Part shown: positions 1 to 64,000 of the stretch, piece after piece
How positions within the stretch are numbered: position 1 is the first letter of the stretch
Layout of the letters: every line of letters starts with the position of its first letter
Assembly: GCA_964016885.1 (NCBI GenBank)
Contig: OZ024743.1
Span: 55,490,001 to 55,554,000 of the forward strand
Length of the DNA stretch: 64,000 bases
Source: Eledone cirrhosa
Taxonomy: Eukaryota
Direction of reading: 5' to 3'
Notes under the pieces: model-generated
What the model saw: only the letters and a program-made list of their open reading frames with translations
What the model was told of the DNA's origin: nothing
Database searches by the model: none
Position numbers and translations under genes: made by a program

Positions 1-2597
1 GTGAGGAGAGACAGAGAGTAAAGCAGTTAAATTATAGAGAGGGTGAAAGAGGGAGCGAGAGAGAGAGAGACAGATGAGGCTAAGCTTTATAATATTAGAG
101 AGTGAAGAGCGAGCAGTTAAATTATAGAGAGGGGGAATGATCTATTATAGAGAGAGAGAAGAGCGCCGGAGAGAGTAAAGCTAAGAAACTATAGGGAGGT
201 GTGTAGGATACATACATGCATAATACACGCACACGACACTCAGCCTTATAATATTATAGATATATATATAGGGCTGTGTGCGTGTGTGTGATACGTTCAC
301 GATTGAAAGACGGAGAAGACCACAGACTAAGGTAGTACTTGATGCATAGTTAGGTGCAGAGAAGATATAGAGATACGGAATAATGCCAATCAGGGCCTTC
401 TCCGTTTGGCTGATTATAAGGCTCACTTACTTTGAACTAGTTTTTTCGGAGCAAGTAAAATATTCTTCTTCTTCTTCTTCTTCTTCTTCTTCTTCTTCTT
501 CTTCTTCTTCTTCTTCTTCTTCTTCTTCCATTCGTTTATTCATTCATTTATTCATTCATTTATTCCCTCGATCTATACACTCGTCCATTCTTTCATTCTT
601 ATTATTTCTCAATCCTACTGATATTCTCCCCATCCTTCTATATATTCTACCATCTATCATCTAGCATCGACCATCTACCACACACTACACCGAATTGTCT
701 TTTCTAAAATCATACCACGTCTTTTCATGTCACCATCTTCTCCCATCCCTTTCCACCAAACGCCTACATCAAGTCTGCCGCCGACACCAGTCTTATGTCG
801 TTGCTTAACAGTCATGTTTACTGAGCGCTGTTAACACAGGATTAGCCCGTTAAGCTCGCTACTACAAACACAAACTATATACAACAGTCTGCCAGCGTCA
901 GGTCAGGGTAGATTTTCTCATCAGATTTTGAATGACATCTTCGTAGATGAAGAATCAGAGAAGAAATACCGTCGGTAGAAATGAAACTTCTTCCACCATT
1001 TTCTTCTAGTTCCGTCTGCTTGTGTTACGTGAAATTAAAAAGTCATTCATTGTCAGCATTCACGGAACAATGCAAGTCATGATAATGAGATTTTTCTTCT
1101 ACTAAGCTAGTGCCAATACCGGGGATTACCGAGAGCAAACGATGTTTGCCGATATAAATCCACACCAACATGTGATAGCTATCAGATCAGAGATGTTTGA
1201 ACACGTTGATTATGTTGACACTTAAATCTGAAGGCGAAATGGGAGTGTTGGAGAGAGCGAGAGACAGAGAGAGTGAGAGAGATAGAAAGATGGAGATTGA
1301 AAAAAAAAAGAGAGAGAGAAATGTGGGTAGGGGAAGATTTTAGATTGAAGGATGAGGAAAGACAAGGAATGAGGATGAGAAAAAGTGGTAGGATTCTCTC
1401 CAGAGGAGCAGAAAAGAGTTGATTGAGTGATATAGTGAAATAGAAGTACTTAGTGTTAAAGTAGAGTTGGAAGATGTGACGAGATAAGGGGAAAAAAGGG
1501 AGCAGAGAAGTGATAAACACACACAGATACACACCCACACACACACACACACACACAAACATATATGTATATGTGTGTATGTGTGTATGTGTGTGTGCGT
1601 GCGTACATATGTGTATGTGCGCGTATGTGTGTGTATACGTGTATATATATATAAATATGAGTGAGAGCAGGATAAATAGAAAGACAAGTAGATAAGAGTA
1701 TATTACCATATACAGTAACATGGTTTATATACTGAAATATTTGATTGATCACAGATCTAGACGTTAATAGCTTAGTTAATGGAAGTTAAAACTAAAACAA
1801 AACACCGGCTGAACATAGAATGATGATTATAAACAGTCATAAAAATCGGCGCATTCATAGCTATGTGGTTAAGGAATTCGTCTCGCAATCCCGTGGTTTT
1901 GGTTTAATTTTCCTTTACGTGGTACTTTAGACAAGTGCATTTTACTATAGCCTCGTCTTGTGAGCAAAATTTAATAGACGGACACTCCAGAAGAGTGTGC
2001 ATATGTGTATGCATATGAGTGAGTGTGTACGTGAACGCGCACGCGCGCGTGTGGGCGTGTGTGTGTGTATGCCCGTGTCAGTATTTATGTTTGTGTTTGT
2101 GTCTGTTTATGTCCCGTAGCTATTTGACAAAACATTGACAAAATGAATACTAAACCTGAGAGAAATACTTCTGGGGTCAATATGATCGATGAAACTTTCT
2201 CCGTGGTGATACACCAGCTGGGCCATAGGCTAATGACTACTAAAGAATAAAGAAATTTCTAGACGATCGTTTATTCCTCTCTATAGTCGATGGTAATAAG
2301 TCTATTTATTTGGTTATTGCCTGTATAGTGGATGGTAGGAGGTATAGTGGATGGTAGGAGGAAGCTAGCAAATAGAGGGATAGTGTGAAGGTTTCGGCCA
2401 ATGGATGGATATAGGAGCTAAAATATACTTAAAACGATGAAATCTTTCTTGAGTCAAGAGACTCAATAGGCTGGGGCTTATTCCGGTTTCAGGAGGCTTT
2501 AAGTGATTAAGAATAATTCATCTTGGATAGATAAACAATCCATCAATAGGTTATCCTCTTTCTACTGCTATGCTAATAGCAATGTCCCTTTAAAGAT

Positions 2598-2760
2598 ATT
2601 TGACATTTCAAAGTACAAGGATCTTGAAATAGAGATTTAAAAATTATGGGGTATGAAAACTATCATTACCCCAGTTGTAGTTGGAACACTGGGCCATATA
2701 AAGAGTGGAACTGACTCACTAGTACTGCCCACATTTTGTGAAGAGGATTATCAATTTAAT
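2598..2760 (+). mobile_element. Old remnant of an RLE-type LINE C-terminus
   Basis: Manual translation SKYKDLEIEI*KLWGMKTIITPVVVGTLG..TAHIL matches the YQDLKWEVKRIW..PIVIGALG..TARTL pattern of 62444-62650. Confidence 0.65.
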
Positions 2761-3302
2761 TTCGGGAAAGTAAACCGCGATATATCTTGTATGTAACACA
2801 TAGATAGATCAAAGTTTGTACTCTATCTATTATATTTTGTATTCAATTCTGTCGTTAAATGTGAATATGTTTGTACAAGGAATAATTGCTTTTATTGACT
2901 ATGTATGTATGATTTAGTAACTCCCCAGGGGTGCCGTGTTGACATACAGTTTTTCTAAGGTATTATTTTAAACCTGGTGAAGCCCAACTCCTCTCCAGGT
3001 CTGAATACTGCAATATTCTTCCAGAGAAAGATAGAGAGTAAGGGAGTGGAAGTGAAAATGAGATATAGAGGAAGAATCGACCCCAGTACTAGACTGATAC
3101 TTTTTTTTTATCGACCTGAATGTATGAAAGGTTATTTATTGACTATATGTATCAGTAAATAATGTATATAGAACTTTTAAATCCTTTGATATTCTCTCTG
3201 TATGATTGTGTCTGTATGTATGTGTATACGAGTATAGGTAGGATGCATAGGCCCTCGGTTGTGACCCGGCAGGATGCATCTGAATGTAGAAATATCCAAG
3301 GA

Positions 3303-3495
3303 AATAATAATTGTTTCTACTTTAGGCCCAAGGCCAGCAAATACCCAGTAAATTACTGGTACTTTATTTTATCGACCCCGTAAGGATGAAAGGCAAAGTC
3401 AACCTCGGCGGAATTTGAACTCAGATCGTAAAGGGACGTAACTATGCTGAAAAGCATGGCGTCCGACCCTCTACCGATACTGCCAATCTACCGCA
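3303..3495 (-). mobile_element. SINE family 1
   Basis: Reverse complement of 3582-3762. Confidence 0.85.
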
Positions 3496-3581
3496 ATAAT
3501 GGTTTCTTATATAGGCACAAATCCAGCTATTTGATGGGAGGGAAAATCAATTAAATCGACCCCAGTGCTAAAATGGTGCAT

Positions 3582-3762
3582 TTGGCAGTATCGGTAGAGG
3601 GTCGGACGCCATGCTTTCCAGCATAGTTACGTCCCTTTACGATCTGAGTTCAAATCCCGCCGAGGTTGACTTTGCCTTTCATCCTTACGGGGTCGATAAA
3701 ATAAAGTACCAGTAATGCACTGGGTAATTGCTGGCCTTGTGCCTAGAGTAGAAACAATTATT
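3582..3762 (+). mobile_element. tRNA-derived SINE family 1
   Basis: A-box-like tggcagtatcggtag, B-box-like gagttcaaatcc, and body ggggtcgataaaataaagtaccagt that recurs through the window. Confidence 0.85.
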
Positions 3763-3763
3763 T

Positions 3764-4360
3764 TACCGAACCCGTAAGGATGAAAGGCAAAGCAAGTCTC
3801 GGCTGGATTTGAACTCAGAATGTAAAGGGCCATAACTCTATGCTACAAAGCGTGGGGTCTGACGCTCTACCGATACTGCTAATGCACAATAAACATCATG
3901 AGGGAGGATATGATAATAATAATGATTTCTTCATTGGCCACAATGATTTCCAATTTTAGCACAAGTTAAGCAATTTATGTGAAGGGTAGGTCAGTCATAT
4001 CGATCAGGTACTTTATTTTATTGATCTCGGAACGATGAAAGGCAAAGTTAACCTCGGCGGAATTTGAACTCAGAACGTAAAGAGCCGTAACTAAATGCTG
4101 CAAAGCATTTTGTTCGACGCTCATACAATTCTTCTAATCCATAGCTGAAATAGTTTGGAACTCAGACATAAGGCCTGCAATTTGAGGAGAGAGTAAAGTT
4201 GATAAAATCGACTCAAGCACTTGATTGGTATAATATTTTATTGACCTTCGGATGAAGGAACGACAAAGTCTACCTCGGCAGGATTTGAACTCAGAACATA
4301 AATTGCCGGAACAAACACGAGACATTTAATCCAACACTCTTACGTCTCAGCCAATTCGCC
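3764..4360 (-). mobile_element. Cluster of three further family-1-type SINE copies
   Basis: Repeated gatgaaaggcaaag..ctcggc..atttgaactcaga. Confidence 0.75.
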
Positions 4361-4384
4361 TTATATATCATCACTTTGACACTA

Positions 4385-4639
<255 letters not shown>

Positions 4640-5094
4640 ATTTTCCTGCTCACATACACATCGTTCTATTTGTATATTCTATTGCACTTAAATACAGCAG
4701 ACTTGGGAATGGTCGGTTATATTTGGTTGCACTGTCAGTCAGTGTTAATGCCTGATAATTAATCTATATCGTAGAAGGATTAGGTAGATGTAGTGCTGTG
4801 AAGACACATAAATAATAGCGTAATGTTTACAAAGGGAAGTGAGAATTTGATGCCTAACTAAACCAATTAAAACGTAGACTATACAATTACGTATCTATGT
4901 AATTCTATGATGTGAAGAAAGAATGGCGTATGATGGAGTGGAGAGAGAGTTTAAGCATGGGAAAGATGGATGAGATTCAGTAAGATATATGGAAATTTGC
5001 TAATCTTCTGTGTTTAAAATGTTCTCAAAATAAAATTTGTTATCTGACAATAGCAACATTCAAATGCTGAATTGCTGTGTTTGGAATGTTGTAA

Positions 5095-5330
5095 AGACGC
5101 ATGGCTTAGTGGTTAGCGTTTTTGACTCACTGTCGTAAGGTCGTGAGTTCGATACCTGGCAATGGGTTTCGTTGTGTTCACAGCTGGAAAAGATGAGTTC
5201 TAACAGTAATCAAAGGCTCAGCCATGTCACACTGCGTCACGCTGAATCTCCCTGATAACTACGTTAATGGTACACGTATCTGTAGAATGTTTAACTATTT
5301 GCATGCTAATTTCTGTTCTGTTGGTCGTAT
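5095..5330 (+). mobile_element. tRNA-derived SINE family 2; diverged copies near 17490, 21005, 39713, 60248 (+) and 42730-43030 (-)
   Basis: A box tggcttagtggttag, B box gagttcgatacc, and shared body gaatctccc(c)tga.aacta.gttaa. Confidence 0.7.
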
Positions 5331-5898
5331 TGTAGTTCTAAATGAAATCCAAAGCGAAATAGCGTATGACGAACCTGGCCTTTGAATTACAGGTATAATT
5401 CCTTTTCTTCTAGTTGAGTGGACTGTAACAACAATAAAGTGACTTACTCAAAAACATACCCCGCTGACAGGTTGTGGAATCGAACTCACAACCTTACAAT
5501 GTTGAGACAAACACACTACCCACTGGGCCATGCACACCTTCACAGTAAACATAACGCTCTTTAATTCATTCTCCACAATGCAACATGATACATAAATTAA
5601 TGTACCATTACGCTCATTAGTACATTACTGGGTCATCATTCATACAGAGATGTCAAAAGGAATAATCACCCTTACCAATAAGCCACCTATGTACCTCCAC
5701 ATTCCAAAATTATGTCCATACTATCCTCGTATTATATACACTCTAAATCTACCCCTGTGTGTACTCATAACCTGCGTGAAAATAATTTATCACAGTCATA
5801 TCTACGAGAAAAAGTTTAAGACAAAAAATATACTAAAATAAATAAATAACGATAATAATAACAACAGTGATTTCTTTTTTATAGATGTTATTATTTTT

Positions 5899-5970
<72 letters not shown>

Positions 5971-6064
5971 GTTTCTTTATTGGCCACAAGGGCTAAGATG
6001 AAGAAAAACATTACAGACAGTAATGTTTTTCTTCATATCAACCCCTGTGGCCAACAAAGAAACC

Positions 6065-6100
<36 letters not shown>

Positions 6101-7665
6101 GTAATAATAATAATAATGGTAATAATAATATTAACAACTTGATGATTGAAGAGTTACTGATAGTTCTTCACAGATGCTGTTCTGAGGTGATAAATGAGAT
6201 GGGTAGGTGATGAAACAACATAGTCACCTATATTTCCTGTTCTTTCCTTTACAACTATTAAGGTTTCATCTCAACCCCTTTCAACTGCGTATACACTCAT
6301 CATCAGGGCTTCTAATTTCGTCGTAGCTTTCATCACTAATAATTACCTTTTTTATACACATCATCAATAGTAACTAACAGCTTTCATCTGCAGATTTTCA
6401 TCACCACTATCACCATCACCACAACAACCTTCCCTATAGCAACAATCACCACAACAACCTTCTCTATAGCAACCATCACCACAACAACCTTCACTACAGC
6501 CTTCATCACCACTAGCACAATCACCACAGTCATCACTTCAGCTATCGTCAACACGCCAGCCACCACTATTATCATCATCACCACCAGGGTAGTAGATTGG
6601 CAGTTTCGGTAGAGCGTCAGACACCATGTTTTGCTGCATAGAGTTACGGCCCTTTACAGTATGATTTCAAATCCCACTGAGGATAGCAGGTAATAGTATC
6701 AAGAAATTCATATGCCAAATATAAATATGATTTCAACATTTAAAATATAATTATGGATTACTTGTAATTGCATGTGAACAAGTATTATCCGTTCTGACAA
6801 ATATCGAAACCCAATAAAATGAAAGGCTTCTTTATGTTGATGATGAGATGGGAGTTTGTTTATCTCAATTTAGGCCTAATATAATGGAGATTACTCGTCA
6901 AAAACAAGCTCGTGCCTTTCAGTAAATTTGTGTTCTTTAATCATATTAAAAGTTATTTATGTTTTATATTATATTTAACGCATTATTATCGTTGAATTTT
7001 ATAATTTTTAGATGTACTTTTTATCAGATAAAATTTGGTAAGGTGCGAGCAAATTTTCATTCTGAAAATGCTGCCCAGAGAAAAGAAGTTTGGGAAACAC
7101 TAGGTTAGTGGGTCTTCGAATTTTGCCTCATTGCCTGTGCATGCTTTCTTTGTTTATAGGGGTTACGTACAGGAGTTGCCCATGGTTTTTCTGTATCATG
7201 ACATTACGAATGTCCACACAGAAAACAATTAAAATCGAATCTAAAAAATTATCTTATATTTTTCGATTATTATTTTTCGTCGGATGACATCATTTATGAC
7301 CCTTTATGTTTTAAGCTGTCGAGGTTATCTTTGCCTCTCATCCTTACAGAGGGGGGGGGGGGGGGGGGTCGATAAAATAAAATCTCAGTAATGAACTGGG
7401 GTCAATTTAATTGACTTTCCCTTCCAATCAAAATGCTGGCCTTGTCGCTAAATCATAAACCATTATTTTTTGTTAACATCCACATTCGTTGCATTTGTTT
7501 GACAAGTAACTTGATCTGAGACTGTTGAAACTGTAACAAATACAATAGAAGATACATTTTAACCATTTAACAACACACAAATTGCTATATTCACTTTTCA
7601 TTTGATACTTAATATGTCAAAGATTTCGCTGGACTATCTATCTATCACTCCTTCCATCTCTCTCT

Positions 7666-7740
<75 letters not shown>

Positions 7741-7874
7741 GTGTGTGTGTGTGTGTGTGCGTGCATATGTATATCTGTGTGCATGTATAAATATATATAC
7801 ATCTACATTTCATTGAGTACTACCGACATGTGAACGCTACATATATACATATATATGTGTGTGTGTGTATACAT

Positions 7875-7915
<41 letters not shown>

Positions 7916-7997
7916 AATATATATTATGTATTTCCGTAGAAAACGTAAAGGAAAGAAGAGTGCTATTTAATTATATACTAAACAACACAGTATAATT

Positions 7998-8069
7998 ATT
8001 CCATTACCTAAGGTTTCACGAAGTTAGACGATTCTAACAGAATCGTCCAGTTCGTTCATCAGATGAAAT
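7998..8069 (-). ncRNA. Type-I hammerhead ribozyme in an ORF-less pLTR-like remnant
   Basis: Reverse complement reads atttcat CTGATGA acgaactggacgattct-gtt-agaatcgtctaacttcgt GAAA ccttagG TA atggaat. All three stems pair and the cleavage triplet is GUA. Confidence 0.82.
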
Positions 8070-8317
8070 ATTTATGTTATGGATATCAGATATGAAATTA
8101 AAATCTATTAAATATGAAAGTGAGGCTGAATTAAAATAACGGAAAAAATACATGTACACAGAATCAGATATACATACATGCACATATACATATATACATA
8201 TATACACATACACACTCTCACACATACACACATTACGTTCATTGATTGGTGACGCGCGTTACCAATCATTGAACGTAATGAAGGCTTAATATATCATCCT
8301 TGTATCATTATATTTAT

Positions 8318-8510
8318 TGGCGGTGGATTGGCAGTATCGGTAGAGGGTCGGACGCCATTCTTTGATGCATAGAGTTACGGCCCTTGCCATTCTGAGTTCA
8401 AATGCCGCCGAGGTTAACTTTGCATTTCATCCTTACGGGGTCGATAAAATAAAGTACCAGTAATGCACTGGGTAATTGCTGGCCTTGTGCCAAAAGTGGA
8501 AACAATTATA
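8318..8510 (+). mobile_element. SINE family 1, full length
   Basis: Runs from ggcggtggattggcagtatcggtag to gaaacaatta. Confidence 0.85.
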
Positions 8511-8984
8511 TTTACACTCTGTTTAGCTCTACACCTGACTACAGACGTGAATCTAGACGTGGAGTGCTCACCTGGGCGAACCTACAGTAACTTCACCTTA
8601 CACATATATAATTAAATTGAAAATAAAAAGGGAAAAGTGGTGGGCGAGGAGTTATGATGGATAGGGTAGTGGTCTGGCGTGCGGGCCAAGGTGGGGAGAG
8701 TGCTGACGTGCAGTTGGTGATTTTCTGTAGGTGGGCTGCATATTATGCTGCGTGTGTGGGTGTTAAGTCTGTTGTTGGTGGAAGTGCGTGTGTCTGTGCG
8801 CATGCGTCCGCAAGCAAAAGTATACATATTCTCGAATGAAGATTGGCAATGGGTTCTTATACACAGACCGCACTTATTGAGTGCTCATTTACTTAATGTT
8901 TCATCGTTCTGTGTACACACAAAATCCTTTTAGTATATACACAGACCCACATACACACAAATATATGTATATATATACATATAT

Positions 8985-9023
<39 letters not shown>

Positions 9024-9124
9024 TGCGTGTGTGTGTATGTACATATGTGTATAGATATATATATGTGTGTGTATATATGTATATATATATGTGTATATAT
9101 ATATACATATATATATATGAGTAT

Positions 9125-9160
<36 letters not shown>

Positions 9161-9213
9161 GTAAGTATGTATGTATACGTACATACATATATGTATACAG
9201 ACGTACAGTAGCA

Positions 9214-9295
<82 letters not shown>

Positions 9296-9451
9296 TACAT
9301 ACAGGTACACATACATATATGCACGTATCAGTTTAGCGGACGCTTATTATAACGCCGTTTTGTTCGTTTGTAAACAAACTGAACAGCCTGAATTTATGCC
9401 ATACGGTGTTAAGGCAACCACGTCACCTTTTTGTTCAACACTGACACAGGA

Positions 9452-9494
9452 ACGATGTACTAGTTTCAAGCTTGTTAGCTATCATCAGCACCGT
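9452..9494 (-). ncRNA. Inverted copy of the 9758-9800 hammerhead
   Basis: Reverse complement of 9758-9800 within the inverted duplication. Confidence 0.85.
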
Positions 9495-9757
9495 ATAACC
9501 ATCTGCCAGATAGTTGAACGTTCGAAAGTATATACTTTCCTTATGAAAATTAACGGCTGAGCAGCCTAATTTGCATATTGAGTGAGTTAAATCGGTCAGG
9601 CATACCGAAAACGATAAGTTGAAAAAAATGAAAACGAAATTTCATTTCTCACTCTTAGTATGGCACTTACTTAAATGTAAGTATGTATGTATACGTACAT
9701 ACATATATGTATACACACGTACAGTAGCATGCGTTCAACTATCTGGCAGATGGGTAT

Positions 9758-9800
9758 ACGGTGCTGATGATAGCTAACAAGCTTGAAACTAGTACATCGT
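9758..9800 (+). ncRNA. Minimal type-I hammerhead ribozyme
   Basis: acggtg CTGATGA tagct-aaca-agctt GAAA ctaG TA catcgt, with palindromic stem III. Confidence 0.85.
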
Positions 9801-9950
9801 TCCTGTGTCAGTGTTGAACAAAAAGGTGACGTGGTTGCCTTAACACCGTAATGCATAAATTCAGGCTGTTCAGTTTGTTTACAAACGAACAAAGCGGCGT
9901 TATAATAAGCGTCCGCTAAACTGATGCGTGCATATATGTATGTGTACCTG

Positions 9951-10006
<56 letters not shown>

Positions 10007-10132
10007 GTAGGAGGTGAGTTTTATTGTAGTACAATAAAGCAATGCAGATATCGGATAAGAAGCACTCTACAGTTTGTGGGACTGGAGTATGCATAATATA
10101 AGATCAAAAGATGGTTAAAGGAGTTCCATATA

Positions 10133-10199
10133 TTTTATTATGCGCATTTCAAAAACAAACATCATCAAGCAATAATATTTGTGTTTTCATCAGATAAAA
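10133..10199 (-). ncRNA. Family A hammerhead, 3' pLTR
   Basis: Reverse complement reads ttttat CTGATGA [36-nt hairpin] GAAA tgcgcA TA ataaaa. Palindromic stem III, AUA triplet. Confidence 0.85.
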
Positions 10200-11195
10200 C
10201 AGGAGAACATGATATGAAGGCTAAAAAACACTTGTGGATAGTGCAGTTTTAAATCAACATAGGAAAAGTGGTTTTAGATTGATGTGTGATATTGGGATAA
10301 ATATTTTATTTAGAGAGGGGGGGAGGATGAAAAGGGAAGGAGATGAGAGGGAGAGATGGGTGATAGAGAGAAAGAGATAGTTTTTATAACTGAGAGGAGA
10401 TATATTTTTTACATAGAGGGGTTGAAAACCGTTGGAAGATACTGTATAAATTAAAAATTTTGAAAATTAACGAAGGGAGGATATGTGCGAGGAAAAAATA
10501 TTTTATTTAGGGAGGGGGGGTGGAAAGGATGAAAAAAAAGGGGGAGGAGATGAGAGTGAAGGTGGAGAGGGAGAGATGGGTGATAGAGAGAAAGAGATAG
10601 TTTTTATAACTGAGAAAAAGATATATTGTTTTAATATAGAGAGGTTGGGAACCGTTGGAAGATAATGTATGAATTAAAGGAATTTGAAAATTAACGAAGG
10701 GAAATTATGTATGAAGATAGAGAGAAAAAAATAATAATTGTGGGTGAATATTCTAACGTTAAAAGAAGAAATGTATGTATTGTGGCAATTTCAAAATTAG
10801 CGAAGAGAAAAATTGTTAAGGTTTGTGTGTAGAAGGATTTGAGAAAAATAATGTGAAGTTAAAGTTTGTATATTGAATTGATAATACATATAAGAGTTAA
10901 TATGTATTAATAATGAGTTCATTGATGGGGAGAAAAAAATAATAATAAATTAAGGATGAAATTGAGATTAAAAAGATTTATGATAGAGAGAAAAAATAAT
11001 AATGATTGCGGATGAATATTCAAAATGTCAAAAACAAATGTTATTATTTTACGAGAAGGTAGAATGAGGGTAATGAGTAAACGAGTATTATAGAGTGTAT
11101 AATGCCCTTTAAAGTAAGGTAGATGGGTATATTTTAAAGAGGTGTATGTATATGTGCCTTTGAGAAAAGATTCTAAATTGATAAAGAATTGAATA

Positions 11196-13599
11196 TTAAC
11201 TGTATACTTTGTGAAAAGTTCTATGGAATTTATGCAGGCAGATAGAAAACAAATCTGAGCGTCTATTTATTATAGAATCTAGGTTAGAGATAATGGTAAA
11301 TTTTTCATTTAGGCAGAGATTACAGATTTTAGATAGAGAGCTGTTCAAGTATGAGGATGCAGAAGAAATCTTCTTCCAAAAGATGGTATATTTAATGTTT
11401 TTGTCTTTTAAGGACCATATGAGTTCTGAGAGAGCAGTGTTAGTTCTTTTAAGTTTGTATTTGAAAGATGAATGATGATTATAGAGACGAGCTTTAAAAG
11501 AGGTGGAAGTGGAGCCAAAATAGGTGAAGGAATTGGTGCTAGTTATAATTTTACATTCATAAATTAAGTTTTTATCGAGGCAATGGTTGTTGAGAGGACA
11601 TTTATTTTTAATGCGGCAGTTGCAATTAGAGAGATTATTAATGAGTGATCTAGTGTTATCTATAGAAGGAATTGGATTGGAGAAGTTGTTTGCGATAGGA
11701 ATAATAGGAATAATAGTTTCTTGATTTAGAGTTGGATTATGAACATTTAGCGAAGTTGTGTTTGACGTTGTATTTGGGTTTACAGAAGTTAGCCTAGGGT
11801 TTACAATGACGTCGGGAGTACTATTACTGTTATTATGAAATTCAATATTGGAAGGAAGAGATTTAGTATTTAATATTTTGTTGTTGTGTTTAGAGATGAT
11901 GTTGGAAATATTGGAGGATGTAGAATACGAAAATTTGATGGTGTGTTTGTTAAATATTTTACTATAGATATGTGAGGGAGGGAAGCATTTATTTAAGGCA
12001 CTAAAGAATAATTTAGGAATATTATTATTAATAGAGATGGAGAAAGGAGCATTATACCAGATTATGTTTTTGTATCTAGGTCTTTTATTAAAGTTATTGG
12101 AATGATCATGATTAATTATTCTACTGTAAGATCTTCTAGAATTTGTTTCTTTACTATATTTGATTTTATCAGGATAACCGGCTTTAGAAAGCGCGTTATT
12201 ATAGTAATTGGCGTTAGCATCAAAGATGTTTTTTATTAGAAGATAGGTTATATATTCTTTTTCCAATATTATTAACTATAGCATTCTTGATATTGGTAGG
12301 ATGGTTAGATTTAAAGTTAACATAATTAAGGTTCTCATTGTTTTTATGGTAAGGGTAATATAGGCCAGTGTCAAGATTAAGAGATACATCCAAGAAATTA
12401 GCTAGTTTGATACTATTATCAAATTCAATTTTTAGGTTATGTTGGTTAAAGAGATTACGTATATTGTTCTTAATAATATTAAGTTTAACTATATTGCAAT
12501 TTAGGATAGTAAAGAGTCCATCGTCACGATAAATTCCACCGTGAAGTTGAGGAATTTTCCGACTCAAAGAGTTCAAAATGAAGATACCAATTAAATCAGT
12601 CAATTGGGATGAATCGGATGCTCCCATTGTGATGTCGAAGTTGTTAGAGGTATCGGCTCTGGTCCAATATTCGTTGTTGAACTCTAGGATGGTTTTACGT
12701 GCGGTGAGGATGATGTGAAGTTCATCTGTGGTGATGTCAGAATATTTAAGTGCGAAAGATAGAGCATTATTGAGAAGTGAAGGCGAAATGGAGGAATAGT
12801 AGCTGGCAATATCAAATTGAATAAATTTTAGTTTGTTTTTATTATCCAATTTGTTGAACCAGCCAATCACTTCAGAAGAACCAAACCATAAATTTAGGTT
12901 TAAAGAAGAGCAATTAGAACTAACCTGTGGGATAATCCTATCCAAGATGGCTTTACTAACAACCCCCAGATCAGATTTAGAGGGGGCGATTAATCTAACA
13001 GGTAGTTCAGTGCGAAAATTGTTTTTGTGATCCTTGAGATTTATCCTCGGAGTTCTTGGGAGGAATGGTTCGGTCCTTTTTTCAATGCCAAGTTTTGACA
13101 TAATCTCATAGGCTTCAAGGTTTATGCATTCTAAATTTTCATGGTTAGTTTTACGATACTTTTTCCTAAGTTCCTTTAGGATAAGGTTGTTATAATTATC
13201 CTTGGAAATACCATATAGGTTATTGGTTTTGTCAGAGTGGACTAAAACATTTTTTGAGGAATTTAGGTTAGAGATTGTGTTCTTGAGATTTACAAGGTGC
13301 TCTTGTCCTTTGTAAGGGTATCTCTTGAATTTAAGATTTTTTATTATTTTAGTTAATTCTTCCTCGAATTGTACTAGATTTTTGTTGGAAGGAGGATTTC
13401 GTCTAGAATTAAAAAGATGATCGAGGAAGTTGAGTTCTTTGGTATGAAAGTTCCCTTTTAGGCGCTGGTCATAGAAATAGGCTGTCCATCTAAGTCTTCT
13501 TACGAAGGAGTCAGTTTTTTCAATAAGAAGTTTGGTGAATTCAGATTTACCAGGTATAGGAATGTCTTTAGTTGAATTGGTTATGTTGTAATAATCCAT
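11196..13599 (-). CDS. Family A polyprotein (RT + Zn finger + GIY-YIG endonuclease, about 800 aa) split by one frameshift near 12230
   Basis: ORF 12220-13659 has STKDIP, SDKT, QFDIASYYSSI, ITMGASDS and IYRDDG. ORF 11196-12266 has [38 protein letters not shown] and CNLCLNEK..CLH. Removing one A from an A-run joins them (LSSNKNIFDANA). Likely ATG at 13599 (MDYYNIT). Confidence 0.9.
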
Positions 13600-13805
13600 G
13601 TTGTAGAAGAAGAGGTGAAGGACCATCAAAAGGTATCCAATATGAGAGTAAGCGCTCAACCGTTAAGGAGCAAGTTAATGTAGGAGGTGAGTTTTATTGT
13701 AGTACAATAAAGCAATGCAGATATCGGATAAGAAGCACTCTACAGTTTGTGGGACTGGAGTATGCATAATATAAGATCAAAAGATGGTTAAAGGAGTTCC
13801 ATATA

Positions 13806-13872
13806 TTTTATTATGCGCATTTCAAAAACAAACATCATCAAGCAATAATATTTGTGTTTTCATCAGATAAAA
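13806..13872 (-). ncRNA. Family A hammerhead, 5' pLTR
   Basis: Same sequence as 10133-10199. Confidence 0.85.
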
Positions 13873-14391
13873 CAGGAGAACATGATATGAAGGCTAAAAA
13901 ACACTTGTGGATAGTGCAGTTTTAAATCAACATATGAAAAGTGGTTTTAGATTGATGTGTGATATTGGGAAAAATATTTTATTTAGAGAGGGGGGGGGGG
14001 AGGATGAAAAGGGAAGGAGATGAGAGGGAGAGATGGGTGATAGAGAGAAAGAGATAGTTTTTATAACTGAGAGGAGATATATTTTTTACATAGAGGGGTT
14101 GAAAACCGTTGGAAGATACTGTATAAATTAAAAATTTTGAAAATTAACGAAGGGAGGATATTTCAACCCCTCTATGTAAAAATATATATCTCCTCTCAGT
14201 TATAAAAACTATCTCTTTCTCTCTATCACCCATCTCTCCCTCTCATCTCCTTCCCTTTTCATCCTCCCCCCCCCTCTCCAAATAAAATATTTTTCCAAAT
14301 ATCACACATCAATCTAAAACCACTTTTCATATGTTGATTTAAAACTGCACTATCCACAAGTGTTTTTTATCCTTCATATCATGTTCTCCTG

Positions 14392-14458
14392 TTTTATCTG
14401 ATGAAAACACAAATATTATTGCTTGATGATGTTTGTTTTTGAAATGCGCATAATAAAA
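14392..14458 (+). ncRNA. Family A hammerhead, inverted pLTR
   Basis: ttttat CTGATGA aaacacaaatattattgcttgatgatgtttgttttt GAAA tgcgca TA ataaaa. Confidence 0.85.
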
Positions 14459-14490
14459 TATATGGAACTCCTTTAACCATCTTTTGATCT

Positions 14491-14545
<55 letters not shown>

Positions 14546-14658
14546 TGCTACTGTACGTCTGTATACATATATGTATGTACGTATACATACATACTTACAT
14601 TTAAGTAAGTGCCATACTAAGAGTGAGAAATGAAATTTCGTTTTCATTTTTTTCAACT

Positions 14659-14690
<32 letters not shown>

Positions 14691-14833
14691 TGTATATAAA
14701 TATATATATATATACTCATATATACATATATATATATATACACATATATATATGTATATATATATTTATATATATATATATATACATAAATACATACAAA
14801 CATATATATATATATGTATATATACATACACAC

Positions 14834-15017
<184 letters not shown>

Positions 15018-15322
15018 CAGGAATTTGCCAACATATAGATGTGCAGGTAAGTAGACTGATGTTTAAAACATACGGTTTATCTGGAATATCTCTTTGTTTA
15101 GAACTTGAAACTTTGTTCAACACATCATTGTTGTTGAACCGTGTCATGTAAGCCCGAATGTTGTTGTTTCAGTGAAACGCCTTGAAAATAGATCTAATTT
15201 TATATGTCGTATCAGATAGCTTCACTTTATTTCTTAATTTCTTTCTAAGTTGATCTTTGACTTAGTCACGTATAGAGATAGCTAGCTAGCTAGACTGACA
15301 GACAGACAGACAGACAGGCAGG

Positions 15323-15366
<44 letters not shown>

Positions 15367-15410
15367 TAGACAGACAGACAGACAGATAGATAGATAGATA
15401 GATAGATAGA

Positions 15411-15950
15411 TTTTTTTATTTGCCACATGGGCGCACAAGAAAAGGTGACAATACAAAGACAAATGCCGGGTATTTTACATACAGTCGTGTAAAAAAGATA
15501 TAAAACAAACAATTATAACAATCGACATCCCCAATAGGGGGAGACGCCACAAATGGGTTGTTTAATTCACCCTCGATAGGAGAACCCTCAACTTCAGGAG
15601 CGGGTTGTGAAAGTGCTCCCTTCTTCCTTTTGCTCTCGTCTTTAACCTTAGGGGTTATAAACAGAGAAGGCCCAATCACTCGGGCCATTTTCGCTTCATT
15701 CACCCACCTTTCAGTAAATTTACTGGGGTGCAGTGCCTCTCACTCCACTCTGATTCTTCTTCTAATGTGATACTTAAAGAAGGGAATCAATTGTTGTCCG
15801 GAGAGAAAGGCATCTGTCCTCAGTCCTCTCAACCTCGTCCACCATATAACCTCTTTCACCATAGCCACTATACAGAGGAAAACCGCCTCTCTTTCGTTTT
15901 TGAAAGAGGCTGGCGGTTTGATCCTTACTATGGACTCGGCAGTCAACTGG
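15411..15950 (-). mobile_element. Short 3' fragment of the same Tx1-like family in a (GATA/GAYA)n array
   Basis: Closely matches 21840-22380. Confidence 0.9.
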
Positions 15951-16108
15951 ATAGATAGATAGATATATAGATAGGTAGGTAGGTAGGTAGGTAGGTAGGT
16001 AGGTAGGTAGGTAGGTAGGTAGGTAGGTAGGGAGGTAGGTAGGTAGAGAGACTTCCTGACAGAGAGAGATGAATAGATGGACAGACAGAGAGACAGGTAC
16101 GTAGGTAT

Positions 16109-16174
<66 letters not shown>

Positions 16175-16696
16175 GCTCCACAAGCGTTAAGAAGAGCTTT
16201 ACACTTCAATTCCCTGCTTACTGTTGGGATTCGCTAATATTCTTTTTCTTTTATTCTTTACTTTGTTTCAGTCATTAGACTGCGACCATGCCGGGGCACT
16301 ACTTTAAATAGATTTACTTGATCATACCTACTCCAGTACTTAATTGTTGGAGTCTGGTTCTTATATTATCGATCTGTATTCGTGGAACCGCTAAAAACAA
16401 AACCCGTCAAAGGGTGGAGGAACTCAAAAGAGTCAACGGCCATCCAATTAAGTTTTTTTTGGAGTGCATTTTGTGTGTGTGTTCATTGTTTTGCCTTTGT
16501 GTGTGTGTGCTTTGTATATCGTTTGCTTGTATATATATATACATATATATATTTATTTACGTATAGCACGGAGCTTATGTGCATAAACACACATGCACCG
16601 TGTTGTATTATGATAGTAATGTGTTAGCTCAATGTACAAGAACAGAGCCGTTATATTTAGAAGAAACCAAAGAACGCTTACATACTCAAACAGTTT

Positions 16697-16755
16697 TTAT
16701 TTGCTTACAATGTTTCATCCATACCGTTTGGTAGGAATCATCAGAGCTTAATAAA
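16697..16755 (-). ncRNA. Type-I hammerhead, left arm of a fold-back
   Basis: Reverse complement reads gct CTGATGA ttcctacc-aaac-ggtatggat GAAA cattG TA agc. Confidence 0.72.
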
Positions 16756-16903
16756 CACAGTGCTGAGTATAAGCTCTACAGAGCCTAGTCACTCGAACAA
16801 TCGGAATGCAAAAAAGGGTAAAGATAGGGAGATCGGAGATGGCGAACAAGGAGGGGGTACATGTTGGGGTTGTTAAGCACCACTGCTTATACTCAACACT
16901 GTG

Positions 16904-16963
16904 TTTATTAAGCTCTGAGGATTCCTATCAAACGGTATGGATGAAACATTGTAAGCAAATAAA
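16904..16963 (+). ncRNA. Type-I hammerhead (CUGAGGA core), right arm of a fold-back
   Basis: gct CTGAGGA ttcctatcaaacggtatggat GAAA cattG TA agc. Confidence 0.7.
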
Positions 16964-17136
16964 AACTGTTTGAGTATGTAAGCGTTCTTTGGTTTCTTCT
17001 AAAAAGATATATATATATCCACTCTACTACCCTAAGTATTGAGTACTCTGGTGCGTTATGGTCCATCTGATTTTTTTAGTTTCAGAAGATCCCGTTAAGG
17101 TTGAAGCAGCGATTCTTTGCTTAAACTTTAATGTTA

Positions 17137-17167
<31 letters not shown>

Positions 17168-19078
17168 TGGAAAAGTAAATAACAATAACAAGGAGTACAG
17201 TTACGAAAGGTGTTAGGTATTAGTTTCACGCTTGAGAGTGGGGGGCGTTTCGCGCATAAGTCCTTCATCAGGAGAATGGTGGCAAGGAGAGGGTGTGAGG
17301 TGGGGGGGCACATTGAAATAACAGGAAAAAAATAAAAATAAAATAACACATGAGTGGGACAATAAGTTGAAAACAAGTGGTGAAAGGGTGTGAGGCGTGT
17401 AGAGGTGGTTGTGGGTGGATGGAGAGGGAGGGTATATATATATATATACATATGTGTGTGTGTATGAGTGTACGTGTGTGTGAGTGGGTTGATGTACCAG
17501 GTCTAGTGGTAAGGGTGTTGGACTTACGATCATAATGTCGTTGGTTCGATTCCTGGGTTTAGTTGTGAATGGTGTTCTTGAGCAAAACACTTCATTTCAT
17601 GTTGCTTCAGTATACTCAGCCGAAAATAAATACTAGCAATAGCTGGGAGTTTAACGTCTCCCAAATTTCATTCACAAGTCACTGGTCAACTCGAAGTTAT
17701 AATAACAAGGTACTTCTTACTGCTCAGTGGTACTGAACCTGAAACCACGTGTCTGCGAAGCAAACTCTTTAACCATACCGCCTCACAGCTGTATTTCTTG
17801 TTGTTGATGTTATTGTTCCACGCAATGCCTGCTCTGATCCAGTAGAACTATGATCCAAAATATTTGTTCCGAGACTATCCTGTTATTTTCCTTGGCACAC
17901 TGCACCTATGGTCACAGCATCCTATGTATTCGTCTTTTCTAGGACAGTAGGGTGTGATTAGAGGGAGATTCGGTTGCTATTTCTGGCTAGTAGAGTGGAC
18001 GCATATAGATGTTCTCATTGTCTCATGTGAATTAGTATGTACGCAGTTTCAGGCAGCGCCTGAGAAATAAATAATAAATGAATAAATAAGGACTGAAAAA
18101 ATAGAAAGAGAAAAATGATTTTTATGGAAAAACGACTCCGCCTAATTCTTTAGAATTTATCTCAACCACAAAATATCAATTTATTCATATTTGTGTATAT
18201 TATTCACCAATTTTTGCCGAGGCCGGTACTGCTAAATATATGTATGTAGCTGTAGTTATAGTGTTGCCAGTATCTGTGGATAATATTAACTGGTACAATT
18301 TCACATTCATATGAAATTCACATTATTACGAGATTGAGGAAAGGTAATAGACAGAAAAATTACGAGATTGAAACATAAGAGAAAAGGCCAATAGTGACTT
18401 TCCTGTAGTGACCTATCACCATTTCCCCCACAAACCTTGCGAAAAGTGATTCACAGACTTAAGTGCACTACCCATTAAGATTCCATATTTAATTGACTAT
18501 TAGACATCATTATCGGTTGTGTACAGCCCACGCTGAAAGCCGATATATACTCTTATATTGAATATTAAATTCATTAAGCTCTCGTTAAAAACACTGCTAG
18601 TGTTTTATGTCAATCGATGTGAACATTCTACATCATAGCACTAGTTTACACAAGAAGCTCACAGCAATCTAATTTTATAACAGCTCCTCTATATAATTCT
18701 ATATATTTCCCCTTACTTCTCTACAATTTTTGTTTTTGCTCATAAAGGACGTTGAAGCTGGCTTAATTGGTTTTTCGTAGGGTGTGTAATTTAAGAGCAA
18801 GTATGCAGACAGCGCATGCGTAAAGTTTTGGGATAGGAGCAGGTCGACTTTGGTTTCTAATATATATAGAGAGATAGATAGATAAATAGATAGATAGATA
18901 TATGTGCGTGTGTGTATACCGCAGAGAGAGCGAGAGAGAGAGAGAAGACCGACGTAGTGGGGTCGTTAAGGAGTTGGCAACCAATTGGTTTGAGGTTCAG
19001 TCTCGCAGCGCGCGGCTACTCAGGCAAATGTTTTTTTTCTACTTTTTTTGCTATAGACTCAAGTTAAACAACGTCATG

Positions 19079-19241
<163 letters not shown>

Positions 19242-19303
19242 CTTTGATAGGTTTCGGTCAGTATTGGGCCAGGCCATGTCATACATACATACATATATAT
19301 ATA

Positions 19304-19346
<43 letters not shown>

Positions 19347-21350
19347 CTGGATGTGTATGTATGTGAGTGAGTGCGTTAGTGTATGTGTCTTTTTCTGTCT
19401 GTCAGTCAGTCTGTCTATCAGCCTGATTGTGTGTTTGTGTATCCGACACTTAGTGTTTACGTTTGTGTCTGTCTGTGTTGAACAGTCCGACAGAAAGGGA
19501 GATTGATAAGATATATTCCAGACATGAAAGGGGGTGAGTACTGGGATCGATATGTTCGACTAAATCAAGGCGGTGCCACAGCATGGCCGTTGTCTACTGG
19601 CTGAAACAAGTAAAAGAATGAAAGACTATGAACCAATTACAAAACCTCATTGCCTCACTTCTCAACCCAGTGGACTCATTCATTATTTTTTCTTCGCACG
19701 CGTCTTCAACCATAAAACTAAAACTAACTTAATAGATTGAATGCAAATATATCAATCATTGTGTTATCTTCTTTTCTTTCATTCCTGCTTTTAATATCTG
19801 TCTTTTCTTTCTCTCAATTATTTCCAGCTTTCAACTTTTGTTTATTTCTCAATGTTTTACTAACAACTTTTATTTATTTCCCTCTATTTCTCTACTTCTA
19901 TCAAACAAATTGTTCGCTTTTTTTCTTTCTCCCATTACCACCTGCTTTATTTATTTATTTATTTATTATTGTTATTATTATTGTTATTATTATTGTTATT
20001 ATTATTATTCCAGCTTTCGGATTTTCCATTCATATTTTCCTTCTTTCCACCATCTTATCTTTATTCCCCAGCATGAACAACAATCTACTCTATACTTTTA
20101 AGATCTAAAATGGCGGATGGGACAACGTTAACTTGCTAACTAACTGATATGTGATACGCTTGACAAGCACGTGTGAGACTTATCTTTATTCACACTGGTG
20201 TTGAAATAATTTCTTTACTGTGATCTTTTCCTTTGCTTTAACCTCCTTCACTTTAAGTGCCCAATCCACCCCTGAAAAAAACAAAAAAGAAATCTAGTCA
20301 TCTTCTCTGCTCTGATTTCCAATTCTTTTCCAGGAACACATTCAAACAAGAAGATTATAAATGAATCCACGTGTGTATGGAATGATCACTAAACCAGAAA
20401 CGCGTGGGCTGAAATATTATGTTTTGTTTTTATCCTCCAGTGATAAATATTATAAATCTTTTTTCTCTCTCTCATTTTCTCTCTCACTCACTCATTCTCT
20501 TTCTCTCCAGAAATGGTCAAATGTAATATAAAGGCTGTGTGGCGATTGTTCGGTGAAGGGAAGAATTTACGACGACACACACACGCTAGATTATGAGAAA
20601 ATAAATTTGTTTTTCCCTTTTTTCCATTACATCAATTTACCCAGACTTGCATTTTCAGCTATTCCACATATTTATTTCCTTGCTTCCTCCATCTTTAACT
20701 GACACTCATCATTCACTGTAAATCTACGCCAAAGAAATATCTTTATTACAATCTTTAACAACATTGCAAGCAGGCGAGATACACTTTCCTTTATGTCATA
20801 TATTATTTTTTCAGGGCCAAAACTAAGGTAGAGTGTCAACTGATATTTCTCTATAAATCAATGCTCTGATATTGAGAAAAGAATTTTATGAATAATAGCA
20901 TTCTAATTTTATTGTAGAATATAACCGGAATATTTGTGTTACCAGAGTATCGAGTGACTTAAAGGTTGGATATACGCTGACAATATAAATAGTTGTGTGT
21001 TGTGAAGATGCGCAATTTAGTGGTTACAGTGCTCGGCTCACGATCTCAATGGCGTGAGTTCGATTCTCAGCGTCACATTGAGTCCTTCAGCAAACCATTT
21101 TATTTCATGTTGCTCATGTCTACTCAGCTTCAAAATGAGTTGTATCTGTAATTATAAATGGCCAACTTCGTCTCACACTATATCAAGCAGAATCTCCCCT
21201 AGAAAAACAACGAGGGGTACATTTATTTGGGAAATGATCAACCGTGTGCGGATTACTCTTAAGAGCAGCCGATTCCGTTGATCGGACAAATGGTACACTC
21301 AACCTCGTAACTGACAGATATCTAACACAGATAGACAGATAGATAGATAG

Positions 21351-21434
<84 letters not shown>

Positions 21435-21805
21435 GTTTCTTTATGAGCCACAGGGGCACAAAAGAAGGGGACAAATACAAAGGGGGAAGTTTACATACAA
21501 TAAAAACGTGTAAAATACTATCACAAATGCAATTTAAAAGTTAATCGATTTTCCCCAATAGGGGGAGACATTTCATATGGGTAACACATACCCCCGAAAA
21601 AATGTGCAACCCTCATCTCCAGGAGTACGAAGAGTTTGTACCCCTTTCTTCTCTTCCTCTTTTTCCTCAACCTACAGGCTGATATAGAGAGAAGGCCCAT
21701 TCACTCGGGCCATTCTCGCCACTTTCACCCACCTTTCATAAAACTTGCTGGGGTACAGCACCTATCTCTCTATACTGATTCTTCTTCCAAAGTGGTATTT
21801 GAAAA
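21435..21805 (-). mobile_element. 3' fragment of a related Tx1-like subfamily between GATA arrays
   Basis: Similar ORF end (WVKVARMARV) and 3' UTR layout. Confidence 0.75.
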
Positions 21806-21839
21806 AAAGAAACAGATAGATAGATAGACAGATAGATAT

Positions 21840-23600
21840 ATTTTTTTATTTGCCACAAGGGCGCACAAGAAAAGGGGACAATACAAAGACATGCCGGGGA
21901 TTTTACATACAGTCGTGTAAATAATATAAAAACAAACAATTACAACAATCGAAATCCCCAATAGGGGGGAAGCGCCACAAATGGGTTGTTTAATACCCCG
22001 TCGATAGAACAACCCTCAACTCCAGGAGCGTGTTGTGAAAGTGCTCCCTTCTTCCTTTTGCTATCTTCTTTAACCTACAGGTTTATATACAGAGAAGACC
22101 AAATCACTCGGGCCATTTTCGCTTCATTCACCCACCTTTCAGTAAATTTACTGGGGTGCAGTGCCTCTCTCTCCACTCTGATTCTTCTTCTAAAGTGGTA
22201 CCTAAAGAAGGGAATGAGCTTTTGTCCGGAGAGAAAGGCATCTGTTCTCAGTCCTCTCAATCTCATCCACCCTATAACCTCTTTCACCATAGCCACTATA
22301 CAGAGGAAAACCGCCTCTCTTTCGTTTTTGAAAGAGGTTGGCGGTTTGATCCTTACTCTGGACCCGGCAGTCAACTGGATTTGTCCCATACGCGACAGCA
22401 GTTGTTCTGCGTAGTTCCACAGGCCGGTTACGTCCGGGAAGTGTACAATTGCGTGCAAGACGGTTTCAATGTCCTGCTCGCATCTTGGACACGTCCTCTT
22501 GGAAGGATCCCTGCCGGGGCGTCCGTGCCTATAGATCGTGTCTCGAACTGGTAGAGCTCCTCGGTAGCACTGCCAGGCCAGGAGCCTCTGGAAGTTGTCT
22601 ATAGGTCCCGGGTGGAAAGTCCTACCAAACAGACTGGTGAGTTCGTCATCTTCGACGCCCAGAGTCTCTATAGAATGTCGAAGTGGAGTCTCCACTGGTT
22701 GCTGTGCCCACTTGACAGAGAACTGTGAGCGCCTGAGCGCATTCAATGTGCCAGGCGCCCATCTTCTTCTGTCTCCGCTTGACCCAGGACTGCAGCTCCG
22801 TCAGTGAGACAAGTTGCGGGAAGGCCTGTCTCACAAACGGTGCCCACACCGGTTGGTCGGTGAGGAATACCTGTAGATGCCGTAGCCTCAGCGCATGTTT
22901 GCACATCCTCAGCCACAGCATTCCCAGCCTTCCGTTGGAAGGGTGCTGACAGCAGACGGATCTCCTCACCAGTGGCGCCTGCTTCTTTCAAAGGAACTGG
23001 AAGAGCATGCGTTCCATCTTGGTCAAGGCACGACGGTCAAGCTGTAGTAGTTGACGGACGCTATGAAAGTGTTCGCCACTTCTGCTCGACCTTTCAAGGA
23101 TAGTTTGCACTCTGCCCACTTCTGGATGAGCGCAAATACCTTGGCCGTGACCTCCTTCCAGTTTTTTTCCACCTGGAGGTCCGGACCGAACCAGACTCCG
23201 AGCAATTTCACCGGTCCGTCCGTCCTACGTCCGACGACGCTGTCGGACGGCATCGGTTTGCCTCTCCGCGTTCTGAGTTGTAAACCGACAGACTTGTCCA
23301 GGTTCAGTTTTCCTCCTGTGAACCGTTCGTATTCTTGCAGTAAGTTGCCGATTTGCAATTTGCAGTAATTTGCCGATTTGCGAGCTGCTCAACACCATTA
23401 CTGTGACGTCGTCAGCATAAGCCGACGCCGCTTTTCGCAGTCCTGGTTCCAACGGGATGCCCTGCAACAGCTCCAATTTCCGAAGTAGTGGCTCTACAGT
23501 CAGTACGTACAGAATGGAGGAGAGAGAGCATCCCTGTCGGATGGAACGCGTGATTGCGAACGGCTCCGATAGGTAGCCGTTCACCTTGACCATCGAGCAG
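21840..23600 (-). mobile_element. 5'-truncated Tx1-like (L1 clade) LINE, frameshifted, inserted in (GATA)n
   Basis: RSIRQGCSLS, SAYADD, KLLGVWFG, KLSLKGRA and AWQCYRGALPVR..CPRC..ETVLHA. The 3' end AATAAAAAAA runs into (TATC)n. Confidence 0.9.
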
Positions 23601-23615
23601 ATATTGGTAGATAGG

Positions 23616-23674
<59 letters not shown>

Positions 23675-23685
23675 GTATAAGTACG

Positions 23686-24914
23686 TACACTGGGGTCTCG
23701 AATAACCGAACGCTCACCTGCTTATTAATTTTTCAGATGTTTTCTAATGCCCCCTCTTACCCACCCCGTTTATTGAATTTTGCCAATCTTTCTCAGGCGA
23801 AATTTTATCTTAAGGTGTAGCATTCCTGCGAAAACTAATTTTCTTTATACACGACAAAAAATGTACATTACTACATATCCCATCTATATATATAAAACTG
23901 TGGTTGTCTGTCTGTCTATCGATTTTTGGCACACATCTCCTCTTAGAATCTCTCACGGAATTGCACCGAAATTGCTATACTTGTACATTGAGCCCTAGCG
24001 AAGACATCGGAAAAAATATTTCAAATTGACCCACCCTATGTGACGAAATCGAATATAATGTATCGATTTTTGAGCGTAAGTTATCAGTTATTTCCCTTTG
24101 TTCTGTTTACATTGAGCGTCTTACGTAAAAAATTACGCTGGCTTTCTCAGCGTTTAAAATGACATTAACACAATACACGAACAGTTGTCGTCGAGCCAGC
24201 AAAATATTGACCTGCAAAATTCATCAGTTCGAACACTAAGCTTCCGTTTTGCTTCCTTTCCATTTAAAAGCATTTTAAAACAATATTTTTACTTGAAAAC
24301 AAGTCTATTTAAAGACTACGTCAAACAAGCAAATATTTCGTCGTTAGGCGTGCAGACAGACAGTCGTGCAGACAGACAGTCGTGCAGAGAGGTGATATAG
24401 GCGTGCAGACAGACAGTCGTGCAGAGAGGTGATATAGGCGTGCAGACAGACATAACTGATAATTTGGTTACGCTAATGTTTTTCTCTGCGTTGCAGTGTT
24501 TACATTTTCGATCTTTGTTAATAAATAACCAGTGCAGTTTCTATCCCCAGCATCCTCTTTTGTTATAACATTCGGGTTATCGTTATGTTTTCTTAACTTC
24601 ATAAGGCATATTGTTGGTTGAGGGAATATTAATCAAAAACACCACATGCAAGTCTGCACAGTAGACACTACAGTTTTTAAGCCAAAAAAGAAACTTAACA
24701 TTGTAACTTTAACACAGCTACTGAGCGACCCCGAGCAACGCCGGGCTTTACTGCTAGTATGTTATAAAACAAATAGGAAGGGTTGGGGTCTCATTAGGTA
24801 AGCTAAACAACAAATTCTGGCTCTTAAAATAACCAACGGAGACAACCTAAATAAATCACCAATACCACCACCCCCACTTAATCCAACTCTCCTATTATTT
24901 GGGATCGGAGAGTA
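23686..24914. mobile_element. Possible degenerate TA-flanked TIR element hosting the Helitron
   Basis: tacactggggtctcgaataa weakly matches the reverse complement of ttatttgggatcggagagta. Confidence 0.35.
23883..24757 (+). mobile_element. Non-autonomous Helitron
   Basis: 5' end A|TCTATATATATAAAA. 3' hairpin cccgagcaacgccggg followed by CTAG|T. Internal about 38-bp tandem repeats at 24345-24452. Confidence 0.8.
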
Positions 24915-25523
24915 AGTAGATTTTTACAGTTGTTCAGAAAAGCTTTTAGACTAAAATAGATTGTCGAACATCTGGAAAACTGATCGCTAAAAACGACGGA
25001 GGTCCATCAAATAGCTGTGAATTTCAATACAGATCGGCGGCAATGCGAATGACAGCTAGTGAGTAATAATAAATAAATACATATGGAGCAGTTTCAGATA
25101 ACTTCGAAATACTTTAATATTAGAAATTAGAGAGCCAAGACTCGCTATTGATAATTAGATGTCTAGAATCTGTTGTGAAATATTCTGTAGTCACCCTACC
25201 ATCCTACATCCTACATCTGTTGTTAAAGTCCCACGAGAGTTTGATGTATCGAGTTCCAATATAGATCTGCGATGGAATATAAAGCCAGACAAACTTTGGA
25301 AATATTATACAAACCTTTGATATGGTGATTTCAAGATGGACATATATGTAATCAACATAAATTCTATATTATTATACAGACTGTATACCAACACGCACAA
25401 ACACATACACACACGTACACACAAGCATACACACACATATATATACACACATATATATATATATATGTGTATATATATATATATATATTCAAATGCACAC
25501 ACACATATATAAATATACATATA

Positions 25524-25599
<76 letters not shown>

Positions 25600-26022
25600 T
25601 ACATACATCGGCTGGCGGTTAAGTGATTTGCTACCGTTCAGTACATTGTCATATATTCATAGATTATATATATATATATATATACATATATGTATATACA
25701 CACATATATATAAGCTTCTATACGCGATTTCATATTTTCTTTTCCTATAATACGCTCAGATTTGGTGAAAACTTCAGAAATACATAATCAGTAATATAAA
25801 TAGTATGGCGAAGAAAGGTTTTATAGCCAATGTCTCAATCTCTGTATATCTGTACAAGAGTGTAATAACAAATATACTGAAATAACTATAATGATATGCC
25901 ATATGTTTTTCTATATCTATACGTATCTGTAATTCTTTACAATTTATATAAACACTTACATATACTCATGCACACATAATGCGCTTCATATACAAACAGC
26001 CATGTAAATGCTATAAACCCGA

Positions 26023-26097
<75 letters not shown>

Positions 26098-27784
26098 CGA
26101 GTTTATGAGTTTATAGTATTTATATGTTTATGTAAATATATACACCGACATATACTCAGGCGCACACACACATTGTGGTTCATATGTAAACACACAGATA
26201 CGTACACAAATAGAACCACACAAATACTAGACAGATTTATACCTTTTTCAACACCCCCACACACACCCACACCCATACTCAGACATATATGACGTGATAA
26301 AGTATGGGAAAAAGGAGGAAACAGCTTTCGAGGATATGTGAATAAACGTATGTGTGTATCTGTTAGAACACGAAAAGTGTGAAACAACAGAATGTTCACT
26401 TTTCGTGTTCTAACATATATGCCTAGCTTCTTTAAAAAATTTTCGGGGATAGCCGTGGTGGTGGTGATCGTATGTCATTGGCTAATTTTCAACCAATCAG
26501 AGTACCTCTCTCTATATCTCTTCCACTGTTACTTACGCCTGTTTCTCTCTATCTGTTCCGTCTCTATATATATCTCTTACTCTTTCGCTTTGCACTCCTC
26601 CCCTTCAATACCATCTCTCCCCCTCTCTATATATTTGTTACTCTATCGCTGCACGCTCCTCTCCTTCAATATATCAATTACACACGCTTTACACTCCTTT
26701 ATCCCCAGCGCCCCTATATATACACCCCCCCCCTCTCCCGCATCTATATTTTAATGTACCGTTGCACCGTGAATATATGTGTCTATATATATATACATAT
26801 ATATTGTATATACACATTCATGTATGTGTATACACACTCATGTATGTATATACACTGGTTTTATGTGTGTTATGTGTGTATTGTAAATTTGTACTGTTAA
26901 AACACGAAACTAACATTCGATTGACACTTTGATTACCTGTACAGGCAATAGTTATTAGAATGCTGTTGAAGTGTGTATATATTTTTGGGGGACATCCTGT
27001 ATATACACACATTATATATAATACAATAAACAGATAAATACACACATATATATATGAGCTTATTTAATTATAAATATTGTGAATTTTTAACTCAGTTCAA
27101 TTATATATATAAATGGCTTCTACAGGACTAGAACTGTTTCATTCGAAAGAAATCATCATAATATTGAGAGGGGTGACTAGATAAAATATTTCAAATCAAA
27201 TGTGTATAAGTTATAAGTTAAAATGTATAAATAGAGACGATAGTGGAGGTATATCTGTTTAGTGGAACAGTAGACGATAGAATTAAATACAGACGATAAT
27301 CTCCCTTTAATGAAACAGCAGACGATAGAATTAAGGCAATTTAAATTTTAAGCATTTGCATTTTTGCCTTTCATCGTTACGGGGTCGATAAAATAAAGTA
27401 CCAGTAATACACTGTCACTAGACGACTTTCAAATTGAATTGTTGGTTCCATTTCTTTAGTATTTTCAATTGTAGTTATCTACTTAAAAAGCGTTACACGG
27501 TTAGAGACATAATTCGTAAGTTATATCTTCCCTATTAAACCATCGCATTATTTCGCCTACAATAGAACAAAAATGAAATGTTCTTTAAAGAAACAGGAAT
27601 ATAACTTTATAAAAAAAAAAGTTGCATCCGCTTCTTTTATCATTGATAATTTTTTCGTTTTAATATTAATTGTTTTTTGTAGTTGTTTATATTAAAAATC
27701 TTACTGTAATATTTACTTAAACGAAGGCAAACATCTAAACTTATAGATTAATCTTGAGCGAAGGACTAGATAAATCTCTCTCTC

Positions 27785-27849
<65 letters not shown>

Positions 27850-28239
27850 GAAGAATGATAAAATTTCAAGCAAAGAGTTTAATTAGGTATATTTTGTAAT
27901 ATTATTAACTAATTATTATAATTAACGCGCATATTTTGCTATCCTCAAACACGTTTACACATGGCATGAAATATAACTAATCCGAGATGGCTAGGTTTCA
28001 TCTTCTAACTGGATATACGAAATCCATTATGTCTTGACAACAACATGAGGTAACATTATGTTATTCACAGACACACTTTGTACACCGTTCCATATCAGAA
28101 TGTATTTCCTTCGTCACATTCACAAACAGTATTGAAAATATGTTCTTCGGCAAATAAAAATGTTTTGTTCATAATATTTCAACTAGCGATTGCTCTACTC
28201 CACGCACGACCACCATAAATTAATGACCAGCTCAACACA

Positions 28240-28415
28240 AGTATTGGTAGAGCGTCAGACACCATGCTTTGCAGTATTGTTATGGTCCTTTGCATTCTAA
28301 GTTCAAATCCTGCCGAGGTTAACTTCGACTTTCATACTTACTAATTCGATAAAATAAAGTACCAGTAATGGACTGCCGTAATGGATTTGTGCCGAAAAAT
28401 AGAAACACTATTAAT
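28240..28415 (+). mobile_element. SINE family 1, diverged
   Basis: Contains aagttcaaatcc and cgataaaataaagtaccagt. Confidence 0.7.
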
Positions 28416-28963
28416 GTGCAATAAGAGCAAAATATAACGACATTGCTCAATTATTTTATCTAATGTTGTAATAACACAAGGAAATGTTGTTTGTGTATTT
28501 TTTTTTATATTTGCTCATAGGCTTTTACAATTTCGCTCAGCCAACAACTATTAAAAAGTGAGTTGCTTAAGATAACAATTTAATCACAAATTGTTGCTAT
28601 CTTTTAATACACTCCAACAAGTCATCAAATTATGTACAATAAAAACAAATCTTATTAATTTGCTCAGGGAATATAAAGAAAATGTATATACACTGATAAT
28701 TGCAATTGTATGTAAATATTTTGTTTTTGTATTGTATATTTTATGTTTTCTATTATGTATAATATATTGATTTAATATTGATTGTTTTTTGTAGTTGTTT
28801 ATATTAAAAGTCTGAAAATATTTGTATACATCTTACACTAATATTTATAAGATAATTTATAATAACAATTACATAATCTAATTACATTACAACGATAATT
28901 TATTATTAATATATATCCTGTTTAACTAGAGTTATTACAAGCGTTGCCTTAAAAAAATATTAA

Positions 28964-29920
28964 ACTAGACATGAAAAATGCGCAAGCTCAAAAGTGCCAC
29001 AGAATGTTATAATAAACCTTCAAAAGTGTGGGACTAGAGTTGTTGCTAAAAAATATTGTAATCATTATATATCGTACATTCTGTGGCATCCTTTATAAAA
29101 ATAGCTTAAACCAACGAAGCCTTTATTTTTACGCTATTTCACTTAGTTAATTCTTAGAGTGTAACATATAAAAATAAATACATCTATGTTTAATGTAATA
29201 ACAGCTATAAATAATTACGTAATATTATTATCATATACTCATAGTAACAAAATAATTGTGTTGAAACTTAATATGATGCTTATATGAACGATCAAATCTA
29301 TAATGATAATTTCTTAAATATACTAATAGTAAAATAATTTAGTTATCTATTGTTACATTTTCATAGAACTATAATATTAACAATCGTATTGCATTATCAA
29401 ATTTTTATCACTACAAACTTTCATATTGGAATTACCTTAAGCCACTTATTATTACTTCGCTTTCGTACTTTTACAGCTGTAGATATTGCGCTGTATCTTA
29501 TATCTAATATCAATATCTCGTGGTAATTTGCATGAAGTGTAAAATAGGTTTATTAATAACTTTAATATGAAATGTATTATACAGGGCTGCGGAGTCGGCC
29601 AAAAATTGACTGGCTCCAACTCAGGATCCGATACTCCATTATTTCCTAAATTTCAGCTCCGCAGCTCTGTTATTATATTAATTAATTTATTTTATAGTTG
29701 TAAATCATATTTTTATATGTTACACTCTAAGAATTAACTAAGTGAAATAGCGTAAAAATAAAGGCTTCGTTGGTTTAAGCTATTTTTATAAAGGATGCCA
29801 CAGAATGTACGATATATAATGATTACAATATTTTTTAGCAACAACTCTAGTCCCACACTTTTGAAGGTTTATTATAACATTCTGTGGCACTTTTGAGCTT
29901 GCGCATTTTTCATGTCTAGT
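28964..29920. repeat. 213-bp inverted repeats (28964-29176 and 29708-29920) around an AT-rich spacer
   Basis: Arms look identical by eye. No TSD or hammerhead seen. Confidence 0.85.
29582..29669. mobile_element. 88-bp MITE, hAT-like
   Basis: TIRs CAGGGCTGCGGAG and CTCCGCAGCTCTG. The 8-bp flanks gtattata and ttattata resemble a TSD. Confidence 0.7.
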
Positions 29921-30202
29921 GTATGTATGTATGTATGAATGTATGTATGTATGTATGTTTGTATGTATGTATGTGTGTCACTATGTCGGGTCACTCTTGA
30001 GTGTTACTGGTAACATGTAACCCAGTACAACTTGTCGCATGGTCGGGTCGTCGCCGACTAAACCGGCAACCCCACCAAGTTTACTGCAGGACAAAAAACA
30101 AAACCTGACAAAGGGCGGAAGAACTCATAAGAGTCAACGGCCATCCAAAAGTGTGTACATATGTATATACACATGTACATATGTATGTATATGTGTATAT
30201 AC

Positions 30203-30280
<78 letters not shown>

Positions 30281-30314
30281 AGATTTGAATGGATACAGTT
30301 TAGTTGAAAGGAAT

Positions 30315-30434
30315 TTATTGACACGTGTTTCTATAACAGTTACATAACCTAAAACAGCTGCTATCTACAAACTTTTAGTTATGCAGACATTCAATATTTC
30401 AATGTTATTATTTACTGTCATTTCATCAGAATAA
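30315..30434 (-). ncRNA. Inverted copy of the long-stem-II hammerhead
   Basis: Reverse complement of 30818-30937. Confidence 0.78.
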
Positions 30435-30817
30435 TATTACTGAGGACCTATTTAGTTTTTATAGAGAATATTAGGAGGGAGGGGTGAAGTTGTTAGAAGA
30501 ATAGTTGAAGGAGTGGTTTTTCGATAGCAGTGAGAATTCTTGGTGGCAGTGAGTAATTAGATTCCCATCTGTTGTTTTGACATTTTTTATAGAATATATT
30601 ATTGGTTATTTTTCTAAATCTATAGATTTAGAAAAATAACCAATAACCAATAATATATTCTATAAAAAATGTCAAAACAACAGATGGGAATCTAATTACT
30701 CACTGCCACCAAGAATTCTCACTGCTATCGAAAAACCACTCCTTCAACTATTCTTCTAACAACTTCACCCCTCCCTGCTAATATTCTCTATAAAAACTAA
30801 ATAGGTCCTCAGTAATA

Positions 30818-30937
30818 TTATTCTGATGAAATGACAGTAAATAATAACATTGAAATATTGAATGTCTGCATAACTAAAAGTTTGTAGATAGCAGCTGTTT
30901 TAGGTTATGTAACTGTTATAGAAACACGTGTCAATAA
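30818..30937 (+). ncRNA. Type-I hammerhead with a 91-nt stem II domain
   Basis: ttatt CTGATGA aatgacagt...actgttata GAAA cacgtG TC aataa. Palindromic stem III, GUC triplet. Confidence 0.78.
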
Positions 30938-31084
30938 ATTCCTTTCAGCTAAACTGTATCCATTCAAATCTTTCTATTTTTCTCCGGATTACTTTTGGAA
31001 CTACAACTGGAACCGTCGAGCAAACTCTACGTGAGCTGATAATCTACTGTGTGTAATATTTATATTACAACACAACGGAAAATA

Positions 31085-31147
<63 letters not shown>

Positions 31148-31172
31148 TGTAATAAACAACATAAGGCAATTA

Positions 31173-31229
31173 TTCCATTTACCAGTGGTTTTTTAAAACC
31201 CAACATTTTCCTTTCAATCTCAGAATGAA
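31173..31229 (-). ncRNA. Family B distal hammerhead (damaged core, GUA triplet), 3' pLTR
   Basis: Reverse complement reads ttcatt CTGAGA ... AAAA ccactgG TA aatggaa. Confidence 0.6.
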
Positions 31230-31403
31230 AAAATCGTGGTCTGTTTATTGAATTTGGATTTTACAAACAAAAATGCAATCTATATGAAAGTGAGACTGGA
31301 GAAAGAAGAAGGAAAGGAAAAATAAAATAAAAACACACATGCAAACACAAACACACACACACACACAAATACATACTTACACACACACACACATATATAT
31401 ATA

Positions 31404-31445
<42 letters not shown>

Positions 31446-32045
31446 CACTCATACATACACACACACACATATACACATATATATGTGTATATAAATACAC
31501 ACATACACATACATATACACATACATACATACGCACATAAATATCAACACATCCATACATACACATACATATATAGACACATATATATATATAGAAATAG
31601 AAATATATATATATATATATATGCATACACATACACATACATAGCCATACACACATACATATACATACATACATACATGCATACAATCATACATATATAC
31701 ACACGTACATACATACACATACATAAATGCATACATATGCATGTACAAAATTAGAAAAATATACACACACTTCTACATATTCACACACGCAAATAAATAT
31801 AAGAAAAAATATATATAAAAAATAAAATAATAAAGACTATTATACAGTTGACAGCAATACAAGCGACGAATAAATGAACAAACACGCGTGGTAAGCAATA
31901 CACACAAATGCACGTAGACATACGTACGAAAAAGTAAATACATACACACACTCTCACACATAAATATACATATACAAATACATAAACAAATACATACACA
32001 AACACACACACACACATATACATATATACACACACATATACATAT

Positions 32046-32097
<52 letters not shown>

Positions 32098-32212
32098 GCA
32101 CACACACATATACACATATATATATATACATACACACACACATACATACATAGCTATACAATTATACACATACAAATACGTACATATCACAAACACGCAC
32201 AACCAAATACAA

Positions 32213-32298
<86 letters not shown>

Positions 32299-32396
32299 AA
32301 AACTCAATCTTAGATAATTCATATGAACCTTATATTACTCCAAAATATACATATACATATATATATAGTAATGTAATAAACAACATAAGGCAATTA

Positions 32397-32456
32397 TTCC
32401 ATTCACCAGTGGTTTCTTAAAAGCAAAAAAAGTTTGCCTTCAATCATCAGAATGAA
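32397..32456 (-). ncRNA. Family B proximal hammerhead (intact core, GUG triplet), 3' pLTR
   Basis: Reverse complement reads ttcatt CTGATGA ttgaaggcaaactttttttgcttttaa GAAA ccactgG TG aatggaa. Confidence 0.75.
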
Positions 32457-32717
32457 AAATAAAACCTGGTCTATCTACATATATATATATATATACACAC
32501 ATATATATATATATATATACACATACACATACATACACATACATTTTCGTATGTGAAGGGTAAGGCAATAAGAATATATGGGGGGGGAGAGAGGGCAAAA
32601 AGACATAGGAAAAGGTGAAATATAAGGGGAGATAAGGGAGAAAAAGAATACAAGAGTACAGAACGTGGATTCAGCAGGTAAAAAAACCGTAGTAGAAGTA
32701 AAGAGCAGAGAAGGAGT

Positions 32718-34850
32718 TCAAGGCGGTTGAGTTATCATAGGAGTGTCAATCCAGTTACAGATAAGATGTGATTTCAGATGAGGACAACATCTGAAGATCT
32801 CGTTCTTTGAGTTTAGGCAAGCAGAAGTGGCTCTCAAGATTAGCAAAATCCTATATTTTTCTGTGGTACACAAAGAACAATTCTTTGTGCCCCTTTGGTA
32901 CTCCCTCGAATGGTCTAAGATAGACCAATCTATAGAGTACGGGATGTTACTATCCTTGAATTCCCACACCTTACTTGCGAGGGCCGTTGATGTTCGTTTA
33001 TCGGAGTGCTTAAAAGAAGCGACATGTGAGTAAAATCTGGTTTTAAACCTGTCCTGGGTCATGCCGACATATCGCTCACTCCTGGCTGGCTGGTTATTGA
33101 TTAACGGTGTTATTTTAGCCTCATAAACAACAGATTTGGTGTTACATTTACTCTGCAATGGGCATTCATCCGGCTTCCTTCAGCTGCATCCTGGATTTGT
33201 TGTCGTATTATTTGAACTAGTGATCTTGGACTTCATAGATGGGCAACAAGAGTAACTGATCTTAACTATGTTCCTATTAAATATTTTATAATATCTATGA
33301 TTAGGAGGAAAATGTTTGTCTAAGAGTTCAAGGAATTTCCTTCCTACATTAGTTTTGACAGATAGGGAGAAGGGGAGTGTGAACCAAATAATTTTCCTTT
33401 TCCTGTTATTGTGGTTCGTTTTAGTGGGGGGAGTAGGTAAATAAAAAATGTTTTCTGTAAAACCGCTGTTCTTAAGGGCTTTATTATAATAAGGCGCGGC
33501 TTTATTAAAAATGTCTATAGACGAAGATAAGGTAAAAATCCTACGGCTAATGTTAGGAATAAGATTATTAAAAACTATAGGGGGATGGCAAGACTCTTTG
33601 TGTATATACCTAAGATTTTCATTAGGTTTATGATAAGGTTTAAAAGAGGCGGTAAGTAGATCAAGATTAATATCAAGAAAGTTAGCATTGGTAAGGTTCG
33701 TATCTATAGTGATTTTAAGGTTAAGATTAGCAAAAGTATTGATTTAATCTTTACGGAATTTATCAAGGTTATGGCCGTTGGTGGTATGAGAAACTGCCAA
33801 TCCGTCATCACGGTATAAACCGATATTATGGGAAGGAAATTTCTCTTTGAGGGTGTGGAGAAGGAATAATCCTACTAAGTCACACACATCCGCACTGTCA
33901 TATGAAACCATTGCAACATCAAAAGAGTTTTCAGGGTTTGACTTTTTAACCCAAATATTTTCATTAGTAAAGAGTAAAGTTTTTCTAGCATGAAAGATAA
34001 TGTCTTCTTCTAATTTAGAAATATTAATGAAGGGTCTTGCAAAATCTAAGGCATTAGTTAATAAGGAAACAGTAATAGAGGGGTAAAAATCAACAATATC
34101 AAATTGGGTAAATCTACACTTATTTTTACCTTGTATATTATTAAACCAAGAAATAACAGAGGAAGTATTTAGCCACTGTGATAGGTCAGTATTAGTTCTA
34201 ATTTGGAGAATTATTTTTCTTAAGATTTTTTTACTTGCAAGGCCAACTTCGGATTTAGCCGGGTTAATCAGTCTACAACTAGGTCGATTAGTAAAGTCCA
34301 ATTTATGGTCTTTCAGGGTAATATATACTTTACGCTTAGCTAGGCTTTCAATCCGGTTGTCTATTTTTAAAGAACTAGCTAGTTCATTAGCTTCTTTATT
34401 GATAGTATTGTAGGTATTATTATTAGTTAATTGATATTTGTTGGTAATACTATTAGTTAAAAGTTGGTTATACAAAGTACTATTAACTTCAAAGAGATTT
34501 TTAGTTTTATCAGAAAGAACAAAGGTGTTTGTAGAATTTCTAAAATTAGAAATATCGTTAGATAGTTTAGTTTGAAAGTTATTATTGTACTTACGAAATT
34601 TGATATCACTAATTAGATTAACAAGGTCTAATTCGAAGTTGGCCATGTCTTTAATTCTAGGTGGATATTTACGGGATTTTATGTCAAAACAATCATTAGT
34701 ATCAGCACTGAATAGTCCATCGTAAACCATTGCCTTCCATCTCATTCTTTTAACGACTTGTTCGATTTTATCTATAAGCATTTTGGTATAAGTTGTGTTG
34801 GAAGGAGTAGGTATATTTTTGATTGAATAATCCAATTCATAAAGGTCCAT
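32718..34850 (-). pseudogene. Family B RT + GIY-YIG ORF in one frame with in-frame TAA (33744-33746) and TGA (33180-33182)
   Basis: Motifs SIKNIP, SDKT, QFDIVDFYPSI, VAMVSYDS (expected G replaced by V), LYRDDG, IIWFTLPFS, GCS*RKPDECPLQSKC, VVY..YVG, CSLCTTEK and CCPH. Manual translation is continuous across both stops. Confidence 0.9.
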
Positions 34851-35061
34851 GGTGTATGTTGGTTCAATTCCTGAAAACTGTAGAGTGCTCAACTAATCGG
34901 GCTGGAAAGAGCCAATCATATATGTAATATAGAATATGCTTCAATCAATCGGTTGGAGCTGTATAAATGAAGTAATTCCGTCGGAAAAGTCCAGGAAAAA
35001 AGAGTGCTCTATGTAGGTAACAGAGCTTAATAGTTATGTAATAAACAACATAAGGCAAGTA

Positions 35062-35120
35062 TTCCATTTACCAGTGGTTTATTAAAAGCAAAAAATTTTG
35101 CTTTCAATCATCAGAATGAA
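35062..35120 (-). ncRNA. Family B distal hammerhead (G12 lost, GUA triplet), upstream pLTR
   Basis: Reverse complement reads ttcatt CTGATGA ttgaaagcaaaattttttgcttttaa TAAA ccactgG TA aatggaa. Confidence 0.65.
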
Positions 35121-35231
35121 CAAATCCTGGTCTGTTTATTGAATTTGGATTTTAAAAACAAAATTGCAATCTATATGAAAGTGAGGCTGGAGAAAGAAGA
35201 AGGAAAGGAAAAATAAAATAAAAACACACAT

Positions 35232-35308
<77 letters not shown>

Positions 35309-35491
35309 TGCATACATACACACAGATATATATATACATACACTCATACATACACACACACATATACACATATATATGTGTATATAAATACACACATACA
35401 TACGCACATAAATATCAACACATCCATACATACACATACATATATACAACCACACACACATATATACACACATATATATATAGAAATAGAA

Positions 35492-35530
<39 letters not shown>

Positions 35531-35817
35531 TACACATACACATACATAGCCATATACACATACATATACATACATACATACATGCACACAATCATACCTA
35601 TATACACACGTACATACATACACATACATAAATGCATACATATGCATGTACAAAATTAGAAAAATATACACACACCTCTACATATTCACACACGCAAATA
35701 AATATATGAAAAAATATATATAAAAAATAAAATAGTAAAGACTATTATACAGTTGACAGCGGTACAAGCGACGAATAAATGAACAAACACGCGTGGTAAG
35801 CAATACACACAAATGCA

Positions 35818-37547
35818 TTTTCGATAGAAGAAATAACCTAAATAGCAGTGGAGAGTCGACCAGGAGGTGCAACTGTCCTGATAGATCCATTTGCCCCCTC
35901 GACAATAGATGCAGAGACCGTAATGTGATCTACCAGTGCAACGTGAGGACGGACACCTCCAACAAAGCTTATATAGGACTAACCGCATGTGACTTCAAGA
36001 CCCGGCTATACCAACATAGACATACCTTCCGAAACCCGGCCCGGCGTCACGCCACTACACTTTCGGGCCACATATGGGACCTCAAGGACAACAACATTAC
36101 CTATGATCTCACTTGGAGATTACTGTCCAGAGCCAGCTCTTACACGGGAGGACGCCGTCCGTGCAATTTATGCTCGGAGGAAACTTTACAAATGTTGTTT
36201 TCGACGGACCAACTCCTAAACAAGAAAGATGAACTGGTTACTGCATGTAAACATAGATTGCGTAGGACTTACCTCGCCCTCAAACCCCATAATGACCCGG
36301 GGGGGGGTAGACTAGGGCTATAACACCCCACTTGCCGATTTTGTAATGGGTAACCCCTGCTTGCCAAGGGAGACGTAAGATCTTTTTATTCTTTTATCGC
36401 TTCCTCTATATTTCCTCCTTCCCCCCATCCCTCCCTAGTCCTTCTACCCCAGTTCTTTTTCTTTGTCGGCGTATTTTTCTCGCCCACCCGAGGCAGCCCT
36501 TTGGCCCCTTGTAGCCTCAGTACCCCCACCCCCTCCCCTAGTCTATGATAGATTTGACGGACTCCGCTTTTTATAGCAGTTGTGTTAGACCTCGGATACT
36601 TGCCCCCTTATCCGACCGCTCCCCTTTTTTCCGTGCCTTCTATATTTCTTAGTGGCACCTCTGCCTTAATTTCTCGTTTCAGTATTTCTTTCTTTTCTTT
36701 TCTTTTGGGCGGGGTGGATTCTGAATTTTTTTTTCCGTATTCTACTTTTGCCTCGTACGAACTTTCATGTAGCTTGTATAAGAACTTTTGTAGCGTGACG
36801 GTACCATTAGAGTTAGCATTAGTATATTTTTTTCGGGACTCAGAATTATTATCTCGTACTAGTTTACTTTTCTGCACTGGGTGGTTGCTGGCCTTGTGCC
36901 CGGGGTAGAAACCTTTATTAATTATTTCGTGGTAGTTTCTTTAGTATTTTGGCCCCTTTGTTGACCCGTCACCGTATGATATACGTACTTATACCTCTTA
37001 AAAGGGTCCTTTCCTATTCCGTCCCACCTAGTTTATTTACTTATTTTTTTATTTCTTTATTTCTTTATTTCTTTATTTCCTTATTTCTTTCTTTATTTCT
37101 TTCTTTCTTTATTTATTTATTTATCTAGCCTAGCAATAGCTAGAGACTTAGGTCGTAGAAATTGCTTATATTTTTTCTTTACATTTATTCGCTTTTTATC
37201 ACTCTCAGTATTTTTTTTTCATATATATATTTTTACCCTTCATTGTTCTACTTACCGTTTCGACTTCCTCCCCCTCCCCCTCCCTAGTATCTTCTTTGAC
37301 CTCATGCCCAGCTGTAGCCGGCACTACCAACGCTTGATTGGGTCTACTCCACCCCTCCCCTTTTTCTCCTACTGGCAAGTTTAGCCACCCTCTCCCCCAC
37401 TAATTTGCCATCACAGAATTACTACTAACTTGTAACCAATCCTTGTGACAATCACTTTGACCATATATGGAATTACCCCTTGAGAAGCTCGGCTATTTAT
37501 ATACCAGGATAAATTTTCATTTAGTCCAGAATTAGCCGTCGAAACGC
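35818..37547 (+). mobile_element. 5'-truncated Penelope-like family C (GIY-YIG end 35818-36323 plus about 1.2 kb 3' region), nested antisense in the family B upstream pLTR
   Basis: CNCPDRSICPLDNRC, VIY..YIG, FKTRLYQH and CNLCSEE..CKH. It interrupts a segment that is contiguous at 31912-32155. Confidence 0.88.
37476..37547 (+). ncRNA. 3'-truncated hammerhead with U3-A8 variant core at the family C end
   Basis: ccc TTGAGAA gctcggcta...tagccgtc GAAA cgc, followed by the junction with host sequence. Confidence 0.55.
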
Positions 37548-37606
37548 ATATACAATTATACACATACAAATACGTACATATCACAAACACGCACAACCAA
37601 ATACAA

Positions 37607-37714
<108 letters not shown>

Positions 37715-37812
37715 AAAACTCAATCTTAGATAATTCATATGAACCTTATATTACTCCAAAATATACATATACATATATATATAGTAATGTAATAAACAAC
37801 ATAAGGCAATTA

Positions 37813-37872
37813 TTCCATTCACCAGTGGTTTCTTAAAAGCAAAAAAATGTTGCCTTCAATCATCAGAATGAA
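37813..37872 (-). ncRNA. Family B proximal hammerhead (intact core, GUG triplet), upstream pLTR
   Basis: Reverse complement reads ttcatt CTGATGA ttgaaggcaacatttttttgcttttaa GAAA ccactgG TG aatggaa. Confidence 0.75.
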
Positions 37873-38130
37873 AAAAAAACAAAAAAACCTGGTCTATCTA
37901 CATATATATATATATACGAACATATATATATATATATATATATACACATACACATACATACACATACATTTTGGTATGTGAAGGGTAAGGCAATAAGAAT
38001 ATATGGGGGGGGGGAGACATAGGAAAAGGTGAAACATAAGGGGAGATAAGGGAGAAAAAGAATACAAGAGTACAGAACGTGGATTCAGCAGGTAAAAAAC
38101 CGTAGTAGAAGTAAAGAGCAGAGAAGGAGT

Positions 38131-38629
38131 TCAATGCGCTTGAGTTATCATAGGAATGTCAATCCAGTTACAGATCAGATGTGATTTCAGATGAGGACAA
38201 CATCTGAAGATCTCGGTCTTTGAGTTTAGGCAAGCAGAAGTGGCTCTCAAGTTTAGCAAAATCCTATATTTTTCTGTGGTACACAAAGAACAATTCTTTG
38301 TGCCCCTTTGGTACTCCCTCGAATGGTCTAAGATAGACCAATCTATAGAGTACGGGATGTTACTATCCTTGAATTCCCACACCTTACTTGCGAGGGCCGT
38401 TGATGCTCGTTTATCGGAGTGCTTAAAAGAAGCGACATGTGAGTAAAATCTGGTTTTAAACATGTCCTGGGTCATGCCGACATATCGCTCACTCCTGGCT
38501 GGCTGGTTATTGATTAACGGTGTTATTTTAGCCTCATAAACAACAGATTTGGTGTTACATTTACCCTGCAATGAGCATTCATCCGGCTTCCTGCAACTGC
38601 ATCCTGGATTTGTTCTCTTATGATTTGAA

Positions 38630-38630
<1 letters not shown>
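38131..38630 (-). pseudogene. Family B endonuclease-coding end duplicated in the upstream repeat
   Basis: NPGCSCRKPDECSLQGKC..YVG..CSLCTTEK, nearly identical to 32718-33210. Confidence 0.88.
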
Positions 38631-38692
<62 letters not shown>

Positions 38693-38927
38693 AAAAGAGC
38701 CAGGACCCCGACGGCTTGGCTCCGGCCGTTCCGACAGCTAGATATATGTAGTTCAAGGAAACGACAAAACAGAGGTACAAAATGTCTTAGTCTCACGCTT
38801 TATATGGAAAAGAGGAAAGAACGTTCGACGTGTTGGGCTTTATCTCTTCTTCAGGATTACAACAAGACAGCATCACAATGGATACATACAGAAAATAAAA
38901 GGTAGTCCAAGTATAAAAAAAAGAAAA

Positions 38928-39094
38928 TAATTGTTTCTACTTTAGGCACAAGGCCAGCAAATCCCCAGTACATTACTGGTACTTTATTTTATCGACCCCG
39001 TAAGGATGAAAGGCAAAGTTAACCTCGGCGGGATTTGAACTCAGACTGTAAAGGGACGTAACTATGCTAGAAAGCATGGCGTCCAACCCTCTAT
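38928..39094 (-). mobile_element. SINE family 1
   Basis: Matches 3303-3470. Confidence 0.85.
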
Positions 39095-39172
39095 GGAAGA
39101 CAAATCGTTACGTAGTCTTGGTAACGGTTTTGGAACGGAAAGTGAAACGTGTGTGTATTAGTGTCGATGTTA

Positions 39173-39240
<68 letters not shown>

Positions 39241-39252
39241 TACATACAGATA

Positions 39253-39368
<116 letters not shown>

Positions 39369-40050
39369 TAATATTTGTCTTTTCTACTGCTGATTCTAAC
39401 AGTTTGACGGCCGAATCAATAAAAACACTGAAATATCGTTTCTTGCTGTTTTTGGGAAGTGGATTATTATTAATATCGCCAGTTTCCGGTAAAGTCCGGA
39501 TGTATTATATAAAAGTGTTTGTGTAGTAATATCTTCTGTCGATCTGTTGCAGGGAATGGCGTAGAACGGTTATTAGTCTCCTCACCTCTCTCACCTCATA
39601 TAATATTGTAAGGCATTGTTATATATTCAGAATGATTAAGTTCATTTTTAACTTTTATTGCGAGGTCATCCAAGGCAAATTCCTAGAGGTTACTATTATT
39701 AAAGATTAGAAGAGATGTGGCTTAGTTTGTTAGTTTCACCATCGTAAGTCCAGTCGTGAGTTCATTTTCTGGAACGGAACGTGTAACGAGATTTGTCCTT
39801 CAGCAAGGCAATTTTTTAAAATTTGTTTTAATTCACTCAGCTGAGGAAAAGGAGTTCCACCCATAATTCAAAAGACCAGCTTTGTCCCACCGAATCTCCC
39901 TGAGAACTATGTTAAGTGTGTTTGTGAATGTGGTTGTGAGACATTCCACATGCAAGGTAATTGATCGAGGAGGCTGTTCTGTTGATGATCAAATGGAAGT
40001 TATCACAACAAAAATATTTCGTTATAGAACATTCCATAGTGGACATTTAA

Positions 40051-40223
40051 CCCTCTAGCATGTAAATCGGCCATATCTGGTCATAACCAGCTGCTCATAC
40101 TTATATTAAGGTAATATATAATATAAAAATCTCATAGATTCGATATTATGAGATATTATGTGAAATAAAGTGTTTCCCGTGAAAATACGATAGTAAATAT
40201 AGAGTATTGTAAATGCTAAAGGG
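40051..40223. mobile_element. piggyBac-type MITE
   Basis: TTAA|CCCTCTAGCAT ... ATGCTAAAGGG|TTAA. Confidence 0.8.
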
Positions 40224-40375
40224 TTAAAATACAATTAATAGATCAGACGGAGAATTGGCAGAGTCATTAGGGTGTTGAACAAAGTGCTTTGCTGTCTCTT
40301 CACTCCGCCTTTCAATCATTGCTAGGCCGACACATACACACATACTAAACACACGAGCACACACGAGCACACACG

Positions 40376-40462
<87 letters not shown>

Positions 40463-40818
40463 GCCAACACATTTATTTCCGACTTTAAAACAAAATGACA
40501 AAACAGAAATTCTTACGAATAATATGCCTCTTGAGAATGATATCTATTTTAGGCAGAAGGCAAGCAATTTGTAGAGAAGAAAAGTCGATGAAATTGAGCC
40601 CGGAATTTTATTGGTACTTTAAATTACTGAGCCTCAAAATGATAAAAGGCAATATTGATCTGGGCGGGATTTAAACCCGGGGAAGTCTTAAGATTTCCTA
40701 TATAGAAAGAGAAAAGAACCGATCAGAAGAAGGAGTCTGTTTGGAAGGTTTTTTCCATTGCTTACATTCAATGCAGCATGATATGACATGTACAGAGACA
40801 TACATCGTATATCATATC

Positions 40819-40910
<92 letters not shown>

Positions 40911-41219
40911 GTGTGTGTGTGTGTGTGTAGGAAAAGAGTCAGGGCCCTCACGGCTGAGCTCCAGCCGTTTCGACAACTAGATCCGAACTGAGTTCGGATA
41001 TAGCTGTCGAAACAGCCGGAGCTCAGCCGTCGGGGTCCTGACTCTTTTCCTATTACCCACTCAACTACCCTAAGTATCGAGTACTCTGGTGCTTTATGGT
41101 TCACCTGGTATCTTACCACACGCTCTTTGTTATATATATATATATATACATATATATATAAAGAGAGAGGGAGAGAGAGAGGCAAAGAGAGATAGAATGA
41201 GTGAGAGAGAGAATGGGAG

Positions 41220-41298
<79 letters not shown>

Positions 41299-41345
41299 TA
41301 TATAAAACAATCAAATGTCGTCAATGATTGTGTCCGGTAAAAATA

Positions 41346-42201
41346 CGTCAAAGCTCAGAAATCAGTGGCTAGTGGATGGTAAAGCGAAACGAAAATCTGC
41401 GAGGTCGGTGAAAGGCAGATGAAATAATGAAATGGTTGAGAAAGGAATATGATAAGGGGACGTGTGATGACAAGTAGAAGTGATAGGAAGAAATAAATAA
41501 AGGGAGACAATGAACGAGACAAGTTCACGCACACACACATGTCCACCTCTTCATCTTTCATACCGGCAGTTGTTTCGCACGATTTAACTGAGAGTACCGC
41601 ATAAATTGCTGGCTCGTGCAACAGATAAAATCAATATTTCTACTGGTATGATGTGCGCATGGTAAAACGAACAGAACAGATAGTCAGACAGAAAGATCAA
41701 TGAGTGAAGTAAAGTTTGTCCTAGCTGCACTACGTCGCCGCTAGAAAGGACAGAAAAAGCCCTGACTCAGCGGAAATGGCAGCTAGTGGAAGTGACCGTA
41801 GGATCATCAAGTAGGAGAAAGGAGAAGTAAAGAGCAGAGGCGAGAGAGAGAAGAAGAAGAAAATAAAAGAAAGGATAGAGGACTTGAAGCGATGGCGTCC
41901 GTCTAAAATAGAAAGCTGATATAGTTGTGATAAAGGTAAATAAATAAACTTTGTCATCTCAAAGATCGAGATGAAGCGTGGGTAGATTTGAATTCATAGA
42001 TCAATAGGAAACTCAACTCAAGAATAGCTGTTAAATCAGCCAAATGCCGTCAATGACAGCGTCGAGGAAAAATACCTCAACATAATTCCCCTTATCCTCC
42101 TCCTCTCTCAATTATTTCATTATTTTATCAGTCTGTCACTCACCTCGTAGATTTTCCTTTCTCTTTATTAACCACTAACCACTGATTTCTGTCGTTTGAG
42201 G
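41346..42201. mobile_element. Non-autonomous DNA transposon with about 115-bp imperfect TIRs and TA flanks
   Basis: TA|cgtcaaagctcagaaatcagtggctagtgg.. matches the reverse complement of ..ccactaaccactgatttctgtcgtttgagg|TA. Similarity extends to gataagggg. Confidence 0.72.
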
Positions 42202-43447
42202 TATTATATATATACATGTCGTCATGCATACGTACATATAGAGGTGTGTCAGAAAAGAAACATGCGTACATACATATTATAACTACTGCAGCGATCAAGG
42301 GCAATCGAGTTTTGGTAGTATGTGGTAGTATGGATACTTAGGTATCCATGCAATCGCAAGCAGTGGAGCAGAATGTAGCATATGGAAGGAGAAGTGAGCT
42401 GCACCAATACTGAGCTGGTATTTTCTTTATCGACCCCGAAGGCATCAATCCCAAAATAGACATTCCCAGAGAACTGAAACGAATATCAAACGCTCTAGCA
42501 ACTCTACAAAATCGACCTCCTTCACGCACACACACGCGCGCGCGTATACACACACACTTGAATACACACACACACACGCCAACATATACATACACACATA
42601 CATATGTATATATACACGCACACACACATACATACACATTCAAACTGCCCAACCCCTCAAAATATTCAAATTACCTCTTCACGTTCAAAATCCTTTGTGA
42701 AAGAACCACTCAAAGTATTTGCCTACTCCATTACAATTTTAAAGGATTCATTAAACTCAACCTCGGCTTTGACGATGTGAGTCCCAGTTGTTTGACCAAG
42801 AGAACAGCCTTTACACAAAATTAACCTGCATGTGCTGGAGATACCACACACGCGTGTACACATGACCTTCTTCTCAGCGTGATTCAGCGTGACAAGATTG
42901 GTCACTTGAATTAGTTAAAACTCATCTCTTTTTTCATCGGAGTGTACTGGAGCAATGTGAAATAAAATATATTGTTTAAGGACATGATTGCAAGCCGAAT
43001 ACCCTAACCACAAAGCCACGTCCTTCGCACAGCTTTACTGTATATAACAAGCAACAGCAAAATAGATCACTGACACCTCACTATAGCTAGTCTTTAATAA
43101 ATGAACACCATGTTTGGAAACAGATTTTTTTCCTTACACGTCTAGAGTGTGTGTGACCTCACATATATGTTTTACTTTGTGTATGTATTCGTGCGTGTAT
43201 ATGTTCTTTCCTTATATATTTCTGTTTGTGAGTTTTTCTTTGTGTGTGGTTGTTTTATGTGTTTATATGTTTGTATGTATGGTGTTGTGTGGGTATGTGA
43301 TGTCTGTTGTGTGTAGGATGATATATGTTTCTTTGTATGTATGTGTATGCCTGACTCTGGCTAAGAAGGTGTTATTCTAAGACAAGATAAGTTCTTTTTG
43401 TTCGGTAGATGTGTGAAATGGTTTTTCAGAAGTGTTTATATGCATAG

Positions 43448-43491
<44 letters not shown>

Positions 43492-43513
43492 TCACACTCA
43501 CACACATACACAC

Positions 43514-43558
<45 letters not shown>

Positions 43559-43615
43559 CTTTTACTTTTCTATGTGTTCCACACACATACACATACACAC
43601 ACTCTCACACACACT

Positions 43616-43650
<35 letters not shown>

Positions 43651-43920
43651 TCGGCCTGCCCGCCCAGCCGGTGGGATTGCGTCATCGTATGGCTAAAACA
43701 GCACGTGCTGTGACCAGCGTCGCCGAATGGCGCCCGACAGACTGGTCGGTCAACGTGATATATATATATTACCAACCTCCCTACTAGTGATGCCATGTTA
43801 AATACACCCGTCAAACCCTTGCTAACAGGGACAACGTGGGTTAAATAGTGATGATGATGAAGATTATATGAATATATACATATATATATGTTGTGTGTGT
43901 GCGTGCGTGTGTGTGTGTGA

Positions 43921-44018
<98 letters not shown>

Positions 44019-44205
44019 AGGCCAGTTACTACAGTGGCGCCATACCAGGCACGTACGTTTCGTTGGTTCTCAAGACCAGCTTGTTTATGCATACATACAT
44101 GCAATACATACATATATACATATATGCATACATACATAAATACATACATACATATATACATACATACATACATGCATTATATACATACACACATACATAC
44201 ATGCA

Positions 44206-44236
<31 letters not shown>

Positions 44237-44487
44237 CATACATACATACATACATACATACATACATACATACATACACGTAAAACTGCATTGCACAACA
44301 AGGCAAATATTATTCTTTCCTCGACTTGATTTTTTTTTCTCTATAGATTAAAACCTCACCACAGATAGATATAGAGATAACATGGCCGTTTTTGTTGTGT
44401 TGTCTTATCAATAAGAAAATGGTGGCTTACACACACACGTACACACACACACGTACACACACACACACGTACACACACATACAAACA

Positions 44488-44576
<89 letters not shown>

Positions 44577-44901
44577 TTCGCATTGACGCATTGATATTAA
44601 TACTCTTTACACATCTCTTCACTGTGGAATATCATGTCAAGACAAGAGTGATATCCCGTGTAACAGTAAGCATTATATGACATCACACGTCAGCAGAACG
44701 GTAATCTGAGCTAGGTTCAAAGTGATATTATATACAAACATATGGCTGAAATCTTTCAAACAGGCGATAGATGTTTGGATGTATTTTTTCATATGCCAAA
44801 CTCATCAGTTACCACTTCGAAGGCGAAGGCTGGAATTCTTTAAATTACAAGTACTTTTATGTATATATGAGTGTATGTGTTTGTATATCTGTCTCAGTCT
44901 A

Positions 44902-44982
<81 letters not shown>

Positions 44983-44987
44983 CCCTC

Positions 44988-45027
<40 letters not shown>

Positions 45028-45033
45028 CTCCGC

Positions 45034-45096
<63 letters not shown>

Positions 45097-45156
45097 TGTA
45101 TGTGTTTGTATATCTGTCTCATTCTATCATTCTCTCTCTCACCCCCCCCCCCCCTT

Positions 45157-45250
<94 letters not shown>

Positions 45251-46063
45251 TCACACACATATATATGTATGTGTGTAAAAAGAGAGAGAGATGATGAGAG
45301 ACAGAAACACAGACACACGTTTATCTCTGTCTCTCTCTTTCTATCTCTCTCTCTATATATATGTATATCTCCCCCCCAGTCTCTCTCTGTATATATATAT
45401 GTGTATTTGTGTCTATGTGTCTGTGTGTGCGTATGTGTGTGTCTGTGTGCGTGTGTGTGCATGTGTGTGTGTATGTGCATGTGTATGTATGTGTATGTGT
45501 GTGTGCCTATGTGCGTGCATGTGTGTGTGTGTATGTGCATACGTATGTATGTGTATGTGTGTGCGTCTATGTGCGTGCATGTGTGTGTGTGTATGTGCAT
45601 ATGTATGTATGTGTATGTGTGTGTGTGTATGTGTGTGCGTGTGTGTGTGTGCATGTGTAAGTATGTGTATGTGTGTGTGCCTATGTGTGCGCGCGTGTGT
45701 GTGCTTGTGTATGTATGTGTGTGTGTCTATGTGTGGTCGTGTGTGTGTGCATGTGTAAGTATGTGTATGTGTGTGTGTGTCTATGTGTGTGTGTGTGTGT
45801 GTACACTTCTCTTCAGACGAGGTGTTGCTGTTTTTCTAGTTGTTCGTTCTCTTTATACATACGTATATGTGCTTGAATTATTTTTGCTATAGCTTTATGT
45901 TTTTACCATTCACTGCTCAAGGTGTGTACATATGTGTATTACAGTGTGTGTGAACGTGTGTGAACGTTTATGTGTGTGTGTTTGTGTGTGTGTGTGTGGG
46001 GGGGCTGCTCTGAGTATATGCGTATGTGTGTAATGTCTACTGTATTTTATGAATGTGTACCTA

Positions 46064-46123
<60 letters not shown>

Positions 46124-46230
46124 GGCTATTGTAATTCCTTTATCTATATTTATATAATTTTTTTTTTTTTTTTTTTTTTTTTTTGCTTTTCTTGATGAGA
46201 CTTTCCAAGTATTTACCCATGTTTTATATT

Positions 46231-46302
46231 GCTTCGTCTGACGAACGAATGAAGACGTTTCTTTCGTATTCGCCTCATTCGGGAAACCTCTAGTAATGAG
46301 GT
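46231..46302 (+). ncRNA. Type-I hammerhead (CUGACGA core) in an ORF-less pLTR-like remnant
   Basis: gcttcgt CTGACGA acgaatga...tcattcgg GAAA cctctaG TA atgaggt. Stems I and II pair, stem III is imperfect. Confidence 0.68.
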
Positions 46303-46589
46303 AATTATATTGTATTGATTTTTATACATTAAATTTTGCTCTGGTACTTACATAGAGCACTCTTCACTTCTATGACCTTTTCTGTTTTCAACGGAAATTT
46401 CAATACTTATATATATATATTCGTTTTTTCGTTCATTGCCAGAGAACGTCTCTATGCACCACCTAAGAGAACATTAGTCTACGACCTCTTTTATACCATA
46501 AACGTGGTTTTGTCTTTGCGCGTAATTGTTTTTCACCGCTCCTATTAATGACGTATTATTCGTTTTTTCCCGTTCTTTGCCAGCGAACG

Positions 46590-46744
46590 TTACCACGAAC
46601 CAAAGTATCGTCTTTCTGTCTTCCTCCGGTTGCAACGTTTGAAATATCCAGTTCTGCGTTTACAGATTGACTTTATTAGTTTCAGAAGATCCCGTTAAGG
46701 GTGAAAGCAGCGATTCTTTGCATAAACTTTAATCTGTTATTTTA

Positions 46745-46748
<4 letters not shown>
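46590..46748 (-). repeat. Interspersed repeat end next to (TA)n, also at 55214-55370 and 17075-17142; possibly a Helitron 5' end
   Basis: Shared agtttcagaagatcccgttaa..gcagcgattctttgc..aaactttaat in three places. Confidence 0.65.
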
Positions 46749-47348
<600 letters not shown>

Positions 47349-48720
47349 CATATAAGATCAAAAGATGGTTAAAAGAGTTCCATGTATTTTATTATGCGCA
47401 TTTCAAAAACAAATATCATCATGCAATAATATTTGTGTTTTCAAAGACGAATGATGATTATAAAGACGAGCTTTAAATAAATGCTTCCCTCCCTCACATA
47501 TCTATAGTAAAATATTTAACAAACACACTATAAAATTTTCCTATTCGACATCCTCCAACATTTCCAACATTATCTCTAAACACAACAATAAAATACTAAA
47601 TACTAAATCTCTTCCTTCCAACACTGAATATCATAATAATAGTAATAATACTCCCGACGTCATTGTAAACTCTAGGCTAATTTCTGCAAACCCAAATACA
47701 ACGTCAAATAAAACTTCGCTAAATGTTCTTAATCCCATTCTAAATCAAGAAACTATTATTCCTATCGCAAATAACTTCTCCAATCCAATTCCTTCTATAG
47801 ATAACATTAGGTCACTCGTTAATAATCTCTCTAATCGCAATTGTAATTGCCCTGTTAAAAATAAATGTCCTCTCAACAACTATTGTCTTGATAAAAACTT
47901 AATCTACGAATGTAAAGTTATAACTTACACCAATTCCTTCACCTATTTTGGCTCCACTTCCACCTCCTTTAAAGCTCGTCTTTATAATCATCATTCGTCT
48001 TTTAAATACCAACTTAAAAGAACCAACACGGCTCTCTCAGAACTCATATGGTCCTTGAAAGACAAAACTATTAAATATGACATCTCTTGGAAAAAGGTTT
48101 CTTCTGCTTCTCCATACTTGAGCAGTTCTCTATCCAAGACTTGCAATCTCTGTCTAAATGAAAAATTTACCATTATATCTAATTTAGATTCTATAATAAA
48201 TAGACGCACTGACTTGTTTTCTCTCTGCTTGCATAAATTCCACAGAACATTCCACAAAGTATACAGCTAATATCCAATACTTTATCAATTTAGAATCCTT
48301 TTCTCAAAGGCACACACATATATATATATATATATATACTTCTTTAAAAATATACCCATCTTTCTACCTTATTTCAAAGTTATTTATTATACATTATATA
48401 ATACTTGTTACTCATTCTATATCACTCCTATTTATCACTTCCCTTTCTTTCTTTTCCTTTTCTTTTCTTTTTCTTTTAATTTCTAACCCCTAATCTGTAC
48501 CTTTTCTCACTGTGCCTAACATAGAAACAATTATTACACAATACAATATATTCTTACCTTATATCACCTTGAAAAAATCCTTCGTAAACATAAACACATT
48601 TTTTTGACGTTAGATTATTCATCCTCAATTCATTATTTTTTTCTCCCTTGCATCTAACTTATTCATGCTCATCTCACAATATATCCTTACTTACATTACT
48701 TTTTTTTTTTTTTAATAATA

Positions 48721-48884
48721 CATATCAACATTTTCTTACCATCGCACATATTATTAAACCCTTAAATATTATTCTTAATACATATTAACATTTTCTTTCC
48801 ATCGCACATATTAATAAATCCTTAAATATTATTCTTAATACATATTAACATTTTCTTTTCATCGCACATATTATTAAACCCTTC
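48721..48884 (+). repeat. About 2.7 copies of a 60-bp tandem repeat in the family A pLTR
   Basis: Three successive 60-nt lines align. Confidence 0.9.
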
Positions 48885-49244
48885 AATATACAAACCTTAA
48901 CTTTACATTATTTTTCTCTTCGTTAATTTTCAAATTCTTTTAATTTATACATTATCTTCCAACGGTTTTTCAACCTCTCTATGTAAAACATTATATTTTT
49001 CTCAGTTATAAAAGCTATCTCTCTCTCTCTATCACCCATCTCTCCTCCTATCTCATCCTTCCTCATTATACTCCTCCCCCTCCACTTTTTATTCTCATCT
49101 CCTCCTCTTTTTCATCCTTTCCACCCCCCCCCCCCTAAAAAAATGTTTTCCTAATATCACACATCAATCTAAAACTACTTTTCATATGTTGATTCAAAAC
49201 TGCACTATTCACAAGTGTTTTTTAACCTTCATATCATGTCTTCC

Positions 49245-49313
49245 TATTTTATCTGATGAAAACAAATATTATTGCATGATGATATTTGTTTTTGAAATGC
49301 GCATAATAAAATA
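49245..49313 (+). ncRNA. Family A hammerhead in the diverged copy
   Basis: tattttat CTGATGA aaacaaatattattgcatgatgatatttgttttt GAAA tgcgca TA ataaaata. Substitutions relative to the first copy keep stems I and II paired. Confidence 0.87.
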
Positions 49314-49439
49314 CATGGAACTCTTTTAACCATCTTTTGATCTTATATATTATGTATACTCCAGTCCTACAAACTGTAGAGTGCTTCTTATCCGATATCT
49401 GCATTGCTTTATTGTACTACAATAAAACTCACCTCCTAC

Positions 49440-49588
<149 letters not shown>

Positions 49589-49595
49589 GTATATA

Positions 49596-49643
<48 letters not shown>

Positions 49644-49761
49644 TATATATATATATATATGCATATCTCTCTCTTTCTCTCTCTCTCTCTCTCTTTCTCT
49701 CGCTCTATATATACAGAGAGAGATATTATGTGTATGTATATGTCTCTGTGTGTGCGTGTAC

Positions 49762-49870
<109 letters not shown>

Positions 49871-50059
49871 GCCTGCTGTTTCTTTGAACAGCCTACATGA
49901 TAATTGTATCAATAGGAACTATAGAGAAGTAATTATGGGGCCACCCTATAGAAGTGATTGGCGGCTTGAAACCTGTGTTGCTACCTCCACATATTCCCTC
50001 TCCCCCTCTCATGTCACATAGCTCTCATACATTTTACACTCTTTTCTTCGGGCTTTTTG

Positions 50060-51660
50060 TACGCGCACACACATGCACTCACATATGCACTGGCACACAC
50101 ATGCACAGACACACACATGCACTCACACATGCACTGGCACACACATGCACAGACACACACATACACTCACACATTCACTGGCACACACATGCACTCACAC
50201 ATGCACTGGCACACACATGCACTCACACATGCACTGGCACACACATGCGCTGGCACATGCACTGGCACACACATACACTCACACATACTCACACACATAC
50301 ACTCACACATGCACTCACACATATACACTCACACATGCACTCACACATACTCACACACACATGCACTCACACATGCACTGGCACACACATACACTCACAC
50401 ATACTCACACACACATGCACTCACACATGCACTGGCACACACATGCACTCACACATACTCACACACACATGCACTGATACATGCACTGGCACACACATAC
50501 ACTCACACATGCAGTGGCACACACACATACACTCACACATGCACTGGCACACACATGCACTCACACATGCACTGGCACACATACACTTACCCATGCACTG
50601 GTACACACATGCACTCACACATGCACTGGCACATGCACTGGCACACACATACACTCACACATGCACTCACACATGCACTGGCACACACATACACTGGGAC
50701 ACACATACACTCACACATGCACTGGCACACACATGCACTGGCACACACATACACTCACACATGCACTGGCACACACATACACTCAGACATGCACTCGCAC
50801 ACACATGCACTGGCACACACATACACTCACACATGCACTCACATACACATACACTTACACATGCACTCACATACACATACACTCACACATGCACTGGCAC
50901 ACACATACATTCACACATGCACTGGCACACACATGCAGTGGCACACACATACACTCACACATGCACTGGCACACACATGCGCTCACACATGCACTGGCAC
51001 ACACATACACTCACACATGCACTGACACACACATGCACTGGCACATGCACTGGCACATGCACTGGCACATGCACTGGCACATACATACACTCACACATGC
51101 ACTGGCACACACATACACTCAGACATGCACTGGCACACACATGCACTGGCACACACATACACTCACACATGCACTGGCACACACACATACACTCAGACAT
51201 GCACTGGCACACACATGCACTCACACATGCACTGGCACACATATACATTCACACATGCACTTGCACACACATGCACTGGCACTCACATACACTCACACAT
51301 GCACTGGCACACACATGCGCTCACACATGCACTGGCACACACATACGCTCACACACGCACTGGCACACACATACACTCACACATGCACTGGCACACATAT
51401 GCACTCACACACGCACTGGCACACACATACACTCACACATGCACTGGCACATACATACGCTCACACACGCACTGGTACACACATGCACTCACACATGCAC
51501 TGGCACACACATGCACTGGCACACACATACGCTCACACACGCACTGGCACACACATACACTCACACATGCACTGGCACACACATACACTTACACATGCAC
51601 TCACATACACATACACTTACACATGCACTCACATACACATACACTCACACATGCACTCAA
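50060..51660. repeat. Complex CA-derived minisatellite with 10-14 nt variant units (cacacatgcactgg, cacacatacact, cacacatgcact)
   Basis: Directly visible. It lacks stop codons, which explains the long His/Thr ORFs. Confidence 0.95.
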
Positions 51661-52154
51661 ACACACACACATACAACCACATATGCACTCACATACAGAC
51701 ACACTCACACATGCACACACATACACAGACACTCACACATGCACGCTCTCACAAACACACACACATATACTCACACACATACAACACACACACACAAGCA
51801 CAAACACACTCATACACACTCATATGCACTCACACACATATATACAAACACATGCACTCACACACACACATATATACTAACACATGCACTTACACACATG
51901 CATTCACACACACACATACAGTCACACACTCATACACACATTTGCACATAAATAAACACACACGGACACATTCATATACACACACACTAACGCTCACACA
52001 GAAGCGTACGTATTATAATACAGCCATATAAACATACAAACACACAAAACACATAAACTCTCGCATACACCTAAGTACACATACACGCACATGCAGACAC
52101 ATGCAAACACATACTCTCTATATAAACACACGCATACACACGTGGGAGTGATTA

Positions 52155-52670
52155 TGGTGGAATGAGTAGTATTGTTATAGGGGTGGCGGCGGTGACGGTT
52201 GTGGTAGAGGTTGTGGTGGTGGGAGCAATGGCTGTAGTAGAGGTTATGGGTGGTGGTGGCGGCGGCGACGGCAGTGGAAAAAGGTATGGTTGGTGGTGGT
52301 GGTGGTGGCGTCGGTGGCAGTGGTTGATGTAGTGGGTGGTGGTGGTGGCAGTCGTAGATGTAGTGGGTGGTGGTGGTGGTGGTGGTTGTGGTGGCAATCG
52401 TAGATGTAGTGGGTGGTGGTGGTGGTGGTGGCGGTGACGGCAGTGGTAGATGTAGTGGGTGGTGATGGCAGCGGTATTGTATATTTTACTCATGTTGTTG
52501 GTTGTTGTCGTTGCTTTTGCTGTTGTTGTTGTTGTTGTTGTTGTTGTGGTGGTGGTGGTGGTGGTGGTGGTGGCGGTGGCGGTGGCGGTGGCGGTGGCGT
52601 TGGCGGTGGCGGTGGCGGCTGTGGTATTGTAGATTTTGGTCACGCTTTTAGTAGTGGTGAGGACTGATTG
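52155..52670. repeat. (GGT/GTT/GGC)n low-complexity tract
   Basis: Directly visible. Confidence 0.9.
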
Positions 52671-52714
52671 TTGTGTTCTTAAAAGTGAGTGCTGGTTGAG
52701 AAGGTGGCGGTTGT

Positions 52715-52910
52715 AATAATGATTTCTACTATAGGCACAAGGCCAGCAATTGGGGGGGGGTCAATCAAATCGACTCCAGTGTGTGACTGGTACTTTATTT
52801 TATCGACCCCGTAAGGATGAAAGGCAAAGTTGACTTCGGCGGGATTTGAACTCAGATCATAAAGAGCCAGAACTCTATGTTGACAAAGCATGGCGTCTGA
52901 TCTCTACCGT
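52715..52910 (-). mobile_element. SINE family 1
   Basis: actggtactttattttatcgaccccgtaaggatgaaaggcaaag. Confidence 0.82.
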
Positions 52911-53185
52911 TGTAAATAATGAGCGCAATAGTAGTGGCACCGATAATGGTTGTGATAGTGTTGTTTTAGTCATAATATTCCCCCTTCATATTGACTCAAG
53001 TATTTTGAGTAGAATTAGATAGACAGAAAATGTCGGCCGGGACACAGAGACAGGGATAGACGGTCAGCCAAACTGTCAACAACTGGCCCACTTGATCGCA
53101 TTCGAAGCAACATTTCCCCTGCCTTTGTCTCCTTATAGCCTCTTAGATTATGCTTACCATTATTCCTTTACTATATAACTATTAT

Positions 53186-53254
53186 GCAATATACACCTGA
53201 TGATGTCACCCGGATACTACGTAACCTGACCACTGAAATGTACATAGTTTTTGC
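53186..53254 (+). ncRNA. Degenerate type-I hammerhead
   Basis: gcaatatacac CTGATGA tgtca...tgaccact GAAA tgtacA TA gtttttgc. Palindromic stem III, weak stems I and II. Confidence 0.5.
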
Positions 53255-53480
53255 AGAAATAAAACTTTGAAAGAATTTCACCAGTCCGGCCTCCTGTCAT
53301 TTTACTCAATAATAATTAATTTCGCTCCTGCACCACCCACAGGATTCAACATCAAAGATGGATGAGTTGCGTAACGCCGAGTGCTTTTGCTATTGCATCA
53401 TGATTAACTATACGGAATCACCATTTCTATCCAGTGGTGAACCACCAAACTTAAATATATATATAGAGAGAGGGATATAC

Positions 53481-53540
<60 letters not shown>

Positions 53541-53549
53541 GTAGATAGC

Positions 53550-53609
<60 letters not shown>

Positions 53610-54164
53610 AAAATAGATAGATAGATATAGATATATATAGATAAGGTTCGATAATTTAGTGTTAAAGAATAAAAAGTAAAGATTATATAAAAATATATTA
53701 TTTTTAGAGTCTACGAGAATGTATGACACCAATCTATAGCATATTTAACTTATAGGTAAGTCTAGCACTAGTTGTATGGAATAGCCTGCTACTTTTGCTT
53801 TAATGAAATGTTCAGTTGCTCGAATTACTACAACATTCATCGTAGTGACTGACGGAAATCAATTTCCTTACTACAGAATCTGAATCGAATGAATCTTTGT
53901 ATGTCAAATTATGTCCCTAAATTCTTGACCCCCGACCTTGTTATTCAATTATTTCCTTTTAAATTTCTTTCTTTTGTTCTGAGGTTTTTCTCAACTGAAC
54001 GATCTGTCGAAATTCGTTCAGAAATACAGGTTAATCTGAAAATTTGAGAAAATTGGAAAATTATATAAAAGAACTCTTTTACTTACATTAAGAAAAACAT
54101 GAACGTTTCCTCTAAACAGACAAGATTGCCAGCTTATAGATGATATATTTCAAATATATATTTG

Positions 54165-54440
54165 ACTTGACTTCGGGGTTCAAACATAAATTTATGGCTC
54201 AAATATAAACAGTGGTGTCTCAGGATTCAAATATAAATATGTGGTTCAAAAATAAACACATGTAACTTAGGGTTCAAACAAAAGTGAATAGTTTAAATAT
54301 GTCTCAGGTTTCAAACATAAATTTGTAGTTCAAATATATACACATGTACAAACCTAAAGTGGTCACTCAAATATAAACACATATGACTTGACTCAAAGTT
54401 CAAACATAAATTCAAGGTTCAAGTATAAACAAGGTTGACA
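54165..54440 (+). repeat. Degenerate tandem repeat built on (g)gttcaaa(c/t)ataaa
   Basis: The motif recurs about ten times at irregular 20-40 nt spacing. Confidence 0.7.
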
Positions 54441-54489
54441 CAGTGTTCACACATTTCTTCACGCATTTGTTGTTTTTCTTCTTTTTCGC

Positions 54490-54935
54490 CCACCGTGGGT
54501 GCGGAGTTCTCAAATACTCCTTCCAGCGAGTCCTGTTAGAAGCAACCGTATCAAACTGATTCGGTTGGATCCCCAAGCATGACCAGGCAAGCTCATGGAT
54601 GTTATCCAACCATCTTGCTCAGGGTCTACCTTTGGATCTCCTGCAGGTTGGTTTTGTCCGTAAAATCTGTCCGGCGATTCTTTCCTGAGACATTCTAACC
54701 TCATTCCCATAGTATCGGTGCTGTAATCTCTCAATTGGTAGCTCTACTTTGATATCCGAGCTACGAATTCTATCGAGTAGGTTACTCCAAAGTCTCTTCA
54801 GAGGAATCCCATTTCGGCCGCTTGTATTCGCGATCGTATTCTTTCAGTCATTACAACAGATTCATGACCATAGGTAAGCGTTGGCACGAATATCGAATTG
54901 AAGAATGCGAGTTTGGCTTTTACGCCTACCTCATT
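54490..54935 (-). mobile_element. RTE-clade LINE 3' remnant
   Basis: Manual translation gives KAKLAFFNSIFVPTLTYGHES..RIQAAEMGFL and GRPRARWLDNI..ASNRTRWK. Confidence 0.75.
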
Positions 54936-54984
54936 TCTTCTTGTTGTATATATACGTACGTATGCATGCATGTCGTCATGTATA

Positions 54985-55362
54985 TATATATACTATAAAG
55001 CTGACGGCCGTATATAAGTAACAAACTTTCCGCCAAGCGGCTGGACAAAACGGCACCAAATTTGCAGCATAGATGTAACTTTTTCCAAGTAAGAAAGTGA
55101 GGGTATTTTTGTCTACTGAATTTTGTTAAAAGATTAAAGACATTATTTAAATATTCACTTCTTTAAAATTTCAAATGCCAACACATCCGGTTATACGACA
55201 TTCCTAACGTCTTCACGAACCAAAGTATCATCTTCCTGTTTTCTTTCGGTTGCAATGTTTTTCGAAATATTTACTTCTGCGTTCAGAGATTGATTTTTTT
55301 AGTTTCAGAAGATCCCGTTAACGGTGAAAGCAGCGATTCTTTGCTTAAACTTTAATCTGCTA

Positions 55363-55434
<72 letters not shown>

Positions 55435-56578
55435 TATATTCGTGTACAGATATTTTTGCATAAACAACAACAAAATATAAACAAACGTATTTACTTCACG
55501 AAATCACAGACGGCTTATCGTCATTGTTACTGCCGATATGCCACCCAAAAAGTCCTAGCCTGGCCGCAAGATCAGATTTTCCAGAAGAAAAAATGTTACT
55601 AGAGCAAAAGAGAGACTAAGCTTCGCGATTACCATCAACAAAGTTCAGGGTCAAACCCTAAAAGTGGCTGGCCTTCATCTGGGAAAACCATGGTCAATTG
55701 TATGTAGGATGCTCTAGGGCGAGCTAAGGAAGAGGAGAGGACGGAGAGAAGGAGAAAAGAAACCTACAATGAAAGAACATCTTAAAGTTTACCCAAGCCA
55801 AATGTTGTATTTATTAACATTTCTATCTGCAGGTTCTTAGCAAGTTTACTGGTACTTTAGTATGGTATTCAATTCTCATATCGTTTTTGATTGATATGGT
55901 GCATATATCGCAGCTATTCATATGTTTTAAACATTAGATAACGATTGCTGATATATATTGTACAACAGAATTAGCTGAAAAATATTTTGAATGAACAAAT
56001 AAAAGAGATATAAAAGAGAGATGTTTGTTGGTTGGTTCCTTCGAAAAATACGAAAAGTGACAATCGGAAAGTATGTACAGAATTGGGATAAGAGTATATC
56101 CAGGAAAGTTTATTGATACTAATTTTATAACACCAAAGAAGAAGAAAGACATACCACGTATGCTAACCAACCTGACAGCTATTTCTAGCAGGTTGGGAAT
56201 CAACTATAAGGGATTCTCTCTGCGAGTTCGTTGTCAGTGATGATCGTCTTTCGCGGCCTATGTCTCCGATTCCAACGGTGGTTTACATACACACACCCCC
56301 GCGCGCGCGCACACGCACACATACGAACACTCACAGAGGCACACACGCACACACATATATATACACACGCACACATATATACACACACACACACACACAT
56401 ATAAATATATATACACACGCACGAATACTCACACGCACACATATATATATACACAAACACACACAAACATATACACACACACTGTTAACAAGACAATGCA
56501 TTCAATGCAGACGTTTTCTCTTCTGCCGGTCTTTTATTACCATTTGTTAACCTTGGCGAAGCTGGGTACCTCAGCTAG
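54985..56578 (+). mobile_element. Deleted Helitron with a Pif1-type helicase remnant (about 55610-55720)
   Basis: Manual translation RLSFAITINKVQGQTLKVAGLHL..GQLYVGCSR (helicase motifs V/VI). 3' end ccttggcgaagctggg..CTAG|T. The 5' boundary is uncertain. Confidence 0.75.
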
Positions 56579-57570
56579 TATATATATATATACGCATACA
56601 TATATTTATGTGTATGTGTGTGTGTTTGTATTTATGTGTGTGACATGTTATGATATGATATGATGTGATATATGATATAATATAATATGATGTATCTGTC
56701 CGTCGCTGTGATGATGCTGCGCCTGTCTGTGGTGGTTGTTATGGTGGGAGTAGTGGGATATCATATCTGTATGTTGCTGTAATAGGGTGTTGTAAGAAAA
56801 AAAAAAAAGAGGGGCCAACATTAGCTTCGCTGCCCAAATAGATTAACTTTTCGTTTGTGTAAAAGACGGGTAGTTGTTTAAGACAGATAGAGTTAGGTTA
56901 TTTCTGACACTACTGCCAAAGTTTTAATGGGATTTTATTATTTTTTTTATGATAGTGTGATATTTTATTTTGATATCTGTTATACATAAACATATTATGT
57001 CAACTATATTTTACAAACAGAAATTATACAGTGGTGGAAATATTAAAAAAGATAAAAAGAAAATTAAGTAATGAAAAAAAAACGAGTGGGAGGTAAAGAA
57101 GGGCAGATCTGGCTGTATGGGAAAGTAGAGGAAAGAACTATCAATGCCATAAATGTAAAGAAAAGGAAAGAAAGAGCAAGGACCACCAGACAATGGAAGA
57201 AAGAAAATGGGAAGGAGAGAGGGTAGAAGACTCTGTGCCTATGTCGAAGCGGTGTTTCAACATAGATATGGATTAAAACGAACTGTCACTCTGCTAAACA
57301 TTCCAACTTTTCTCACAACACCCCAAAATTATAAACTATTCTTGAAATATTACAGGATTGTTGACAAGTAGAATTTAGAGAAAAAAAAGCAACTAGCAAA
57401 CTACTACTACTACTACTGCTGCTACTACTACTGATGCTGCTGCTGCTGATGATGGTGATGATGATGATGATGCAGCTGCTGATGATGCTGCTACTGATGC
57501 TGCTGATGCTGTTACAACAACAACAATAAGTACTACTACTACAGTAGTAGTAGTAGTAGTAGTAGTAGTA

Positions 57571-59592
57571 ATTTCATTTATTGGTCACCAGGGCCAACAT
57601 ATAGCGAACAATACAATAGACAGAGACACTGGGTGTTTACATATACAACGTGTAAAAAGTATAACAATAACAAAATAACAAGAAAAAATACAACAATAAA
57701 AATTCCCCAATAACCACCCAGGGTTGACTCAGGTACACCACCAATCCTGAATGACCCGACGCCTCGTGGGCACCCAGGAAGGACACTCCTCTCCTCAAAT
57801 TCATCAGCCTACAGGCGCCTGATCAGAGTAGGCCCACTCACACGGGCCATTCTCGCCACATTCACCCACTTTTTAGCAAATGTACTGGGCGGGGGGGCAG
57901 CACTTCTCTCTCCACCCTCACCTTCCTTTCCAAACTTGGAAATGTCGATGAGGGATTGGCTGAAAAGAAAAGTCTCTGTCTTCAGGCCTTTCAACCTGGT
58001 CCAACATACAACCTCTTTCGCTACTGTCACCAACAAAGGGGAAAATTGCCTGCCCTTCCTGGCGGTGGGGTCAATCTTCACTATGGACTCGGCCGATAGC
58101 CGGATCCGTTCTACACACGACAACAGCTGTTCGACATAACTCCACAAGTCAGTAATGCACAGACACTCGACGAATGCGTGCAGAACGGTTTCGTTGCCCC
58201 GCGTGCATCTCGTACAGGCCCATCTGACAGCATTTCCGAGCCTGTAGAGTTTATCTCGAACCGGCAGTGCCCCCGGTAGCACTGCCAAGCGAGGGATTTC
58301 TGGAAGTTATCCATCGTCCCCGGCTCGAATGTCTTCCGGAACAGACATTCCCACCTCTAATCATCTATAGAACTCGAGAGTGGAAGTTCCACTAACCGTA
58401 TTGCCCGCCTGGTAGAGGGCAGTGAGTGCCTGGCAACATTCCAGATGCCAGTCACCCAGTCTCGGTCTCTTCTTGACTCAGGATTGCAGCTCAGTCAAAA
58501 AGACGAGTTGCAGAAAGGCCCGTCTGACAAACGGCGACCACACCTGTTCACCGTTTAGACAGAATATCTGGAGATGCCGCAGCCTCAGTGCATATTTGCG
58601 CCTCCCCAACCAAATCCTCGACGACAAATGCCAACCTCTTGCCAAAATCTTAAACTTTGTGTTGAGCAGAGTAATGGGCCTGAAGTTATCTAATATGTCC
58701 CTCTTGTTCTCGTCTTTCCATATCAGCGTCACTACGCCCCAGCTCACATAACTGGGAATACTTCCGTTCTGTTGCCAGTTGCAGTAGAGTGCTTCGAGGA
58801 AAATAAGTCTGACATATATATGTAAAGATCGTAGGGCAGACCATCCAAACCGGGTGACTTGCACCTCGTGCAGCCGACTAGGGCATCCTAAATTTCGGCT
58901 AAAGTCATTGGCCTTTCACAGCACTCACATCTGCCGGAAAGAATCGCTGCAGGCCGTCTCCGACCCCCCCCCCCCCCCCCATGTGAGCCCTCTTCCCCCA
59001 AGAGTCGTGCAAAGTGCTGGCGAAAGACCGCATATATCTGTCTGGAAGTGTCCAGCACGAGTTCGTCTCAGTCCGTCAAAGCCCAAATATTGGTTTTGTT
59101 CCAACTCTGCGCCTCCGCCACACGGCCCCATCGAACTTCTTTCGTTCCCTGTTTTAGTAGATCACGCACCTTAGCTCTGACAATACAACCTTCATATTTC
59201 GCATTGAAGAAATGGTCTGATGCCATTTCGCCGCTAACATGTCGGTTGCAATGGCCCTACTAATCGCCTCTTCCAATTTAGCTACCAGCTCCCGCTCCTT
59301 TGCATTTTTTTTTGTATTACTACTTCTTTGCTAAATGCTATCACTACTATTCTAATCTCTCTCTTGAGAGAACCCCGCCCCATCCACACCTGTTCTTGAC
59401 GACACCCCCGTTAATTTACGCTCAACCAATGTGGTGACCCGGTCTCTGTAGGCTTTACAGTTCGGAAATGACGAGTTAAGCTTCCAGTGACAAGGTCCTT
59501 GTCTGCATGTTCTATCTAAGTCGAGCGTGCAAACCACAAATTTGTGATCTGAATAGGCGACCGTTAAGAATTGTGGACAACTTATGCTGTCT
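57571..59592 (-). mobile_element. Degenerate, internally deleted Tx1-like LINE
   Basis: AYSDHKFV (APE endonuclease SDH motif), HWKLNSS, NFRPITLLN..KILA, then a jump to ALRLRHLQ and GALPVRDKL..CTRC. The 3' end meets (TAC)n. Confidence 0.85.
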
Positions 59593-59808
59593 GGAAAAAT
59601 AAAAACTGGCAGCGAATTCTGAAAGCAGCAACACCCTTAACTATTACAGATATGTGATAAAGATTTTTACATAAATTTAGCTGCTACTTTAGATTATACG
59701 TCAACATATGTTTTATTTTGCCACTTGCTGCTGTTGTTGTTGTTCTTCTTCTTCTTCTTCTTCTTCTTCTTCTTCTTCTTCTTCTTCTTCTTCTTCTTCT
59801 TCTTCTTT

Positions 59809-59841
<33 letters not shown>

Positions 59842-59998
59842 CTTCTTCTTCTTCTTCTTCTTCTTCTCATTATTATATGTCAAGAAGCAATAAGACCAAT
59901 TTGTGTTGGAAATGGTGAATCATGTTCGTGGCATTGGCATACATTTTTATCTTCGCATATGATACACTTAACAGATTCCAAATATTTATGCGTATTTA

Positions 59999-60217
<219 letters not shown>

Positions 60218-61332
60218 TCATATTGTTCTATGATATTGTCCTGAAAGTACGTGGTTTAGTGGTTACGATTTTCGTCTCAGGATCGTAAGGTCGTGTGTTT
60301 GGTTATCAGCAGAACATCGTATCCTTGAGAAAACACTTAACTTCACGTTGCTCTGATTTACTCGACTTAAAAATAGTACCAGTAAAAGCAGCTGGTGACA
60401 GAGAGCCTTGATTAACCACCGAGTTTGTGATTAGTTTTTACATTTAACTCTGACATAATTACCAGCATTTTGAGTGTTGAACCAATGATGGTGTAACGTC
60501 TTGTTCAGAAGAAGTCTTGTATTCTAAGTCACTTAACGCCAATAAAATCGGGATAAGATCAGGCCTGATGAATATTAACTTTTGACCTGGCGAAAAAGAA
60601 AATAGGGTTGAACGTATACTCTTAGAAATCTTGTTGTACTCTAATGGTTCTCTAGTGGTGGCGATTAAACCTGTGATAGACTAGCGTCTTGTATATTCAA
60701 TCACTTAACGCTGATGAAATCGGGTTAAGTTCCGACCTGATGAGACTCTGGACTTGAGAAAGATTTTAACCTTTAATCTCGGAAGTCTAGTGTCACTAGT
60801 TGAAACGATATGGTACTTTATCTCTTTGAAGCCAAACAGAAACATAGAATATGTGGGATAGCGCCATTGAAATGAGGCGATAAGTTCTTTTGAAAACATT
60901 TGGTAACTGGAGATGTTGGCAACTGAAATTAACTGACATGTGACATCTACTGGAATGTATGACATACATCATCTATTGGATTCTCTAGTTGTTGGTGCGG
61001 GTAGTGAAACATGGAATGGTGATGGTCGTGGTCCAGGTTCTGGTGAGCTGGAGCTGCTTAAACAGTTGATATTACGTAGCCCCTTCCAGTTTTCTTCTTC
61101 TTCTTCTTCTTCTTCTTCTTCTTCTTCTTCTTCTTCTTCTTCTTCTTCTTCTTCTTCTTCTTCTTCTTCTTCTTCTTCTTCTTCTTCTTCTTCGCCAACA
61201 CCATCATCATCGTCATCACCAGCACAACCACTACACCTTCATCATCATCACCATCATACTCCTCAATCCAATCCCATGTTGTCGTCGTTTCCTCCTCCTC
61301 CTCCTCCTCCTCCTCCTCCTTCTTCTTCTTCT

Positions 61333-62330
61333 TGGAAACTGGAATGTGTCCAGGCGCTCACTGCCCTCTCCCAGTTGGGCACCAGTATCGGTGGAACATC
61401 CACCTCGGCGTTCTATAGAGGACTAGTGAGGGGAAGAGCGACGACATTCTCGGAGAGATCCTGGGCGTCGAAGAAGATCAGCTGTTTGCTCTCTTCCGGA
61501 GAACTTTCAGCCCGGGGCCTATGGATAACTTCCAAAAATCCCTGGCCTGGCAGTGCTACCGGGGAGCGCTGCCGGTTCGAGATAAGCTCTACAGGCACGG
61601 AAATGCCGTCAGCCGAGCCTGTCCGAGATGCGCGCATAGCGACGAAACCGTTGTGCACGCACTCGTTCAGTGTCCGAGCATTGCTGACTTGTGGAGCTAT
61701 GTCGAACAGTTGCTGTCACGTGTGGGACTGATCCGGTTGTCGACTGAGTCCATTGTGCAGATGGTCTCGCCGTCTTCCTTCGAGGAGGAAGGGCAGCCGC
61801 TTTTCATCTGCCTGGTGGCCATGGCGAAAGAGATTGTGTGGTGGACAAGGTTAAAAGGATTAAAGACAAACACTTTCCTCTTCGGCGAATCCCTGATTAA
61901 CTTTTTCAAGTTTCACTTGAAGAGGAAAATCAGGGTGGAGAGGCAAGTGCTGCTTTCTAGCAAGTTTGTTGAAAGGTGGGTGAATGTAGCGAGAATGGTC
62001 CGAGTGAACGGGACCACTCTGAATATACGTCTGTAGTTTGAGAGATGGAAAAATTGAGAGAGAGCGCTTGCCCTGGTAGTCAGCGTGGCCGTGGTCTTTT
62101 GTGTGGTTTTCGCCACGAGTAACTCTCGGAGGTTTCCCCCCTATTGGGGAATTTTTCATTGTTTCAATTTTCATTTTATTGTTTATATATATATATCTTT
62201 TATGTCTTTTTTTTCTTCTTTTCTTATATAAATAATAAAAATATTTACACGCACAAAACCCACATCGTACCGTCCTGTTCCGTCTGTGATGTTTTTCTTG
62301 ATGTCAGCCCTTGTGGCCAATAAAGAAATC
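61333..62330 (+). mobile_element. 3' portion of a Tx1-like LINE ending in (ATT)n
   Basis: ORF 61521-62036 (AWQCYRGALPVRDKL..CPRC..HALVQC), then 3' UTR and AATAAA. Confidence 0.88.
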
Positions 62331-62369
62331 ATTATTATTATTATTATTATTATTATTGTTGTTATTACT

Positions 62370-64000
62370 CTTTGAGTCTCAGTCATTGATGTTAGTTAAC
62401 TGGAAAGTTTGTTGAAATGAATATCAAGCCACTACTTGCAGCCTCAGATATTCAGGACGTATCGGAGGGTTCTTGCTGTTCCCAGCAAGCATGCCTTTTG
62501 AAGCGTTCCAAAAAGCGTGACGGGGTCAATTTTCTTTAACCATCCCTGGAAACTTTTTGAGATTGTCCCTAGTGCGCCTATGACAATCGGGATCACTTTG
62601 ACTTCATGGCAGTTCCAAATCCTTTTTACCTCCCACTTTAAGTCCTGGTATCGGTTAATTTTCTCCCTCTCCTTCTCTTGCACTCTCGTGTCGAATGGGC
62701 AGGCCACATCCACAATCAGGCACGATCTTTTTTCTTTGTCCACAACCACCAGGTCAGGTCTATTGTGTTCTAGTTTCTTGTCCGTCTGTATCCTAAAATC
62801 CCACAGCACCTTCACCTGATCGTTTTCTATCACCGCCTCTGGCTTATGCTCATACCACTTCTGAGAATGTGGTAAATTGTTTACTTTGCATAGGTGCCAG
62901 TGGATCACCCTGCTCATCACATCATGTCTCCAGCCCTTATAGTGAGTCTGGGCTAGGTGTTTACAATCGGATACAACGTGAGCCACAGTCTTCCTCTCTC
63001 TCCACAGATCCTGCACAGTGGGCTAGCCTCCTCCTTATAAATATTGTATTTCAACTACTTCGTTTTGAGGGCCTGCTCCTGCGCAGCCATTAACATTCCT
63101 TCTGTAGCCTTTTTAAGGTCTCCTCTTTTCAACCAGTTCCATGTCTGTGGATCTCTAAATTCAGTTTTCTCAAAGAAGGTAATATGAAGGGATTTTTCCT
63201 GAAGGCTGCTCTTTCTCCTTGATGTTATTTCCTCCTTGGACATCCCCTGGCCTATTGTCCCTTCCTTCAGTACAGTTCTGAGCATCGGCTCCTTACTATC
63301 AGTCACGTATTTGTGTAGGTTGGTTTTCTCCATCTGAACACATTCCTCTATGCTGATAAGACCTCTTCCACCCTCAGATCTCCTTAAGTAGAGTCTATCG
63401 ACATCACTCCTCCTGTGGAACATGTTGTAGATAATCAATAGCTTCCTAGTCTTCCTATCCATTTCTTTCTGTTCAGCAACATTCCATCTCAGAATTCCCG
63501 CACTGTACCTAATAATAGACACAGCTCGGGAATTTACTGCACTTATGGCATTCCTACTGTTCAGATTGACTTTAATACGCTCCTTATTCTCCGAATGTAT
63601 TCAGTTCTTCTCAATTCCTTCATTTTTTTGTTCTTCATGTCATCAGCCTCCAGAACACCCAAATACTTGTATCCTTCTTCAGAGTCAATTTCCTTTATCA
63701 TCTCACCTGTTGGTACCTGGATTCCGTTACTTCTGCTCAATTTACCCCTCTTCATCACTAGGACTCCACACTTACTAATACCAAATTGCATACATATATC
63801 ACTGCTGAAAATACGGAGAGTGTCAACAAGTACATCCAACTCCTTCTCACTCTTCTCGAAGAGCTTAAGATCGTCCATGAAGAGGAGGTGATTGATGGTA
63901 AGCCCTCCCTTTCCCAACCTGTATCCTGCTCTCACTTTTCGCAGTACACTGGTCAGGGGCATCAAGGACAAACAACAGAGGGGACAGACTATCTCCCTGG
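62370..64000 (-). mobile_element. R4/Dong-type non-LTR retrotransposon with restriction-like endonuclease, frameshifted, running off the window
   Basis: INHLLFMDDLKL, YKYLG, SEGGRGL, AAQEQAL, CCHC remnant (HVVSDC), RHD and RPDLVVVD..IVDVACP (PD-D/ExK). The short 3' UTR ends in (TAA)n. Confidence 0.9.

What the first reader, a model, noticed from the sequence alone, without database searches (positions are those of the whole stretch)
31173..32456. Candidate split enzyme/substrate hammerhead pair in the family B pLTR
Seen: each family B pLTR carries two hammerhead copies, about 1.2 kb apart in the 3' pLTR. Both proximal copies (32397, 37813) have an intact CUGAUGA/GAAA core but a GUG triplet. 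Both distal copies (31173, 35062) have GUA but have lost G12, to A in one and U in the other, and one also lost a base from CUGAUGA. Stem III (ACCACUGGU) is self-complementary with only a 1-3 nt loop. Established: NUG triplets are essentially not cleaved, and minimal hammerheads with palindromic stem III work as double hammerheads in which one unit's core cleaves the other unit's triplet. Inference: neither copy works alone, but the pair could cut only at the distal site, about 35 nt from the element's 3' end. That would be a division of labour letting the long microsatellite-filled pLTR stay in the RNA.
Basis: partly seen in the sequence, partly recalled or inferred. Interest (0 to 1): 0.8.

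Follow-up and report, generated by a model that had tools for sequence, protein, structure and literature searches.

The report
Retrotransposon with self-inserted, uncuttable hammerhead
A jumping gene pasted a copy of its own self-cutting RNA motif into itself, and its descendants fixed a change that likely makes the extra copy uncuttable; the damage to the original motif that suggested a 'split' ribozyme is decay of this one genomic copy, not a feature of the family.

Summary
The four hammerhead units are real and as described, but the split enzyme/substrate reading fails its own test. Across the genome the distal hammerhead is canonical: G12 is intact in 199 of 206 units and N17 is A in 206 of 209. 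Only 5 of 52 pairs show the split pattern, the rate of ordinary decay. The proximal GUG is a true lineage trait (107 of 109). The genome holds the fossil series. First come elements with an empty (TA)n site, then elements with a ~104-nt 5'-truncated copy of the element's own 3' end inserted there with GUA, then GUG descendants. A tree built without the proximal unit, and diverged relatives, support this order. The element is a Hydra-clade Penelope-like retrotransposon. Most likely the extra copy was made uncuttable and rides along, while the distal ribozyme does the usual job. No cleavage or RNA data were available.

The parts
32718..34892 (-). RT + C-terminal GIY-YIG ORF of a Hydra-clade Penelope-like element; two in-frame stops (dead copy)
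   Evidence: RWK at 51, DKT at 128, YRDD at 360, CxxC at 672, CxH at 703; the linker CxCx5C is broken by a stop here and intact in the 38131-38799 fragment
31173..31230 (-). distal (original, terminal) type I hammerhead of the 3' pLTR; GUA; locally decayed (8 differences in 108 nt from reference L014, including G12 to A and a 1-nt core deletion)
31141..31179 (-). 39 nt between the distal cut site and terminus 1, followed by (TA)n target
   Evidence: 91 of 107 terminal units are followed by at least 3 AT units
31244..32364 (-). microsatellite-rich pLTR spacer, present also in elements that lack the proximal hammerhead
32365..32472 (-). proximal unit: 5'-truncated copy of the element's own 3' end inserted into a (TA)n tract of the pLTR; hammerhead 32397-32457, intact core, GUG
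35062..35121 (-). distal hammerhead of the 5' pLTR; GUA; G12 to U (3 differences in 108 nt from reference L014)
34961..35029 (-). 69-nt extension between terminus 1 and terminus 2 of the family; here it runs on into the ORF
   Evidence: 83 of 97 read-on units stop 60-74 nt in, the examples printed mostly at 69 and followed by (TA)n
37781..37895 (-). proximal unit of the 5' pLTR; hammerhead 37813-37873, intact core, GUG
35030..38632 (-). 5' pLTR (ORF 3' fragment, proximal unit, spacer, distal unit), interrupted by a nested element at 35818-37548
   Evidence: self-BLAST: 37549-38632 matches 32155-33219 (93%); 35030-35817 matches 31141-31912 (89%)

Best explanation
This is a dead copy of a Hydra-clade Penelope-like retrotransposon whose pLTR carries its ordinary terminal hammerhead plus a second one that arrived, as the copy series indicates, when the element's own 3' ~104 nt retro-inserted into a (TA)n tract inside the pLTR and later fixed GUA to GUG, which likely made it uncuttable. 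Shown by the calls: the empty, filled-GUA and filled-GUG states and their order; a canonical distal core in the family; the window's distal lesions at the background decay rate. Inferred: the distal hammerhead is the working ribozyme and acts, like other PLE hammerheads, mainly as a double hammerhead; G17 spread because, or at least with the effect that, it removed a second cut 1.2 kb inside the transposition unit; the proximal copy is now mostly a passenger that may pair opportunistically. In a double hammerhead only a triplet change, not a core change, protects a site, and a triplet change is the one that was fixed.
For: Empty site: 25 elements have the same (TA)n flanks and no unit; 6 of 6 that span the 3' UTR to the distal unit have no other same-strand unit. 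Filled with GUA: 8 units (2 in L104, 6 in S2). Filled with GUG: 107 of 109 units of later subfamilies. The insert ends at the family's terminus 1, is followed by (TA)n, and keeps the older letter at its 5' junction that distal units later changed. A FastTree tree of 74 copies built without the proximal unit gives a ladder S0/S1, S2, S4, S6, S7, S8; two diverged relatives are S0-like at 15 of 19 and 10 of 14 informative sites. Distal unit: 3 lineage-level changes in 107 sites (one upstream, N7, loop II), none in the core; the sister subfamily changes G-U to A-U and G-U to G-C in the stems; the lone distal unit folds unconstrained into the type I hammerhead, -11.9 kcal/mol. The proximal unit changed at about 10 of 101 sites, no slower than flanks (6 of 93), and both stem II changes weaken it. 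NUG sites are not cleaved (review PMC3138052, passages).
Against: The proximal core, stem I and stem III (32 sites) show no lineage-level change while N7 changed twice (p about 0.035 by permutation; 0.04-0.20 by Poisson at three baseline rates), which hints at selection on the proximal core. That G17 was selected rather than drifted is not shown: about 4 changes fell on the unit over those branches, and the intermediate S3 is one copy (L161). No RNA or cleavage data exist here. In the one PLE tested, ribozyme cleavage was not needed for insertion in vitro (PMC11167929). Proximal samples came from similarity searches, so they are not a census.
Confidence: 0.6

Rival explanations
1. Asymmetric double hammerhead: the self-inserted GUG copy has been kept as a catalysis-only partner. 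Its core cuts the distal GUA in cis 1.2 kb away, while its own G17 pairs with the distal C3 and cannot be cut.
For: Co-folding gives the double hammerhead as the minimum-energy form, -35.0 kcal/mol against -26.0 for two monomers and -32.8 for distal plus distal. In whole 1.3-1.5 kb pLTR RNAs the double form beats two monomers in 8 of 8 copies (1.9-6.4 kcal/mol) and is the unconstrained optimum in 2 of 8 (8 folded of 18 eligible). No lineage-level change in 32 constrained sites; N7 went U to G to A. PLE hammerheads with palindromic stem III are reported to work as dimers (PMC4209133; review PMC6765202).
Against: The conservation signal is marginal (p 0.035-0.20). Empty-site elements and the sister subfamily spread without a near partner. 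The distal core is not relaxed in GUG lineages (46 of 52 intact against 16 of 18). One proximal stem II pair is broken in subfamily S8 without compensation. No convergence in two other hammerhead families of the window: 1 of 30 and 0 of 30 loci have two same-strand units. The energy gain holds for any two copies of a palindromic stem III.
Confidence: 0.3
2. One reading: the family has fixed a triplet-dead proximal unit and a core-dead distal unit, so only the pair can cut.
For: Both distal copies in the window are hit at G12; proximal GUG is fixed.
Against: G12 is intact in 199 of 204 distal units outside the window; the split pattern occurs in 5 of 52 pairs, with scattered lesions; the two G12 changes are to different bases.
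Confidence: 0.02
3. Locus-specific selection: both distal G12 changes were favoured here because a host transcript crossing the insertion would otherwise be cut.
For: A double hit at the same core position is uncommon: about 0.02 given the two copies' divergence, about 0.0006 for G12 named in advance.
Against: The genome holds well over a thousand distal units, so several such loci are expected by chance; no host gene over this site was shown; the 31173 copy is decayed throughout.
Confidence: 0.05

Closest known systems
Hydra-clade Penelope-like elements (Craig et al. 2021, PMC8557442)
   Same: Single ORF with RT and C-terminal GIY-YIG; RWK, DKT, CxCx5C, CxxC and CxH motifs; (TA)n targeting; type I hammerhead with palindromic stem III near the 3' end; inverted and partial-tandem copies.
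   Different: The paper's table lists one sense hammerhead for each of 25 Hydra families, all cleaving after A, U or C. This lineage has two per pLTR, one with G17, a pLTR of over 1.5 kb and a 69-nt tail.
Minimal dimeric hammerheads of PLEs and metazoan retrozymes (Cervera and de la Pena 2014, PMC4209133; Cervera and de la Pena 2020, PMC7229834)
   Same: Short palindromic helix III, long helix II, predicted double-hammerhead fold.
   Different: The dimers described in the parts read are of like, cleavable units; here the two units differ at the triplet. Stem III has two G-C pairs beyond A15.1-U16.1 and a 3-nt loop, so some monomer activity is possible.
Poseidon element PAc of the green anole (Frangieh et al. 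2024, PMC11167929)
   Same: Two 3' termini downstream of the hammerhead, read there as two internal reverse-transcription starts.
   Different: The tail is 30-40 bp there and 69 nt here; PAc has one hammerhead per pLTR, protein-assisted and dispensable for insertion in vitro.

Membership tests
Hydra-clade PLE | single ORF, RT with C-terminal GIY-YIG endonuclease | tested here: met
Hydra-clade PLE | RWK motif and DKG modified to DKT | tested here: met
   RWK at 51, DKT at 128; definition from PMC8557442 section 11
Hydra-clade PLE | CxCx5C linker; CxxC and CxH in the endonuclease | tested here: met
   CSCRKPDEC in the 38131-38799 frame and in L092, CSLC at 672, CPH at 703; the linker is broken by a stop in the main copy
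Hydra-clade PLE | insertion into (TA)n; pLTRs; canonical hammerhead | tested here: met
   91 of 107 terminal units are followed by AT repeats; pLTRs; hammerhead
Hydra-clade PLE | placement in the Hydra clade on an RT tree | not tested
   no reference proteins were aligned; the assignment rests on motifs
Type I hammerhead ribozyme (distal unit, family state) | CUGANGA / GAAA core, three stems, NUH triplet | tested here: met
   core intact in 160 of 186 units, N17 = A in 206 of 209; unconstrained fold; not met in the window's two decayed copies
Type I hammerhead ribozyme (proximal unit) | NUH triplet | tested here: not met
   GUG in 107 of 109 units of subfamilies S3-S8; GUA in the 8 units of S1-S2
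Type I hammerhead ribozyme | self-cleavage | not testable with these tools
   no assay possible
   199 of 206 G12 intact; 5 of 52 pairs show the pattern
Asymmetric double hammerhead | proximal core and stems I and III under purifying selection | tested here: inconclusive
   0 changes in 32 sites, p 0.035-0.20
Asymmetric double hammerhead | dimer fold favoured in the pLTR RNA | tested here: inconclusive
   better than two monomers in 8 of 8 copies, overall optimum in 2 of 8; prediction only

The most novel reading that the evidence does not exclude
A natural asymmetric double hammerhead arose in this lineage in traceable steps: self-insertion of a second ribozyme, loss of its cut site by A17G, and retention of its core as a dedicated in-cis enzyme for the terminal site.
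Probability: 0.3. Interest if true: 0.65.

Novelty: new variant of a known kind. Interest (0 to 1): 0.38.

Why it matters
What hammerheads do in Penelope-like elements is still open: PMC8557442 calls it unclear, and PMC11167929 found cleavage dispensable in vitro. This genome holds a natural three-step series: no second ribozyme, a cleavable one, and an uncleavable one. Each state amplified, so each can be taken straight to a cleavage assay. That the fixed change hit the triplet and spared the core is what dimer-mode cleavage in vivo would predict. If the proximal core proves necessary, it is a natural enzyme-only ribozyme strand.

Tried and rejected
Rfam scan: only microsatellite-driven miRNA matches below their gathering scores in the 150 rows shown. 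Pfam: no significant hit for the element's frames. Cleavage footprint in DNA: none of 33 5' breakpoints in distal units falls at the cut site; the nearest lie 3 nt upstream and 2 nt downstream, so no support for templates that start at the cut. Chimeras of a proximal 5' half with a distal tail, expected from circles cut at both sites: none among 341 units (weak, as double-GUA elements are few). Gene conversion between the two units as the cause of proximal conservation: 1 shared private change in 61 pairs against about 0.74 expected, so not supported. Convergence in two other hammerhead families: 1 of 30 and 0 of 30 loci. Short graph distance between the units in the folded spacer (16 steps): set aside, since RNA ends are close in most predicted folds (recalled). 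An exact genome-wide count of triplet and core states was not obtained; counts are from fetched loci. Papers not held: Lunse et al. 2017 and two 1989 stem III papers. Earlier findings of the scan: none returned.

Full report
Observation. The region 31141-38632 is one partial-tandem Penelope-like element on the minus strand: a 5' pLTR (35030-38632, with a nested element at 35818-37548), an ORF (34892-32718) and a 3' pLTR ending at 31141 in (TA)n. Each pLTR has two hammerhead units. The proximal ones (32397, 37813) have CUGAUGA, GAAA and GUG. The distal ones (31173, 35062) have GUA with G12 changed to A and to U, and the first also lacks one core base. The ORF has two in-frame stops, so this is a dead copy.

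Identity. The frame carries RWK, DKT, YRDD, CxxC and CxH, and the linker CxCx5C is intact in the second ORF fragment. These are the marks given for the Hydra clade in PMC8557442 (section 11 read; passages), as is (TA)n targeting: 91 of 107 terminal units are followed by AT repeats. No tree against reference proteins was made and Pfam gave nothing significant. The host was not identified.

Family test of the distal unit. The genome (G000, 3.0 Gb) has 1,673 exact matches to a 36-nt distal tail. I took the first 100 listed places, all on contig C1 (30 as loci, 70 by coordinates); these are unbiased for the core because the pattern lies downstream of it. To these I added 30 loci each from similarity searches. 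From these 232 loci and the window, 341 de-duplicated units were aligned: 215 were classed distal, 120 proximal, and 6 had a proximal 5' junction without the proximal flank and were left out of both tallies. Distal G12 is G in 199 of 206 readable units, N17 is A in 206 of 209, and the core is intact in 160 of 186 full-length units. Core mismatches (1.55%) match those of the tail (1.39%). In the earlier subset drawn only from loci, G12 was intact in 113 of 114. The only core position with subfamily alleles is N7, the free one (U 97, G 87, C 6). Distal cores are as often intact beside a GUG partner (46 of 52) as in elements without one (16 of 18). A sister subfamily (30 loci; about 78% identical upstream) keeps core, stem III and GUA, with pair-preserving stem changes. 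The distal hammerhead is therefore canonical and conserved, and the window's lesions are decay. The chance that both window copies share a damaged core site is about 0.02 given their divergence, unremarkable among more than a thousand units.

Origin of the proximal unit. Anchoring on the flank downstream of the proximal site gave 156 sites, of which 142 could be staged and 14 were truncated or unclassifiable. S0 (25) has the same (TA)n tract and no unit; six S0 copies span the 3' UTR to the distal unit with no hammerhead between. S1 (2 units, one locus) has a unit identical in kind to the distal one, with GUA. S2 (6) has GUA and two new changes. S3 (1 copy) has GUG and an intermediate flank. 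S4 (40, the window's type), S5 (2), S6 (8), S7 (23) and S8 (35) have GUG in all but two copies. The unit starts about 65 nt upstream of the cut site, ends at the family's terminus 1 and is followed by (TA)n, like any 5'-truncated insertion of this family. A tree of the 74 staged copies with at least 250 nt of ORF, built without the proximal unit and rooted on an S0 copy, gives the ladder S0/S1, S2, S4, S6, S7, S8 (many supports are modest). Two diverged relatives share the S0 state at 15 of 19 and 10 of 14 sites. So the second hammerhead is a self-insertion that came in cleavable and fixed A17G afterwards. The long microsatellite spacer is older than the insertion, so the pair is not what lets it persist. 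Stage numbers reflect my searches, not abundance; in the unbiased loci there were 6 empty, 2 GUA and 9 GUG sites, plus 3 unstaged.

Is the proximal core kept? Along the series the proximal unit changed at about 10 of 101 sites: one upstream, two in stem II (A-U to G-U; a C-G pair broken), N7 twice, N17, and the rest in the tail. None fell in the 11 core, 14 stem I or 7 stem III positions. By permutation within the unit p is about 0.035; by Poisson at baseline rates of 0.05, 0.067 and 0.10 per site it is 0.20, 0.12 and 0.04. The first N7 change parallels one in the distal unit, but copy pairs show no excess of shared changes (1 against 0.74). This is a hint, not a result. Folding: the lone distal unit folds as a type I hammerhead; in the lone proximal unit G17 pairs with C3; the two together fold as a double hammerhead with the proximal-core/distal-GUA junction open (-35.0 against -26.0 kcal/mol). 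In whole pLTR RNAs the double form beats two monomers in 8 of 8 copies folded (of 18 eligible) and is the free optimum in 2. Co-transcriptional folding was not modelled. Two other hammerhead families in the window show no such pairing (1 of 30 and 0 of 30 loci).

Mechanism. The family has two termini, 39 and 108 nt downstream of the distal GUA (83 of 97 read-on units stop at the second), like the two internal reverse-transcription starts of PAc (PMC11167929). Every copy that includes the distal hammerhead was therefore templated across that site, uncut or re-ligated. If cleavage matters, it more likely sets the 5' end of a unit-length RNA or yields a circle, as proposed in PMC4209133, than trims a 3' end (inference). 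A second cleavable site 1.2 kb inside the unit would split such a template. In a double hammerhead a site is cut by the partner's core, so only a triplet change protects it (established topology; PMC4209133 figure 1 legend and text). A17G is that change, which fits selection but is one event and could be drift. I put 0.6 on a silenced passenger, 0.3 on a retained enzyme-only partner, 0.05 on local selection and 0.02 on the full split.

Literature seen. PMC4209133: parts 1-2 of 4. PMC11167929: parts 1-2 of 4. PMC8557442: passages, section 11, a supplement search and part 2 of 59 of the supplement; its table has one sense hammerhead, cleaving after A, U or C, for each of 25 Hydra families. bioRxiv 10.64898/2026.07.22.740005: part 1 of 5 (supplements closed). 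PMC3138052, PMC7229834, PMC6765202, PMC3088659: passages. Lunse et al. 2017, on dimeric PLE hammerhead variants, was not held and could bear on novelty. Recalled and unverified: a 3-bp stem III with a 3-nt loop can cleave as a monomer, and GUG cleavage was once reported in a virusoid context (Sheldon and Symons 1989). Seven searches turned up no description of a GUG second hammerhead in a pLTR; the library lacks most subscription papers.

Verdict. This is a new variant of a known kind, interest 0.38.

Noticed in passing
window 34961-35029; family-wide: The family has two 3' termini 69 nt apart, both followed by (TA)n (83 of 97 read-on units stop at the second); this tail is longer than the 30-40 bp reported for PLEs.
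   Followed up: partly
both hammerhead units, family-wide: Loop II and the central C of the stem III palindrome are hypervariable across subfamilies (C to T in 9 of 109 proximal and 6 of 207 distal units); N7 changed repeatedly at subfamily level. Hairpin-loop mutability or tolerance in a dimer would both fit.
   Followed up: partly
window 7990-8075 (-): Intact type I hammerhead of a related family (palindromic stem III, GUA, long stem II); 2,117 first-look candidates in the genome.
   Followed up: partly
window 9450-9500 (-) and 9756-9810 (+): Inverted pair of another intact minimal hammerhead with a two-base stem III insert and GUA.
   Followed up: no
window 49245-49315 (+): Hammerhead with AUA triplet and GCGC palindrome in a young family (copies 97-100% identical, 148 candidates).
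   Followed up: partly
window 35818-37548 (+): Nested fragment of another element with a GIY-YIG-like frame (35757-36323) inside the 5' pLTR spacer.
   Followed up: no
window 30275-30977: Near-perfect 700-nt inverted repeat (97%) next to the element's 3' end, flanked by (TA)n.
   Followed up: no
L268:655-753 and 1522-1621: Two same-strand GUA hammerheads 870 nt apart in the 8070 family, a single case among 30 loci.
   Followed up: no
L161: Both units of one element share the same core change (G5 to A); a single case, at chance level.
   Followed up: yes
window 11196-13662 (-) and 47464-48270 (+): Frames of a second RT/GIY-YIG family with similar motifs.
   Followed up: no
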